This document shows positions 1-64,000 of a stretch of 64,000 bases of DNA, piece after piece. The first letter of the stretch is position 1, and each line of letters begins with the position of its first letter. Below the pieces are notes generated by a model that did not search any database, was not told where the DNA came from, and saw only the letters and a list, made by a program, of their open reading frames with translations. The stretch spans positions 800,001 through 864,000 of the forward strand of contig CAXXGI010000001.1 in the NCBI GenBank assembly GCA_963674695.2. Direction: 5' to 3'. The position numbers were made by a program, and so were the translations under genes. Source of the stretch: a bacterium (GTDB taxonomy: Bacteria > UBA10199 > 2-02-FULL-44-16 > JAAZCA01).

Positions 1-1680
1 CCCCAGCTCGACCTCATCGAAGGTGGCGATACGCTCTTTTGCCGGCAACTCCGGCATCTTCTGGCGGGGCTGATCCTCCTGCTCCACGCGCTCCTTGATC
101 GCTGCCGGAACGTCGCGCCCCTCTTTTCCGATGAGGTGCCGATATCCCTGTCCCTCGCCAGTGATCTTTTTATTCGAAAAGAACTGGTCAATCGATGTAG
201 CCGCCTTGCGACCCGCGGCGATCGCGGTGACCGCGATGTCCGCACCCGTGGCGCAGTCACCACCCGCGAAGACACCAGCCTTGCTCGTTTCGAAAGTTTC
301 GGGATTCACATCGAGCGTATTCCACTTCGTGAGCGCGATGTCGTTCACCTCGGCATCAATGCCGCTTGGCTCGACGCCCTGACCGATGGCAGAGATAACA
401 GCCGTTGCATTCACCGTAAATTCAGAACCCTCCATCGGTACCGGACGACGACGACCGGAGGCATCCGGCTCGCCCAATTCCATCTGGATGCACTCAAGCG
501 CAACGCCCACCTTCGTCTTGGCCATCTTCACGGGTGCGGCGAGAAAGTGCATCTTCACACCCTCTTCGATCGCCGCTTCGATCTCCATCGCATCGGCGGG
601 CATCTCTTCGCGCGTGCGGCGATAGAGGATCGTGACGTTTGTCGCGCCGAGGCGAAGGGATGTGCGCGCCGCATCGATGGCCGTATTTCCGCCGCCGACC
701 ACGACCACGTCGTTGCCCACATCCACTTTTATGCCGCGGGCAACTTCATCCAGGAAGTGAATCCCCGGAAGCGCGCCGCCATCGTTTTCGCCTTCGACGC
801 GCATGCTCGAAGGCTTCTGCGCCCCGATGGCGAGAAAGACCGCATCGTACTCCTTCGCGAGCGACTCCATCGTGAAGTCGCGGCCGAGGCGTTTATCACA
901 TACGATCGACGTCCCCATCTGCTGGATGATGTCGATCTCTTTGGCCAAGATGTCGCGCGGCAGACGATAGGCGGGGATCCCCCAGCGCAGCATGCCGCCG
1001 GGCTCGGTGTTGGAATCAAACACGTCGACGGCGTGTCCCTTTTGGCGCAGGTAGAAGGCACAGGAGAGTCCGGCCGGGCCCGCGCCGACGACCACCACGC
1101 GTTTTCCCGTGTCGGCACCGGCCTGCGGCACATACGGATCGGGGCGACCGAGATCACCGTCGGCGATGTAGCGCTTGAGAAAACAGATGGAGACGGCGTC
1201 ATCCGCACAGGTACGACGGCACTCGCGCTCGCAGGGGCGCGGACAGACGCGACCGAGCGATGCCGGAAACGGGAGTGTCTCCTTGATGAGCCGAAGCGCA
1301 TCGGCGGTATTTTTCTGCGCGAGCAACGAGATGAACCCGGGGATATCGATCCCGGCGGGACAGGTCACCTGGCAGGGACCACGGCAATCGCCGACGTGAT
1401 CGGAGAGCAGAAGCTCCACGCAGACCTTGCGCGAGACGCGCACGCGCTCGGAGTTTGTCTGAATCGTCATCCCCTCGGCGATCAGGGTCGCGCATGATGG
1501 AACCAAGCGATTCATCCCCTCCACCTCGACCACGCAGATGAAGCAAGAGCCGTAGGGCTTGAGCTCGTCGTGAAAACAGAGCGTCGGGATCTCGATGCCC
1601 GCGCGCTTGGCGACGTCGAGAATCGTTTCGCCGGGATTGGCATCCAGCACACTGCCATCGATGGTTACGTGAAAGGACAT
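1..1680 (-). CDS. 2Fe-2S + GltD/SfrB-like FAD/NAD(P)-dependent oxidoreductase (NfnA/HydA-position subunit), 3' end outside window
   Basis: Manual translation from ATG at 1680: MSFHVTIDG..IPTLC..CFICVVEV..PSC (2Fe-2S), GPCQVTCP, GRVCPRPCERECRR, VVGAGPAG, GGGNTAID, VFAGGD. Open to the left edge. Confidence 0.9.
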   Translation of the reverse strand, partial: MSFHVTIDGSVLDANPGETILDVAKRAGIEIPTLCFHDELKPYGSCFICVVEVEGMNRLVPSCATLIAEGMTIQTNSERVRVSRKVCVELLLSDHVGDCRGPCQVTCPAGIDIPGFISLLAQKNTADALRLIKETLPFPASLGRVCPRPCERECRRTCADDAVSICFLKRYIADGDLGRPDPYVPQAGADTGKRVVVVGAGPAGLSCAFYLRQKGHAVDVFDSNTEPGGMLRWGIPAYRLPRDILAKEIDIIQQMGTSIVCDKRLGRDFTMESLAKEYDAVFLAIGAQKPSSMRVEGENDGGALPGIHFLDEVARGIKVDVGNDVVVVGGGNTAIDAARTSLRLGATNVTILYRRTREEMPADAMEIEAAIEEGVKMHFLAAPVKMAKTKVGVALECIQMELGEPDASGRRRPVPMEGSEFTVNATAVISAIGQGVEPSGIDAEVNDIALTKWNTLDVNPETFETSKAGVFAGGDCATGADIAVTAIAAGRKAATSIDQFFSNKKITGEGQGYRHLIGKEGRDVPAAIKERVEQEDQPRQKMPELPAKERIATFDEVELG

Positions 1681-1701
1681 GGGTGCTTCTCCTCATGAAA
1701 C

Positions 1702-1830
1702 GCTAGACAAGCCAGTCAAGCCAGTCAGGCGAGAAAGGTTGACGGCATAGATTAACATCGATTGTGCCAGACTAGCCTGTCTAGCCTGACTGGCCTGTCT
1801 AGCCTGACTGGCCTTTCTCGCTTGTCTCGC
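1702..1830. repeat. Inverted 9-mer tandem-repeat junction element (GCCAGTCAA.. / CTAGCCTGA..)
   Basis: Left arm gctagacaa-gccagtcaa-gccagtcag, short core, right arm ctagcctgt/ctagcctga/ctggcctgt. 1720-1747 matches the reverse complement of 9857-9884 at 27/28. Confidence 0.85.
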
Positions 1831-1831
1831 G

Positions 1832-4141
1832 TCATTTTACGTTTACCGCATCCACCGGGCAGGCCTGCATGCATGCCCCGCAGCGCGTGCACTTATCCTG
1901 ATCGATGAGGTGGATTTTTTTCTTCTCGCCCGTAATCGCACCGACGGGACAGGCCTTGATGCAGGCACCGCAACCGATGCAGGTATCGGCGATCGTATAC
2001 GTGATGAGCGCGCGGCATTTTCCCGCAGGACATTTGCCCTCGTTGATGTGCGCCTCATACTCCTCGCGGAAATAGCGAATGGTGGTGAGCACCGGATTGG
2101 GCGCGGTCTGCCCCAGGGCGCAGAGGCTCGCATCCTTGATACGCTCCGCCAGTTCCTCGAGCAGCTCCACATCCCCGGGCCGCCCCTCCCCCTCGGTGAT
2201 ACGCGTGAGGACCTCGAGCATCCGGCGCGTGCCGATCCGGCAGAAGGTGCACTTGCCGCAGCTCTCGTTCTGTGTGAAATCGAGGAAGAATTTGGCGATA
2301 TCCACCATGCAGGAGCGGGTGTCCATGACGACCATGCCGCCCGAACCCATGATGGCGCCGGTCGCATTCACCGCATCGTAATCGACCACCGTGTCCATGA
2401 GGGATGCCGGGATGCAGCCGCCGGAAGGACCGCCCAGCTGTACCGCCTTGACCGGAAGTCCTGAAGCCGTCCCGCCGCCGATCTCCTCGATCACCTCGCG
2501 CAGCTGCACCCCCATGGGCACTTCGACCAAGCCGCCGCGCTTGATGTCGCCGGCGAGCGCAAAGACCTTGGTCCCCTTGCTCTTGTCCGTCCCCATCGCC
2601 GAATAGGCCGCCGCCCCATTGGTGATGATCCACGGGACATTGGCGAAGGTCTCAACGTTGTTGATATTCGTGGGCTTGCCCCACAGCCCGGAGTTGGCTG
2701 GAAACGGCGGGCGAATGCGCGGCATCCCGCGATTGCCCTCGATGGAAGCGATGAGTGCGGTCTCTTCCCCACAGACGAACGCACCCGCACCCTCCTTGAC
2801 GAGCACCTCAAAGGCAAATCCGGAACCGCAGACGTTCGAACCCAGATACCCCTTCTGCGCCGCCTGCTCGATGGCGATATTGAGGCGCTTGACCGCCAGC
2901 GGATATTCCGCGCGACAATAGATATAGCCCTTGCTCGCCCCAATGGCGAAGGCGGCGATCACCATCCCTTCGAGCACGCGATGCGGATCGCTCTCCAGGA
3001 CCGAGCGATCCATGAAGGCACCTGGATCGCCCTCATCAGCGTTGCAGATGAGATATTTTTCATCGCCCGCGGCCTTGCGCGCGAAGCCCCACTTCAGCCC
3101 CGTGGAAAATCCCGCGCCGCCGCGACCGCGCAGGCCCGCAATTTTTACCTCGTCGATGATCGCCTCGGGCGTCATGGAGGAAACCGCTTTTGTAAGCGCC
3201 GTATACCCGCCGACCGCTTCATAGTCGGCGATCGATTCCGGGTCGATGCGCCCACAGTTTTCCAAGACGATGTGACGCTGCTTGGCGAAAAAGGCATGCT
3301 CATCGCTCTCTTCGCTGGTCTCATCGATCACATTCTTCTCGACCACATGGCCCTTGCCGATGTGTTCGATGAGAATCTTCTTGGCCACCGAGGCGAGAGC
3401 ACCGCCGTAGGTCGTGCTCGTCCCGTCGCGCGCCGTCAGGATGACGAGCGGCTCACGATGACACATGCCGCAACAGCCGGTCTCGCGAAGTTCATAGGAG
3501 AGGTTGAAGCGCGCCTTGGCCGCCTTGAAAAATTCGAATGTCTCGCGCGCGCCACCGGCGATGCCGCAGCTGCCCAGACCCACCGTCACCGTCGTGATCG
3601 TTCCCTCGCCCAGATCCTTCGGATCGAACACGACGCCCTCGACGGGATCGGCATCGGCAGCACCGCCACCGGCATCCTTCTCGCGATAGAGAGAGACGAT
3701 CTTCGGCGCCTTCGTGCGCGAGAGGTTTCCGTGGACGTCCTCATCGACCATCGCCACGGGGGCGAGCGAACAGCACCCGAGGCAGGCGACCGACTCGACG
3801 GTGAAGGCGCGATCCTCGCTCGTTCCGCCGGACGCCGGAAGATCGAGCGCCTCACCGAACGCCTCGGAGATGCCCTGGGCGCTGGCGACGTGGCAGGCCG
3901 TTCCATGGCAGACCTTGATGATGTGGCGCCCCACCGGATGCAACCGAAACTGCGTATAGAAGGTGGCTACCCCATAGATCGTGGCAGCGGGCATGCCCGT
4001 TTTCTCCGCGATATATTCGAGGGCTGAGCGGGGCAAGTACCGCAGTTGCCGCTGAACCTCCTGCAGAAGCGGAATGGTGGAGGCGGGTTTGGAGCCGCAC
4101 TTCGAGATGGCGGCATCGACGACACTGCGATCGAATTCCAT
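1832..4141 (-). CDS. Fused NuoE/HydC + NuoF/HydB NADH-binding flavoprotein with C-terminal 2x[4Fe-4S]
   Basis: VCHGTAC..ACLGCCSLAP (NuoE), thioredoxin-like 2Fe-2S, GLRGRGGAGF, NADEGDPGAFM, ESCGKCTFCRIG, two CxxCxxCxxxC motifs. Start moved to ATG 4141. Confidence 0.93.
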   Translation of the reverse strand: MEFDRSVVDAAISKCGSKPASTIPLLQEVQRQLRYLPRSALEYIAEKTGMPAATIYGVATFYTQFRLHPVGRHIIKVCHGTACHVASAQGISEAFGEALDLPASGGTSEDRAFTVESVACLGCCSLAPVAMVDEDVHGNLSRTKAPKIVSLYREKDAGGGAADADPVEGVVFDPKDLGEGTITTVTVGLGSCGIAGGARETFEFFKAAKARFNLSYELRETGCCGMCHREPLVILTARDGTSTTYGGALASVAKKILIEHIGKGHVVEKNVIDETSEESDEHAFFAKQRHIVLENCGRIDPESIADYEAVGGYTALTKAVSSMTPEAIIDEVKIAGLRGRGGAGFSTGLKWGFARKAAGDEKYLICNADEGDPGAFMDRSVLESDPHRVLEGMVIAAFAIGASKGYIYCRAEYPLAVKRLNIAIEQAAQKGYLGSNVCGSGFAFEVLVKEGAGAFVCGEETALIASIEGNRGMPRIRPPFPANSGLWGKPTNINNVETFANVPWIITNGAAAYSAMGTDKSKGTKVFALAGDIKRGGLVEVPMGVQLREVIEEIGGGTASGLPVKAVQLGGPSGGCIPASLMDTVVDYDAVNATGAIMGSGGMVVMDTRSCMVDIAKFFLDFTQNESCGKCTFCRIGTRRMLEVLTRITEGEGRPGDVELLEELAERIKDASLCALGQTAPNPVLTTIRYFREEYEAHINEGKCPAGKCRALITYTIADTCIGCGACIKACPVGAITGEKKKIHLIDQDKCTRCGACMQACPVDAVNVK

Positions 4142-4272
4142 CGGAAAATCCTCGCGTTGGGGAGGGAAAAACAGGGCCGTTGCATAACGCGCACCCTCCC
4201 CATTGTCAATTGCAGCACCGCGAATGATCCGGCTGCCTGCCACGCCCTCCTTCCCTTCGTCGCAGAAGTGAA

Positions 4273-4416
4273 ACATCATCCGCCAGTGTGTTTTGCGGGG
4301 ACCGCCGTCTCGGCTTACACGCCGCCTCGACGGCTTTTTCTTCTTTCATCGCAGCATTATAGGCTTCGATCGCGATGAAAGAAGAGATCCCCTACAAACA
4401 CACTGACGGACGATGT
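4273..4416. repeat. ~145 bp palindromic MITE/REP-like element, copy 1
   Basis: Imperfect terminal inverted repeats acatcatccgccagtgtgttt / aaacacactgacggacgatgt and two internal hairpins. Near-identical inverted copy at 40414-40561. Confidence 0.85.
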
Positions 4417-4624
4417 CTTCAAGAGATCTTAGGCTCCTCCGAGAAGGAGGCCGTGGCAGGCTTAGAGGACAGTTCGTGTGTAACAATCAAGGATGGATCC
4501 CCGATTCAAACACTCGGGGATGACAACATAAACAGAAGACCATGATCCAACCGGTCGCATTGCTGCTGTGCTTGACCGCCCCTCCCAAATCCACCACACT
4601 GCGCGGCGAGGAGAATGGGAACCG

Positions 4625-5878
4625 ATGGAAATTCGAGATATTCAGGATCTGCCGCTCTATGCTCGCCCGCAAGCGCTGCGTCCCTTTCAGCATCGAAATT
4701 TTCGCCTCTTCTTCTCCGGACAGTCGATCTCGCTCATCGGCACCTGGTCGCAGAGTCTGGCGATCTCGTGGCTGGTCTGGCGCCTGACCGGTTCCGCGCT
4801 CTGGCTGGGACTCATCGGCTTTACGATGCAGTTTCCGATGTTGATCCTCGGCCTCATCGGCGGCGTGGCCGCCGATCGCTTCGACCGAAGGCGCTTTCTC
4901 ACCCTGCTGCAAATTCTGTGCATGCTGGAGGCGATCATCCTGGCCGTGCTCACGCTCACGGGTCTCATCGCGCTTTGGCAACTGGTGGTGCTGAGCATCT
5001 TCCTCGGCGTGGTCTATGCCTTTGAATTCCCGGTGCGCCAGGCCTTCGTCATGGACATGGTGGGCAAGCGCGACCTGCTCGCGGCCGTTTCGCTCTCGGC
5101 AGCAATGCTGCATGGCACGCGCATCCTCGGGCCGATGATCGCGGGGCTCGTCGTCGCCTGGAAGGGCGAGGGAATCTGCTTTCTCTTCAACGCCTTCACC
5201 TTTCTCTTTCTCATCACGGCACTGGCCCTGATCGATCGCAAGCAACTCGTCCGCGTACACAGCGAACGACAACCGCTTTGGGAATCCATCCGCGAAGGAC
5301 TTCACTTCGTGTGGAATGAACCCCGCGCGCGCAATGCCATCATCCTGGTGGTCATGGTGACGATCGTCGGCTTTCCGTTCGTCTACCTCATGCCGATCTT
5401 TGCCGACGAGGTCTTCGGGGGGGGCGCCGCCTACATGGGGTGGCTCATGGGGGCGAGTGCTGCCGGTGCGCTCATCGGCGCAGGGGTGCTGGCCCAGCGC
5501 ACCTCGTCGTCGAGGCTGCTCACGCTGGCCTCGGGCGGGGCGGTCCTGTTCGGACTCGCGCTCGTCGCCTTCAGCCGTTCGGATACGCTCTCGGTCGCAC
5601 TGCCGACGATTGCGATCGTCGGGTTCTTCCTCACCATCGTCTTCTCCAGCGTCAACACGCTCCTGCAGCATACGGCCCCCGATCACCTTCGGGGTCGCAT
5701 GATGAGTATCTTCACAACGGCCTTCATGGGATTGGCCCCGATCGGGAGCCTCCTGGGGGGGCTGTCCGCCCGCAGCTTTGGGGCCCAGACAACGGTGACC
5801 GGCTGCGGCCTCATCTGCCTCTGTGGAGGGATCCTCTTCTGGATTCGCGCCCGTCTGATCGACCGCCGCGAGGCATAA
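4625..5878 (+). CDS. MFS transporter (MFS_3/DUF894-like)
   Basis: RNFRLFFSGQSISLIGTW, GGVAADRFDRRR, APDHLRGRMMS; about 12 hydrophobic segments. Confidence 0.92.
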   Translation: MEIRDIQDLPLYARPQALRPFQHRNFRLFFSGQSISLIGTWSQSLAISWLVWRLTGSALWLGLIGFTMQFPMLILGLIGGVAADRFDRRRFLTLLQILCMLEAIILAVLTLTGLIALWQLVVLSIFLGVVYAFEFPVRQAFVMDMVGKRDLLAAVSLSAAMLHGTRILGPMIAGLVVAWKGEGICFLFNAFTFLFLITALALIDRKQLVRVHSERQPLWESIREGLHFVWNEPRARNAIILVVMVTIVGFPFVYLMPIFADEVFGGGAAYMGWLMGASAAGALIGAGVLAQRTSSSRLLTLASGGAVLFGLALVAFSRSDTLSVALPTIAIVGFFLTIVFSSVNTLLQHTAPDHLRGRMMSIFTTAFMGLAPIGSLLGGLSARSFGAQTTVTGCGLICLCGGILFWIRARLIDRREA

Positions 5879-5908
5879 AAAAACCGAGCCCAAATGGCCC
5901 GGTTTTTC
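5877..5908. terminator. Intrinsic terminator (possibly bidirectional)
   Basis: aaaaaaaccgagcc-caaat-ggcccggttttt directly after the MFS stop. Confidence 0.65.
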
Positions 5909-6190
5909 TCTCTGCGTCACTATATATATTATCGGCAGGAGAGACCCGAAAGTTGCGTGGAGATTTCGGTTTTGACCGAAAAACGACAATCACGCATAAA
6001 ACCAGGATTTGCCGTTCAAATAGCGCCCATTTCCCCTCAAAATCGTTCAAAATCCTCCCCCGTTTTGACCCTCAAAATAGCGCCAACAGGGCGATGCCCG
6101 AGAAAACGGTTTGAGTTGTTCTTGTGGCACCCCCCCCCATCGGCTTCAATGCAAACGGAGCGTCAAAAAACGGCACACATTTCAGTCAGT

Positions 6191-6314
6191 TGTCAACATT
6201 TTGACAAAATAGGAACGACACCTCGCCCAAAAACACGCGTCGGATAAATGACATCTAGATAAATCAATATGTTATGGCGCTGAAAAATCTCCCCCCATTG
6301 GCACAAACATTGCT
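6191..6314 (+). promoter_or_regulatory. Sigma54 promoter with IHF-like site and palindromic activator site
   Basis: TGGCAC-AAACA-TTGCT at 6299-6314; AATCAATATGTTA at 6262-6274; TGTCAACATTTTGACA at 6191-6206. Confidence 0.8.
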
Positions 6315-6370
6315 TTATTCATTGAGTTGTAACGAACAGAAACTGCGTCGCCCATTGGGGAGGGCCGATC

Positions 6371-6940
6371 ATGAAGAGACGCCGGGAAAACGCATCGTTT
6401 ATCGAGCAGCTCAAACGGACGGTCCGGTCGCTGCGCGACATGAAGCCAGGCGAGGTGCATGTCCTGTCCATCAACGCCAACTACGGGCACTACCAGATCG
6501 TGATCGGGGCCAAGGGGGTGAGCGATGCGCAGGACAGCTCGGAGATGCGCCCTATCGAGATCAACGGTGAGATCCATCACCTCTTCGTCTCGCCGCGCGC
6601 GATCCGAGCGATGCCGTCGCGACAACAGGTGATGGAGAACCTCAAGAACACGGTCATCATGAATGGACTCACCGTCCATCTACGCGACCCCCTGGGGGAC
6701 GGCCATCACTTGAGCGATGAGAATGGCAGCAACGGTCTGCATGCGCGCGAATACATCAACCTGGCTGGAACGAAGGGGGACGAGCTGATCGAACGGGCCG
6801 AGCACTCCGGATCGCTGTCCATGGCGGCCTATCGACTCATTCAGGAAGACATCCTGCACGCCATCCGTGAGCGGAAGCGGAAGAAAACGCTGTCGGCGGA
6901 GAAGGGAAAGATGAAACAAAAAGCCGTGGCCCGCTCCTGA
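6371..6940 (+). CDS. Hypothetical protein (189 aa)
   Basis: RBS ggggagggcc, GC-rich third positions, upstream sigma54 promoter; no recognisable motif. Confidence 0.75.
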   Translation: MKRRRENASFIEQLKRTVRSLRDMKPGEVHVLSINANYGHYQIVIGAKGVSDAQDSSEMRPIEINGEIHHLFVSPRAIRAMPSRQQVMENLKNTVIMNGLTVHLRDPLGDGHHLSDENGSNGLHAREYINLAGTKGDELIERAEHSGSLSMAAYRLIQEDILHAIRERKRKKTLSAEKGKMKQKAVARS

Positions 6941-6945
6941 CCATT

Positions 6946-7914
6946 CTAATGAAGGAATTGGGAGGGGTCGTATGCCAACGTCGGACGCACCGTCTTGCCG
7001 CCGTCCCAGAGGCGAATGGCGGGCGAGCGAAAGACGCTGCGCGCGGCGAGTTCGATGAGCTGCACGATGATCGGGGTGACCTTCCTCGTAAGCTTTCCCC
7101 TCACGACAAACAGCTGTTGCCCGATGGACATCTGGGAAAAATCCGGGGAGGGCTCGATCCACAGTCGAGACGGCATGAACTGCGGTCGTTTCCAACACTC
7201 CTGCTGCTGGCTCAGGATCTCATCCCCTGGATTCAAACGTTCGCACTCCGCAGTGATCGCCGAGACGTCCTGCTGCAAAAATATCCCGGATCGCGTCGAT
7301 GCGGAAAACTCCTTCCAAAACGGATGGTCGTCCGCAAGGGAGCGCCCGGCCAATTGAAATAAGTCCAGACCTCCAGCGATGCCGATGGTCATGATCCCCG
7401 ACATCGGTTTGTCCCAACTGTTCCCAGCAGAACCGTAGAATTTCTGATAGATCGCACACAACCCCGAAGACATCCAATTCACGAATACGCTGAGAAGCCT
7501 CTTGTTGTTTTCGCTGGCCTCCGAAAGCATCAACAGGTCGACGGCGGGCGGGATGGTGTAAAATCGTGACATCGGTACGAGAGAATTGCCGACCTTCCAC
7601 TTCGGGTCGCTCTCCTTTTCATAACCAAAGGTCAGCACGTCATCGTCCGCTTCCCCTAACGCGACGCCCGTCGGATCTCGGCCGATCCATCCTTCTTTGG
7701 CGGCACTTTTCGTATAGCGGACAAAGGCGTCATAGGACCGAGTGTGTTCGACGATCGGCAGCGCGCGAATATCCGCCTCCCCCAACGGACCCGTCTGGTC
7801 GACATCGACAAGCCCCGGCACGACGGGGGTTCCCTCCGTGTTGATCGCAAAACCGGTGAGCGCCGCGTTGTAATAGGCGGGGGTGGGAAGGAATGCGGGA
7901 AAAGAACCACTCAT
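6946..7914 (-). CDS. Hypothetical protein (~322 aa)
   Basis: Long ORF downstream of aspS with aaggatgag RBS before ATG 7914; no family recognised. Confidence 0.65.
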   Translation of the reverse strand: MSGSFPAFLPTPAYYNAALTGFAINTEGTPVVPGLVDVDQTGPLGEADIRALPIVEHTRSYDAFVRYTKSAAKEGWIGRDPTGVALGEADDDVLTFGYEKESDPKWKVGNSLVPMSRFYTIPPAVDLLMLSEASENNKRLLSVFVNWMSSGLCAIYQKFYGSAGNSWDKPMSGIMTIGIAGGLDLFQLAGRSLADDHPFWKEFSASTRSGIFLQQDVSAITAECERLNPGDEILSQQQECWKRPQFMPSRLWIEPSPDFSQMSIGQQLFVVRGKLTRKVTPIIVQLIELAARSVFRSPAIRLWDGGKTVRPTLAYDPSQFLH

Positions 7915-8040
7915 CTTCTCATCCTTTCCAAGGGCACCGAGAAAACAGACACGCCCCTTGCTCGTTCGTATACAGAGAACGGAACCGAACAGGCAAGTGT
8001 CATGTAGGAATAACACATGCGGGAGAGGAGAGAGAACCAA

Positions 8041-9801
8041 TTACCGCTTCAACGCAATTCCCAATTCATCGAGTTGAGCTGTCGCCACTTCCGATGGGGC
8101 CTCGGCCATGAGGTCAGAGGCACGGGCGGTTTTGGGGAAGGCGATGACATCGCGGATGTTCTCGGTGCCGGCGAGCAGCATCACGAGGCGATCGAGCCCG
8201 AGCGCGATGCCCCCGTGCGGCGGCGCGCCATAAGAGAGCGCGTCGAGCAGAAACCCGAATTTCGCGCGTGCCTCCTCCTCCCCGATGCCGAGCTTTTCGA
8301 AGATCTTGGACTGCACCTGGGAGTCGTGGATACGGATGGAGCCGCCGCCCATTTCATTGCCATTCATGATGATATCGTAGGCGAGCGAGCGCGCCTTGCC
8401 CGGATCGGTCTCCAGGAGTGCGACGTCCTCCGGATGCGGTGCGGTGAAGGGGTGATGCACCGCCATATGCCGATGCTCTTCCTCGCTGAATTCGAGGAGC
8501 GGAAAATCGGTGACCCAGAAGAGGTCGAGTTTCGATTCGTCGACGAGACCGAGTTTTTTCCCGAACGCGACGCGGATGGTGCCGAGCGCATCGCCCACCA
8601 CGCTCGGTTTGTCGCCGATGATGAGGACGATGTCGTTCTCTTTGGCCTTCGCATTGGCAACGATTGCCGCGCGTTCATCATCGGAGAGAAACTTGGCGAT
8701 CGAACCACTCCACGCCTCACCTCCAACGCGCACCCAGGCCAGGCCCTTGGCGCCGAAGGTCTTGGCCTTCTCCTCGAGCTCACTGATCCCCTTGCGCGAG
8801 AGTTCGGCCGCGCCGACGTTGAGCCCCTTGACGATTCCGCCCGCCTCCACGACGGAGGCGAACGCCTTGAACCCAGACCCGCGAAACACCTCGGTCAGAT
8901 CGGTAAGCTCCCACGGGATGCGCCGATCGGGACGGTCGCTGCCGTAGCGCGCCATCGCCTCAGCGTAGGTGATGCGCTCGAGCGGCAATTGCAGATCGAT
9001 CCCCTTGATCTCTTTGAGAATCGCGGCGAAGAGGCCATCCATGATCGCAAGCAGACCGTCGCGATCGACGAACGAGAGTTCCATATCCACCTGCGTGAAC
9101 TCCGGCTGGCGATCGGCGCGCAGATCCTCGTCGCGAAAGCACTTCACGATCTGGAAATAGCGATCGCACCCGGCGACCATCAGGAGCTGTTTGAAGATCT
9201 GCGGACTCTGCGGCAGGGCATAGAAATTTCCCGGATGAATGCGCGACGGCACGAGATAGTCGCGCGCGCCCTCGGGTGTGCTCTTGGTGAGCATCGGGGT
9301 TTCGACCTCGAGAAAGCCCGCATCGGAGAGATAATTCCGGACGACCTGCGCCGTCTTGTGCCGAAGCTGGAGGATGCGCTGCAGATAGGGGCGGCGCAGA
9401 TCGAGATAGCGGTATTTGAGACGCACATCCTCGGAGGCATCGGTCTCCTCCTCGACGAGAAAAGGAGGGGTCGCCGCTTCGTTTAAAACCTCGATGCGAT
9501 CGACGGCCACCTCGATCGCCCCCGTGGGCATGTCGGGATTTTCCTGACCCGCAGGACGGGCGGACACTTTCCCCTCGATTTCGAGGACGTATTCATAGCG
9601 CACGTGCTCGGCCGCGCGCAGCACCTCGGGCGATACCTCGTTCGGATTGATGACGACCTGGGTCACGCCGAAGCGATCGCGTAACCCCAGGAAGATGAGC
9701 CCGCCCAGATCGCGACGCGAACCGACCCAGCCCTGGAGGACGACTTTTTTTCCAACGTCGGCGCGGTCGAGCTCACCGCAGGTGTGTGTACGCTGTTTCA
9801 T
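8041..9801 (-). CDS. aspS: Aspartate--tRNA ligase (probably non-discriminating)
   Basis: RTHTCGEL, LPQSPQIFKQLLM, FRDEDLRADRQPEFTQ, PPHGGIALGLDR. Confidence 0.98.
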   Translation of the reverse strand: MKQRTHTCGELDRADVGKKVVLQGWVGSRRDLGGLIFLGLRDRFGVTQVVINPNEVSPEVLRAAEHVRYEYVLEIEGKVSARPAGQENPDMPTGAIEVAVDRIEVLNEAATPPFLVEEETDASEDVRLKYRYLDLRRPYLQRILQLRHKTAQVVRNYLSDAGFLEVETPMLTKSTPEGARDYLVPSRIHPGNFYALPQSPQIFKQLLMVAGCDRYFQIVKCFRDEDLRADRQPEFTQVDMELSFVDRDGLLAIMDGLFAAILKEIKGIDLQLPLERITYAEAMARYGSDRPDRRIPWELTDLTEVFRGSGFKAFASVVEAGGIVKGLNVGAAELSRKGISELEEKAKTFGAKGLAWVRVGGEAWSGSIAKFLSDDERAAIVANAKAKENDIVLIIGDKPSVVGDALGTIRVAFGKKLGLVDESKLDLFWVTDFPLLEFSEEEHRHMAVHHPFTAPHPEDVALLETDPGKARSLAYDIIMNGNEMGGGSIRIHDSQVQSKIFEKLGIGEEEARAKFGFLLDALSYGAPPHGGIALGLDRLVMLLAGTENIRDVIAFPKTARASDLMAEAPSEVATAQLDELGIALKR

Positions 9802-9814
9802 GAAGACCTCTTTT

Positions 9815-9911
9815 GCCAGTCAAGCCAGTCAAGCAAAGGCGACTGTACTTCGATTCTGCCGTCAACTTTTCTCGCCTGACTGGCCTGACTAGCCTGACTA
9901 GCCTGACTGGC
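9815..9911. repeat. Inverted 9-mer tandem-repeat junction element (hisS-aspS)
   Basis: gccagtcaa x2, core, then ctcgcctga/ctggcctga/ctagcctga x2. Same family as 1702-1830, opposite orientation. Confidence 0.85.
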
Positions 9912-9922
9912 GGGTGTGGCCG

Positions 9923-11194
9923 TTACCCACCGATTTCGACGAAGTGCAACGGCAGATCGCGGATGCGCACCTCGGCCTGCGTTCCGGCACGCATATCGCG
10001 CACCTGGGCGATTCCCTTGGTGATCTCGTCGTCGCCAACGATCACGACCGTCTCGGCAGAGAGCCTGTCGGCGCGACGCATCTGCGCCTTGAGCGACTTG
10101 CCCGCATAGTCCCAGACCACGCGCACACCGTCGCGGCGAATCGTCTGGATGAGAGGCAACACCGCATCGCGCGCCTTCTCGCCAAGCACGGCGAAAAAAA
10201 CCAGATCCTGCGCGCGACCATTGGCGCGCTCCATCTCCAGCAGCAGGATCAAGCGCTCCATGCCGAGGGCAAAGCCCACGCCCGCCACATCCGGACCACC
10301 CAGTTCCTTCACCAATCCGTCGTAGCGACCGCCGGCGGCGACGGCATTCTGCGCGCCGAGCTTGGTCGTCGTGAATTCAAATGCGGTGCGCATATAATAG
10401 TCCAGCCCTCGCACGATGCGCTCGTTCACGGAGAAGGGAATCTCGAGCTGTTCGAGGGCGGCGCGCACCGCGGCAAAATGCGGTTCGCATTCTCCGCACC
10501 AGAACGTCGAGATGCGCGGGGCTTGTTCGATGAGCGACCGACAGGTCGCTTGCTTGCAATCGAGGATGCGCAGCGCGTTGCGTTCGAGCCGACGCATACA
10601 ATCGGCGCAGAGGTCTTTCTGATGTTCACGAAAGTACGCGACGAGGGCTTCGTTATAGTTCGGACGACAGACGTTGCATCCGATCGAATTGATCTCGAGC
10701 GTGAGATCTGATAGCCCCAACTCGCTGAAAAAGTGCGCGACCATCGCCATCATCTCCGCATCGGCCAAGGGGCTATCGACGCCGAGCAGCTCACAGCCGA
10801 TCTGATGGAACTGACGCTGGCGCCCCTTTTGTGGACGCTCGCGCCGAAACATCGGACCACCGTAGAAGTAGCGCGCGATCGGATCGGTCTGAAAGACGTT
10901 TCCCTCGATATAGGCGCGCACGACCGACGCCGTCCCCTCCGGGCGCAGCGTGAGGGGTTCATCCCCCTGATCGACGAAGCTATACATCTCTTTCTCGACG
11001 ATGGAGGTCGTCTCGCCGACACCGCGGCGAAAGAGCTCGGTGCGCTCGACGATCGGCGTGCGGATCTCGCCATAACCGTAGGTCGAAAAGATCCGGCGGG
11101 CCTTTTCTTCCACCTCCTGCCAGAGGAGAGTCATCGGCGGCAGGATGTCGGGCATCCCCTTGACGGCGCGAATTTTATTGTGTCCCTTGGCCAT
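9923..11194 (-). CDS. hisS: Histidine--tRNA ligase
   Basis: LRPEGTA, FRRERPQKGRQRQFHQ, VRGLDYY, AGGRYDGL. Confidence 0.98.
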   Translation of the reverse strand: MAKGHNKIRAVKGMPDILPPMTLLWQEVEEKARRIFSTYGYGEIRTPIVERTELFRRGVGETTSIVEKEMYSFVDQGDEPLTLRPEGTASVVRAYIEGNVFQTDPIARYFYGGPMFRRERPQKGRQRQFHQIGCELLGVDSPLADAEMMAMVAHFFSELGLSDLTLEINSIGCNVCRPNYNEALVAYFREHQKDLCADCMRRLERNALRILDCKQATCRSLIEQAPRISTFWCGECEPHFAAVRAALEQLEIPFSVNERIVRGLDYYMRTAFEFTTTKLGAQNAVAAGGRYDGLVKELGGPDVAGVGFALGMERLILLLEMERANGRAQDLVFFAVLGEKARDAVLPLIQTIRRDGVRVVWDYAGKSLKAQMRRADRLSAETVVIVGDDEITKGIAQVRDMRAGTQAEVRIRDLPLHFVEIGG

Positions 11195-11280
11195 ATGGGG
11201 TCTGTGCGTACCAGATGCGACATGGGGCGTCAATCGCGCGACTTGCTAACACCTCGAAAAACAGCTACTATCGGAAAACC

Positions 11281-12363
11281 ATGCACATCCGACACCTTTT
11301 GATCCTCGCCCTCTGCATCACCTTCCTTTCGGGATGCTACAATCCTTTCAGCAACTTCCTTGACCTCTTCGACGGCGATGGCGACGGCAATGACGATCGC
11401 AATGCCTCTCCCGATCGCGTGATCGAAGCGACCGATCAGTTCGCGCTCGCCATCGGCGGCGTGGCCTCCGGGCGGGATGAGCTGGTCATCTATAATGATG
11501 CCGGAGACATCCGCAGCTTCGATGGCCAGACGCTCGTCTGTACCGCCGAGGACAACATCGTCCATATCGGAACGCGCCCGGGGTATACAACCGCGGCCGA
11601 AGGCAGTGGCGTCCTGCTCACCGCGATCGAGCCGGGGGTGACCGCCGTGCACTGCACCGTGGATGACGCCGCGCTGTCGGCCGTCTACGAGATCACCATT
11701 CCACCGCAGTCGCTCATCCAGATCCTGGTCGCCGAAGGGGCACTGCCGATCGCCGAGGAGGCCGAACTCGACGAGGAATACGAAGACGAGGATGTCGTCA
11801 TGCTCGATAGCGTCAGCCCCACGGCCAGCGCCCTGGGCGCGGTCATCCGCAACCGGATCGATCGCATCAACATGAACGACGACCCGGGACTCTTCAATGC
11901 GGACGAGGAGGACTACGACGCCGACGCACCCGCCTCCTATTATGATGCGGTGATTTATGCCGAGGACCAGTTCGAGCCGACCGATCGCGAGAACGCTGCG
12001 TATGAGATCTTCTCCGATGCGCAGGATCGTAACTTCCTGGAAGACGACTGGCGCATCGCCTACGACCAGGCCGTGATCACCGCCGCCGGCATCTTCAACC
12101 GCGACATCGCCGACCCCACGACCGGGGCATTCGGCTTTCGCTCACCGACAGAAGGCGAATGGAGTGTCATTCAGGAGGGACTCTGGACGCACACGCTCGA
12201 GACCCCCGACGGCGCGGGATTCTCCGATGCCAGCTTCCCGTCGCTCGCCCCGATCCAGCTCCTCATTCTGCCGGACGCCTACACCTACGAGGACGGCCGC
12301 CCCGCCTTCGTCTATGCCCGGAAGCGCACGAGCTCCGACTTCGCCGTGACCAATCAGCCGTAA
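11281..12363 (+). CDS. Lipoprotein with Ig-like segment and C-terminal SleB/Hydrolase_2-like cell wall hydrolase domain
   Basis: Lipobox FLSGC; ILVAEG..ALGAVIRNRI..AVIYAEDQF..DPTTGAFGF follows the SleB motif order (AE..V.NR..VIY..QF..DPT.GA..F). Matched by eye. Confidence 0.6.
   Translation: MHIRHLLILALCITFLSGCYNPFSNFLDLFDGDGDGNDDRNASPDRVIEATDQFALAIGGVASGRDELVIYNDAGDIRSFDGQTLVCTAEDNIVHIGTRPGYTTAAEGSGVLLTAIEPGVTAVHCTVDDAALSAVYEITIPPQSLIQILVAEGALPIAEEAELDEEYEDEDVVMLDSVSPTASALGAVIRNRIDRINMNDDPGLFNADEEDYDADAPASYYDAVIYAEDQFEPTDRENAAYEIFSDAQDRNFLEDDWRIAYDQAVITAAGIFNRDIADPTTGAFGFRSPTEGEWSVIQEGLWTHTLETPDGAGFSDASFPSLAPIQLLILPDAYTYEDGRPAFVYARKRTSSDFAVTNQP
12325..12363 (+). repeat. Gene-3'-end direct repeat, copy 1 (coding RTSSDFAVTNQP*)
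   Basis: cgcacgagctccgacttcgccgtgaccaatcagccgtaa. Confidence 0.9.
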
Positions 12364-12446
12364 GCACCCATTTGACCGACGAGATAGCTCATCGTTGACT
12401 CATTCGAAACAAAGAAGATGGGGAATTGATACTTCTTCGACACAAC

Positions 12447-13001
12447 TTATCCGCGCATTTCTCGAACAAGCTCTGCAAAAACCTGGATACCATTTCGGTC
12501 AAGCGCCGCATCGAATTGTTCGAGCCATGAGACGATGAAGGGTTCATTGAAGGCGGGGTTTTTGAGCAACATCGACTTCACATCTTCGAGATCACGCGGA
12601 CGACCGGCAACGATCTTGTGGATGATCACATCCTCGAGCGAGGCATACCGAACTGTAACGCCGTCGATATCCACTTCGCGAGCACGTTGAATCGCATCGC
12701 GTTCATAGGGGGAAAAGGAGAAAACGAGATCCACACGAATGCCGCTGATGTCATCGCGCAGGGGAAAGACCATCGTGCGCCGGACAAACGATTCGTCATC
12801 CTTGAGCGCCGTCAACCCGAGCCCCCCAATGGCATCCTTGACCTTCGCAAAATCTTCGACGCCGACGCCCAGCGTGACATCGATATCGCGCGTCAGGCGC
12901 GGTTCTCCATAGATGAGCACCGCCTGGCCGCCAATCACCATATAGGGAATCGAAGCCTGGTTGAAGGATTGCGCCAATTTTTTAAGCAGCTCTTGAAACA
13001 C
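12447..13001 (-). CDS. Nucleotidyltransferase-fold protein (AbiEii/DUF6036-like)
   Basis: YMVIGGQA..PRLTRDID..EDVIIHKIVAGRPRDLED; GTG start at 13001 overlapping the upstream ORF. Confidence 0.8.
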   Translation of the reverse strand: MFQELLKKLAQSFNQASIPYMVIGGQAVLIYGEPRLTRDIDVTLGVGVEDFAKVKDAIGGLGLTALKDDESFVRRTMVFPLRDDISGIRVDLVFSFSPYERDAIQRAREVDIDGVTVRYASLEDVIIHKIVAGRPRDLEDVKSMLLKNPAFNEPFIVSWLEQFDAALDRNGIQVFAELVREMRG

Positions 13002-13188
13002 GATTGACCGCCTTGGCGACGCGAATATCCACTTCGATTCCTTCGAGTGGATCTTTGGGAGGAAAAACACCGAGAGCGATGGCCTCGGCATGCATCGCAT
13101 CGAGCAAATTCAGTTTTTGCGCGATAGTGAGGTCATCGTGTCTAAGAAGTTCTCGTTCAAATGCATGCCATTCGGATCGATCGTTCAT
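12982..13188 (-). CDS. Small helical partner protein (putative antitoxin of the NTase)
   Basis: 68 aa ORF overlapping the NTase start; two-gene TA-like layout. Confidence 0.6.
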   Translation of the reverse strand: MNDRSEWHAFERELLRHDDLTIAQKLNLLDAMHAEAIALGVFPPKDPLEGIEVDIRVAKAVNRVSRAA

Positions 13189-13230
13189 GCACCAATGCTA
13201 ACATAGGCCCACGCGACAAACAAGCGCAGA

Positions 13231-13416
13231 CTTAGTCCACACTTCCATCTATACAGCGATGAGATACTTCTGCTCTTGCGCTATGATTCAAAAGAGATCT
13301 GGGAGGCACTCGATATATCGAAACAAGGCGCGATGAATCTCATCAATCCACTGCTCAAGGCCGGCATCATCGAACGCATCGGAACGAGGAAATCGGGGAA
13401 GTATATTTTGAAGTGA
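13231..13416 (+). pseudogene. 3' fragment of a winged-HTH protein (Fic-family C-terminus-like)
   Basis: ..KEIWEALDISKQGAMNLINPLLKAGIIERIGTRKSGKYILK*; no start or RBS seen. Confidence 0.55.
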
Positions 13417-13427
13417 CCTCACGCCGC

Positions 13428-13466
13428 CGCACGAGTTCCGATTTTGCGGTGACCAATCAGCCGTAA
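13428..13466 (+). repeat. Gene-3'-end direct repeat, copy 2
   Basis: cgcacgagttccgattttgcggtgaccaatcagccgtaa; 35/39 identical to copy 1, all four differences synonymous. Confidence 0.9.
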
Positions 13467-13498
13467 AAAAAACCGTGGCATCGGGATCGACGCCACGG
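13465..13498 (-). terminator. Intrinsic terminator for paralog A
   Basis: ccgtggc..gccacgg hairpin next to an A8 run (U-tract on the minus strand). Confidence 0.6.
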
Positions 13499-13550
13499 CT
13501 TCATCTCCTCTTGAAATCGATCAAGCCTCTTCCATGATCGCAATGAATTC

Positions 13551-14507
13551 CTAGTGCCAACCGTACTCGCTGTCGCGGGGCGCGGCGAGCAGGCCCGACT
13601 CGATCATCCGACGGGCGGGATCGGTGGAGACCACGCCCGGAAACGCGGCGGCATATCCGCGGAGGAGATCGAGGTGCGTGGCCGCACTGTGATCGATCGC
13701 CGCCAGCGCATCTTCGCGGTCGGTGGGCTGATGGAACTTTTGCATAACAGATGCCCGTTTTAAATTGAAATACGCAGATGCAAAAAATTGGCAACATCCC
13801 AGTACGGTGCCTATGTGACCCACAGCTTCGACTAAGATCTGTGCATTACGCCCCAAATATTCACTCAGACTAGACATCGCACCAAATAAAACAATTGCGC
13901 CAAAAGCGAACCATGCAGACTTTATCTGTGATATTTCCTTGCGCACCGCCGACAGCGCGCACAGGTTCGTATAGATGTTGCCCCCCAGCGCATGCGCGAG
14001 CGTCGCACCGGCCTCCGGCGTGATGATCTCGCAATCAACCGCACCCTTCAACGATGCACCCTGAAGGGCCGGATGGATGAGCATCGAATCTGCAAAGAGC
14101 CGATCGCCCGGTTGACTGCGCTCGCGCATCGTATCAGGGCTCGCCGGAAAGAGCGGAATGCCGAACCTGTGCCCATCGATGTATGTCGCCAACGCATCGA
14201 TCCTTTTGCTCAAGACGGGATTGAACTCCTCGATGAATGCGTCGCGGTTCTTCGCGCCCTGCTGGCAGAGCCCTCCATTGGAGGCAAATGCCAATTCCTG
14301 TTGAACGAGTTGCCGATTCACAGCAGCGACCGCTTCCGAAGGATCGGCATCGGCAAAAAGCCCTTGGGTTCCCTCCAGCAAGTTTCCCTCCGGACTTCTC
14401 TCGAGCAACGGCTCGGTATAGACGGGACCCTGCATCGCCGTCGCGATCTCCTGCCAGCCGAATGCCATTGGTGCTGCACCTGCGGTCATCGCATTCATGA
14501 ATGTCAT
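13551..14507 (-). CDS. Orphan membrane-associated protein, paralog A
   Basis: RBS gaggagg then ATG 14507; clear similarity to 14847-15797 (GWQEIA, GxPLFP, ALAAIDHSA..HLDLLRGYA..STDPA.RMIESGLLA). Confidence 0.8.
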   Translation of the reverse strand: MTFMNAMTAGAAPMAFGWQEIATAMQGPVYTEPLLERSPEGNLLEGTQGLFADADPSEAVAAVNRQLVQQELAFASNGGLCQQGAKNRDAFIEEFNPVLSKRIDALATYIDGHRFGIPLFPASPDTMRERSQPGDRLFADSMLIHPALQGASLKGAVDCEIITPEAGATLAHALGGNIYTNLCALSAVRKEISQIKSAWFAFGAIVLFGAMSSLSEYLGRNAQILVEAVGHIGTVLGCCQFFASAYFNLKRASVMQKFHQPTDREDALAAIDHSAATHLDLLRGYAAAFPGVVSTDPARRMIESGLLAAPRDSEYGWH

Positions 14508-14629
14508 CGCATCCTCCTCGTCGTTAATCCCCGATAAAACTTCCTTTAGCCCATATATCGCACATGGCCAGGATTTGTTGCGAGTTTTCCAAACAAGTAC
14601 GCCGGATAGAGTTGTCTCCGCATGAGGCT

Positions 14630-14715
14630 GGATTCCCCGCCTGCCTCGCGAACGCTCGGCGAACGGGCAAGAAGATTGAAGCTCTCCCGCCGGAGGCGGG
14701 CAGGCGGGAACGACA
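14630..14715. repeat. REP/dRS3-like palindrome (partial)
   Basis: ggattccccgcctgcc..gggcaggcgggaacgaca, related to 29233-29355 and 32821-32891. Confidence 0.6.
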
Positions 14716-14740
14716 GCAGCACACTGGATTCCACCGCTGT

Positions 14741-14776
14741 ACGAGTTCCGATTTTGCGGTGACCAATCAGCCGTGA
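14741..14776 (+). repeat. Gene-3'-end direct repeat, copy 3
   Basis: acgagttccgattttgcggtgaccaatcagccgtga; identical to copy 2 over 34 bp. Confidence 0.9.
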
Positions 14777-14846
14777 ACACCAAAAAAATCGGGGACAGCT
14801 CTCTTTTGAATCGAGAACCATCCCCACATGAAATATCCACTTGCGA

Positions 14847-15797
14847 TCAGGCCCCTTCCATCTCCACAGCGATGGGCGCTTTCTTCTTCGGCTCCAAATG
14901 CAAACGCAGGTTCGAGGCGAGCAGCCCCGACTCGATCATCCGAACGGCGGGATCGGTGGAGACCGCGCCCGGAAACGCATCGGCATATCCGCGCAGGAGG
15001 TCGAGGTGCATACCGGCGCTGTGATCGATGGCCGCGAGCGCTTCCTTGCGGCCAGTCGGCTGCTTGAAAGCGGACATGGATTGCTCGCGTTGAGCATGGT
15101 GCCCAACAACGCGAACCGCATTGAGCAGTGCATGGCCCCACAACACACCACCCAGCAGGCGCGCTCCCGCTCGAAGAAAGAGCGTTCCAGCCGTTCCCCC
15201 TATGGCCATATCTCGAAAACGCACCTGTTGCCCAACAACGGTCCTCAAATCCCCCAACGCACGAAGGTTCATGGAGATATTGCCTCCCACTGCATACGCA
15301 AACGTCGCCACCGCTTCCAGTGAAAACAAATTGCGGTCAGCGGAGTGCTTCAGCATCGCCCCCGTCAAGGATGGCGCGATGAGATGATCATCGAGGCCAT
15401 CGCTCGGCGCACCGGACAACCTGAGCCGTCGCGGAAAGAGCGGAAGACCGATTGTGTGCGCATTGAGTTGCTGTGCAAGCCCCTCCATACGTCGGTTCAT
15501 TTCGGGATTGAGTTTTTGTACAAAACCGGAGATCTCCGATGCATCCGGCTCTTGGGAAATGCCACCCGACGCCGTCTGCACGAGATCATATCTTTCAAGC
15601 TTTTCATTGAGCACCGTTATCGCCCGCTGATCCTGCGTGTCGTCAAGAAGGGCGTTCGCCCGCTTCGTCAGTTCGCCGACAGGGCTATACCACGGATCCA
15701 AGGGCTCGACATAGACACCGTTCTTCATCGCACCGGCAATCTCCTGCCAGCCCATGACTGGCATCGACACTGTCGTTATCGAAGTCATGAATGTCAT
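14847..15797 (-). CDS. Orphan membrane-associated protein, paralog B
   Basis: Same RBS/start context as paralog A (tcatgaatgtcatcgcatcctcct on +); conserved N- and C-terminal blocks. Confidence 0.8.
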   Translation of the reverse strand: MTFMTSITTVSMPVMGWQEIAGAMKNGVYVEPLDPWYSPVGELTKRANALLDDTQDQRAITVLNEKLERYDLVQTASGGISQEPDASEISGFVQKLNPEMNRRMEGLAQQLNAHTIGLPLFPRRLRLSGAPSDGLDDHLIAPSLTGAMLKHSADRNLFSLEAVATFAYAVGGNISMNLRALGDLRTVVGQQVRFRDMAIGGTAGTLFLRAGARLLGGVLWGHALLNAVRVVGHHAQREQSMSAFKQPTGRKEALAAIDHSAGMHLDLLRGYADAFPGAVSTDPAVRMIESGLLASNLRLHLEPKKKAPIAVEMEGA

Positions 15798-15971
15798 CGC
15801 ATCCTCCTTGGCATTATGTTCAACCACCCCACGGATCGAACGGTTGGGACATGCGCCCTTTCTATCGCACAACACGAAAACAAGTTGTGCATTTTTTTGC
15901 ACAAAGGCGAAAAAACCGTTTTCTTTTGAGAACGGGAATAATGGCCGTTTACAGAGAGAACCGATGGAGAT

Positions 15972-16823
15972 CTATCGCCGTTCGGCGGGTTCGTCGGCGG
16001 GCTGGGCGGGCGGCAGGCGCAGATCTTCGCCGACCGCATCGATGATCTCGACCGGCAGCGGAAGCTCGGCCTTGCGCACGAAGCCCTCGAAGAGGGCGTT
16101 GTCGCAGATGACGTTGACCAGCCGCGGATTGCCCTTCGACAGAAGGTGAATGCGCGTGAGCGCGTCGATGGCGAAGACCTGTTTTGCGGAGCCGGCGTGG
16201 AAGAGGCGAAAGCGAACGTAGTCGATGAGGACATTCTCGGGGAGATTCTTGAGCTCACAGCGCACCGCGATGCGCTGTTTGAGCGCGGGCTCGCTGAGCA
16301 GACATTCATCAAGCGGCAGCATGCCGAACATGATGAAGGTAATGAGTTTGGCATCCGACAGTTCGAGGTTTAAGAGCCCGCGCAACTCTTCGAGCACCTC
16401 TTGTTTGCGCAGCATGTGCGCCTCATCGATGATGATGACGGCGCGGCGGCCATCATCGGCGATCACATTGAGGCGATCGTAGAGGCGGGTGAGCACATCG
16501 ACCTTGCTCCCCTCCAGATCCTCCACGCCGAGCTGCCCCGCGATGCGGCGAATGAGCCAGTCGCCGGTGACATCGCCGTGGAGCACCACGAGCATGGCGC
16601 ATTCAAACTGATCATCGGGGAGCGACTCAAACAGACGGCGCGCGAGAAGCGTCTTTCCGGTCCCCACGTCCCCCACGCAGACGCCCAGGCCCTTCATCCC
16701 ATCGGCCACGCGCTTGAGGCGGAGGAAGGCCTGGTCGTGCTGATCGTTGTGATAATAGAACTTCGTCAGCGGCATCACCGCGAAGGGCTCTTCCTTGAGA
16801 TCGTAATAGGCCAGATGGTCCAT
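15972..16823 (-). CDS. ExeA/GspA-family AAA ATPase
   Basis: YYDLKEEPF, GDVGTGKT, IIIDEAH, SKGNPRLVNVICDNAL. Confidence 0.92.
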   Translation of the reverse strand: MDHLAYYDLKEEPFAVMPLTKFYYHNDQHDQAFLRLKRVADGMKGLGVCVGDVGTGKTLLARRLFESLPDDQFECAMLVVLHGDVTGDWLIRRIAGQLGVEDLEGSKVDVLTRLYDRLNVIADDGRRAVIIIDEAHMLRKQEVLEELRGLLNLELSDAKLITFIMFGMLPLDECLLSEPALKQRIAVRCELKNLPENVLIDYVRFRLFHAGSAKQVFAIDALTRIHLLSKGNPRLVNVICDNALFEGFVRKAELPLPVEIIDAVGEDLRLPPAQPADEPAERR

Positions 16824-16841
16824 GCGTATCCTTCCCGCTCC

Positions 16842-18419
16842 TCACACAAACGAGATCTTCTTTTTGTTCTTCTCTTTCGCCTCTTCTTTCGGCTTTGGCT
16901 TCGCCGATGGCTTTGGCGGTGGGTGCGATTGCGCCTTGTCCGCGGAAGACTCCTCCGCATCCGGCGGCGCCGTGATTTCAGCCACATCCGGCCGGATCGA
17001 TGATTTCACCGCCGACGGCTCACGACCGGACAGCCAGGATTCGATCGTGTTCAGGTTGGCATCGACATCAGCGCCACCCAGGCCGCCCAGGCGACAGGCG
17101 CGATAGAGCTGCTGCGCTCGTTCGAGTTGCGCGCGCGCCTCATCGACGAGCCCCGTGCGGCGATAGACCTGGGCCAGGTTGAACGCCGCATCGGCGCTGT
17201 GCCGATCGGCGATGCTCGCCTTCGGCGGCGTCGGCGGCACTGCCGGTGCGACTGGTTTCGGCTCCGGTTTTTGCTCTGGCTCTGGCTCCGGCTCTGGTTC
17301 CGACACCGCCTCGGGCGCTGCCTTCGTCTCGACCGAAACGGGAGACTTCGCTTTGCGCTTTCCCTGAGTCTTCCCCTTTTCCCGATCCTGTCCTTCCACA
17401 TCCGACATCGCCGTCCTGCCCGTCGTCTCCTCCTCCTGCCGACGGATCTCCTCCTCCTCGAGGACCTGGCGTCGCTGGGCCGCGCGCGCGACGACATCGG
17501 GCATCGCCCCGGATTTGACCGCCTCGACTGTGCGTTCGAAGCGATCCTCTTCGTCGGGAAAGAGGGCGAGGATCTCGACATAGGCGTCGAGCGCTTCATC
17601 GACCTGCCCAGCCTCCTCCTCCACCTCGGCCAGTCGCATGAGCTTGGCCCGCGCGGTGTCGTTCTGATTTTGAGCGATGTAGAGTTCAGCGGCGAGTTTT
17701 AAAAAACCGGCGTCGTTTTCAACGACCTCGCCACCGGCTTCCAACCACTGCAGCGTCTTTTTGGTCTCGCCCAATCCATTATAGATGGCGATGAGCTTTG
17801 GCACCAGGTCGTGTCGTTCGGGGCGATGCGCCAAGACCTTTTCCAGGACGTCGGCGAGTTTAGCCTGGTCGCGCCCCTCGCGCTCGAGCTGGCGCGCATA
17901 CTCCTCATACTGATTGATCGCCTCGTCGATCTTTCCTTCGCGCTGATAGAGCTCGGCCAGTCGCACGCGCTGAACGCCGTTGTCCGGATCGAGCGAAACG
18001 ATCTTGGCGCGAATGTCGAAGACACGATCGATCATCGCGCGCATATCGAGCGCGGAGGCAAGGATGTCGTATTGGCGAATGGCATCGTGTTTGAGGCCCA
18101 TGCGCTCGTAGAGACCCGCGAGCGCCTCGTTCACATCCATCATCGAGGGATTGAGCCGTAGGATGTTCTTATAGACGGTGACGGCTTTCAGAAAGAAACC
18201 ATCGGCGGAATAGCTCTGGGCAACCTCGCGATAGATGCGAATGGCTTCACCCACCTGCTTGCGCTTCGTGTAGAGCTCGGCCATGCGCAGCTTCACCCGC
18301 AGATCGCTCGGATCGGCCAGGACGATCTTCTCGTACTCCCGGATAGCGCGGTCGAGCTTGCCCTCCTGCACAAAAGCTCGTGCCAGCTCCAAGATCTTTT
18401 CCTTATTGACCACGTTCAT
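16842..18419 (-). CDS. Tetratricopeptide repeat protein
   Basis: Multiple TPR-like repeats (AIREYEKIVLADPSD..), Pro/Glu-rich linker, KKKISFV tail. Confidence 0.85.
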   Translation of the reverse strand: MNVVNKEKILELARAFVQEGKLDRAIREYEKIVLADPSDLRVKLRMAELYTKRKQVGEAIRIYREVAQSYSADGFFLKAVTVYKNILRLNPSMMDVNEALAGLYERMGLKHDAIRQYDILASALDMRAMIDRVFDIRAKIVSLDPDNGVQRVRLAELYQREGKIDEAINQYEEYARQLEREGRDQAKLADVLEKVLAHRPERHDLVPKLIAIYNGLGETKKTLQWLEAGGEVVENDAGFLKLAAELYIAQNQNDTARAKLMRLAEVEEEAGQVDEALDAYVEILALFPDEEDRFERTVEAVKSGAMPDVVARAAQRRQVLEEEEIRRQEEETTGRTAMSDVEGQDREKGKTQGKRKAKSPVSVETKAAPEAVSEPEPEPEPEQKPEPKPVAPAVPPTPPKASIADRHSADAAFNLAQVYRRTGLVDEARAQLERAQQLYRACRLGGLGGADVDANLNTIESWLSGREPSAVKSSIRPDVAEITAPPDAEESSADKAQSHPPPKPSAKPKPKEEAKEKNKKKISFV

Positions 18420-18492
18420 CGAATGGAACCCTTTCGGATGAGACGGGCGCCTCCTGGAGAACAAACGGCATAAACGTATGTCAGATGAACCC

Positions 18493-19041
18493 TCACACGG
18501 CGACGGTCAGGGCATCGAGCCCATTGCGTGCCGCCTCGTTGGCGGGGTCGGCCTTGAGAATCGTGCGGTAGATCTCGCAGGCCCTGTCGCGATGTCCCTG
18601 GGTGGCATAGATCTTGGCCATCGTCACCGTGTTCCAAGAGGGCGCGCTCGATCGCTCCTCATGCGGGACGTGCGCAACCGCGGGCGCGGGCACCTTCATC
18701 GACATCTCCCCACGCGCCTCGCGCGCCTTGAGTTCCTCGATCTCCTCGAGCATGACGCGCGCCCGATCGTTTTCGGGCATGATGTTCAGCGCCTGCTGCA
18801 ACTCGTCTTCGGCCTCTTCCCAGTTTCCCCGCTTGAGATGGACCTTGGCCATGATGATGCGACCGCTCACGAGCGTGGGATAGCGCTTGATGCCCTCTCG
18901 ACAGACGGTAAAGGCCTCGTCGATCATGCCATAGAGGAGGAAATATTCGGCGACCGGCGCAAAGACGATGGAGGTCGGATCTTCTTGCCACTGTCGATAA
19001 TAGCGCAGAAACAATGAATTGTTCAGGAGTTCCGGATTCAT
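18493..19041 (-). CDS. TPR protein
   Basis: DPTSIVFAPVAEY.. and TVTMAKIYATQGH..ACEIYR TPR units. Confidence 0.8.
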   Translation of the reverse strand: MNPELLNNSLFLRYYRQWQEDPTSIVFAPVAEYFLLYGMIDEAFTVCREGIKRYPTLVSGRIIMAKVHLKRGNWEEAEDELQQALNIMPENDRARVMLEEIEELKAREARGEMSMKVPAPAVAHVPHEERSSAPSWNTVTMAKIYATQGHRDRACEIYRTILKADPANEAARNGLDALTVAV

Positions 19042-19104
19042 AAGTCTTTTGTGATTACACAAAAGGATCGGCTGAGGCAAGCTGGAACTCGAAAGGTATG
19101 ACCC

Positions 19105-19188
19105 AGTCACGAGTTACGAGTTACGAGTCACGAGTCACGAGTCACGAGTCACGAGTTACGAGTTACGAGTTACGAGTTACGAGTTACG
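19105..19188. repeat. Heptamer tandem repeat (AGTYACG) x12
   Basis: 12 consecutive agtcacg/agttacg units between the XRE and TPR genes. Confidence 0.95.
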
Positions 19189-19196
19189 GCTCTTTG

Positions 19197-19415
19197 TCAC
19201 CCCTCTGGAAAGAGACGATTCTTGTCGGTGAGCTTGAGGCCCAAGGCAAGCAGGATCTTGCGCTTGGTGTCCATGCGACAGGGCATACCGTTTTCGACGC
19301 GATCGATGGTGAGGGCAGAGAGCCCAGCCTTGCGAGCGAGTTCAGCCTTGCTCATGAGGAGATCTTCGCGACACTTGCGAACGTTGTTGGAGATGATTAT
19401 CGTTTCCTTCGTCAT
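19197..19415 (-). CDS. XRE-family helix-turn-helix regulator
   Basis: NVRKCREDLLMSKAELARKAGLSALTIDRVENG. Confidence 0.88.
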   Translation of the reverse strand: MTKETIIISNNVRKCREDLLMSKAELARKAGLSALTIDRVENGMPCRMDTKRKILLALGLKLTDKNRLFPEG

Positions 19416-19620
19416 AAATCCGTTCCACCCTTCTTCTTTATAGTGTCATTCCGTTTTCGGCATCAGCTGTGGATAATTATTCCGCTAAATTGGATGAATC
19501 GTCAAGCGTTCATGTATAATTTTCTAAAATTATACGATATTATCATTAATTGACATGAAGATTATGCTGTAAAGCAATGGAAATAAAACAGATATTTTGT
19601 AAATATAAATACTGAAAATA

Positions 19621-20472
19621 CTACGAGAACAGACCTATGTACCAGGTGAGAAAGAGACGACCGACAAAGAGGTAGATGAGTCCCGCAAGGGCCAAAAAGG
19701 GACCATACGGAATGGCGTATTTGAAATCGCGTCGCAGGATGAGGATCAGCCCCACGCCGACGATCGACCCGAGGATGGAGGAGGTCAGCAACATCAACAG
19801 CGCTGCGCGCCATCCGAAGAAGGCGCCGAGCATCGCCATGAGTTTGACGTCGCCACCGCCGAGTCCCTCCTGGTGACGCACGCGTTCGTAAACCGTCGCC
19901 ACGAGATAGAGGAGCCCACCGCCGACGAGCGCCCCGGCAAACGACTCGAGCAGGGCGCGACCGTAGTGCCCCTGCCCCTCCAGGATGGTGAAAATGGCCA
20001 TACCGGTAAAAATTCCGGGAATGGAGATGACATCGGGGATGATGCGACAATCCAGATCGATGACGGTGATGATGACGAGCGGAACGATGAGAAAGATAAA
20101 ATAGAGCAGAAACGGAAGCGGTTGGCGAAAATACCACCAGGAAAAGAGTGCCAGGACGATGCAGGCCAACTCGACCAGGGGATAGCGCAGCGCAATCGAT
20201 GCATGACAGGCGCGACAGCGCCCCCGCAACACGAGGTAACTGATCAGCGGCACGTTCTCCCACCAGGAGAGGCGATGCGAACACTTCGGACAATGCGACG
20301 GCGGCCAGAAGAGGATCTTCACCGAGGGCCAGAACGCCTCCTCCTGAGGCAGACGCACGATACAGACGTTGGCAAAGCTCCCCAGAATTGCGCCAATGAA
20401 TCCCGCGCAGAGATAAAACGCCCACGATGGCCAATTAGCAATGATCGATATCATAGCCGGAACGTACCACAT
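19621..20472 (-). CDS. pilD: Prepilin peptidase/N-methyltransferase
   Basis: GSFANVCIVRLP, SHCPKC..RCRAC, IDLD..IIPD, GGGDVKL, IPYGPFL. Confidence 0.95.
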   Translation of the reverse strand: MWYVPAMISIIANWPSWAFYLCAGFIGAILGSFANVCIVRLPQEEAFWPSVKILFWPPSHCPKCSHRLSWWENVPLISYLVLRGRCRACHASIALRYPLVELACIVLALFSWWYFRQPLPFLLYFIFLIVPLVIITVIDLDCRIIPDVISIPGIFTGMAIFTILEGQGHYGRALLESFAGALVGGGLLYLVATVYERVRHQEGLGGGDVKLMAMLGAFFGWRAALLMLLTSSILGSIVGVGLILILRRDFKYAIPYGPFLALAGLIYLFVGRLFLTWYIGLFS

Positions 20473-20586
20473 CGCGCCCCGAAAAAAAATGCCGAGGTTT
20501 CGCCCTTCCCCCTTCGCCCTTCACGGTTTTTAGGCCCTTGCCTCACTTGAAACCCTGTGTTAGAGCCGGATGCGAGGGGGGAGGCC

Positions 20587-20892
20587 ATGACGACCAAACC
20601 GCCAAGACCGGAGAAAGCCTACTTCGGCAAGCAGGACTTCAAGAAGCGACAGAAAATCGCGGAGACCCAGCGCGAAGAGAGCGAGCTGGCCGAGAAGTCG
20701 AGGCTCAAGCAGTTGCATTGGCGTCGCTGCGGAAACTGTGGGGGCGAACTCGAGAGCATCCCCTTCAAGGGCGAAACCGTCTTCAGATGCCCCGGCTGCG
20801 GAGCAGCCCTGCTCCTCAAAGATACCCTGAAACAGCTCTGTGGCGAAGAGAGCCGCTTCTTCGACAGTCTCCTGGACCTCTTTAAATTCTGA
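20587..20892 (+). CDS. zf-TFIIB-like zinc ribbon protein
   Basis: HWRRCGNCG..RCPGCG; RBS ggagg; abuts gatC. Confidence 0.75.
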   Translation: MTTKPPRPEKAYFGKQDFKKRQKIAETQREESELAEKSRLKQLHWRRCGNCGGELESIPFKGETVFRCPGCGAALLLKDTLKQLCGEESRFFDSLLDLFKF

Positions 20893-21203
20893 TGACCACC
20901 ACCAAACAGACCGACATCCGTGCTATCGTCAAACGCACCTCTGAGCTGGCCCGACTCTCCCTTCCCCCTGAGGAGGAGGAGCGTTTCATCGCCAAGGCCC
21001 GTGCGCTGCTCGACTATGTGGAACAGCTTGGAGAACTCGACACGACGGGAATCGAACCGACCGCGCATGCGGTCGCCTTCGCACAGGTGCTTCGCGAAGA
21101 CGTCCCCATCGCGTCGGAGAAGGCCGCGACCATTCTCGAGGCGGCGCCCGAGCGCGACGGCCCCTACGTCCAGGTGCCCAAGGTGATCGACAGTGAGCAA
21201 TAA
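20892..21203 (+). CDS. gatC: Asp/Glu-tRNA amidotransferase subunit C
   Basis: [22 protein letters not shown]; upstream of gatA. Confidence 0.95.
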
Positions 21204-22674
21204 GAACCCATCCTCAGATCTGCGCGACCGCACGATCGCTGAACTCGCTTCGCTTCTGCATGCGCGCGAGATCTCTGCGCGCGAGGTGACCGAAACCTAC
21301 CTGGCCGAAATCTCCACGCGCGATGAGACGCTTGGCTGCTATCTCACCCAGACGCGCGAACGCGCGCTCGCTCAGGCCGACGCCGCCGATGCACGTCTGA
21401 GCGCGGGCACAGACCTCACGCCGCTCACCGGCATCCCCATCGCGCTCAAAGATATTTACCTCACCGAAGGCGTGCGCACGACCTGCGCCTCGCGCATCCT
21501 CGAAGACTATATCGCCACCTACGACGGAACCGCAGTGGCGAAACTACGAGCGGCGGGCACGGTCCTGTTGGGCAAGCTCAACATGGATGAATTCGCTATG
21601 GGCAGCTCGAACGAACACTCCGCCTTCGGGCCGGTGCGCAACCCCTGGAACACCGACTATGTCCCGGGCGGATCGAGCGGGGGCTCCGCCGCCGCAGTGG
21701 CCGCGGGTCTGGCCGCAGGGACGTTCGGTACCGATACCGGCGGGTCGATCCGACAGCCTGCAGCCCATTGCGGCGTGGTCGGCATCAAGCCGACCTACGG
21801 AAGGGTCAGCCGCTTCGGCGTGATCGCGTTTGCCAGTTCGCTCGACCAGGTCGGGCCCTTGGCCCGCACCGTGCGCGATGCCGCGCTCCTGTTGGAGGCT
21901 GTGGCCGGTCACGACCCCCATGATGCCACCTCGATCCCTGCACCGGTTCCCTGTTATGCCGATGCGCTCACCGGAGACGTCAACGGCCGCATCATCGGCC
22001 TGCCCCGTGAATATTTCGGCGAGGGCATCGATGCGGAGGTCGTCGTGGCGGTCAAGAAGGCCGCCGCCCACCTCGAGGGCATGGGGGCGAAGATCGAGGA
22101 GATCTCGCTCCCGCACACGCGTTATGCCGTCCCCTGCTACTATATCATCGCCCCGGCCGAGGCCTCCTCGAACCTGGCGCGCTACGATGGCATCCGCTAC
22201 GGCCTGCGCGTCAACACCGGCGGCGACCTGGACGAACTCTACGAGGCCACGCGGACGCAGGGCTTCGGCCCGGAGGTGCGGCTGCGGATCATCGTCGGCA
22301 CGTTCGTCCTCTCGTCGGGCTACTACGACGCCTATTACCGCAAGGCGCAGCAGGTGCGCACGCTGATCAAAGAGGACTTTACGAAGGCCTTCGAGCGCTG
22401 CGATGCGATCCTCGGTCCGGTCACGCCCACACCACCCTTCAAGCTGAATGAAAAAATCGACGACCCGATTGCGATGTACATGAGCGATGTGCTGACCATC
22501 CCCACGAGCCTTGCAGGGCTGCCCGGCATGTCGCTCCCCTGCGGGATCTCGAAGGCGGGGCTCCCCATCGGCCTACAGCTGATCGGAAAACCCTTGGAGG
22601 AAGCGACGATTCTCAACATCGCGCACGCATACGAACAATCGACGGAGTGGCATAGGAAGGTACCGGTTCGATAG
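21193..22674 (+). CDS. gatA: Asp/Glu-tRNA amidotransferase subunit A
   Basis: Amidase signature [28 protein letters not shown]. Confidence 0.98.
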
Positions 22675-22807
22675 TCCGATAGTCCGATGGTTCGTCGGTT
22701 ACAGCGTTTCGATTCCATGGTAGAGCGTCAAGCTGCATCGAACCATCGAACCATCGAACCATCGAACCATCGAACCATCGAACCATCGAACCATCGAACC
22801 ATCGAAC
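22665..22807. repeat. Inverted 8-mer tandem-repeat junction element (gatA-gatB)
   Basis: Left arm ggttcgat/agtccgat, core, then CATCGAAC x9. 22689-22752 matches 57471-57534 at 58/64. Confidence 0.9.
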
Positions 22808-22813
22808 GCATTT

Positions 22814-24250
22814 ATGACCACATACGAAACCATCATCGGACTTGAAGTGCATGCGCAGCTGGCCACGCGCAGCAAGATGTACTGCGCCTGCTCCACCAAT
22901 TTCGGCGACGCACCCAACACGAATATCTGCCCGGTCTGCATGGCCCAGCCCGGCGCGCTGCCGGTGGTCAACGAGCGCGCCATCGAGATGGCGATCAAAG
23001 CGGGGCTGGCCGTCGGCTGTGCGATTCAGCGCACGAGTGTCTTCGCGCGCAAGAACTACTTCTATCCGGATCTCACCAAGGGGTATCAGATCTCCCAGTA
23101 CGACAAGCCCCTCTGCCTCGGCGGAGCGATCGAGATCCACACGGGGGGAGCAATCCGCCGCATCGGCATCACGCGCATCCACCTCGAGGAGGATGCGGGA
23201 AAATCGCTGCACGATATGGGGCATCCCACGCAGAGCCACATCGACTTCAACCGCTGCGGCATGCCGCTCATCGAGATCGTCTCCGAGCCCGACATGCGGT
23301 CGCCACAGGAGGCGGGCGACTACCTGCGCACGCTGCGCAACGTGCTCGTCTATCTCGAGGTCTGCGAAGGCAACCTCCAGGAGGGAAACTTCCGCTGCGA
23401 CGCCAATATCTCGATCCGCCCGGTCGGACAGGAAAAGCTCGGCACGCGCACCGAGATGAAAAACCTCAACTCCTACCGCGCGGTCGAGCGGGCGATCGCC
23501 TTCGAGGCCAAGCGCCAACAAGAGGTAATTGAAAGCGGCGGAACTATCGTTCAGGAGACGCGTCTGTGGAACGATGCCGCCGGGCGCACCGAACCGATGC
23601 GCAGCAAGGAAGAGGCGCACGACTACCGCTATTTTCCCGATCCGGATCTCTTGCCGCTCGTGGTCGAAGACGACTGGATCGATCGCATGCGGATCGGTCT
23701 TCCGGAGCTGGCCGATGCACGACGCGCACGGTTCGTGGCCGAATTCGAAATCCCGGATGCAGATGCGGGAGTTCTCACCGATGATCGCGCGATCGCCGAT
23801 TATTTCGAGTCGACGGTACGTGCCGGCGCCCCGGCGAAGAAGGCGGCCAATTGGATTATTTCGGAGCTCATGCGCGAGATCAAGGAAGACGAACGCGGCA
23901 TCGCCGCCTGTCCGATCACGCCGGAACACTTGGCTGAACTCATCGCCCTCATTGAAAAAGGAACCCTCTCCGGGAAGATGGCCAAGGAAGTCTTCGCCGA
24001 GATGTTCCAGACGGGGACTGCGCCAGAGGCCATCGTCGAGAAGAAGGGGCTTTCACAGGTCAGCGATGCCGGCGAACTCGAAGCCGTGATCGAAGGGGTC
24101 ATCGCCGACAATCCGAAACAGCTCGAACAATACCGCAGCGGCAAGACGGCGGTCTTGGCCTTCTTCGTCGGCCAGACGATGAAGGCGACGAAAGGCAAAG
24201 CCAATCCGAAATTGGTGAATGAGATTTTGAAAAAGAAACTAGGATCATAA
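22814..24250 (+). CDS. gatB: Asp/Glu-tRNA amidotransferase subunit B
   Basis: IGLEVHAQL, RKNYFYPDL, HLEEDAG, DYRYFPDPDL. Confidence 0.98.
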   Translation: MTTYETIIGLEVHAQLATRSKMYCACSTNFGDAPNTNICPVCMAQPGALPVVNERAIEMAIKAGLAVGCAIQRTSVFARKNYFYPDLTKGYQISQYDKPLCLGGAIEIHTGGAIRRIGITRIHLEEDAGKSLHDMGHPTQSHIDFNRCGMPLIEIVSEPDMRSPQEAGDYLRTLRNVLVYLEVCEGNLQEGNFRCDANISIRPVGQEKLGTRTEMKNLNSYRAVERAIAFEAKRQQEVIESGGTIVQETRLWNDAAGRTEPMRSKEEAHDYRYFPDPDLLPLVVEDDWIDRMRIGLPELADARRARFVAEFEIPDADAGVLTDDRAIADYFESTVRAGAPAKKAANWIISELMREIKEDERGIAACPITPEHLAELIALIEKGTLSGKMAKEVFAEMFQTGTAPEAIVEKKGLSQVSDAGELEAVIEGVIADNPKQLEQYRSGKTAVLAFFVGQTMKATKGKANPKLVNEILKKKLGS

Positions 24251-24306
24251 ATCCAAATGTCGAATGTCGCTGTATTTGAATTTCGGATTTTGGATTTTTG
24301 ATTTGC
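24249..24306. repeat. Degenerate inverted heptamer element (gatB-mtnA)
   Basis: aaatcca-aatgtcg-aatgtcg .. tttgaat-ttcggat-tttggat-ttttgat. Confidence 0.6.
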
Positions 24307-24320
24307 GAACGAGGTGAGCT

Positions 24321-25361
24321 ATGGACATCATCAAAACCATCGAGTGGAAGGACGATCGCGTCGTCATGCTGGATCAGCGCAAACTGCCGCGCGAAGAGGT
24401 CTATAAAACCTATGAAGATTACCTGGGCGTGGCCAACGCGATCTCCAGCATGGTGATCCGCGGGGCCCCTGCCATCGGCGTGGCCGCAGCCATGGGCGTG
24501 GCACTCGGAGCCATGGGCATCGGCGTCGAAGATTTCGATTCCTACTATGCCAAGCTCGAAGGAATCTGTGATCGCCTGGCGCAGACACGACCGACGGCGG
24601 TCAACCTCTTCTGGGCGCTCGAGCGCATGAAGCGCTGCGCGCTCGCGCAGAAGGACCAGCCGATGTCGGAGATCACCGCTGCGCTCAAGCAGGAGGCGCT
24701 GACCATCTATGCCGAGGACATCGAATCGAATCGCCGCATTGGCCGCAACGGGGAGAAGCTCTTAAACGATGGCATGACGGTGCTCACCCACTGCAACGCC
24801 GGCGCCTTGGCCACCGCCGGCTACGGCACGGCACTGGGCGTCATCTATTCCGCCTCCGATGCGGGCAAACGCATCCACGTCATCGCCGATGAAACCCGCC
24901 CGCGCCTGCAAGGCGCACAGCTCACCGCGTGGGAGCTGCAGAAGCACGGCCTGGAGGTCACCGTCATCAGCGACACCATGGCCGGATCGCTCATGGCAAA
25001 GGGAATGATCGACGCCTGCATCGTCGGCGCCGATCGCATCGCCGCCAACGGGGATGTTGCCAACAAGATCGGCACCTATCAGGTCGCGGTCTTGGCGGGG
25101 CGACACCGCATTCCCTTCTATGTCGCCGCACCCCTGTCCACGATCGATCCGAAGATCGCTTCGGGCGAGGAGATTCCAATCGAGGAACGCGATCCACGCG
25201 AGGTCACCCACATCGGTCAGCTGCAGGTAACCCCCGACCACGTCAAGATCATCAACCCCGCCTTCGACGTCACGCCCGCCGAACTCGTCACCGCCATCAT
25301 CACGGAACGCGGCATCATCGAGGCACCCTATACGAAATCGATCGCGACACTCTTTGAATGA
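24321..25361 (+). CDS. mtnA: S-methyl-5-thioribose-1-phosphate isomerase
   Basis: [43 protein letters not shown]. Confidence 0.97.
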
Positions 25362-25429
25362 CGAAAGGGCCGATCCGTCGATCGGCCCTCCGGAAAAGGA
25401 GAGGAACTCCACCAAGTCCCTCGAAGAGT

Positions 25430-25684
25430 TTAGTTGAGTGACTCCTTCTGCATAACCTCATATAAAACATTGCGCGGCTTGACCCCCGTGACCACCTTCA
25501 CTGGCTCTGTATCGCTCGGCGTATTGAGGATGTGATAGAGGGGCGAGTTGCGACGCGCTCGATGAGGGATGTAGATACCGCCGCAGGAGAGCACCGTCGG
25601 GTTGCGCTTGGCTCCCTCGGGGGGATCCTCGCGATAGATCTGCCGGATGATGACTTCACTCAGTGTTTTCTGCGATTGTCCCAT
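25430..25684 (-). CDS. Small hypothetical protein (84 aa)
   Basis: ORF with ggagg/ggaagg RBS directly behind a consensus sigma54 promoter. Confidence 0.6.
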   Translation of the reverse strand: MGQSQKTLSEVIIRQIYREDPPEGAKRNPTVLSCGGIYIPHRARRNSPLYHILNTPSDTEPVKVVTGVKPRNVLYEVMQKESLN

Positions 25685-25711
25685 AACCACCGCCTTCCAC
25701 CCTCCTTCTAA

Positions 25712-25727
25712 AGCAAGGAGCGTGCCA
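25712..25727 (-). promoter_or_regulatory. Sigma54 -24/-12 promoter
   Basis: Minus strand TGGCACGCTCCTTGCT; TGTC-N8-GACA at 25833-25848 upstream. Confidence 0.8.
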
Positions 25728-25871
25728 GCAGGGCACCCGGACGAGAATCGAGGTAATAGCTTGAATTATTGAGGAATTAACGAGGTTCCAATTCTATCAG
25801 AGGACCGCCAGACCGCCAACTTTGACCCAGAGTGTCAAAAAAAGCGACAACCGCCCTGAGGATCAAAATCA

Positions 25872-27704
25872 TCATGATGTCATCGTCTGAGCCCACTCAT
25901 GGATGCGAATGGCGAGATCCTTTGAGATACCGGGAACGGCAACGATTTCTTCGACCGTTGCGCACCGCACGCCGTCGAGTCCGCCGAACCGATCCAGCAA
26001 TACCTTGCGCCGCTTTGGCCCCAGGCCGGGAATGACATCGAGTGGAGAGGCGATTGCCTGTTTGCCATGACGGCGGCGGTGCGCGGTGATGCCGAAACGA
26101 TGGGCTTCATCGCGCACGCGCATGAGAAAGAGGAGTTCCTTGGAACCGCGTTTGAAGTTGAGGGGATTTTTGCGCCCCGGGATGAAGATGCGGTCGGCGT
26201 GTCCCTTCTTCTCGCCCTTGGCGATCGCCGCCGTCGGAATCTCGAGCGAGAGTTCCTCCAGGACGCGCTGCGCAACGGCGAGCTGGCCCTTGCCGCCATC
26301 GACGAGAAGAAGGTCAGGTAGCGGACGATCGATGGCAGTGCCGGAACGCTCAGGCGCGCGATCCTCGGCGGCAAATCTGCGCATGAGGACTTCATGCATC
26401 ATGCCGTAATCGTCGGGCGTGGAGATCGTCTGGATATTATAGATGCGATACCCCTTCTTGTCCGGCTCGCCGTCGAGAAAGCTTACGAGCGAACCGACCG
26501 CCTCAAGGCCCTGCAAATTGGAGATGTCGAGGCACTCGATACGGCTCGGCGCCGATGAGAGCCCAAGTTTTCGTCCCACGCGGTCGAGCGTGTCCGACTC
26601 GTCGCGTCGTGCTGCCTGGGCGACGATCGCCTCGCGCGCATTGGTCAGCGCCAACTCCACGAGCCGCCTCTTCTCCCCTTTCTGGGGTACTGTCACCGAA
26701 ACCTTTGCACCGCGACGTTCGGAGAGAACCTGGGCGATGATCGCCTGTCCCTCGACGGAATGCGACAACAACAGCCGCGAGGGAATTCTCAGTTCCTCCC
26801 GATAGTGTTGCAGGAGAAACTCCTCCACGAGCTGTGCATCATCGCCGGCCATATTGCCGATAGGAAAAATCTGCCGCCCGATGAGCGTACCGGCACGCAC
26901 GCGCAAGACGCAGATCGCAGCGCGCTCCTTCACGTGTGCAAGAACAACCGCGTCCTGATCGCCTCCATGATGGCGCACGACCTTCTGCCCCTCGATGAGC
27001 CCCTTCAGGTGCGCAATCGCATCGCGCAGACGAGCCGCATCCTCATAGCGCTGCTCCTCCGAGACCTGTTTCATCTGTCGTTCTAAACGGCGAATGAGTT
27101 CACGACTGTGCCCCTGCAGAAAGAACTCGGCATCGGCGACCTGTTCGGCATAGAGCTCGCGCGAAATCTTTCCCACACACGGCGCTGTGCATCGGCCGAT
27201 GTCGTACTTGAGACAGGGGCGCACACGGTTGGCAAACTCTCGATCGGTGCAGGTGCGCACCTGCAAAAACCTTGTGATCACATCGATCGCCTCCCGCGCG
27301 GCGAGCCCCGAGTCGTATGGGCCGAAATAGCGCGCGCCATCCTTGCGCACGTGCCGGGTGAGCATGATGCCGGGGCTTTCGTGGTCGTATCCGATGCGGA
27401 TGGAGATATAGCTCTTGTCGTCGCGCAGGTGGATGTTGTAGCGCGGGCGATGTTCTTTGATCAGCGTGTTCTCGAGGAGCAGCGCCTCTTTTTCGGTATC
27501 GGTGACGATGAAGGCGATGTCCGCCGTCCGACGAAGGAGAAACTGCACCTGGGGACGTTCGTCGCGACCGGGCACGAAATAGCTGCGCACGCGATCGCGA
27601 AGCCGCTTGGCCTTGCCGACATAGAGTACGGCCCCCTTGGCATCCTTGAAGAGATAGACGCCCGGCTTTCGAGGAAAGGAACGAACTGTATCGGCAAGCG
27701 ACAT
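25872..27704 (-). CDS. uvrC: Excinuclease ABC subunit C
   Basis: PGVYLFK..YVGKAK (GIY-YIG), IECLDIS, DGGKGQ, RDEAHRF, HhH. Confidence 0.98.
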   Translation of the reverse strand: MSLADTVRSFPRKPGVYLFKDAKGAVLYVGKAKRLRDRVRSYFVPGRDERPQVQFLLRRTADIAFIVTDTEKEALLLENTLIKEHRPRYNIHLRDDKSYISIRIGYDHESPGIMLTRHVRKDGARYFGPYDSGLAAREAIDVITRFLQVRTCTDREFANRVRPCLKYDIGRCTAPCVGKISRELYAEQVADAEFFLQGHSRELIRRLERQMKQVSEEQRYEDAARLRDAIAHLKGLIEGQKVVRHHGGDQDAVVLAHVKERAAICVLRVRAGTLIGRQIFPIGNMAGDDAQLVEEFLLQHYREELRIPSRLLLSHSVEGQAIIAQVLSERRGAKVSVTVPQKGEKRRLVELALTNAREAIVAQAARRDESDTLDRVGRKLGLSSAPSRIECLDISNLQGLEAVGSLVSFLDGEPDKKGYRIYNIQTISTPDDYGMMHEVLMRRFAAEDRAPERSGTAIDRPLPDLLLVDGGKGQLAVAQRVLEELSLEIPTAAIAKGEKKGHADRIFIPGRKNPLNFKRGSKELLFLMRVRDEAHRFGITAHRRRHGKQAIASPLDVIPGLGPKRRKVLLDRFGGLDGVRCATVEEIVAVPGISKDLAIRIHEWAQTMTS

Positions 27705-27790
27705 AGGTGGCGTTGAGCATAGCGCAAAGGACTGATTCAACTCAAAAGAAAACGCGGCTCCCTTAAGGAAGCCGCGTGAGAATCATGACA

Positions 27791-27870
27791 CCCCTCCTTT
27801 GTAAGGAGGGGACGGTGGAGAGAGATCGTGTCTCTACCCCACCCTAACCCTCCCCTTACAAAGGGGAGGG
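27791..27870. repeat. REP-like paired hairpins
   Basis: cccctcctt-tgt-aaggagggg and ccctcccctt-aca-aaggggaggg in inverted arrangement. Confidence 0.7.
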
Positions 27871-27877
27871 AAGACAC

Positions 27878-29098
27878 CTAGAAGATCGCTGAGGCCATCA
27901 GTGCCAGCATGTGCTTGTGATTGTTCGTCGTGCCGAAGATATCGTCGTAGTCGGTGGTAAAGGTATAGTCGAGCTGCAGCTTCATGTTGTTGCCGAAGAT
28001 ATAATAGTTGAGTCCCCCGCCGAACTGCCAGGCATCGTTGTCCGGACCCTGGCGAATGACCTGCCCCGCCTGTGCCGCGATCTCGAACTTCTTCGGAATG
28101 ATGTAGTAGCCCGCCGCCGCATAGTAGCCGATGTCGGTGAGTTTGCGGCGCTGTTCGATGAAGAAGGTCGGAATCTGCCGCCACTTGGTCCAGCGATAAT
28201 AGCCCTCAGTCGTGAAGGCAAACCCGGCCCAGCGCAGAGCCACGCCCAGGCTCGACGTCCACTGATAGTCAACCTGGAGGTTCTCGGTGAGCGTGATGCC
28301 GCCGATGGTCTGGTCGAAGGTTTCAGGCGCCTTGCGATTCTGATAATCCGATCCGATGCTGATGGTGAGCTGTGGCGTCGTGGAACAGGCGAAGTCGGTC
28401 ATGCTCCCCGGAACGGCACCGAGGATATTGACGCCCGTGCGCATGCCGAAGGAAAAGCGCTTGTTGTTGTTGATCGTATAGTCGTCTTCGGTCGCGTTGA
28501 CGATACCCACATCGTAGAACCACTTCCAGTAGCCGCCGTACATCCGAAGGCCAAGACCGGCAGGTGCACCGAATTCGGGACGCGACGGCGACTGGACGAT
28601 CTGCCCCGTCGTCGCATCGACGAGTTCACCCCCGTCGACCTGACGCGACGTGATGGGAGCTTCGTTCAGCAAGAACCACTTCGAACTCGTGTTCCCCATC
28701 AGATCGAGCGGCAGACCCACCATGCCGACCTCGACGGTGAACTCCGGAATGATATCGATCGCCGCCGTCGCCCCAACCACCTGAACGGTCTGGAACTGCG
28801 TCTCACCGACGGTGCTCGTGGCGTGCATGAGGGCAAACCCCACATGGCCGATCTCATGAATCGTCGCGCTCATACCGAGCAACGCACGCCGCAGCTGGAA
28901 GGAGATGCGATCCTTCGGATCGTTCACCGGGTTGCGCTCCCAGAAAACTTTTGTCTGGACGCGACCGCCCATCTTGAGTTTGAAGGTCTTCTCGTCGTTC
29001 TGCATGAAAAAACCGCCATCGTATCCGGCCTCGGCATGGACCAGCGTCGGCATGACGCAGAAGGCCAGCAACGCGACGATCATCAGAAAACGTTTCAT
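27878..29098 (-). CDS. Outer membrane porin (OprO/OprP-like)
   Basis: Signal peptide, GYDGGF..FKLKMGGRVQ, FQLRRA, GGLNYY..KLQLDY, terminal Phe. Confidence 0.8.
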   Translation of the reverse strand: MKRFLMIVALLAFCVMPTLVHAEAGYDGGFFMQNDEKTFKLKMGGRVQTKVFWERNPVNDPKDRISFQLRRALLGMSATIHEIGHVGFALMHATSTVGETQFQTVQVVGATAAIDIIPEFTVEVGMVGLPLDLMGNTSSKWFLLNEAPITSRQVDGGELVDATTGQIVQSPSRPEFGAPAGLGLRMYGGYWKWFYDVGIVNATEDDYTINNNKRFSFGMRTGVNILGAVPGSMTDFACSTTPQLTISIGSDYQNRKAPETFDQTIGGITLTENLQVDYQWTSSLGVALRWAGFAFTTEGYYRWTKWRQIPTFFIEQRRKLTDIGYYAAAGYYIIPKKFEIAAQAGQVIRQGPDNDAWQFGGGLNYYIFGNNMKLQLDYTFTTDYDDIFGTTNNHKHMLALMASAIF

Positions 29099-29232
29099 GA
29101 ACGAGTCTCCTTTCGCTCCGCAAAAAAACATACCGCAAGGAATGCTGATGTTTATCCGACTCTTCAGCGTTTTGTCAACGATATCAAACAACTCGTTAGA
29201 GTCTGTCGGGAAATGCTGATTTTGCCGATTTT

Positions 29233-29355
29233 TGTCATTCCCGCCCCCGATTAAATCACTCGAGGGTAAACTCCGGCGGGAATCTCGATTGACCCCTCAT
29301 AAGCGAGATTCCCGCTGGAGCCTGTCCTGAGCGTAGCCGAAGGGCGGGAATGACA
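29233..29355. repeat. REP/dRS3-like palindrome
   Basis: tgtcattcccgc..gcgggaatctcg..cgagattcccgc..gcgggaatgaca. Confidence 0.8.
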
Positions 29356-29387
29356 CCTTACCAAATGAGGACACGCCCTCGTTAGAA

Positions 29388-30743
29388 TCATTCGGCATCC
29401 AACGCCAGCGTCACGCTTCCCGCTTCATTGGCAAACGTGTAGCTCCCCGCCCCAAGCCCCGCGCTGGTGAGCCCTGCGCTCTGCCCCAGGATCTCGGGCG
29501 TCGCCGTCATCGGGGCCGGACAGGTCAGTCCATCCGTGCGATTGACGAGTCGGATGAGGACCGTATCCCACCCGAAGAGCTCCTGTTGGCCGGTCACGGT
29601 GGCCAGCCCCGCGGTGAGCCCCGCATAGGTCCCAGGGGCATCCACACCGCCAAGCCCCTGATTCGCACCGGCGCAGGCGATGGCGTAGTTGCCCTCCACG
29701 TCGGTCACCTGCAGCTCCATGGTGGGGGCGGCCTCCGGCGTGAGCGTGTAGGACAGATCCGTGGCGATGAGATCGATGAGCTCTTCGAGGCGCACGACCG
29801 AAGCGGAGAACGGCGTCGGCATCACGCTGCGAAAGGTGACATACCCCTTTCCGTTGGTGAAGAGCGCCTTCTCGCCGATGAGTTCACCGATGGTGGCCAC
29901 ATCGGTCTGGCCCACGAGCGCTGGACCGGAATCGCGCTGAACATAGAGCGAGACGCGCACGGCCGTGTCGTCAAAGCCGGCATCCGCCGCATCGAACCCC
30001 GGCACGGTGAAGCCGAGCGCCGCATAGATGAGCTCACCATACTGAATGGCAGCCATGTCATCGTCACTCACCTGACTCTCGTAGGTGGAGCTCCCGTTTT
30101 CGATGCGATCGACGAAGAGATAGTAGCGATTCGCCTGGCGTCCCTCAGAACCATTTTCAAAGAAGAGTTTATCGAGGAAAAACCCGCGTGCGAGCGACGG
30201 CGCCATGGAGCGCACCGTCACCGCATCGCTCGACTGCGCGCGCAGCACCGTGACGGCCCGGCCGTTGGTCGCCCAGATCGGCTGTTCGAGCAGCTCGTCA
30301 AAGGTGAGCTCAGCGCTGATGCCCGCGATGTCGTCCTCGTCCTCATCGATGGGTTCCGGGCAACCCTGGCTGTCCTGTTCGACGAAGAGGAGTTGAAAGC
30401 GAGCGAGCGATTCGGGGTGTTCTCCGTCGACGCTCTCGAAGGGGACGGAGAGCCCACCGTAGTAGATGGCGGGGATGGCCAGCTCCTCCATGCCGTTCTC
30501 TGCAGAGGTGCACGCCACGTCCTGGCCGGTCGCCGCATCGCGCAGGTAGAGCGAGAATTCCCCTTCGGAGGCATATTCATCATCGAGGCCGCCGTTGACG
30601 AAGAATTGGTCGATGACGAGCGCGCGCACCTCACTCAGCGAGAGGACCGGGCCCTCGATCGACGTGCTCCCACCGCTGCCGCAGGCGGCGAGAAAACAGA
30701 TGCTCGCCAGGATGAGAAGTGTGCGCATCGCATTGATTTTCAT
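29388..30743 (-). CDS. Lipoprotein with three internal repeats, unknown function
   Basis: Lipobox FLAAC; recurring blocks (YGGL/YAAL/YAGL; ATNGRAVT/FTNGKGYVT/FANEAGSVT). Confidence 0.75.
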   Translation of the reverse strand: MKINAMRTLLILASICFLAACGSGGSTSIEGPVLSLSEVRALVIDQFFVNGGLDDEYASEGEFSLYLRDAATGQDVACTSAENGMEELAIPAIYYGGLSVPFESVDGEHPESLARFQLLFVEQDSQGCPEPIDEDEDDIAGISAELTFDELLEQPIWATNGRAVTVLRAQSSDAVTVRSMAPSLARGFFLDKLFFENGSEGRQANRYYLFVDRIENGSSTYESQVSDDDMAAIQYGELIYAALGFTVPGFDAADAGFDDTAVRVSLYVQRDSGPALVGQTDVATIGELIGEKALFTNGKGYVTFRSVMPTPFSASVVRLEELIDLIATDLSYTLTPEAAPTMELQVTDVEGNYAIACAGANQGLGGVDAPGTYAGLTAGLATVTGQQELFGWDTVLIRLVNRTDGLTCPAPMTATPEILGQSAGLTSAGLGAGSYTFANEAGSVTLALDAE

Positions 30744-30812
30744 GGTGATTCCCTCCGAGATGAATGGCGGCATCATAGCATAAACCATGCATCGAGTCAT
30801 ACAGGTTTTCCC

Positions 30813-32792
30813 CTACACCCCGAGTTCCTTCCGCTCGAGGGCCAGGATGCGATCGCGCAGCTCGGCCGCACACTCGAAATCGAGCTTCTTGGCAGCCGCG
30901 AGCATCTCGCGGCGGAGTTTGGCAATGTGCTTCGCGCGCTTGGACGGCGCGACCTCATCCTCCTCGATCGTCACGGTCGGATAGTCCTGTTCGTAGATCG
31001 AGTGCATCACGTCGCTGATCTTCTTTTTGATCGTCGTGGGCGTGATGCCGTGCGCCTTGTTGTAGGCTGCCTGTTTCTCGCGACGCCGAAGCGTCTCATC
31101 GATGGCGCGCCGCATCGAGTTGGTCATCTTGTCGCCATAGAGGATGACGCGCCCGGAGACGTTGCGCGCCGCACGCCCGAAGGTCTGGATGAGCGAACGC
31201 GCCGAGCGCAGAAACCCCTCGCGATCGGCGTCGAGAATCGCCACGAGCGATACCTCGGGGAGGTCGAGCCCCTCGCGCAGCAGGTTGATACCGACGAGCA
31301 CGTCGAAATCGCCGCGTCGCAGGGCGCGCAGGATCTCCATCCGTTCGAGCGAATCGATGTCGGAATGGAGGTAACGCACGCGCACCCCCTGTTCGCGAAA
31401 GTAATCGGAGAGCTGTTCGGACATCCGCTTGGTCAGCGTCGTGACGAGCACGCGCTCGCCGGCGGCGACGACCTTTCGAATCTCGCCCAGGAGGTCGTCG
31501 ACCTGGCCCGTCGTGGGCCGCACCTCCGGCTTCGGATCCATGAGCCCCGTGGGGCGCACGATCTGCTCGGCGATCTGATCGCCCGCCTTTTGAAGTTCGT
31601 AATCAGCGGGGGTGGCCGAACAGTAGACCACCTGCCCGACCATCTGATCGAACTCCTCGAAGCGCAGCGGCCGGTTGTCCATCGCCGAGGGAAGGCGAAA
31701 CCCATATTCGACGAGCGTGGTCTTGCGCGAACGATCGCCGCTGTACATGCCGCCGATCTGCGGCACCGTGATGTGGCTCTCATCGATCACGAGCAGAAAG
31801 TCCTTTGGGAAATATTCCAGGAGTGTGGGCGGAGGCGTTCCCGGCTCGCGCCCCGTGAGATAGCGCGAATAGTTCTCGATCCCCTTGCAGAACCCCATCT
31901 CCTCCATCATCTCGAGGTCGAATTTCGTGCGCTGCTCGATGCGCGCGCGCTCCAGCGGCTGATTCTGCTCATAATAATGTTGCATCCGCGCCTCGAGCTC
32001 CGCGCGGATATGCACGATGGCCTCGCGCGTCTTCTCCTCAGGCGTCACATAGTGACTGCCCGGAAAGATCATAACCTCTGCGAGCTCGCCGAGAGGCTGG
32101 CCCGTGAGCGCATCGATCTCGACGATGCGTTCGAGTTCGTCGCCGAAGAATTCGAGGCGCACCGCCTTGGCATCCTCATAGGCGGGAATGATCTCGACGG
32201 AGTCGCCGCGCACGCGAAAGGTACCGCGGTGAAAGTCGATATCGTTTCGCTCATAGCGGATCTCGATCAGGCTCCGCAGAAACTCCTGCCGATCGAGTGT
32301 ATCGCCCTTTTTCGTGCGCACCAGCATCCCCTGATAGGCCTCGGGGCTCCCCAGGCCGTAGATGCAGGAGACGCTCGCGACGATGATGACATCGCGGCGG
32401 GTCAAGAGGGCATGCGTGGCCGAATGGCGAAGCCGGTCGATCTGCTCGTTGATGGAGGAATCCTTCTCGATGAAGAGATCCTTCGCCGGCAGGTAGGCCT
32501 CGGGCTGGTAGTAGTCGTAGTAGCTGACGAAATATTCGACGGCGTTTTCGGGAAAGAGTTCCCGAAACTCAGCGAAGAGCTGTGCGGCGAGCGTCTTGTT
32601 CGGCGCGATGACGAGCGTGGGGCGGTTCAGATTATTGATGAGATGGGCGATGGAAAATGTTTTTCCACTCCCGGTCACCCCGAGCAGGACCTGATGTTCG
32701 ATTCCGGCGCGCACACCCTCGGTGAGTTTGGCGATCGCCTGCGGCTGATCGCCCTTGGGCTCGAACTCAGAGATGAGTTTAAATGAGGACAT
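30813..32792 (-). CDS. uvrB: Excinuclease ABC subunit B
   Basis: [31 protein letters not shown] domain. Confidence 0.99.
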
Positions 32793-32820
32793 AAAAATGA
32801 GTAAGGACTCTACAGGGCAT

Positions 32821-32891
32821 TGTCATTCCCGCGCAGGCGGGAATCTCGCTTGGAATAACCAATCGAGATCCCCGCTTTCGCGGGGATGACA
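32821..32891. repeat. REP/dRS3-like palindrome
   Basis: tgtcattcccgcgcaggcgggaatctcg..cgagatccccgctttcgcggggatgaca. Confidence 0.85.
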
Positions 32892-32925
32892 AAACCAAGG
32901 TTTGTCATCAAACTGGAGGTCTGCT

Positions 32926-34398
32926 CTATCGCAGTTTCCACTCGGTCGTGCCATCGGGCTTATCCTTGAATTCGACGCCGAGCCTTCCCAACTCGTCGCG
33001 AATGGCATCGGCGCGTGCGAAGTCCTTCTGCGACCGCGCCTGCCTGCGCTCAGCGATGAGCGCTTCGATCTGCGCCGCATCGACCCCGCGCTCGGCATGG
33101 ACGCGCGCAGAACAACGGCGATGATAATCGGCCTCATCGGAACCGAAGATCCCCAACACCTCGCCCGCCACGTGTTGCAGGTGCATGAACTGCAGGACCA
33201 CCCATCCCGAAAAGGGCGTCACGCATTCGCCTACCTCGTCGAGGTAGCGATTGATCGCGCGCACCGCCTCGAAGACGAGACCCACCGAACGCGCCGTATT
33301 GAAGTCGTCATCCATCGCCTCGACAAAGCGTTCCTCGAAGGAGACGAGCAACTCCTTGACGGCGATCGCGACGGCCCCTTCGGCCTCATCGTTCGCATTC
33401 TTGCCGGGATGAATGCGATGCAGACGCTTGGCCGTCTCGTAGAAACGATCGAGCGAAGACTCGGCCTCGGCCATGGACTGCTGCGTGTAATCGATCGGCG
33501 AGCGGTAGTGGTTCGAAAGGAGAAAGAGACGCAACGCCTCGGAATCGTATTTTTTGAGCACCTCGCCGATGGCGGTGATATTGCCCAACGACTTGCTCAT
33601 CTTCTCGGCGTCGATATTGATAAAGCCATTGTGCAGCCAGTAGGTTGCAAACGTGCAGCCGCACGCGCCTTCGGCCTGGGCGATCTCATTCTCGTGGTGC
33701 GGAAAGACGAGATCGCGACCGCCACCGTGAATATCGAAGGGCTGGCCGAGATACTTCGTGCTCATCGCCGAGCATTCGATGTGCCAACCGGGACGCCCCT
33801 CGCCCCAGGGCGAGGGCCAGGTCGGCTCACCGGGCTTGGCCGGCTTCCAGAGCGCGAAGTCGAGCGGATCGCGTTTTTTCTCATCCACATCCACGCGCGC
33901 ACCGCTGGTGAGTTCTTCGATATTCTTGCCGGAGAGTTTTCCGTAGCCGGGAAAACTGCGGACGGAGAAGTAGACGTTGCCATCGACCGCATAGGCATGA
34001 TCCTTCTCGATGAGCTTTGCGATGGTGGCGATCATGTCGTCGATGTGCGCGGTGGCGCGCGGCGCGATGTCGGGCATGAGCACGCCGAGCGCGCCCATGT
34101 CGCGTTCGTATTCGGCAATATAGCGATCGGTGATCTCCGCACAGGAGACCCCCTCCTTGTTCGCCCGCGCGATGATCTTGTCGTCGACGTCGGTATAGTT
34201 GCGCACGTAGGTCACATCATATTTTTTGTGTTTGAGATAGCGATAGACCATGTCGAAGACGACCGCCGCACGCGCGTGCCCGAGGTGACAGGTATCGTAA
34301 GCCGTAATCCCACAGGCATACATGCCGACCTTGGGCGGATGGAGCGGAACGAATTCATCCTTCTTTCGCGTCAGCGAATTATAGACGAACAGTGTCAT
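32926..34398 (-). CDS. cysS: Cysteine--tRNA ligase
   Basis: CGIT..HLGH, GRPGWHIECS, KMSKS. Confidence 0.98.
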   Translation of the reverse strand: MTLFVYNSLTRKKDEFVPLHPPKVGMYACGITAYDTCHLGHARAAVVFDMVYRYLKHKKYDVTYVRNYTDVDDKIIARANKEGVSCAEITDRYIAEYERDMGALGVLMPDIAPRATAHIDDMIATIAKLIEKDHAYAVDGNVYFSVRSFPGYGKLSGKNIEELTSGARVDVDEKKRDPLDFALWKPAKPGEPTWPSPWGEGRPGWHIECSAMSTKYLGQPFDIHGGGRDLVFPHHENEIAQAEGACGCTFATYWLHNGFINIDAEKMSKSLGNITAIGEVLKKYDSEALRLFLLSNHYRSPIDYTQQSMAEAESSLDRFYETAKRLHRIHPGKNANDEAEGAVAIAVKELLVSFEERFVEAMDDDFNTARSVGLVFEAVRAINRYLDEVGECVTPFSGWVVLQFMHLQHVAGEVLGIFGSDEADYHRRCSARVHAERGVDAAQIEALIAERRQARSQKDFARADAIRDELGRLGVEFKDKPDGTTEWKLR

Positions 34399-34919
34399 AT
34401 TGTTTCCCTTCTCGCAGATTCCAACAGGATGGCGGATTGACACGCGATGGCCTCACCGCGACCCACCGCATCGACGCCTTCGTTCGTGCGCGCCTTGATG
34501 CTCACAGCCCCCACGTCGAGCGAGAGCACCTCGGCCAGTCGCGCGCGCATCGCCTCGATGTGCGGCGCCATCTTGGGTTTCTCCGCGATGATGTTGGCAT
34601 CGACGTTGACGATGCGCCACCCCTTCCCTTCGGCAATTTCGTATACGCGCCCGAGCAACACGGAGCTATCAGCATCCTTGAACACCGGATCGGTGTCGGG
34701 GAAGTGCCGTCCGATATCGCCGAGTGAAGCCGCCCCCAAAATGGCATCGGCCACCGCATGCATGAGGGCATCGCCGTCGGAGTGACCGCGCAGCCCCTTC
34801 TCGAACGGAATGGTCACGCCGCCCAGGATGAGCGCTCGCCCCGCCTCCAAACGATGAATGTCATATCCGATGCCGACTCGAAGATCCGCATTTCGCATCT
34901 CGCATTTCGTATCTCGCAT
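34395..34919 (-). CDS. ispF: 2-C-methyl-D-erythritol 2,4-cyclodiphosphate synthase
   Basis: GIGYDIH, HSDGD, GDIGRHFP. Start is 34919 or 34898; the N-terminus is encoded by heptamer repeats. Confidence 0.96.
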   Translation of the reverse strand: MRDTKCEMRNADLRVGIGYDIHRLEAGRALILGGVTIPFEKGLRGHSDGDALMHAVADAILGAASLGDIGRHFPDTDPVFKDADSSVLLGRVYEIAEGKGWRIVNVDANIIAEKPKMAPHIEAMRARLAEVLSLDVGAVSIKARTNEGVDAVGRGEAIACQSAILLESARRETI

Positions 34920-34968
34920 AAGCACTCGCTTCTCTCGGCTGACGGTTCACGGTTCACGGTTCACGGTT
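34887..34968. repeat. Heptamer repeats at the ispD-ispF junction
   Basis: cgcattt/cgcatct ~x5 and acggttc ~x4, overlapping both coding ends. Confidence 0.75.
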
Positions 34969-35642
34969 TTGTAGATCGCTTCCGCGATGATGAGATCTTC
35001 AGGACTCGTGATCTTGATATTGCGTCGATCCCCCTCGACGACGGCGACGCTCACACCGATGCGCTCGATGAGGCTCATCTCGTCGGTGCCGACAAAACCG
35101 TCGCGCTGTGCAGCCTCCATCGCCTGCAGGAGAATCTCGCGTCGTGCGGCCTGCGGCGTCTGCGCGCCCCAGAGTTCATTGCGATCGACCGTCTCGATGA
35201 CGCGCCCGCCCTGCACGCGCTTGATCGTCTCGGTCACCGGCGCGGCAACGATCGCCGCCCCTGTCTCATTGGCGGCAGCGGCCGCACGTGCGATGAGCGC
35301 GCCCGTTACGAAGGGACGCACGCCATCGTGCACCAGGACGATATCGACAGCATCGGAGAGTGCATGCAGACCGTTGGCCACCGACTCCTGGCGCAACGCC
35401 CCGCCAGCGACGACGCGCCATGATTCGGGATAGGCATGAGCCGCGATGATCTCCTGACGAAAGGATTCCTCACGCCCCGGCTCGACCACGACCACGAGTT
35501 CGATCAGATCCGCCATACCAAGAAATTGATCGAGGGTATGACAGATGATGGGGCGGTCGGCGATTTCGAGATATTGCTTGGGCCGGTCGGCTCCCATACG
35601 GCGGCCGATGCCGGCAGCGGCGATGATCGCTCCGATGCGCAT
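34947..35642 (-). CDS. ispD: 2-C-methyl-D-erythritol 4-phosphate cytidylyltransferase
   Basis: AAAGIGRRMG..PKQY, VHDGVRP, QTPQ, NIKIT. Confidence 0.97.
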   Translation of the reverse strand: MRIGAIIAAAGIGRRMGADRPKQYLEIADRPIICHTLDQFLGMADLIELVVVVEPGREESFRQEIIAAHAYPESWRVVAGGALRQESVANGLHALSDAVDIVLVHDGVRPFVTGALIARAAAAANETGAAIVAAPVTETIKRVQGGRVIETVDRNELWGAQTPQAARREILLQAMEAAQRDGFVGTDEMSLIERIGVSVAVVEGDRRNIKITSPEDLIIAEAIYKTVNREP

Positions 35643-35740
35643 AGTGGGCTCGATAAACCAGGGGGATGGGGGAAAGACAAGCAAAAACAAAGGGCCCACC
35701 TCGCGGTGGACCCTCCGAAAGGGAACCGTATTGACGATGA

Positions 35741-36253
35741 TTAATTCGCAAAGATCTCGTCGATCTCCTCGGCCACGTCCTCTTCACCCATCGACTGACT
35801 GATCGCCAATTCCTTGATGATGAGGCAGCGGGCCGTGTCGAGCATCTTGCGCTCACCGAAGGAGAGCTCCTTCTCATAGCGCATGAGCATCAGGTCGCGC
35901 AGGACCTCGGCGATCTCGTAGATGGAACCGGTCTTGATCTTGTCCATATACTCGCGATAGCGCCGATTCCAGGTCTGTTCGTTGATGGAGATGTCGCGCT
36001 CGCCCAGGATCTCATAGACGATGTCGACTTCGCTCTCGTTGATGACCTCGCGCAGACCGACGCTGCGCACGTTACCCGTGGGCACCATGATGGTCATGCC
36101 GCTGTCCATGATCTTGAGGATATAGAACTTGTGGGTATTGCCCGCGATCTCGCGCTCTTCGATCGACTGCACTTCCCCCACACCGTGTGCCGGATAGACG
36201 GCCACATCACCTACTTTGAACTCCCGATTCAATGCCGAACGCTGCTGCCCCAT
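35741..36253 (-). CDS. carD: CarD/CdnL-family RNA polymerase-binding regulator
   Basis: FKVGD.AVYPAHGVG, WNRRYRE, LSFGE; upstream of ispD. Confidence 0.93.
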   Translation of the reverse strand: MGQQRSALNREFKVGDVAVYPAHGVGEVQSIEEREIAGNTHKFYILKIMDSGMTIMVPTGNVRSVGLREVINESEVDIVYEILGERDISINEQTWNRRYREYMDKIKTGSIYEIAEVLRDLMLMRYEKELSFGERKMLDTARCLIIKELAISQSMGEEDVAEEIDEIFAN

Positions 36254-36586
36254 GTTCCCTCCTGACTGACCCCCAGTTTTCCACAACGAGCGGGGAATGA
36301 ATTGTTTTTCAATAATTTCAACTATTTACAGAACCTGCCCCATCCAACGTGGTGACCCTTATAGCACATCCCGTCAAGGAGCGTCAACTTGCAACCTATT
36401 GTTTTTTAAAATCTTTTTATCAATTCCACCCTTGCTGCCACTTCTTCGACCGCCCGATTCGAGTTATCCACAATCCCCCTCGAAATATATGAGGATTTCA
36501 TTTTTTCCGCATCAAACTTGACACCTATTTGCCGATCGTCTAATGTCCGCCGAACTTCAGGAAGCTGTTATATATCAGCAACTTCC

Positions 36587-36659
36587 GGGCAGGTAGCTCA
36601 GTCGGTAGAGCAGGAGACTGAAAATCTCCGTGTCGGGGGTTCAATTCCCTCCCTGCCCA
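36587..36659 (+). tRNA. tRNA-Phe (GAA)
   Basis: Acceptor stem gggcagg/cctgccc, anticodon arm ggaga-ctGAAaa-tctcc, T-loop gttcaatt; TTGACA upstream at 36518. Confidence 0.97.
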
Positions 36660-36660
36660 C

Positions 36661-36694
36661 AAAAGCGGAACCCCATCGGGTTTCGCTTTTTTTT
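36661..36694 (+). terminator. Intrinsic terminator after tRNA
   Basis: agcggaaccc..gggtttcgct followed by a T-run. Confidence 0.8.
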
Positions 36695-36893
36695 GCTCAT
36701 TTCGGCAAAAAACAAGCCCAAAACACCTTGCAGCCACTACAAAAACCTTCCTTGAACACCAAAAACACAAAAAAAGAGGAGGCACGCACGACATGCTCTC
36801 CCAAGATGTGACCGGTTTTTGTCCCCTTTCCCCATTCACTTCTAGTATCGGCAGAAATGGAAAAAAGTTGCGTGGTATCTGGGGGATGCAATT

Positions 36894-36922
36894 AAAAAAA
36901 TCCCCTGTAAAAACAGGGGATT
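36894..36922 (-). terminator. Intrinsic terminator
   Basis: A-run then aatcccctg-taaaaa-caggggatt. Confidence 0.75.
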
Positions 36923-36950
36923 GTGTAAGTCATTTTCTTGTCGATCCGGG

Positions 36951-37265
36951 TTACTGGATCAGGTTGAATTTCTCGGCCATCTTGAGGATCGTCACCGCCG
37001 CGTTCTCTTCGATGAGATCGTTGTACGGCGTGGCGTCGATGTGCGCCCAGAAGTCCGCGTCATCCAGGCCCTCGATGTCGAAATCAACCGTGCGGTAGGC
37101 GATGTTGCCGTTGGCCTCGCGCGTGCACTGGTTGGTGAAGAGGTTCTGGTCGCGGTCGAGGAGCCGGCGAAACTTCGGATGGCTCACGATCGGCGCGTTG
37201 CGCTCGATCAGGAGCTCGATGAGCTGAACCACATCCTCGCGTGTCCACTTCGTCTTTCGTGCCAT
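36951..37265 (-). CDS. Hypothetical protein (104 aa)
   Basis: MARKTKW.. with agggg RBS; second gene of a sigma54-led pair. Confidence 0.7.
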   Translation of the reverse strand: MARKTKWTREDVVQLIELLIERNAPIVSHPKFRRLLDRDQNLFTNQCTREANGNIAYRTVDFDIEGLDDADFWAHIDATPYNDLIEENAAVTILKMAEKFNLIQ

Positions 37266-37275
37266 TGAGTCCCCC

Positions 37276-37653
37276 TTATCCCATTGCTTCGACGATAACC
37301 TGCTTGGCCAGATGCCCTTCGAGATCGGTCGGATGTTCGACGGAGAGCAGGTCGGCCATGGCCAACACATGCGGTGCAAACGTCGCCTTCTTCTCCCGCA
37401 CCTGGGAGGTCGTCGGCATATCGCGAAAAAGGCCCACATTGATCGCATGGCTCTTGCCAAACTTTCCGGCGAATTCCGCTACGGTATTGTCGACATCAAA
37501 ATTGGAACCCACGAGCACGGAAGCAATCTTCTCGGATTTCACGCCCTTGAAGAGGGCCTTGGCCGCCTTCTCGGAATCGGTGGTCTTTGCCAAGACCGCC
37601 TTTTTTGCCGCCGCCGGAGTCATCGTCGTATTCGCTGCCGCTGGTCTCACCAT
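37276..37653 (-). CDS. Hypothetical protein (125 aa)
   Basis: aggagg RBS; sigma54 promoter upstream. Confidence 0.7.
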   Translation of the reverse strand: MVRPAAANTTMTPAAAKKAVLAKTTDSEKAAKALFKGVKSEKIASVLVGSNFDVDNTVAEFAGKFGKSHAINVGLFRDMPTTSQVREKKATFAPHVLAMADLLSVEHPTDLEGHLAKQVIVEAMG

Positions 37654-37688
37654 CGTTACCCTCCTTGTGTCTTCCTGCCCGTCATTAG

Positions 37689-37704
37689 TGCAAGAGCCCT
37701 GCCA
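37689..37704 (-). promoter_or_regulatory. Sigma54 -24/-12 promoter
   Basis: Minus strand TGGCAGGGCTCTTGCA; AT-rich tract upstream. Confidence 0.75.
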
Positions 37705-38029
37705 AATCGGGTTTCTGTAACTATTCGTATTTATTGGATATTAACAGCACCCTCCCTTCGCATTCGGGGCGGGATGACCCCCAAACCGCCATTTCCGGGG
37801 ATTTCACTCCCCATCCGCCGACATCATTATATGGGGACAAGTGTCGGATAAGGCAACGCAGGCAGTTCGGAAATCGGGAGGCGCCCGGCTATTGCGCCGC
37901 GAGGGGGAAAACGAGGACTTTTTTACAGCCTCATCGGAAAAAAGGTCTCGTTTTCCCCCGGGAGGCGCCACAGCATTTGCGCCGCGAGCCAGCGGTTTAC
38001 AATTCCGAAGAAAACGGGATATTTGCCAG

Positions 38030-38626
38030 ATGGCCTTCAATCGCAAAGATCACTTCTACCAGCGCGCCAAGCGGGAGAAAAAGGCTTCGCGCGCGGTCTA
38101 TAAGATTGAGGAGATGCAGCGCCGCTTCCGCCTCGTCGCAAAGGGGGATTGCGTCCTGGATCTGGGCTGCGCCCCGGGCGGCTGGCTGCAGGAGCTCTCG
38201 CCGCTCGTGGGCCCCAAGGGAAAGGTGATCGGCATCGACCTGTTGCCGCTCAAGATCGCGCCGCCGAAACACTGCACGGTCCTTCTCGGCGACCTGACCG
38301 ACGCCGCGATGCAGGAGGAGATCGCCACGCTCGCCGGGGGAGATGTGGATTGCGTCTGCTCCGACATGTCGCCCAACCTCTCGGGCATTCCGTTCGCCGA
38401 CGCCTACCGCTCCTTCGAAATCGCCAGCCTCGCCCTCGATGTCTGTCATCGCCTGCTCAAGAGTGGCGGCCACTTCGTCGTGAAGATCTTTCCCGGCGAA
38501 GAGTTCGAGGGATTCATGCGCACGCTCAAGACCGAATTCAATCGCGTGCAAACCATCGTCCCCGAAGCCACCCGCAAGACCTCATCGGAGCGCTACATCG
38601 TTGCGCTGGGATACCGGAGAGACTGA
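38030..38626 (+). CDS. rlmE: 23S rRNA Um2552 methyltransferase
   Basis: SRAVYK, DLGCAPGGW, SDMSP, VVKIF, SSERY (K-D-K-E). Confidence 0.95.
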   Translation: MAFNRKDHFYQRAKREKKASRAVYKIEEMQRRFRLVAKGDCVLDLGCAPGGWLQELSPLVGPKGKVIGIDLLPLKIAPPKHCTVLLGDLTDAAMQEEIATLAGGDVDCVCSDMSPNLSGIPFADAYRSFEIASLALDVCHRLLKSGGHFVVKIFPGEEFEGFMRTLKTEFNRVQTIVPEATRKTSSERYIVALGYRRD

Positions 38627-38799
38627 CATTCGCACCGCATATGAAACCATCTCATCGCCCTGCAATTCGAATCCTTCCCGTCATTGAACCTGAGTGCTCC
38701 GGCCGGTGAAGTTACCCTGTTGTAGCGCTGGCGCTCCGCTTGCACGTTTTGGCATCTGACTCGATCCGTCTTTCCTCATGAACTCATATGGATGCCCAG

Positions 38800-38980
38800 T
38801 GTGTCAATAGGGTGATCGTGCTTAAAGCGATGTTGTCTTCAATGAGCTTCAAGGGCTTTCAACCTCATATCCGCGTGCTGGTTAACGCATTAAGTTGAAT
38901 CCGATTGAAGCCTTTCCACAATCTCACCTCGGATATTGAAATCCATGTTCATGTCGTGGGCTGCTTCATTCCCCGCTTAA
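38800..38980 (-). ncRNA. Predicted bridge/seek RNA of the IS1111 element
   Basis: Contains matches to the target (CAUGAAC, GGUGAG) and to the circle junction (AUUC, AUAUGAG). Ends are approximate. Confidence 0.7.
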
Positions 38981-40117
38981 TTAAGCCTCCACAGCTTTAA
39001 GCTCCCTATCAACCCCCCTCAATGATTCCCAAATAAAACACAGCAACTCTCGTCCACATGCAACCTTCACCTTGTTTTTCTCTTTTCCCCGGCACAGCAA
39101 TCTACTCGACTTTTGATGCAACCGCTTCATACATCGATCGGCAATGGCTATGTATCGTTCATCTGTACCTTTTCTCATTTCCTTGAGTCGTTTGCTTACC
39201 CTTGGAATTCGAGCAGATGACTGGCATGCTTCTATCACACCGGTTCGTATATGCCGATTTCCCATCTTGCTCATGCTGAATCGATGCTCTTTTCCTCCTG
39301 AACTATATTCCCTCAAGTCCATGCCCGCATAGGAACAGAGCTTCCGTGGATGTGCAAAACGGGAAATATCTCCTATCTCTGTAATAAGGGTCATGGAGGA
39401 TAACGTGTCTAAGCCTCGATAACACCGCAAGGAATCCACTTTCTTTTTATAAAATGAGCTTTGAGCCAACCGCGCGATCTCCTTTTCATAGCAACCGATC
39501 TCTAGCTCTACCTGCTTTAAATGCATCAATAAGGAGTGAATGTTAAATTGGAAAACCTGGCTTTTATGCTTGGATGTTTGTCTTGATAGCCACTCCCGGT
39601 GCACCGCTGTCCAGTATTCTCGTCCTTTTCCCTCTTCGGTTCGATAATGAATCCCAGCGCAACGACAGGCTGAGAGGATATGCCTCTTGAGCTCCTTTGA
39701 TTGTTCTTTGAGGAACTTCCTGGAACGAACGATGCTTCGGACACATTCTTCCTCAGCATCAGGCACATGCACTATGCTCAGTTCACCGTTTCTGTAATTC
39801 CGCGCGAAGCTTCTACAATCGATCTTGTCTGTTTTTACAAATTTACCGGGCTTCTTTGGAATGAGAGAAGAGGCTATGACGTCGCAATGCCAGCCATGGG
39901 CCGAGAGATCCCGTTGAAGAGAAAATCCCAAATAAGTGCTCTCGTAGCATATTTTCAATTCTCCATTCTCCCCCCTGAGGGCATTTAACTTCTTCACCAA
40001 ATGAGCTACATTGGGCCTGCACGTAAAAGAAAACGTTTTTTCGGAATCGTTCTCTACCGCATGACCATGGAACGCATTATCATCGACATCAATACCAACA
40101 TAGACTATGTTTTTCAT
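38981..40117 (-). CDS. IS110-family DEDD recombinase/transposase
   Basis: YVGIDV, CYEST, VKTDKID, and Tnp20 motif SYAGM..YSSG..SKMGN. Confidence 0.96.
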   Translation of the reverse strand: MKNIVYVGIDVDDNAFHGHAVENDSEKTFSFTCRPNVAHLVKKLNALRGENGELKICYESTYLGFSLQRDLSAHGWHCDVIASSLIPKKPGKFVKTDKIDCRSFARNYRNGELSIVHVPDAEEECVRSIVRSRKFLKEQSKELKRHILSACRCAGIHYRTEEGKGREYWTAVHREWLSRQTSKHKSQVFQFNIHSLLMHLKQVELEIGCYEKEIARLAQSSFYKKKVDSLRCYRGLDTLSSMTLITEIGDISRFAHPRKLCSYAGMDLREYSSGGKEHRFSMSKMGNRHIRTGVIEACQSSARIPRVSKRLKEMRKGTDERYIAIADRCMKRLHQKSSRLLCRGKEKNKVKVACGRELLCFIWESLRGVDRELKAVEA

Positions 40118-40413
40118 CTGGATGCCCCCCTTCGATGAGTTAAATAATTTCACCCATAGTGAATTATTTATGAGTTAACCAGCGCTCGTTACATCAAGGG
40201 CTGGGCATCCATATATTCTCGCCCGCCGGCGGAATAAGAACACATTAGATTTCTGGCGGGCTCAAACATCATTCGGAATTTCGCCTTCGGCGAAACCGTC
40301 GGCTCTTCGCAGGCCAAAACGGCACGCTCCGCGAGGCACTACAACAGGGTAACTTCACCGGCCGGAGTAGAGTCATCTCTCATGCATACAATCATAGGAA
40401 GTCACAAACATGA

Positions 40414-40561
40414 ATCCATCGTCCGGCAGTGTGTTCGGAGGGGATCTCTTCTTTCATCGCGATCGAAGCTTATGATGATGCGATGAAAGAAGAAAAAGCC
40501 GTCGAGGCGGCGTGTGAGCCGAGACGGCGGTCCCCTCCGAACACACTGCCGGACGATGGAT
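40414..40561. repeat. ~145 bp palindromic MITE/REP-like element, copy 2
   Basis: Perfect 31-bp terminal IRs (40414-40444 / 40531-40561); inverted copy of 4273-4416. Confidence 0.88.
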
Positions 40562-40641
40562 CAAGACCACGACGCACGCGATGGGATTTTCCGTAGATCT
40601 CCCGGTACACCGCAAGCCGGACCCCTCCCGAAGGAGTACGC

Positions 40642-40760
40642 AAAAAAACCCACGAAGCCGTGAGGCCTCGTGGGCTTATTTGGGGAAAGGAGATGGGGGA
40701 TAAAGGTGGCGAGGGCTATCTCCTTCCCCCGACCCTCGCCAAGTCCTAAAATCACTTTGG
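40642..40760 (-). ncRNA. Candidate pseudoknotted small RNA with terminator
   Basis: Stem 40707-40715/40733-40741; its loop is complementary to 40682-40694; then hairpin 40649-40674 and U7. The 5' end is uncertain. Confidence 0.4.
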
Positions 40761-40835
40761 TTGACAGGATTCGAGGTTCTAGCCTACCCTCTGCATCCTT
40801 ATCGCGTTCGCGCGGGGAAAGTTGCTCACTTTTTT

Positions 40836-41885
40836 ATGAAAAAAATCGCCAACCTTTTCAAGAAGATAGCCCCCTGGTGCGTGGCCGCCGGGATTTTTGC
40901 CTATCTCTTCCACCTCTATCCGCCGGCCAAGGTCTGGCATGCGCTGACCTATGTGAACCTCCCCGCGTTCATCGCCTTTGCCGCGGCCTACTTCATCTTC
41001 ATCTTCGTCGTCGACAGCATCGTCATGCGTTGGGTCATCACGCACTTCTCGCATCCGGTCTCGCTCATGGATATCCTCACGGGGCGGGGTGCCACCTATC
41101 TCATCATGGTGCTCAACTATCCGGCGAGCCAAGCGGCCTATGCCTATTACCTCAAGCGTCGCTACGGCATCCCGATCTTCGAGGCATTGGGGATCTTCCT
41201 CTTCGTGATCTTCATCGATCTGCTCTGGATCATCTCGCTGGCGTTCGCCGGTTCCTTCTTTCAGGAGTACACCATCGGCGGCATCGACATCGGCCACATT
41301 GCGCGTCTCATCGGGCTGGGTGCCGCGATCTTCACCTTCGTCTGGCTCGCCTTCTGGCGACGCTGGCCCGAACGCGTTTTGGGACGGCACATCCGCATCC
41401 CCTTCATCGAACGCCTGCGCACACGCGGCGTCTTCAGTATCTTCAACAAAGCCACCGCCCCCGATTATCTCAAGGTGGCGATCATGCGCATCCCGATTCA
41501 CTTCACGATCATCATCTCGATGTATATCGTTTTGCACACCTTCAACGTCGACATCCCCTTCGTCAAAATACTGGGGAACATCCCGATCGTCTTCCTCATC
41601 GGCACGCTGCCGATCACGCCGGGGGGACTGGGCACAACCAACGCCGCAACGGTGGAGCTGCTGCATCCGTACATCACGGGAGCGATATTCGGGACGGGAA
41701 AGATCACGCCGCAGGAACTGCTCTTCTCCGCCACACTCCTGTGGATGTTCGCCAACTACAGCATGAAGGGGATCGTCGGAACCTTCTTCCTCAAGCGCGC
41801 CTCGAGCGATCTCTTCAAACCGACCGCGGACGTCCCGGAGGAAGAGGCCGAGGAGGAGGCCGCGCACATCGGGGGAAACATCTAA
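40836..41885 (+). CDS. Lysylphosphatidylglycerol synthase TM / flippase-like protein (UPF0104)
   Basis: Multi-TM protein with LPITPGGLGT motif. Confidence 0.8.
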   Translation: MKKIANLFKKIAPWCVAAGIFAYLFHLYPPAKVWHALTYVNLPAFIAFAAAYFIFIFVVDSIVMRWVITHFSHPVSLMDILTGRGATYLIMVLNYPASQAAYAYYLKRRYGIPIFEALGIFLFVIFIDLLWIISLAFAGSFFQEYTIGGIDIGHIARLIGLGAAIFTFVWLAFWRRWPERVLGRHIRIPFIERLRTRGVFSIFNKATAPDYLKVAIMRIPIHFTIIISMYIVLHTFNVDIPFVKILGNIPIVFLIGTLPITPGGLGTTNAATVELLHPYITGAIFGTGKITPQELLFSATLLWMFANYSMKGIVGTFFLKRASSDLFKPTADVPEEEAEEEAAHIGGNI

Positions 41886-42026
41886 ACGGTCAACATCTCC
41901 ACACCGCTGGGGCGTGATCTACCCATCTGACCGCACCTTCGCCGCCATCCTGACGCACGTTCTTTATTTTTCCGTTCAATTCTCACTTATTAGCGCCTCT
42001 CCTCCCCCTCGCAAGAGATGCCTGCT

Positions 42027-42042
42027 TGGCATGAATTTTGCT
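42027..42042 (+). promoter_or_regulatory. Sigma54 -24/-12 promoter
   Basis: TGGCATGAATTTTGCT, 22 bp before the ATG. Confidence 0.75.
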
Positions 42043-42064
42043 CTTTTAGTGTGTGGAGGGGACT

Positions 42065-42676
42065 ATGACGGATACACTACAGATCGTGCCCAGTGCGGAT
42101 CTCTCGTCGCTCTTTCACGAGAAAGTACAGAATGCGCTCAAGGCACAGCACGTTGAAGCCAGCGAGTTTGCCGAAATCTATCTCGTCAACCTGCTGGCCA
42201 CCTATCACGCCTCCGATCGCAACCTGCACGACGGCGGCGAAGAGCTCTTCGAAAAACCGCTGGCGCTGATGCTCTTGGAGGCAAACGAAGGCGATGATCG
42301 CAATCGCATCGCGCGGCTCAAACAGGTGGGCGATTCCGCGCTCATCATCTCGGGATTTTTCTCCGACAGCATCCGAAAGAGTCTCGTGGACCTGCCCTAT
42401 TACATCTCGATCGGCGGCTCGGCGTTCGCCACGCTCGCCGATATGCATGACAAGCACGCGACGTTCGCCGACCTCTATCAGGAACTCTCGCTCAAATTTG
42501 CCGCTTTTGTCGACGTGCTGGCGACGATTGCGCCCTGGAATCACGCCTTCACCAACGAGGAGCTCCTGCAGCTCTACATGCGATGGATTCAGTCCGGCGA
42601 TGAACGGCTGCGCCAGTTTCTCGAACGCCGTGGCATCGACACCTCGGCCGGAACGGGAGGAAAGAAACCGGCATGA
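42065..42676 (+). CDS. Hypothetical helical protein
   Basis: ggagggg RBS; YLVNLL, LKQVGD..SGFF, YYISIGGSA; function unknown. Confidence 0.8.
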   Translation: MTDTLQIVPSADLSSLFHEKVQNALKAQHVEASEFAEIYLVNLLATYHASDRNLHDGGEELFEKPLALMLLEANEGDDRNRIARLKQVGDSALIISGFFSDSIRKSLVDLPYYISIGGSAFATLADMHDKHATFADLYQELSLKFAAFVDVLATIAPWNHAFTNEELLQLYMRWIQSGDERLRQFLERRGIDTSAGTGGKKPA

Positions 42677-43293
42677 AGATTGGCGAAATCTACAGGATGA
42701 TCTGTCACCTCTACGGACTCGACGCCTCGCTCGACATCGAGCGTTTTCTCGTCGCGAGTCCCACGCCGGCAGAGTATATCATCGGCAACCGCCTGCCCGA
42801 GCGTGAGGCGCTCTTCATTCGCGACGCCCCCGACGGCCTGGAACTCGGCCTCTTCATCGCGCCACAGATCCTGGCCCGGCTCGACTCCGCCGATCCCCTC
42901 GACGAACTCGACGCCTTCGCCTGCGCCGTGGAGGGAGTGAGCCACTTCGCCTATGTCTGCGACCGCGCCGAACGCGAACAGCGCCTCTCGGTCCTCGAGC
43001 TCGAGCTCCAGGGGGAGATCGACAAATTCCTCCTCATCCACCTCATCGCCGCCGAGCGCGGCGGCAGCACCCACGCCCTCTTCGCCCGACAGTTCGAATC
43101 GCACGCATTCGACCCCCAGCTCTCTGTGGATGAGCGCGAATGCTATCAGACTGCCAGCCACTTCGCCGCCAAGTTCTGCGCACACCTGCGCGAACGCTAC
43201 TTCAACCCGCTGCGCCGGGATGAACTCATCGCCTCCGCGCGCGATTTCTTCGCTCGAGGGCTTTCCGAGAAGATCGAACGATTGGTCCCGTAG
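42673..43293 (+). CDS. Hypothetical protein with metal-site-like EGVSHF / ELELQGEIDK
   Basis: ATGA overlap with the upstream gene; GC-rich third positions. Confidence 0.78.
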   Translation: MKIGEIYRMICHLYGLDASLDIERFLVASPTPAEYIIGNRLPEREALFIRDAPDGLELGLFIAPQILARLDSADPLDELDAFACAVEGVSHFAYVCDRAEREQRLSVLELELQGEIDKFLLIHLIAAERGGSTHALFARQFESHAFDPQLSVDERECYQTASHFAAKFCAHLRERYFNPLRRDELIASARDFFARGLSEKIERLVP

Positions 43294-43328
43294 GTCAAAA
43301 CTCAAGAGGAAAGATTGGAAAAATAGAT

Positions 43329-44747
43329 TCAATCGAGCGAAGGGCAATCATTCGCATCACCGTTCACGATGTTTGTGTTGAAACGAACATAGCTGACTTT
43401 CGACGTCATCGTCTGACTCTCATCGATATTATTAAAAAACAGTAATCCAACCGCCTCCGGCCAACTGCTGCTCGCTGCCGTAAAATCACCGCAATCCCCG
43501 GAGGAGCAGAACAACGTATATGAATCGCCGGCAACCCAGGTTGCGTCATCGAAGCTCAGAAAGAGGCGAACTGTATCGGCGTGTTTTACGAGACAATACG
43601 AGTACGATGGCGCATCGCCCCCTCCTGTGGCCTGCCATGTCGGGGGCGATCCCGAAACCTGGGTCGAATAGGTCTCGGCGGAGTCATCGAACAACAGCCC
43701 CGCGACCAGACCACCATCCTCCATCAGCATGTCGGAGGCAAGCCCAAGCATCACAAAACCATCCTCCGCCCCGACGCGCTCGAAGGAAGAGATATGAGCG
43801 GAAACGCTAAAATCTTCCGCATCGCCCTTCTCCTTGTCCATGATGATCGTGATGTACGTGTCGCCCACGTCTTCGGTCACGAGGGTCATGACCAATACCC
43901 CATCCTGAACGACACGCGTCTTGAAGGCATTTTCTCTGACTTCGACACCCGCCCAACAGGCATCCAGCGTCGCCTCACTGTCGAACTCGTCATCGGCGGT
44001 ATTGAACAATATCGTCCCCGCCTCCAGGCCACCAACGCTGATCGTCGCCGTATAGTCGACAATCGCCTGACAGCTGGAAAGCCCCGTGACCACACAGGTA
44101 AAGTCCGTCTCGGATCCCTCCACCGCGCTGCACGCGCCTCCCTCCGCAGCCTTGGCCGCACTCGGGGATACAGCGCTCGCGCTGACCGTCTCCGCAACCG
44201 AAACGGTCGGGGTCACCGCCGGCGCTTGATCGAATGCCAACGTAAGGGTGAGCTGCCCCTCACCGTCGACCGTCTGCGTCACCGAGGTCTTCGATGTGAG
44301 CGTTGCCACCGGCAGAGCCGAGGTCGTCGTAAACTGCTGACTGGACCCCGTGATCAGGAGCCCGTCCGCATCCTGAACGTACCAGAGCGCCACCTCATAG
44401 GTCGTCAGATAATTGAGCGCTGTGTGCGCACACGTTGCCGTGAGCGCATCGGCATCGTAGGTCACTGCGGTGCAGAGCGACACCCCCGTCGCAACGCCCC
44501 CTTCGACGCGTCGAAGCGTGAGAAGCGTCTGCCACTGGCTCTCGGAATAGGAGGTCGAGACCGCCGCGCTGAACGTGGCCAGAACCGCCGCATCAATCTC
44601 CACATCCGTGCCCCCCGGATAGAGCGTTGTGGCAACGCTCGACTGCAGATCGGCATCGACGCCCAAACCAATCCCCGCCCCGCAGGCAGAGAGTATCACT
44701 GCCGCAGCAACACCGCAGAGACTGCATCGAAATATTCCCCTCTTCAT
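43329..44747 (-). CDS. Lipoprotein with Ig-like (Big_5-like) domains
   Basis: Lipobox LSAC; YPGGTDVEIDAAVLATFS..LNYLTTYEV..FTT; Ser/Thr-rich beta sequence. Confidence 0.72.
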   Translation of the reverse strand: MKRGIFRCSLCGVAAAVILSACGAGIGLGVDADLQSSVATTLYPGGTDVEIDAAVLATFSAAVSTSYSESQWQTLLTLRRVEGGVATGVSLCTAVTYDADALTATCAHTALNYLTTYEVALWYVQDADGLLITGSSQQFTTTSALPVATLTSKTSVTQTVDGEGQLTLTLAFDQAPAVTPTVSVAETVSASAVSPSAAKAAEGGACSAVEGSETDFTCVVTGLSSCQAIVDYTATISVGGLEAGTILFNTADDEFDSEATLDACWAGVEVRENAFKTRVVQDGVLVMTLVTEDVGDTYITIIMDKEKGDAEDFSVSAHISSFERVGAEDGFVMLGLASDMLMEDGGLVAGLLFDDSAETYSTQVSGSPPTWQATGGGDAPSYSYCLVKHADTVRLFLSFDDATWVAGDSYTLFCSSGDCGDFTAASSSWPEAVGLLFFNNIDESQTMTSKVSYVRFNTNIVNGDANDCPSLD

Positions 44748-44788
44748 ACCACCCTTCCTCAATCGAGACATACCCATCCACCCTCTAT

Positions 44789-44804
44789 TGCAAAACCCAT
44801 GCCG
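44789..44804 (-). promoter_or_regulatory. Sigma54 -24/-12 promoter
   Basis: Minus strand CGGCATGGGTTTTGCA with AT-rich tract upstream. Confidence 0.65.
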
Positions 44805-44947
44805 CTCGAAATTGACTGCAACATATTGGAATCATTCATTATACATTACATCTCAAGATCTCGTTCGGTACGAATAAACCCATAAACGTCAATATCCCGA
44901 CGACGCTCCTTGATTTCCGCAAGCCCTCTACGGTAGGGAAGGTCCCC

Positions 44948-45331
44948 ATGATCAGACGAACCCTCATCCTCTGCTGCCTCTGCCTGCTCGGGCTTGCCGC
45001 CTGTGGGAGCTCGAGCGATTATAGCTCGGACGTCCCCACCGACTCGCCGCCCTATGTAAACCGGATCGATCCCGCCAGTGGACAGGCCGGCGATGCGATC
45101 ACGATCTTCGGGTTCGGCTTCTCCGCGGCGGCCCCACTCAACATCGTCCTCATCGGCGGGGCCGGGAGCTCGGCCAGCGCCTATCAGCTCCTGCCGAATC
45201 CCACCGCCACCGAGGTCGAATCGATCACGGCGACCGTTCCCGTCGGCGCCGCCGTCGGTCAGGGGGCCATCGCGGTGTTTGTCGAAGATAATGTCAGCAA
45301 CGCCGACGTCCTCTTCACGGTGAACCCATGA
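44948..45331 (+). CDS. IPT/TIG-domain lipoprotein
   Basis: Lipobox LAAC; PYVNRIDPASGQAGDAITIFGFGF..ITATVP. Confidence 0.82.
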   Translation: MIRRTLILCCLCLLGLAACGSSSDYSSDVPTDSPPYVNRIDPASGQAGDAITIFGFGFSAAAPLNIVLIGGAGSSASAYQLLPNPTATEVESITATVPVGAAVGQGAIAVFVEDNVSNADVLFTVNP

Positions 45332-46353
45332 CCAAACCCCTCGAACAGATCCTGAAGGACACGACCGGCATCACCGTCGGCATCCGGGATGTCATCACGC
45401 TCCACGGCGATGCCAGCTATCGCACCTATTCGCGCGCCCAGCTCGACGATGGATCGAGCGTCATCCTCATGCAGATGCCCGCGGGAAAGGCATCGGCCTC
45501 CGAGGAGATCACCAACTTCACGGGGACGATGCAGGAGCCCTCCTTCATCAACGTGCAGCGTTATCTGGCGGGGCTTGGCATGCCCGTCCCGAAGATCCTC
45601 GGCTATGACGAAGAGCGCGCCCTCATGATCCTCGAAGACTTGGGCGATGACCTCATGGCCCGCCGGGTCGAGAAAGCCGACGCAGAGACGCAGCGGCACT
45701 GGTATGGACAGGCGCTCGACCTCCTCGTCGCGCTGCAGGAGAAGACGAAAGCCGCCAAGACAGGCGACTGCATCGCGCTCAAGCGTTCATTCGATGCGCG
45801 ATTGCTCAACTGGGAGTTCGATCACTTTCGCGAATACGGAATCGAGGCGCGGCGGGGAAAAGAGATGGCCGCCGCCGACCGTGCGATCTTCGACCGCGCC
45901 ACGCGTGCGATCAGCGCGCAGATCGAGTGGATGCCCTCCGGATTTACGCACCGCGATTTCCAGAGCCGAAACCTCATCATCTCCAATGAGCGGCTCCACC
46001 TCATCGACTTTCAGGACGCGCTCATCGGTCCGCATGTGTATGACCTCACCGCCCTCACACGCGATTCCTACGTCGTGCTCCCCGACGCGCTTATCGATGA
46101 ACTCGTCGGCCGATATGCCGAACGTGTGCGCCGCGACGTCGACGAGGTGCGCCGCGAATACGACCTCGTCACTGTCCAGCGAAAGCTCAAGGATGCGGGG
46201 CGCTTCGTCTATATCGATCGCGTGAAGGGAAACCCGAACTTCCTCCCGTACATTCCGACCTCGCTCGGGTATGTGCGCGCGGCGCTCGAACGCCTGCCCG
46301 AGCTGGCTCCACTGGCCGACGCCATCGCCCCCTACGTCCCGGAGTGGTCATGA
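45328..46353 (+). CDS. amgK: Anomeric MurNAc/GlcNAc kinase (APH family)
   Basis: GDASYRTY, EDLGD, HRDF..N, IDFQDA, QRKLK; upstream of a MurU-like gene. Confidence 0.82.
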   Translation: MTKPLEQILKDTTGITVGIRDVITLHGDASYRTYSRAQLDDGSSVILMQMPAGKASASEEITNFTGTMQEPSFINVQRYLAGLGMPVPKILGYDEERALMILEDLGDDLMARRVEKADAETQRHWYGQALDLLVALQEKTKAAKTGDCIALKRSFDARLLNWEFDHFREYGIEARRGKEMAAADRAIFDRATRAISAQIEWMPSGFTHRDFQSRNLIISNERLHLIDFQDALIGPHVYDLTALTRDSYVVLPDALIDELVGRYAERVRRDVDEVRREYDLVTVQRKLKDAGRFVYIDRVKGNPNFLPYIPTSLGYVRAALERLPELAPLADAIAPYVPEWS

Positions 46354-47087
46354 CGAAACCGATTCGACAGGCGATCCTGCTCGCAGCCGGTTTTGGCACG
46401 CGGCTCAAGCCGCTCACGCTCACCACGCCCAAGCCCCTGCTGCCCCTGGATGGCATGCTCCTCATCGATCATCAGCTGCGCTATCTCCACCGCGCCGGCA
46501 TCGAAACGGTCGTCATCAACCTGCACCACCTGGGGGAGAAGATCCGCGCACATGTCGGTGATGGATCGCGCTACGGACTCGAGGTTCACTATTCGGAGGA
46601 AACCACCATCCTCGGCACGGGCGGCGGAATTCGGCTGGCCGCAACACTCCTGGAGAACGGTCCCTTCCTCCTCCTCAATGCCGATGCCTTCATCGATGTC
46701 GATCTCGCCGCACTCGAGCAAAGGCATCAGGAATCCGGGGCCCTCGTCACGATGGCGCTCAAACGCCTCTCGCCCGAGGAGAAACAGACACCGATCGCTC
46801 TCGACGCCGACGGCTTCATCCGCGCGTTCGGAGAGGGATCCCACTTCTATATCGGCGCGCAGGCGATCGATCCACGCGCACTGGATGCCCTCCCCCCCGC
46901 AGGGACACCCTCCTGTCTCATTCGGAATGGGTATGACACGATGCTCTCAGAGGAAAAAACGATCGCCGCGTTCATCCACGACGGATACGCCAACGACCTG
47001 GGCACGCCAGAGCGCTACGAGCAGGCCAAGGATGACATCGCCCAGGGGCGTTTTACCCTGTGCAACCCGGAAGACCATGATGAGTGA
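46350..47087 (+). CDS. murU: MurNAc-1-phosphate uridylyltransferase-like nucleotidyltransferase
   Basis: [31 protein letters not shown]; coupled to amgK. Confidence 0.78.
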
Positions 47088-48681
47088 CACCGCCTTTCAC
47101 AACGAACTCCGCAAAGAAGTCGATCGTCGGCGCACGTTTGGGATCATCAGCCACCCGGATGCGGGCAAGACGACGCTGACGGAGAAACTCCTCCTCTTCG
47201 GCGGCGCGATCCAGATGGCCGGATCGGTGCGCTCGCGCAAGGCGGCGCGCCACGCCCGCTCAGACTGGATGGCCATGGAGCAGGAGCGCGGCATCTCGGT
47301 GACCTCTTCGGTGATGAAGTTCAACTACCGCGACTTCGAGATCAATCTCCTGGACACGCCGGGTCACCAAGATTTTTCCGAGGACACCTATCGCGTGCTC
47401 ACCGCGGTCGACTCGGCACTGCTCGTCATCGACAGCGCCAAGGGCGTGGAGAGCCAGACGAAGAAGCTGATGGACGTCTGCCGCATGCGTTCCACGCCCA
47501 TCCTGACCTTCATCAACAAACTCGATCGCGAGGGACTCTCGCCGCTCGAGCTCCTCTCCGATATCGAGGATCACCTGCAGATCGAATGCGCCGCGCTGAC
47601 CTGGCCCATCGGCATGGGAAAACGCTTTCGCGGTACCTTCGACATCTATCGCCACCAGCTCCACCTCTTTTCCGCCACGCACGGCGGAAAGATTCAGGAG
47701 GGCGTCACGTTCACGGACCTCAATGATCCACAGCTCGACGAGATCCTCGGCTCACAAGCGGACGAGCTGCGCACCGACCTTGAGCTCGTCAAGGGGGCCG
47801 GACACGCCTTCGACGTGGATCGGTATCTCGCGGGCGAGCAGACGCCCGTCTTCTTCGGGAGTGCGATCAACAACTTCGGCGTCCACGAGCTGCTCGACAC
47901 CTTTGTGGAGATCGCACCTGCACCCCTTCCACGCATGACGACGACGCGTGAGGTCTCTCCCTACGAGCCGGAGTTTTCGGGGATCACCTTCAAGATTCAG
48001 GCGAACATGGATCCGCAGCATCGGGATCGCATCGCGTTCATGCGGATCTGCTCGGGAAAATTCAAGAAGGGAATGAAGCTGCGCCATCACCGCATCGGAA
48101 AAGAGGTGCAGATCGCGCGCGCAACGATCTTCATGGCACAGAATCGCACCGGAATCGATGAGGCCTGGCCCGGGGATATCATCGGCATCCACAACCACGG
48201 CACCATCAAGATCGGCGACACCTTCACCGAAAGCGAAGAGCTGCGCTTCATCGGCATCCCCTCCTTTGCCCCGGAACACTTCCGCCGGGTGCGCCTGAAG
48301 GAACCGATGAAGGCCAAACAGTTGGCCAAAGGACTCTCCGAGCTCGCCGAAGAGGGTGCGGTGCAGCTCTTTCGTCCGCTGATCAACAACGACTATATCC
48401 TGGGCGCGGTCGGCGTCTTGCAGTTCGAGGTGATCATGAGTCGGCTCAAGGCCGAATATGGGGTCGAGGCCCTCTATGAACCGGTCTCGATGGCCACTGC
48501 ACGATGGGTCACCTGCGATGATGAGGACCGATTTGAAGCATTCATCGACGCCATGCGCGCAAACCTCGCGCGCGACATCGACGACAACCTCACCTACCTC
48601 GCGCCGAACGCCTGGCGCCTCGAAGACACGATGAAGGACTGGCCGGAGATCACCTTCGAAAAGGCCAAGGAACACCGCTGA
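47077..48681 (+). CDS. prfC: Peptide chain release factor 3
   Basis: [31 protein letters not shown]. Confidence 0.98.
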
Positions 48682-48704
48682 CTCCATTCATCTTGGATGC
48701 GCGG

Positions 48705-50858
48705 TCATTTCACGTTCAGGTATTGAAAATAGAACGAGAACTCCTCAGCGAATTCCTTTGCCCTGGCGTTGAGAGGCTTTCCTCCTCCGTGACCCTGACC
48801 GTAGTTCGTCCGCAGAATGATCGGCTTTTCTCCCGCGCTGGCCGCCTGGAGCCGGGCGGTCATCTTCCTCGACTGCATCGCATCCACGCGAGGGTCGTTG
48901 ACCGCCGCCGTGAACATCACGGCCGGATAGTGAACGCCATCGCGCACGCGATGGTATGGGGAATAGGCATAGAGCGCCGCGAACTGATCGGGCTTTGTCA
49001 CCGTTCCAAACTCGGTGATGTTAAATTCCCCGTTTGCGGACAGTTCGGTGCGGAGCATGTCGTAGACACCGACATGCGAGAAAACGACTGAGGCCAGATC
49101 CGGATGCTGCGTGATCATCGCCCCCATGAGCAACCCGCCGTTGCTTCCCCCTCGAAGCCCGAGTCGCTTATATGACGTGTATCCCCTTCGAACGAGATGG
49201 TTGGCAGCCGCGAAGAAATCGTCGAAGACGTTCTGTTTGTTCGTGAGGTTTCCCTCAAGATGCCAGCGTTCCCCGTACTCGCCGCCGCCACGAATATTAG
49301 CAACGGCATAGAGCACCCCGTGATTTAAGAGCACCTCGAGAACGGGTCGAAAAGACGGCGTGATGTTCACCCCATAACCGCCGTATCCATAGAGGATCAG
49401 CGGATGGCTTCCATCGAGCTTGATCCCCTTCGGCTTGAGGATGTTGACCGGAACCTTGGTGCCATCCTTCGACTTCGCAAATTCGCGCACGACCTCGACG
49501 CCTTCGAAGGTCGCCGGGGAGATATTGCGCATGGCGGTCAGCGTCGTCGTCCCCTTGGACGCATCGAAGAAGAAGATCGCACCCGGATCGATGAACGAAG
49601 CGTCGGAGAAGAAGATGTTATCGCCTCCGGCGGAGACCAGATCGCCCACCGATGAAACGGGGAGCTGTTTTGGAGCGAGCGCCGGTTTACCCCGCAGGTC
49701 GAACGCCCGGATCTCCGACGGCCCGCCCGTCTGATATTCCGCATAGATGCGAGAGTTGGTGACCAAGATCGACGGCGATCCCCAGAAGCTATCGATGAGC
49801 GTATCGCGCCCCTGACGCACAATGGTCTTGGCGCGTTTCACATCGAGATCCTTGGCCGAAATGCGCAGGAGTTTTCCGCGCGGCGCCTTGGCGCGCGACA
49901 GGAGAAAGAGGGAATCGTCTGGACCAAACACCGCTTCCACGACCTTGTCGCCAAACGAACTGAACTGCCGCCACGTCCCATCCGGATCACGCAGGTAATG
50001 AGAAAATTCACCGCCGTCGCCATTCTGGACGGTCGCCAGCAGACGACCCGTCTCTGCATTCATCCGCAGCTCGATCTCTGCAATTCGCGGGAAATCCCTG
50101 CCGAGTTCATAGCGGTCTTTGCTCGTCGGTGTTCCCAACGCATGGAAGTAGATTTGAACATAGAAATCCTTGTCCGCCTCCGGCCGTTCGTTTCCGCGCG
50201 GATACCGGGAATAGAAAAACCCCTTATCGTCCTGCGCCCAGGCCAGATCGCCCCCGGCCGTTCCGCCGTTCACCCCCGGCACGATACCGCCCACGCGCTT
50301 TCCGGTCGCGACATCGATGACCCGAACGTCACCCGACTCTGTACCAGATTTGGAGAGCGAAACCGCGACCAGCCTGCCGTTATGTGAGGGAACATAGAAA
50401 TCGATGGTGGTGCTGCCCGATGGATCGAGTTTGTTCGGATCGAGCACAACCTTGATATCGTCCTTTGCATTCGGATTGCTGGTCACCACGAGCATCTTCT
50501 GCTGTTTGGGCGGCGCATACTTCAGCGCAAAGAGTTTTCCGTTGCGAAAGCTGATATCTTCGTAGCGTTCCGAATTCCCCTTGAGAACCGCTTCGATCTC
50601 CGTATACAACCCCTTGCCACTGGGACAGGATTGCAGCGTGGCGGTGGCATAGTCGTTTTGCGCCTTGGTCCAGCGACGCACCGCCTTGTCGTTCCAGTCC
50701 TCGAGCCATCGATAGGATTCGGTCACCTCCACCCCATGATAGGTATCCGTGACCGGCGAAGCCTTCGTCGACGGAGGACCAGCAACGCTCGCGCCCGCAG
50801 ATGCCATCACCGCCGCCACCACAAAGACCGCCATCGCCCATCGCTTTGCGCTGGTCAT
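48705..50858 (-). CDS. Secreted prolyl oligopeptidase (S9A)
   Basis: Signal peptide, YRWLED, YGYGG, GGSNGG, DPRV, GH. Confidence 0.95.
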   Translation of the reverse strand: MTSAKRWAMAVFVVAAVMASAGASVAGPPSTKASPVTDTYHGVEVTESYRWLEDWNDKAVRRWTKAQNDYATATLQSCPSGKGLYTEIEAVLKGNSERYEDISFRNGKLFALKYAPPKQQKMLVVTSNPNAKDDIKVVLDPNKLDPSGSTTIDFYVPSHNGRLVAVSLSKSGTESGDVRVIDVATGKRVGGIVPGVNGGTAGGDLAWAQDDKGFFYSRYPRGNERPEADKDFYVQIYFHALGTPTSKDRYELGRDFPRIAEIELRMNAETGRLLATVQNGDGGEFSHYLRDPDGTWRQFSSFGDKVVEAVFGPDDSLFLLSRAKAPRGKLLRISAKDLDVKRAKTIVRQGRDTLIDSFWGSPSILVTNSRIYAEYQTGGPSEIRAFDLRGKPALAPKQLPVSSVGDLVSAGGDNIFFSDASFIDPGAIFFFDASKGTTTLTAMRNISPATFEGVEVVREFAKSKDGTKVPVNILKPKGIKLDGSHPLILYGYGGYGVNITPSFRPVLEVLLNHGVLYAVANIRGGGEYGERWHLEGNLTNKQNVFDDFFAAANHLVRRGYTSYKRLGLRGGSNGGLLMGAMITQHPDLASVVFSHVGVYDMLRTELSANGEFNITEFGTVTKPDQFAALYAYSPYHRVRDGVHYPAVMFTAAVNDPRVDAMQSRKMTARLQAASAGEKPIILRTNYGQGHGGGKPLNARAKEFAEEFSFYFQYLNVK

Positions 50859-50935
50859 AGGACCTCCCCTTTGGTTGTTCACTCCAAAGTCCTATCGATA
50901 CAAAGCCGTTTTGTCGAGAATTGAAAGGAGCCGTT

Positions 50936-53539
50936 CTATTCCACGCCGTAGATCTCGATGCCACCGGCGACGGAGCTGGTCAGGAGATACCGACTGAAGG
51001 TGGAGAAGATCTTCACGTCGAGAAACTGGCAGGTGGTACAGCTCGTGACGAGCTGTGGCGAGCCGCTCGAGGAGACACTGAAGAGCGAGAAGGGGATGGT
51101 CGAGCCGTTGGGAGTGGCCACCGCCAGCGTCGATCCGCCGAGCGCCACGCGCGCATGCGGAAGATTCTCCCCGCTCGCGCCTGGGATGCTTACCGACGTA
51201 CCCGCGGCCTGTGGGTTGGAGATATCCTTGAGATAGATCTTCGTCCCCTTCACGAAGGCAATCGTATTCCCGCCCAGTGCATCGAGGGCTGCATCGACAA
51301 GACCCGTGGCCTTGATGAGGCGCTCGCGTGTTCCCGCCTGTGGACTGGTGCTCGTCCCCGCCTCGACTCGCCAACGATAGAGACCGTCGGGACCGGTGAA
51401 GACGATCGTGTAGGTACTCTGCCCGTCGTGCTTCACGCTCTGGATCCGTCCGGGGTGCGCATCGGCATCCGCTTCGATTTCGAGCGTCGTCGACAGCGCC
51501 ACGCGCTCGAGCTCCGTGCAATTGTCGTCGCATTCGTATCGATAGAGGCCGGTCTGGAGATACCACTTTCCGTCGGCATATCCGGAATAGAGCACAGCGA
51601 TCTTGCTCACCGGGCCAATATGAAGATCGCGCACGCTGCGCACGCGCTTGTCCTCATCGCTCTCGTTGCTCCCCGCCGGAAAACCGGCGAACTCGAAGTC
51701 GCTCTGCGAGCGACTGATCGTGAGCGTCTCGCGCGTGGAGCCATCATCCCCCTTCTGGATCGAGAGGTTCCAGGGCTGGCGATATTCGTACGCGCCCCCC
51801 TCGCCGGTGGACGACCAGGCAAACGCGAGCATGCTTCCATTATAGGCGGCCTCGCCCACATACGAGCTCGCATTGGAGAGTCCCCCGATGGTCGCCTGGG
51901 CGAGCGCATTCTCCACCTTGAGCATCCCGCCGCGCGCATTGGCCATCTCGATCGCGGCCACCTTGTTCGACCCGCCCCCTTCGAGGCGGACGAAGATCGC
52001 GCCGGTGTCGACGAGGGTCACTGCATTCGCGGCATCGACGAACTCGAGTGCGGAGGCGCCGGTGCCATCATCCGCCTTCACCGCCGTGAAGCTCGCTGCC
52101 GCACCGCCGGAATAGAGGATCAGGTCGTTGGGAATGCCGGTGATGAGCCCCTGCACCTGGTCGACCTCCTGCGCATCGTAGACCCAGCGTTCGTCGCCAC
52201 CCATCTCGGCCCGGCGCATCGCCAGGAGAAAGTTCGGCCCGCGGATAAATCCTTTGTCGCCCTCGACGGCGATCGCAAAGGTAAACGGAGGGGCCGATTC
52301 GCTGTGCTGAAAGACCGCCAGCTCCACCGGCTGAAAGTGCGTCGCCTTGGAGAGATCGTCGAAATCGCGGAAGATGAAGAAGCCCGACTTGAAGGCGTAG
52401 AGTCCGTTCTCGTTGTAGGCCGTGAGCGTCCCGTCCTTGGCGGCCTCGCGCAGACAGGCCAGCTGCGCATCGGAGCCCTCACCGCTGCAATTGGTGGCGA
52501 TGAAACCCTGCACCGAGGTCTGACGATACGCCATTCCGATCACATAGAGCGCGCCGGAATCGTAGGCGATGTCGGTCGGAATGAAGCGATCGAAGTGGGA
52601 GAAGCTCTCGTCGGCAGCGTCGAAGATGACCGGGGAGACATCGCCCGTCGCAAGATCGACGCCGCGCACGATGCCGATCGGCACATCGACGAGCATGCTG
52701 GCGAAGATCGGATCGTAGACCTCGTCGAAGGTCGGCGCCACATTCGTCACCGTGGTCTCATGCCGCGCATAGAGGAAGGCCTTCTCGCTCGCGATCTTGG
52801 TCTTGACCGGCAGATAGTCCGAGGCGTTTTCATCCAGGACCTGCGTGCCGGTCAGAATGCCGGCACAGGCCTCGCTGTTGCCCAGCTCGGACAGCGAGGT
52901 CACCTGCACGAAGCCATCGCCCGAGGCGAAGAGGATACGCGAGCCGTCGCTGTCGGCGGCGATCGACCAGACGCCGCTGGGCACCGGGCGATAGCCCGTC
53001 GGTGCCGCATCGACGAGATCGCCGCTGCTGTTCATGCCGATGATCCCGATACCGCGCTCGGTTCCATAGATGAGATAGGGGCTTCCATCCCGCTTCACCG
53101 AGGCGAGTGCTGTGACCGCCCCCGGGCGATCGAGCAGAACCGTGCCGAGCGAACCCAGCTCAGTGCCATAGCGCACAGAGGCGCCGCTGCCCCAGGCGAG
53201 TGCGATGACACGCTCGGCCTCCGGCGGGGTGACATCGATCGTGGAGACCGCGCGAATCTGACCACCGATGTTGCCCTGATAGATCGACAGGAGGGGATCG
53301 GTCTCCATCGCCACGCGCTGGGTATCCTGTCCGTCGACCTGGATTTCATAGGCACTCGCACCATCCAAGCAGACCTTCCCCGAGATGCCGGGGATGCCAT
53401 CGATATCTCCCCCATCGCCCCCATCACCGCCACCGCCACCGCTGCAGGCGCCCATGAGGACCACAAGCGTCAATGCGATGACAGCACCCCCCAGGCGACA
53501 TCGGGAGGCAAAAAGGCATTCTTGAAAAAGTGAAGTCAT
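50936..53539 (-). CDS. Large lipoprotein, probable beta-propeller
   Basis: Lipobox MGAC then Gly/Asp linker; beta-rich repeats ending ..GGIEIY; sigma54 promoter upstream. Confidence 0.75.
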   Translation of the reverse strand: MTSLFQECLFASRCRLGGAVIALTLVVLMGACSGGGGGDGGDGGDIDGIPGISGKVCLDGASAYEIQVDGQDTQRVAMETDPLLSIYQGNIGGQIRAVSTIDVTPPEAERVIALAWGSGASVRYGTELGSLGTVLLDRPGAVTALASVKRDGSPYLIYGTERGIGIIGMNSSGDLVDAAPTGYRPVPSGVWSIAADSDGSRILFASGDGFVQVTSLSELGNSEACAGILTGTQVLDENASDYLPVKTKIASEKAFLYARHETTVTNVAPTFDEVYDPIFASMLVDVPIGIVRGVDLATGDVSPVIFDAADESFSHFDRFIPTDIAYDSGALYVIGMAYRQTSVQGFIATNCSGEGSDAQLACLREAAKDGTLTAYNENGLYAFKSGFFIFRDFDDLSKATHFQPVELAVFQHSESAPPFTFAIAVEGDKGFIRGPNFLLAMRRAEMGGDERWVYDAQEVDQVQGLITGIPNDLILYSGGAAASFTAVKADDGTGASALEFVDAANAVTLVDTGAIFVRLEGGGSNKVAAIEMANARGGMLKVENALAQATIGGLSNASSYVGEAAYNGSMLAFAWSSTGEGGAYEYRQPWNLSIQKGDDGSTRETLTISRSQSDFEFAGFPAGSNESDEDKRVRSVRDLHIGPVSKIAVLYSGYADGKWYLQTGLYRYECDDNCTELERVALSTTLEIEADADAHPGRIQSVKHDGQSTYTIVFTGPDGLYRWRVEAGTSTSPQAGTRERLIKATGLVDAALDALGGNTIAFVKGTKIYLKDISNPQAAGTSVSIPGASGENLPHARVALGGSTLAVATPNGSTIPFSLFSVSSSGSPQLVTSCTTCQFLDVKIFSTFSRYLLTSSVAGGIEIYGVE

Positions 53540-53614
53540 AACAATGGGATAGCTCCCCCATCTCCATGGGCACGCCGCATGCGGCCGACGGAGATAGTCT
53601 CCATTCCATTATAG

Positions 53615-53630
53615 AGCATAAAACGTGCCA
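53615..53630 (-). promoter_or_regulatory. Sigma54 -24/-12 promoter
   Basis: Minus strand TGGCACGTTTTATGCT. Confidence 0.75.
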
Positions 53631-53686
53631 ATTTTGGTTGAGAGGAAGCGAACGCGAAAGGAGCCGTATAAGAATCTCTTCCCGGC

Positions 53687-54619
53687 TTACGGAATCACGA
53701 AGGTGAGCAGAGGGCCGGTGGCGATCTCGATGCGCGATTCGGCAGGGTGCGCATCGCCGTCGACGGTGTAGGTCATCGGCTCGTCGAACTCGAGCAGCAT
53801 CTCGGAACACATCTCGTCGATATAGTGCTCCGAGTTCGCGGGGCGCGCGAAGAAGGCTCGGGGAAATGTGGTCAGTAATTGGCGGGGTGTAGCGGAGATA
53901 TCCACCGACTGAAACTTCCCGATCTCGGAGGTCGCGCGGTAGAGCGGATTGAAATGCAGGCCGAGCGTCTCCATCGTGCCGGCGAAGATCATGTTGTAGT
54001 TTTTGAACGGCTGCACCTTGCCATCGAGGGTCAGACGCGCGTTGAAGCGCTCACAGAGGTGACGTGCAAAGCGCCCATTGATGAGCGTGGAGACTGCAGC
54101 GTGAAAGAGGACCCATGCACCCCGCTGCGGCGTCGGCCCCCCCTCGACATTCTCATAGACATGGATGAAGCGCGAAACGACCCCCATGCCGAAGATGAAT
54201 CCATAGACGCCGTTCACGCGGATCATATTGAACTGCGTCTCACGAAAGGGCTCATTCTCATGGTACTTCACGATGAGATTGGAGAGAACCTTTTCCGGCG
54301 CACCACGAATGCCGAGTTGCCCCGCGAGGTTGTTCATCGTTCCGCCACGCAACAGCGCGATCTTGGGAAGCGGCGTGTCGCCATAGACCTCGAGAAAGGT
54401 GGTGAGCGTCTTATGGTTCGTGCCATCGCCGCCGGAGATCCCCAGAATTTCGACGCCGCGCTCCTTGAACTCGACAGCCAGTTCGCGCACCTGATCGATG
54501 GTCTCCGTGAGATGACAGGATCCCTTGTCGCCGACGATGAACCCCATGTGTTTCACCCGATGGGGGTTCTTTCGATTCGACCGCGAATGCGGATTGAGAA
54601 TGACGCCGATGCCTGACAT
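53687..54619 (-). CDS. Diacylglycerol kinase (YegS/DAGK_cat) family lipid kinase
   Basis: ILNPHS, GGDGT, GGTMNNLA, VDGD. Confidence 0.9.
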   Translation of the reverse strand: MSGIGVILNPHSRSNRKNPHRVKHMGFIVGDKGSCHLTETIDQVRELAVEFKERGVEILGISGGDGTNHKTLTTFLEVYGDTPLPKIALLRGGTMNNLAGQLGIRGAPEKVLSNLIVKYHENEPFRETQFNMIRVNGVYGFIFGMGVVSRFIHVYENVEGGPTPQRGAWVLFHAAVSTLINGRFARHLCERFNARLTLDGKVQPFKNYNMIFAGTMETLGLHFNPLYRATSEIGKFQSVDISATPRQLLTTFPRAFFARPANSEHYIDEMCSEMLLEFDEPMTYTVDGDAHPAESRIEIATGPLLTFVIP

Positions 54620-54625
54620 AAGAAC

Positions 54626-54698
54626 CGTGACTCGTGACTCGTGACTCGTGACTGACAAATACCAGATCGAGTTACGAATAACGAGTTGCGAGTCACGA
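54626..54698. repeat. Inverted heptamer junction element (kamE-DAGK)
   Basis: cgtgact x4, core, then cgagtta/cgaataa/cgagttg/cgagtca. Confidence 0.85.
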
Positions 54699-54721
54699 AC
54701 AGTAGGGGCATTTCATGCCGT

Positions 54722-55807
54722 TCACTTCGTTTCCGAGCCGGATGAAGGCGCAGCCACAACCTTTTTCCGATGACGCCTGCCGCCGCGCTTTCCGCGACGG
54801 CGCTTCGGCTTATTCGCTTGCTGTTCTTCGGTCTTCACCTCCGCAACTGGATTTGCCTTTGCCGCGACGATCGTCTTCGACGCCGACGATTCTGCAGCCG
54901 CCTCCTTCGCCGTGGGCGCACGCCGCCCACGCGAACGACCACTCCGGCCGGTGGTGGATGTGCTCGCCGCCTTCGGATGTGGCTTTGCCTTCGGCGTCGC
55001 CCGCGATGCGCGCTGTTGCGTCGGAACCTCTTGCGCCTCTTCCTCCTTCTGTTCGGCGATCTTGTGCCGCTTCATGTATTCGCGCACGATGAAGCTGGCC
55101 ACCTCCGAGGGTTTCGTCCCCGTCCCATAGCCCGCATCGAAACCGAGTTTCACGGCAACGGCGTGATCCAGACGCGGCCCGCCGACGATGAGCAGGAGCT
55201 CTTTGGGCAGCCGCGAATCCTTTTTCGCCAGGGCCCGAAAGGCCTTGAGGTTTTTGATATGACAATCGCGCTGCGTCACCACCTGCGAGATCAGGATCAC
55301 ATCGGCCTTCAGCTCCACCGCTCGATCGAGCAACTGTTCGTTGGTCAGCTGGCTGCGCAGATTATGCGCGGTGAAGAGCGGATAGCGTTCCAACCCGTAG
55401 TCGTGATCATACCCCTTCATGTTCATGATGGCATCGATGCCAACGGTGTGCGCATCCGCACCGGTCGCCGCTCCGACGACGACGATCGGCTCTTTCAGAT
55501 TGCGCTCCATGTAGGACTTGAGTTCTTCGTAATGCATGACCGGCGTCTCGATCTTTGGAACACGGATCTTGGTAAAATCCAGCGTGTTTTTGCCCGCGCC
55601 ATAGACGACAAAATAGGTAAAACCTTCGCCCATCGAGTCCATCTGCGCCACCTGCACGCGGTCGAGACCCAGTTTTTCCACGTAGAGACGTGCGGCCTCG
55701 CGTGCCTCGGGACAAGCCTGTACCGGCAACGTAAACGACATCTGAATCATGCCGTCGTCCAAGCGATCGCCATAGGGTTTGAGTTTCTTTGGATTGACTG
55801 TGATCAT
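54722..55807 (-). CDS. kamE: Lysine 5,6-aminomutase beta subunit with long basic C-terminal tail
   Basis: KPYGD..DG..Q.SFTLP, DAHTVGIDAIMNMKG (B12-binding DxH and PLP Lys). Confidence 0.94.
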   Translation of the reverse strand: MITVNPKKLKPYGDRLDDGMIQMSFTLPVQACPEAREAARLYVEKLGLDRVQVAQMDSMGEGFTYFVVYGAGKNTLDFTKIRVPKIETPVMHYEELKSYMERNLKEPIVVVGAATGADAHTVGIDAIMNMKGYDHDYGLERYPLFTAHNLRSQLTNEQLLDRAVELKADVILISQVVTQRDCHIKNLKAFRALAKKDSRLPKELLLIVGGPRLDHAVAVKLGFDAGYGTGTKPSEVASFIVREYMKRHKIAEQKEEEAQEVPTQQRASRATPKAKPHPKAASTSTTGRSGRSRGRRAPTAKEAAAESSASKTIVAAKANPVAEVKTEEQQANKPKRRRGKRGGRRHRKKVVAAPSSGSETK

Positions 55808-55815
55808 AATAAGTC

Positions 55816-55904
55816 CGTAACTCGTAACTCGTGACTCGTGACTCGTAAAAACCGGCGGAGAGATTTTCCCATGACGAGTTACGATTCACGAGTAACGAGT
55901 CACG
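55816..55904. repeat. Inverted heptamer junction element (kamD-kamE)
   Basis: cgtaact/cgtgact x4, core, then cgagtta/cgattca/cgagtaa/cgagtca; includes the kamD stop codon. Confidence 0.88.
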
Positions 55905-57447
55905 TTTTTTTCAACAATTCCAATACCGGGTTGAAATAGTTCCGGTCCTTCTGCAGCACACCCTCGAGCCCTTTGCCGCCGTCCTCAGCGCGCTCGATCT
56001 CAGCAAACATGCCCTTGGCGATCGCCTTCATGAGCCCCGCCTGATCGATCTTGCGCAGATACTTATGCGTATTCTCCAGCACCGTGTGTGCACGCCGCGC
56101 GACCTTCCCATTCGGATTGAAGGTAATCTCATCCCCCAGATTCCGCGCGCTGTGGAAGACGTAATTCGCGTTGCGCAGCGCCCAGAACCGATCCTGCAGG
56201 TGGGGATTGTGAATCGCCTCGGTCGGAATGCCCAGGAGCTGAATCGACTGCTCGGTGATGATCGCCGCGACATTGAACATCGCATCCATCACGTTGCCCT
56301 GCATGATATCGCCCGTCATGAACTTCGTCGGCGGCATATACTTGATCGGCGCACGCGGAAAAATCTCGCGCACCATCTGCGCCTGGGCCAGCTCGAAGAG
56401 AAAACCATCCTCGATCGTGGGATCCAGCTCGAAGGCATGTCCCAGCCCCATCTGCTCTGGGGCAAGACCCGCGCTGAGCGCAAAACGTTCGTTGATAAAC
56501 TGACTGGCAAAGACGTGATGCGCATTGCGATAGGCGTCCGTCGTCGTGAGATAGTTATCCTCACCGGTATTAATGGTAATCCCCGCACGCGCGCAGATGA
56601 GGCGGGAGAAATACTGGTCGACGAAGGTTCGCTTCATATTGATGTCGCGAAAGAGAATACCATACATCGAATCGTTGAGCAGGACGTCGAGCCCTTCGTC
56701 CGCAGCGGCCACTGCAATCTCGGACATGCACAGCCCTGAAGAATAGTTGGTCAGGCGCACATAGCGACCGGCTTTTTTCGACGCCTCGTCGAGGGCGTCG
56801 CGCATGATGCGAAAGTTGGCCTGTGTGGCGAGCGTGCCGCCTGCCCCCTCGGTGGAGATGCCGTCAGGCACATAGTCGAGCAGCGACTGCGCCGTGGTGC
56901 GAATCACCGCGATGATGTCGGCCCCCTCTTCGACGGCCGAGACCGCTTGCGCCGCATCGTCATAGATATTTCCCGTGGCGACAATCAGATACTTGAGGGG
57001 AGCCGGTCCTTCGCCCAAGCGACCCAGAAGCGATTCGCGCTGACGACGACGCACATCGATGCGCGCCAAGCCCTTCTTGGCCAAATCGCGTCCCACTGCC
57101 TGTATCTTGGCCGCCGGCACATCCGGGATCTCTTCGAGTTTGAGTTTATCCGTGGCCAGCTTCTTTGCGAGCGCCTTCGGCTCGAGTCCCGTGTGCACGA
57201 GCGCCTGACAAAACCACCAGGCGATTCCCCGACGCAATCGGTCGCGATCGAGCCGGTCGACGATGAGGTTTACATGAGGCATCTCCATATGCGCCTCCTC
57301 GATACCGAAGACGCGCAACACCGAGCGCTCGGTCGAGGTGGTCGTATGCCGATCGATGTACTTCTGCACGGGCGCAACGATGCGCTGTGCCTCGTTTCGA
57401 CACTGATCGATCTTGTCGCGATCGAGATTGAGTTTTCTGTAGGCCAT
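55900..57447 (-). CDS. kamD: Lysine 5,6-aminomutase alpha subunit
   Basis: IVATGNIY.D, VIRTTAQSLLDYVP, NYSSGLCM, INTGEDNY, KYMPPTK. Confidence 0.96.
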   Translation of the reverse strand: MAYRKLNLDRDKIDQCRNEAQRIVAPVQKYIDRHTTTSTERSVLRVFGIEEAHMEMPHVNLIVDRLDRDRLRRGIAWWFCQALVHTGLEPKALAKKLATDKLKLEEIPDVPAAKIQAVGRDLAKKGLARIDVRRRQRESLLGRLGEGPAPLKYLIVATGNIYDDAAQAVSAVEEGADIIAVIRTTAQSLLDYVPDGISTEGAGGTLATQANFRIMRDALDEASKKAGRYVRLTNYSSGLCMSEIAVAAADEGLDVLLNDSMYGILFRDINMKRTFVDQYFSRLICARAGITINTGEDNYLTTTDAYRNAHHVFASQFINERFALSAGLAPEQMGLGHAFELDPTIEDGFLFELAQAQMVREIFPRAPIKYMPPTKFMTGDIMQGNVMDAMFNVAAIITEQSIQLLGIPTEAIHNPHLQDRFWALRNANYVFHSARNLGDEITFNPNGKVARRAHTVLENTHKYLRKIDQAGLMKAIAKGMFAEIERAEDGGKGLEGVLQKDRNYFNPVLELLKKT

Positions 57448-57463
57448 AACGCTTTCGTTTTCT

Positions 57464-57535
57464 GTTCGTCGGTTCGTCGGTTACAGCGTTTTGATTCTAT
57501 GATAGCGCGTCAAGTTCCATCGAACCATCGAACCG
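57464..57535. repeat. Inverted 8-mer junction element (kamA-kamD)
   Basis: gttcgtcg x2, core, catcgaac x2; same core as 22665-22807. Confidence 0.85.
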
Positions 57536-57538
57536 CTC

Positions 57539-58795
57539 TCAAGTCTTCGGTTTCAGTGTCACCCGCTGCCCCTCGATCAGGTCGAGGTAGCCGCGGTTTT
57601 CGGGGCGCTCGGGAACGAGGGTTTCGCCCACCGCCTCTGCGGTGGAACAGGTGCTATCGCGCTCGCTCGGGTTGCGGTAGCTGCTCATCATCCCCTTATA
57701 GTTGCGCACCACCGCGCACTCATCGGTCAGCGTCAGTAAATAGTTGGGCATGACGGGAATTTTTCCGCCACCGCCGGGCGCATCGATCACGAACGTCGGA
57801 AGGGCAAGCCCCGAGGTATGCCCGCGCAGATACTCCATGATCTCGAACCCCTTGGAGACCGACGTGCGAAAGTGCTCGATCCCCTCGGCCAGATCGCACT
57901 GGTAGATATAGTAGGGTTTCACCCGGATCTTGAGGAGTTCGTGCATCAACTTCTTCATGATGCGTGGGTCCGAATTGATGCGTCGCAGGAGCACGGCCTG
58001 ATTCTGCACCGGCATCCCCGCATCGGCGATCCGCGCACAGGCGGCCGCGGCCTGCGCCGTCACCTCATACGGATGGTTGAAGTGCGTCATGAAATAGATC
58101 GGTTGATACCGCTTGAGCATCGCGACCACTTCGTCGGTCACCTGCATCGGGAAGACCACGGGCGTGCGACTGGCCACGCGGATGATCTCGACGTGAGGGA
58201 TCGCGCGCAGGCGTTTCACAATCCCTTCGAGCATCGCGACCGACAGCATGAGGGCATCACCGCCGGAGAGAATGACGTCGCGAATCTCGGGGTGTGCCGC
58301 GATGTAGTCGATGGCCGCATCGTGTTCGGCGGCGAGCGCGTGTTCGGTCCGGTCGAGGATATGGCGACGACGCGTGCAGAAGCGGCAGTACATTGAGCAG
58401 ACTTCAGAAACGAGAAAGAGCACCCGGTCCGGATAGCGATGAACAAGCCGTGGCACGGGCGAATCAGCATCTTCGGCCAGCGGGTCGTTGAGATCGCTCA
58501 CGCCACGCTCGAGCTCTTCGATGGTCGGTACCGCCTGCAAGCGGATGGGGCACTCGGGGTTTTGTGGATCGATGAGCGAGAGGTAGTAGGGGGTCACCTG
58601 AAAGCGCGAATGTTTGACCGCCTCATCGACCTCGTCGCGCTCTTTTTTTGAAAGCGGGATCACCTTCGTCAACGTCTCGGCATCGGTGACGACGTTTTTC
58701 ATCTGCCAGACGGGGTCATTCCATTCCTCCGGCGTCACCTTCGCCCAGAGGGGAATGCGTTGATAATATGTGGGGTCGCTCGTATCAATCATCAC
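57539..58795 (-). CDS. kamA: Lysine 2,3-aminomutase (radical SAM)
   Basis: HRYPDRVL, CSMYCRFC, SGGD, THFNH, DAPGGGGK. Confidence 0.97.
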   Translation of the reverse strand: MMIDTSDPTYYQRIPLWAKVTPEEWNDPVWQMKNVVTDAETLTKVIPLSKKERDEVDEAVKHSRFQVTPYYLSLIDPQNPECPIRLQAVPTIEELERGVSDLNDPLAEDADSPVPRLVHRYPDRVLFLVSEVCSMYCRFCTRRRHILDRTEHALAAEHDAAIDYIAAHPEIRDVILSGGDALMLSVAMLEGIVKRLRAIPHVEIIRVASRTPVVFPMQVTDEVVAMLKRYQPIYFMTHFNHPYEVTAQAAAACARIADAGMPVQNQAVLLRRINSDPRIMKKLMHELLKIRVKPYYIYQCDLAEGIEHFRTSVSKGFEIMEYLRGHTSGLALPTFVIDAPGGGGKIPVMPNYLLTLTDECAVVRNYKGMMSSYRNPSERDSTCSTAEAVGETLVPERPENRGYLDLIEGQRVTLKPKT

Positions 58796-58803
58796 AAACC
58801 TCG

Positions 58804-58903
58804 CTCGTAGTCTCGTGAATCGTGGTCTCGAAGATCGTTTACAATCGACTAAAGCCTAAACGAGACCACGATCTCACGAGTAACGAGACCACGAAATTAC
58901 GAA
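58804..58903. repeat. Inverted degenerate repeat junction element (kdd-kamA)
   Basis: tcgtagtc/tcgtgaa/tcgtggtctcg, core, then cgagacca-cga..cgagacca-cga. Confidence 0.75.
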
Positions 58904-59943
58904 CCAAACTTCCCATCAAACCACTGCTTCACCGCGGCGTTTTTGCGATAGAGGTCGAGCGTAAAGTTCGCATGGTCGGGGGCATAGCCGTTGCCGATGA
59001 TCATCTCGACGTCGTAGCCGACACCCTCGGCGCCGAGCGCCGCCTTCTGAAAATTGGTCGCCATATTAAAGAAGTAGACCTTGGCGCCCTGCTTGCACGC
59101 GAGCACCGAGGCCAGTTCCGTCCCCTCGACGTTGGCGGTGTTGATCACGAGATCGCACATTCCGCCATCGGTCGCCTCGGAGACCCGATCCATCGTCTCG
59201 GCGGGGGAGAGCGCGTTGGCCACGAAGACCTCGTCGGCCAACCCGAGCGACTGAAATGTCTCGACGCTCGATGCACGCGTGGCACTGGCGATGATGCGAC
59301 AATCGTTGCCCAACTTCTGGCGCAGCGCCGCTGCACAGAGGATGCCGGACTTGCCCGTGCCGATGATGTAGACCGTATCGCCCTTGCGCGCCAGGCGATC
59401 GGCCTGTGGCGGCGCGCCGGCAACATCCAGCAGGGCCAGACAGACATCCTGATCCATATCCTCGGGAATCTTGGCCAACACGCCCGAGTCGAAGAGGACC
59501 GCCTTCCCCTCGATATCGATCTGCTCGGTCTCGCGAACCCCGACAACCCGATCGATGGCGAGCGGCGTGAGGGTGAGCGATACGAGCGTGCAGATCGGGT
59601 CGCCCACCTTCAGGCCAAAGCGATTCGAATAGGTCGGGCCCATGTCCGCGACTTTCCCCAAAAGCATGCCGCCGGATCCGGTCACCGGATTGAGCTGCTT
59701 GCCCATCTTCGCCACATTCGCCACGACCTGATCGGCCACACCCTGCAGATTTCCGCCGCAGGCCTCGCGCATCTGCCGAAAGGAGGCCGAATCGATGTTG
59801 AGGGTCGATACATCGATGAGGATCTCGTTGTCATAGATCGGGAGGCTGTTATCGACTTTCGTCGCCGCCTGAGGGAGGGCGCCGGATGGCTCGATGACGC
59901 GATGTCGGCCCAGCGAATTTCCGCCGGAGAGATAGCTGCTCAT
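58897..59943 (-). CDS. kdd: L-erythro-3,5-diaminohexanoate dehydrogenase
   Basis: HRVIEP.G.LPQAA, LNIDSASF, NPVTGSGGML, LDVAGAP, AALGAEG. Confidence 0.94.
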   Translation of the reverse strand: MSSYLSGGNSLGRHRVIEPSGALPQAATKVDNSLPIYDNEILIDVSTLNIDSASFRQMREACGGNLQGVADQVVANVAKMGKQLNPVTGSGGMLLGKVADMGPTYSNRFGLKVGDPICTLVSLTLTPLAIDRVVGVRETEQIDIEGKAVLFDSGVLAKIPEDMDQDVCLALLDVAGAPPQADRLARKGDTVYIIGTGKSGILCAAALRQKLGNDCRIIASATRASSVETFQSLGLADEVFVANALSPAETMDRVSEATDGGMCDLVINTANVEGTELASVLACKQGAKVYFFNMATNFQKAALGAEGVGYDVEMIIGNGYAPDHANFTLDLYRKNAAVKQWFDGKFGS

Positions 59944-60198
59944 GGGTCCTTCTCCTTTTCAAAATGAACGAAACTGTTTTTGTTTCAACCAGTTGGGGCG
60001 CCTTTTAACCATACCCCTGAAGGGAAGTGCAAGGGGATTCCTGAAAATCCTCCGTGGCAGTTCTCAATGCGCCGCGAGGTAAAACGAGAGGCCTTTTTAC
60101 AGGGTCATCGGAAAAAAGACCTCGCGTTTCGCCGGGAGGCGCACCAGCGACCAAATATTCACTATCAGAGGGAAGCGATTGACAGTATTGACACTGCC

Positions 60199-60420
60199 CT
60201 ACAGCAGCACCATCTGCCCATCCTCCTGGGCACCGTCTTCCAGGACCCCCTCGCCACGACGATCCGCCGAAGGGATCAGTCGGCCATCGCTGGCGATGCG
60301 CTGGCCACAGCGGGCACAGAAACGCGAGCCGTCCAAACGCCGCTCCATCCGCGTGGAACGACAACGAGGACAGCGATTCTTTGGTTTTTTCCGAACACTG
60401 GTCATAGGGCAGACGCTCAT
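60199..60420 (-). CDS. Possible small zinc-ribbon protein
   Basis: CPRC..FCARCG; start uncertain (60420 or 60405). Confidence 0.4.
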   Translation of the reverse strand: MSVCPMTSVRKKPKNRCPRCRSTRMERRLDGSRFCARCGQRIASDGRLIPSADRRGEGVLEDGAQEDGQMVLL

Positions 60421-60554
60421 ACTGAATCGACCCCTCCGGATGCAATGGGAAAAATGGGGAACCGGTCGAAGCACCTGGATGATCGCCAAAATCCCTTGAT
60501 GCAACCCCCCAAAACCTCTATGGAAAGAGCACACCCGCACGGGAGAAGGAAACC

Positions 60555-61286
60555 ATGCCGAATATCAAGGGAATCATCCTCGCCGGCGGAACCGGCTCGC
60601 GCCTGTATCCGCTGACCAAGGTGACCAACAAGCACCTGCTGCCGGTGGGCAACAAGCCGATGATCTACCATCCGCTCGAACGGCTGCTCGAGGCCGGCAT
60701 CGACGAGATCATGGTGGTCACCGGCCGCGAGCACATGGGGGATGTCGTCAACCTCCTCGGCAGCGGCACCGAGTTTGGCTGCCGCTTCACCTATCGGGTT
60801 CAGGATCAGGCCGGCGGCATCGCCGAGGCCCTGGGGCTGGCGCAGACCTTTGCCGGCGCCGATCCGATCGTCGTCCTCCTGGGCGACAACATCTTCGAAC
60901 ACCCGATCGCCCCGAGCATCGCCCGCTTCTGCGAACAGGGCGGCGGCGCGCGCGTCCTGCTCAAAAAGGTCACCGACCCCCAGCGCTTCGGCGTGGCCAC
61001 GATCGAAGACAACCGCATCGTCGCCATCGCCGAGAAGCCGAAGAAACCGGCCAGCGACATGGCCGTGACCGGCATCTATATGTATCATCCGGACGTCTTC
61101 GATTTTATCGCGACGCTCAGCCCTTCGGCGCGCGGCGAGTTGGAGATCACCGACGTCAACAGCTTCTATGCCCGCGAAGGCAAGCTCCATTTCGACGTGA
61201 TCGATGGATGGTGGACCGACGCGGGCACGTTCGAATCGCTGGCGCGCGCGAACGAGCTGCTCTTCAAAAGGCAGGCCTCCGCATGA
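60555..61286 (+). CDS. rmlA: Glucose-1-phosphate thymidylyltransferase (short SpsI/RmlA type)
   Basis: GIILAGGTGSRLYPLT, LGDN, EKP, RGELEITD. Confidence 0.93.
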   Translation: MPNIKGIILAGGTGSRLYPLTKVTNKHLLPVGNKPMIYHPLERLLEAGIDEIMVVTGREHMGDVVNLLGSGTEFGCRFTYRVQDQAGGIAEALGLAQTFAGADPIVVLLGDNIFEHPIAPSIARFCEQGGGARVLLKKVTDPQRFGVATIEDNRIVAIAEKPKKPASDMAVTGIYMYHPDVFDFIATLSPSARGELEITDVNSFYAREGKLHFDVIDGWWTDAGTFESLARANELLFKRQASA

Positions 61287-62296
61287 AACTCCTGGTTACC
61301 GGCGGCGCCGGCTTTATCGGCACCAACTTCATCCACCTGGTGCTCACCGAGACCGCGCACACGGTCGTCAATCTCGACGCACTCACCTATGCGGGGCATC
61401 GGGGAAACTGCGCCGCCTTCGAGGGCGGCGGCCGTTATACGTTCGTGCAGGGCGATATCGCCGACGCGGAAGGCGTTGGAAAACTGCTCACACAGCATGA
61501 CTGCGACGCCATCGTCAACTTTGCCGCGGAATCGCACGTCGATCGCAGCATCCACGATGCGGCCGCCTTCATCCGGACCAACATCCAGGGGACGCAGGTG
61601 CTGCTCGATGCCGCGCGCGAGCACGGCGTGGGACGCTTCCTGCACATCTCCACCGACGAGGTCTACGGCGACCTCCAGATGGATGCGCCCGCCTTCACCG
61701 AAACCTCGCCGATTCGGCCGTCGAGTCCCTACGCCGCGAGCAAGGCCTCGGCCGACATGCTCGTGCTGGCCGCCCATCGCACGCACGGACAGCCGGTGAT
61801 CATCACGCGCTGTTCGAATAACTATGGCCCCTACCAACACCCGGAGAAGTTCATCCCCATGGCGATTCACCGGGCGCTCGCGGGAAAACCGATCCCGATC
61901 TACGGCCGCGGAGTGAATGTGCGCGACTGGATTCACGTGCACGACCACGCCGAGGGCATCCTGCGCGTCCTGGAGAAAGGGCGTGTGGGCGAAGCCTACA
62001 ACCTCGGCGGTAATTGCGAGCGGCGCAACATCGACGTGGCGCAGGCCATCCTCACACTCGTGGATGCACCCGAATCCCTCATCCGTTTCGTCGACGATCG
62101 CCCTGGACACGACCTGCGCTATGCGATCGATTTTACAAAGGCGCGCGACGAGCTCGGCTGGAGCCCACAGCATTCCTTCGACGAGGGGATCGCTGAAACC
62201 ATCGCCTGGTATCGCGAGAACCAGGAATGGCTGAAGCAGGTGCTCGGCCCGCGCTTTGAGGCCTACTTCAAGGCGCACTATGGAGACGTGCAATGA
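61283..62296 (+). CDS. rmlB: dTDP-glucose 4,6-dehydratase
   Basis: GGAGFIG, AAESHVDRS, STDEVYG, YAASK, RPGHDLRY. Confidence 0.97.
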   Translation: MKLLVTGGAGFIGTNFIHLVLTETAHTVVNLDALTYAGHRGNCAAFEGGGRYTFVQGDIADAEGVGKLLTQHDCDAIVNFAAESHVDRSIHDAAAFIRTNIQGTQVLLDAAREHGVGRFLHISTDEVYGDLQMDAPAFTETSPIRPSSPYAASKASADMLVLAAHRTHGQPVIITRCSNNYGPYQHPEKFIPMAIHRALAGKPIPIYGRGVNVRDWIHVHDHAEGILRVLEKGRVGEAYNLGGNCERRNIDVAQAILTLVDAPESLIRFVDDRPGHDLRYAIDFTKARDELGWSPQHSFDEGIAETIAWYRENQEWLKQVLGPRFEAYFKAHYGDVQ

Positions 62297-62811
62297 ACGA
62301 ACCGCATTTCACCGACACCGATGCCATCGATGGCGTCATCGTCACATCCGGCGTGCGCTATGAGGACGGGCGCGGCTGGCTCATGGAGTTCTTTCGTCAC
62401 GACGAGATGGACGCATCCGTCCATCCCGCGATGGGATACCTCTCGGTCACCAAGCCGGGTCTCTCGCGCGGGCCGCATGAACACCGCGAGCAGAGCGACG
62501 TCTTCTGCTTCGCCGGTCCGGGGACGTTTTGCATCGGCCTGTGGGACAACCGCGAGGGTTCGGCCACCTTCGACGCGCGCATGCGGCTCACCGCCGGCTC
62601 CGACGCGCCGCTCATCATCACCGTCCCGCCGGGGGTCGTGCATGGCTACCGCTGCATCTCGAAGGAGGCGGGCCTGGTCGTGAACGTCCCCAACCGCCTC
62701 TACCGCGGCGAGGGCAAACGCGATCCGATCGACGAGATCCGGCACGAGGACGACCCCGCAAATCCCTTCCGTCTCGACTTCGAAGCGATGACAGCGGAGT
62801 GCACGAGATGA
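62293..62811 (+). CDS. rmlC: dTDP-4-dehydrorhamnose 3,5-epimerase family
   Basis: DGRGWLME, RGPHEH, VPPGVVHG. Confidence 0.9.
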   Translation: MNEPHFTDTDAIDGVIVTSGVRYEDGRGWLMEFFRHDEMDASVHPAMGYLSVTKPGLSRGPHEHREQSDVFCFAGPGTFCIGLWDNREGSATFDARMRLTAGSDAPLIITVPPGVVHGYRCISKEAGLVVNVPNRLYRGEGKRDPIDEIRHEDDPANPFRLDFEAMTAECTR

Positions 62812-63662
62812 AGCTCCTCGTCACCGCAAAGAACGGCCAGGTCGGGGGGGCGATCACCCGCCTCGCCCAAGAGGCCGGCATCGAGACGATCGCGCTCGGG
62901 CACGCCGAGCTCGACATCGCCGATGCGGATGCGGTGAATCGCATCGTGACGGAGCTGCATCCGACCCACATCATCAACGCCGCCGCCTACAACAATGTCG
63001 ATGCCGCCGAGGAAGAGGATTCGGCCGCCTTCGCCTGCAATGCCCTGGGCCCGCAGCACCTGGCGCTGTCCGCCAAAAAGGTCGGGGCCACCCTCGTGCA
63101 CTACTCGACCGACTACGTCTTCGACGGCACCAAGCGGACGCCCTACACCGAGCAGGATCAGCCCAATCCACTGTCCGCCTATGGGCGCTCCAAGCTCGCC
63201 GGAGAGGAAAATGTGCGCGCGGCGCTGGATGAACACTATATCCTGCGCACCGCCTGGGTCTTCACGCCGGGGGGAAACAATTTCATCACGCGCCTGATCG
63301 AACGCGCCAAACGCGAGCACAACTTTCGTTTCATCGACGACTGCTGGGGCACACCCACCGATGCCTCCGATGTGGCGCGCGCCACCCTGAAACTCATCGA
63401 ACGCGCTGCCCCCTTCGGCCTCTATCACGCCGTCGGCGCCGAGGCCTTCACGCCGCTCGACTGGGCGCGCACCGTGCTCGAACGCGCCGGCGTCGACGCG
63501 ACGGTCGAGCCGATCCATGCCGACGAACTCGACCTGCGCGCGCCGCGCCCGAAACACTCGGTCCTGACCAACACAAAACTCGACGCCCTGGGAATTGCCA
63601 TCCCCAGCGGAAGAGAGCGTCTCGATGCTTTTTTCACCCTCACCGCGAAGGAGCGGACATGA
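62808..63662 (+). CDS. rmlD: dTDP-4-dehydrorhamnose reductase
   Basis: [23 protein letters not shown]. Confidence 0.95.
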
Positions 63663-64000
63663 TCCACGGCAAGAAGGTCATCGTCGTCATGCCGGCATAC
63701 AACGCCGAAAAGACGGTGAAGGCGACCTACGATGAGATTCCCCACGACATCGTCGACGAAGTTCTGCTCGTCGACGACTGCAGCGCCGACCGCACCGCGG
63801 AGATCGCCCACGAGATGGGACTGCACGTCGTGCGCCACGAGGAAAACCTCGGCTACGGCGGCAACCAGAAGACCTGTTACCGCGAGGCGCTTGAAAAGGG
63901 TGCCGACATCGTGGTCATGCTCCACCCCGATTATCAGTACGATCCGAGGCTCATCACCGCGATGACCTCGCTCATCGCCCTGGGGCTCTACGACGCCACC
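63659..64000 (+). CDS. Glycosyltransferase family 2 (partial)
   Basis: [30 protein letters not shown]; runs off the window. Confidence 0.92.

Follow-up and report, generated by a model that had tools for sequence, protein, structure and literature searches.

The analysed window is a 64,000-nucleotide stretch of bacterial DNA, and positions 38783-40220 of its minus strand, on which all features given below lie, hold an insertion sequence (IS). We regard it, with a probability of about 0.9, as a complete member of the IS110 family with an IS1111-type organisation and with RNA guides in the non-coding region 3' of its gene. The span includes both copies of a core shared with the target, and its ends were set by a second genomic copy and by empty sites; counting one AG, the net length is about 1436 bp. 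A left (40201-40214) and a right (38786-38799) subterminal inverted repeat of 14 bp match each other perfectly, and an outward-facing, -35-like hexamer TTGACA (38802-38807) is followed after 16 nt by GAG. All strings and coordinates listed in a preliminary description of the element, including this hexamer and its distance from GAG, were found in place on the minus strand. The right end comprises 195 nt of non-coding sequence and the left end about 100 nt, the longer region being the one downstream of the gene.

The gene (38981-40117, stop codon included) encodes a transposase/recombinase of 378 aa. Its product matches PF02371 (Transposase_20; E = 4.2e-16) and PF01548 (DEDD_Tnp_IS110; E = 1.2e-7), both above the Pfam cut-offs, and scores 186.6 bits with the NCBIfam model NF033542 'IS110 family RNA-guided transposase', for which the cut-off is 140. 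The reading frame is open and the element is intact; an intact recombinase had been proposed. The columns that are invariant in 23 family members are retained here (D12, D13, E59, D97, D100, S273, G274), and we assume that the catalytic residues of IS110-family DEDD transposases are among them. A tblastn search of a plasmid collection revealed no named close relative: the best match was 35% identical, no transposase in that collection exceeded this value, and the commonest enterobacterial plasmid group showed about 24% identity.

For comparative analysis, 86 candidate loci were collected. Six were left out since the start-motif filter detected no ORF and 19 further ones since no right-end repeat motif lay inside the available sequence, which left 61 loci with a recognisable right end, 51 of them with both flanks. 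A direct protein scan of genome contigs yielded five loci, of which four were used and one (L007) was dropped, as its match covered 65 residues. Helices were counted over 55 distinct sequences and left donor guides over 52 distinct elements. The homologues carry the same family of subterminal repeat motifs, 11-17 bp long, and their right ends span 182-372 nt. Long palindromes as targets of the clade as a whole are not supported: of 44 loci with 60 nt or more of sequence on either side, just 3 had a long inverted repeat in the flanks.

The left junction of the window element reads GGCGGGC-GAG-AATATA (GAG at 40220-40218) and the right junction CCATAT-GAG-TTCATG (GAG at 38785-38783). From these the empty target had been reconstructed as GGCGGGC-GAG-TTCATG, and such a site is real: uninterrupted copies of the surrounding repeat read GGCGGG(C/T)G-AG-TTCA(C/T)G at this place. 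The proposed GAG core, by comparison with the homologue junctions, was not borne out; the conserved core is AG. Nearly all homologues have AG at the left junction, preceded by a variable base, and their right ends read ATG, ACG, GTG or AAA followed by AG, or by AA in six loci. Since the left-flank base ahead of AG varies and the right end brings its own G, the GAG seen here is AG plus a coincident G. The left core copy is thus AG at 40218-40219, with the G at 40220 belonging to the target, and the right copy is AG at 38783-38784, with the G at 38785 as the final base of the right end. AG is common to both junctions in most homologues, as expected of insertion at a specific site that has a 2-nt core in common with the element and undergoes no ordinary target duplication.

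A DNA search of the genome detected a second copy on another contig (G000:C3:391972-393409), matching positions 1-1438 of the element at 99%. The two copies differ at 10 positions (99.3% identity) and have identical ends; the same query found no orphan RNA copies in the genome. An empty paralogue of the second copy's site (92.8% identical) joins both flanks with a 2-nt overlap. The preliminary description had proposed looking for other insertions, and the one found on contig C3 lies at the same position of a homologous hairpin repeat, not in an unrelated target.

This repeat is about 250 nt long and hairpin-shaped, and the genome contains 11 empty full-length, two filled and three partial copies. 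The copy interrupted in the window (38697-40367) has outer arms at 40367-40339 and 38725-38697, which form a 29-bp perfect inverted repeat, and a conserved core (40337-40221 and 38782-38725) homologous to the 11 empty copies. The site GG(C/T)G-AG-TTCATG lies at the 3' foot of one hairpin within the repeat. In its full form, GGYG-AG-TTCATG, it is found in none of the 11 empty full-length copies; both full-length copies that have it are the occupied ones. With the recognised site inside a multi-copy repeat, the repeat acts as a landing pad, which for the host genome accounts for a 1.4-kb interruption of an intergenic repeat. Homologous flanks at both IS copies (about 120 nt on the left and about 60 nt on the right) would also be expected if the IS and the surrounding repeat moved together as one composite unit, the apparent target being part of the element. 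We consider this extremely improbable, given the full-length repeats without an IS, and given that the IS copies are 99% identical whereas the flanking repeat cores are about 83-93% identical to the query repeat copy. Furthermore, a covariance model detected the repeat in eight other genomes of the phylum sample, whereas the transposase was found at E <= 1e-40 in 0 of 21 other genomes of the order, and the homologous IS of other organisms have unrelated sequence on either side.

For RNA-guided recognition of the target, covariation across the family is a stronger test than the chance expectation of single matches. A target-binding module (38907-38967) consists of an outer helix (38967-38963/38911-38907), an inner helix (38959-38955/38920-38916) and an apical hairpin (38945-38930), which enclose an internal loop holding CAUGAAC (38953-38947) and, 3' of it, GGUGAG (38928-38923); this order is identical in all aligned homologues. 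CAUGAAC had been named as the guide for the right target, and the aligned segment of each homologue corresponds to the reverse complement of its own right flank. In a permutation test of own against cross pairings over 51 loci, anchored matches reached 5 nt or more in 33 of 51 own pairings and in 3.2% of cross pairings, with mean lengths of 5.1 and 2.6 nt. The aligned segment of GGUG + AG, proposed as left-target guide, corresponds to the homologue's own left flank: contiguous matches of at least 4 nt occurred in 21 of 51 own and 1.6% of cross pairings, with means of 3.0 and 0.48 nt. As the left guide has the sense of the left target (GGCG-AG), its pairing partner is the bottom strand, and one of the pairs is G-U. 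Both proposed guides thus covary with their own flanks, and both lie in a loop between covarying helices rather than in a stem. For the 195-nt region, hand arithmetic gave chance expectations of about 0.01 per 7-mer, about 0.09 in the case of GGYGAG and about 0.75 in that of ATTC, so that three of the four guide matches originally reported are improbable by chance and ATTC is not. In the second copy the guide reads GGCG and its own site GGTG, which leaves one C-A mismatch.

The helices tested were drawn by hand and then counted. Across the 55 distinct sequences, 75.1% of cells pair over all helices, compared with 31-45% when the partners are slid, and the observed covariation score was reached by none of 500 shuffles. 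The inner helix of the target module is paired in 86% of cells and the apical helices in 81-92%, with many double changes; the lower values for the target outer helix (64%) and the donor base stem (60%) are partly an alignment problem. Eight of the differences between the two genomic copies fall in the non-coding region, and, as mapped by eye, all of them are at unpaired positions of the hand-drawn model (guide base, apical loop and unpaired stretches). Folding of the region had been suggested as a check: the energy of the single sequence is ordinary (-48.5 kcal/mol, z = -0.89; 39 of 200 shuffles fold as well), and the helices around the target loop covary. RNAalifold on the 55-sequence MAFFT alignment recovered just the 4-bp donor hairpin, a small yield from a gappy alignment. 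A search of window positions 38500-40500 against Rfam revealed no relevant match at E <= 1.

Downstream of the target module lies a second, probable donor module. Its conserved hairpin (38873-38888, GCGU...ACGC, with the apical loop UUAACCAGC) is paired in 100% of cells in the 55 sequences, with double changes at two of four pairs. The left donor guide AUAUGAG (38864-38870) repeats exactly the letters of the element's right tip and the core, as had been described, and it follows the tip in other elements as well: of 52 distinct elements, 46 have a left-donor-guide 5-mer equal to their own right-end tail and core, among them all nine with variant tails (ACGAG in five, GTGAG in two and AAAAG in two). 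The covariation across homologues that had been called for is therefore present for CAUGAAC, GGUGAG and AUAUGAG. AUUC (38900-38897), put forward as right donor guide, did not hold up: in homologues, the corresponding position fails to track their left ends, a 4-nt match is expected by chance, and its UC lies inside the proposed donor base stem. Family homology points to AACUU (38892-38896) as an uncertain candidate for this role, which likewise overlaps the proposed base stem. Over the family, this position matches at 3.7 of 5 nt in own and 3.25 in cross pairings, and all five nt match in 11 of 53 elements compared with 3.2% of cross pairings; in the window element AACUU pairs at just three of five positions. 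Downstream of the donor module, CUCAU (38842-38846) matches the left-donor-guide 5-mer in reverse complement. An exact match of this kind, no more than 40 nt downstream, is seen in 21 of 55 elements and in 2.4% of cross pairings, and the helix is 60% paired.

These results bear on the possibility that the guide-like matches are by-products, for example captured pieces of target, with the protein alone reading the site and the right-end structure serving as a terminator or mRNA element. The unremarkable single-sequence fold and the shortness of the recognised target (about 4+2+6 nt) would fit such a scenario. It is nevertheless very improbable in view of the position-specific covariation with both flanks over dozens of divergent elements, the covariation of the left donor guide with the element tip, the covarying helices that flank the loop, and the arrangement of one segment in sense and the other in antisense, as in experimentally shown systems; the NCBIfam model itself is named for an RNA-guided transposase.

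At the left end, the motif GCTGGTTAAC (40174-40183) forms the loop of a small hairpin, and its letters complement those in the donor hairpin's apical loop. In the window element 10 nt are complementary, and 29 of 52 distinct homologues have complementary stretches of 7 nt or more; the mean for shuffled sequences is 4.7 nt. The two loops might form a kissing contact that would link the transposase leader to the guide RNA.

Guided recombination of the element would then proceed as follows. The 3' non-coding right end would encode a structured RNA of about 130-190 nt, whose first module would offer its internal loop for target binding. If it behaves like IS621, ISEc11 and their relatives, the element would be cut out as a circle in which its two ends meet. 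In the circle, about 16-18 nt would separate the outward TTGACA from a -10-like sequence, which could create a junction promoter; TTGAC lies 16-17 nt ahead of the core in 30 of 52 homologues. The complex of recombinase and RNA would then act on the circle junction and on a DNA site fitting the target loop, recombining the two by strand exchange at the AG core. From the natural diversity of guides and targets we infer that the recombinase could be reprogrammable, as had been proposed. Contigs from three sequencing runs of one study list no circle junction, although contigs cannot show rare forms; they do show both variants of the target loop. 'Skip' joints in these contigs were rejected as excision products; they carry six other letters and thus represent paralogous empty repeat copies.

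Whether the element still moves bears on a further alternative, namely that it has been read correctly and is an immobile relic whose two copies arose by segmental duplication rather than by transposition. The genome has just two copies, a 1.4-kb segmental duplication lies near the second, and perfect sites for the guides of the window copy are unoccupied (C3 at about 719888 and about 714128). On the other hand, the copies lie on different contigs and differ in the outer arms of their repeats and in their neighbours, the paralogue of the second copy's site is empty, the ORF is open with the family-invariant residues retained, and the copies are 99.3% identical. We therefore judge a relic to be unlikely, and the element may be capable of activity at present.

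The element is a further example of the known RNA-guided IS110/IS1111 class and leaves the known mechanism unchanged. IS1111-type elements of the IS110 family (ISEc11, ISKpn4, ISPa11, ISPst6) also have their seekRNA or bridge RNA in the right end (Siddiquee et al. 2024, PMC11187229; Durrant et al. 2024, PMC11208160). Shared features are the DEDD transposase with PF01548 and PF02371, the subterminal inverted repeats (14 bp here, 7-17 bp in the portions available), the long non-coding region 3' of the gene, the outward -35 at the right end, and a specific site inside a repeated, hairpin-forming sequence, the last again as far as the available text describes it. The order of the guides, with the top-strand match 5' of the bottom-strand match, is also the one described for the IS1111-type seekRNAs (PMC11187229). 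The same paper gives a length of 330-350 aa and a motif GL-P----S(t)G for IS1111-type transposases; the protein here has 378 aa and, by eye, G-M-D-L-R-E-Y-S-S-G, i.e. G--L----SG in place of G--P----SG, so that the protein may not group with IS1111 over its full length. The layout is IS1111-like in its subterminal repeats, long downstream region and guide order; protein length and motif depart from that type. The left-end hairpin complementary to the donor-hairpin loop is not among the features reported in the accessible parts of these sources.

With IS621 and ISCro4 (PDB 8wt6, 9t56; PMC11208160) the element shares left guides that pair with the bottom strand and right guides that pair with the top strand, and two modules, a target one and a probable donor one. 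It differs from them in having its RNA in the right instead of the left end, a reversed guide order and long subterminal repeats; its core reads AG when taken on the strand of the transposase gene and CT on the opposite one, whereas that of IS621 is CT. Similarity to the proteins of both structures is marginal (E = 9e-8 and 4e-7) and confined to the C-terminal part. In the accessible literature, ISPpu9 and other IS110-family elements insert into REP sequences (PMC12288879; Tobes and Pareja 2006). A multi-copy extragenic palindromic repeat is likewise the landing site here; unlike the short REP of those descriptions, it is a multi-branched hairpin of about 250 nt with copy-specific outer arms.

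The analysis illustrates that an IS1111-type bridge/seek RNA can be read from the DNA letters alone, and about 50 naturally occurring pairs of guide and target form a comparative set; all come from a single uncharacterised clade, which has an AG core, left guides of 4-9 nt and right guides of 5-8 nt. The covariation of the left donor guide supports the two-module model, for which the experimental demonstration reported in the accessible sources is limited to IS110-group elements.

The less expected part of the case is the repeat, a conserved, structured family that merits separate study. It persists across several genera with a conserved, multi-branched core, and Rfam gave no relevant match at E <= 1 for 10 loci with empty copies. 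The outer stem of 29-37 bp is nearly all different between copies and yet near-perfectly paired, which points to templated copying from arm to arm or to strong selection on the duplex. We tentatively suggest, as a possibility of rather less than even odds, that the repeat represents an undescribed structured multi-copy class, either RNA or single-stranded DNA, and that the IS is a parasite specialised on a single conserved foot. An integron attC site was rejected by eye, the repeat being without conserved outer R-box-like ends and having its conserved part in the centre and not at the termini. An origin of the outer arms from palindromes already present in the host was likewise rejected. A scan for perfect stems (18 bp or longer, loops of 3-15 nt) gave 97 matches, none of which, by eye, resembled an empty version of the arms; homology between the arms of the various copies is recognisable, and their changes are paired. 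The 97 stems themselves belong mostly to another conserved palindromic repeat family.

The insertion sequence lies on the minus strand at 38783-40220 of the window, and its boundaries could be read directly as GGCGGGC-GAG-AATATA at the left end (40220) and CCATAT-GAG-TTCATG at the right end (38783). On the same strand it carries a perfect 14 bp subterminal inverted repeat (40214-40201 and 38799-38786), an open transposase gene of 378 codons (40117-38981) and a non-coding right end of 195 nt. The protein contains the Pfam domains DEDD_Tnp_IS110 and Transposase_20 and scores 186.6 bits (cut-off 140) with the NCBIfam model NF033542 'IS110 family RNA-guided transposase', a mechanism class established in 2024 (PMC11208160; PMC11187229). 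Its only relatives of solved structure are the transposases of ISCro4 (E = 9e-8) and IS621 (E = 4e-7). A search of the element region against Rfam 15 revealed no match at E <= 1.

The host assembly (3 contigs, C1 to C3; 3.03 Mb) contains a second copy of the element at C3:391972-393409, which matches element positions 1-1438 at 99% and thereby fixes the element ends. The flanks of both copies are homologous to each other and form part of a repeated unit into which the element is inserted. At the point of insertion, uninterrupted copies of this unit read GGCGGG(C/T)G-AG-TTCA(C/T)G, which is the empty target that the preliminary description had reconstructed. A 1.4-kb paralogue of the second copy's surroundings (92.8% identical) is empty, and its flanks are joined with a 2-nt overlap.

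At E <= 1e-30, searches with the transposase detected 691 proteins, of which the closest is 57% identical; most lie on IS-sized contigs from metagenomes. We collected 86 loci (four from species genomes, 80 from metagenomes and the two local copies), from which 6 were dropped for lack of an ORF passing the filter and 19 for lack of a recognisable right end in the retrieved DNA. The remaining 61 comprise 55 distinct right-end sequences, and 51 loci retain 8 nt or more of flanking sequence on each side. All retained homologues share the same order of left target, AG, 5 nt, subterminal repeat, gene and right-end region, followed by an outward TTGAC-like hexamer, the subterminal repeat, 3 nt, AG and the right target. 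Since the base ahead of the left AG varies freely and the G ahead of the right AG is the right end's own, the conserved core is AG; the GAG core proposed earlier corresponds in this element to AG plus a coincident G. Six loci (L058, L074, L076, L077, L083, L086) have AA at the right junction and AG at the left junction and in the RNA guide, which may bear on the place of strand exchange within the core. The outward-facing TTGACA of our element stands 16 nt before GAG on the minus strand, a spacing already described, and TTGAC was found 16-17 nt ahead of the core in 30 of 52 homologues. By analogy with ISEc11, ISEc21 and IS621, a promoter would form here on the excised circle.

The four short guide strings placed in the right end by the preliminary description were all found at exactly their positions. 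An alignment of the right ends revealed a helix (CCACG with UGUGG in our element) which, together with an apical hairpin, encloses two unpaired segments. In each element the 5' segment is the reverse complement of its own right flank, usually reaching into the core, and the 3' segment equals its own left flank plus AG. Individual pairing of each RNA from the 51 loci with its own flanks, or with those of elements having different guides, gave a mean contiguous left match of 3.0 nt for own versus 0.48 nt for cross pairings, and a mean anchored right match of 5.1 versus 2.6 nt. Left matches of at least 4 nt were seen in 21/51 own pairings (cross, 1.6%), and right matches of at least 5 nt in 33/51 (cross, 3.2%). 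Six hand-drawn helices counted on the 55-sequence alignment placed CAUGAAC (38953-38947, right target guide) and GGUGAG (38928-38923, left target guide) in the loop and not in stems, so the guide reading passes the check on this point that the preliminary description had set. Over these helices 75.1% of cells pair; with the partners shifted by 1-3 columns the figure drops to 31-45%, and the covariation score was higher than in any of 500 shuffles. Pairing is 86% in the inner helix, where one pair occurs as A-U 31, as G-C 11 and as U-A 11 times; it is 81-92% in the apical helices and 64% in the outer target helix, the latter being weaker partly through alignment register. Within the element the segment matching the top strand precedes, in 5' to 3' direction, the one matching the bottom strand, an order reported for IS1111-type seekRNAs and reversed in the IS110 type (PMC11187229). 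The strand rules agree with those described for IS621 (PMC11208160).

The donor module consists of a near-invariant hairpin (38888-38873, 100% paired) followed by AUAUGAG (38870-38864). In 46 of 52 distinct elements, the five bases that end this string are identical to the tail of the right end plus core; all nine elements with a variant tail (ACGAG in five, GTGAG in two, AAAAG in two) carry the matching guide variant, and five of the six mismatches are AA-junction elements. The proposed left donor guide is thus supported by covariation with the element tip. The proposed right donor guide AUUC did not hold: a 4-mer match is expected by chance, its UC falls in the proposed base stem UCAAC/GUUGA, and homologues sharing its letters at this position have different left ends. 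As a candidate, the position of AACUU, the five bases directly 5' of the donor hairpin, complements the first five left-end bases better in own than in cross pairings. This effect is small (3.7/5 versus 3.25/5; 5/5 in 11/53 versus 3.2%), and AACUU itself pairs at only three of five left-end positions in our element, which makes it an uncertain candidate. The ambiguity fits the report by Durrant et al. (PMC11208160) that in many IS1111 orthologues a multi-loop, rather than a simple loop, holds the bases that bind the donor. Downstream of the module, CUCAU (38846-38842) reads as the left-donor-guide 5-mer in reverse complement. Of 55 elements, 21 have such a sequence no more than 40 nt downstream, compared with 2.4% of cross pairings; it may sequester the guide in a stem or serve as a guide for the second strand.

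A left-end hairpin carries the loop GCTGGTTAAC (40183-40174), whose 10 nt complement the apical loop of the donor hairpin (38886-38877). Of 52 distinct elements, 29 show complementarity of 7 nt or more (shuffled mean, 4.7), and in the single lineage whose donor loop differs the left-end motif is altered as well, with 7 nt of complementarity kept in L030 and 5 nt in L033, its two members. The loops could form a kissing pair; however, several single-base loop variants are uncompensated in the partner loop, which makes a shared protein-binding motif an equally likely explanation.

Judged from its sequence, the element is best classed as a new member, probably from an uncharacterised clade, of a known kind of RNA-guided element. 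In structure, the subterminal repeats, the predicted right-end RNA and the guide order are those of the IS1111 subgroup. In contrast to the 330-350 aa reported for IS1111-type transposases (PMC11187229), the protein has 378 aa, and in the IS1111 motif G--P----SG it has L for P; plasmid-borne relatives are at most 35% identical to it.

The repeat interrupted by the element (38697-38782 and 40221-40367) was searched in the host genome by BLAST with one repeat core, which gave 18 matches: 11 full-length uninterrupted copies, both halves of the two filled copies and three partial copies. Apart from the copy in the window, the repeat lies at C1:1002756, 1003835, 440969, 112565 and 113842, C2:72164, 227438 and 271514, and C3:206907, 220044 and 385780. 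The unit (~250 nt) has a conserved multi-branched core of ~180 nt between outer inverted repeats of 17-37 bp with 0-3 mismatches (13 copies measured; 29-37 bp in 12), whose sequence differs copy by copy. The folding energy of one copy is -146.6 kcal/mol (z = -12.5); across 11 copies 92% of cells pair versus 32-46% when slid, and 30 of 33 outer-stem pairs are changed on both sides. The insertion site is the 3' foot of a GCCCGCC/GGCGGGC hairpin. Repeat copies are intergenic, with no fixed orientation relative to their neighbours. Rfam gave no match for the repeat, and BLAST detected no core in any of the order's 21 other genomes. With a covariance model made from the 11 cores, full-length matches, again with outer inverted repeats, appeared in 8 other genomes among the 92 sampled from the phylum; six of the 8 are among the 12 of the same family, with as many as 10 copies in a genome. 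At E <= 1e-40 the transposase is absent from all the other genomes of the order, including the seven with the repeat. The repeat behaves like the REP/MITE-like landing pads usual for IS110/IS1111 elements.

Between the two local element copies there are 10 differences in 1438 positions; nine fall in element positions 1220-1307 (window 38914-39001; 88 nt covering the stop codon and target module). None maps to any hand-drawn helix, four lie in the apical loop or at the base adjoining the right guide, and one is a left-guide base (U in the window copy, C in the second). The window copy, with guide GGUG at site GGCG, requires one G-U pair, and the second, with GGCG at GGTG, a C-A mismatch; each left guide would thus be a perfect fit to the site of the other copy. 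This could reflect action in trans, tolerance at this position or later mutation. Public contigs of one study show both target-loop variants. The full GGYG-AG-TTCATG site is absent from all 11 full-length empty repeat copies, most of which have TTCACG or TTCGCG as right half; the left half is AGCG in one, and CG replaces AG in two. Two perfect sites are unfilled; a partial repeat copy contains one of them, and the other is not part of the repeat.

Three same-orientation copies of the hairpin repeat, spaced 1.3-1.6 kb, occur at C1:112400-115700; the small genes between them resemble, by eye, a RelE/HigB-type toxin with HTH antitoxin and an XRE-type regulator. Directly adjoining the interrupted repeat is a smaller, MITE-like one (40414-40561; another copy at 4273-4416) with two ~30-nt arms around an 86-nt centre, the arms being homologous between copies and 100% complementary in one and 83% in the other. 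A perfect-hairpin scan of the host genome detected about two dozen copies of a ~70-bp palindrome with conserved arms, in which the perfect stem measures 27-33 bp and the loop 11-15 nt (e.g. C1:409120, C1:566778, C3:411503). Inverted blocks of short tandem word repeats are present at 22665-22807 and 1697-1832 of the window.
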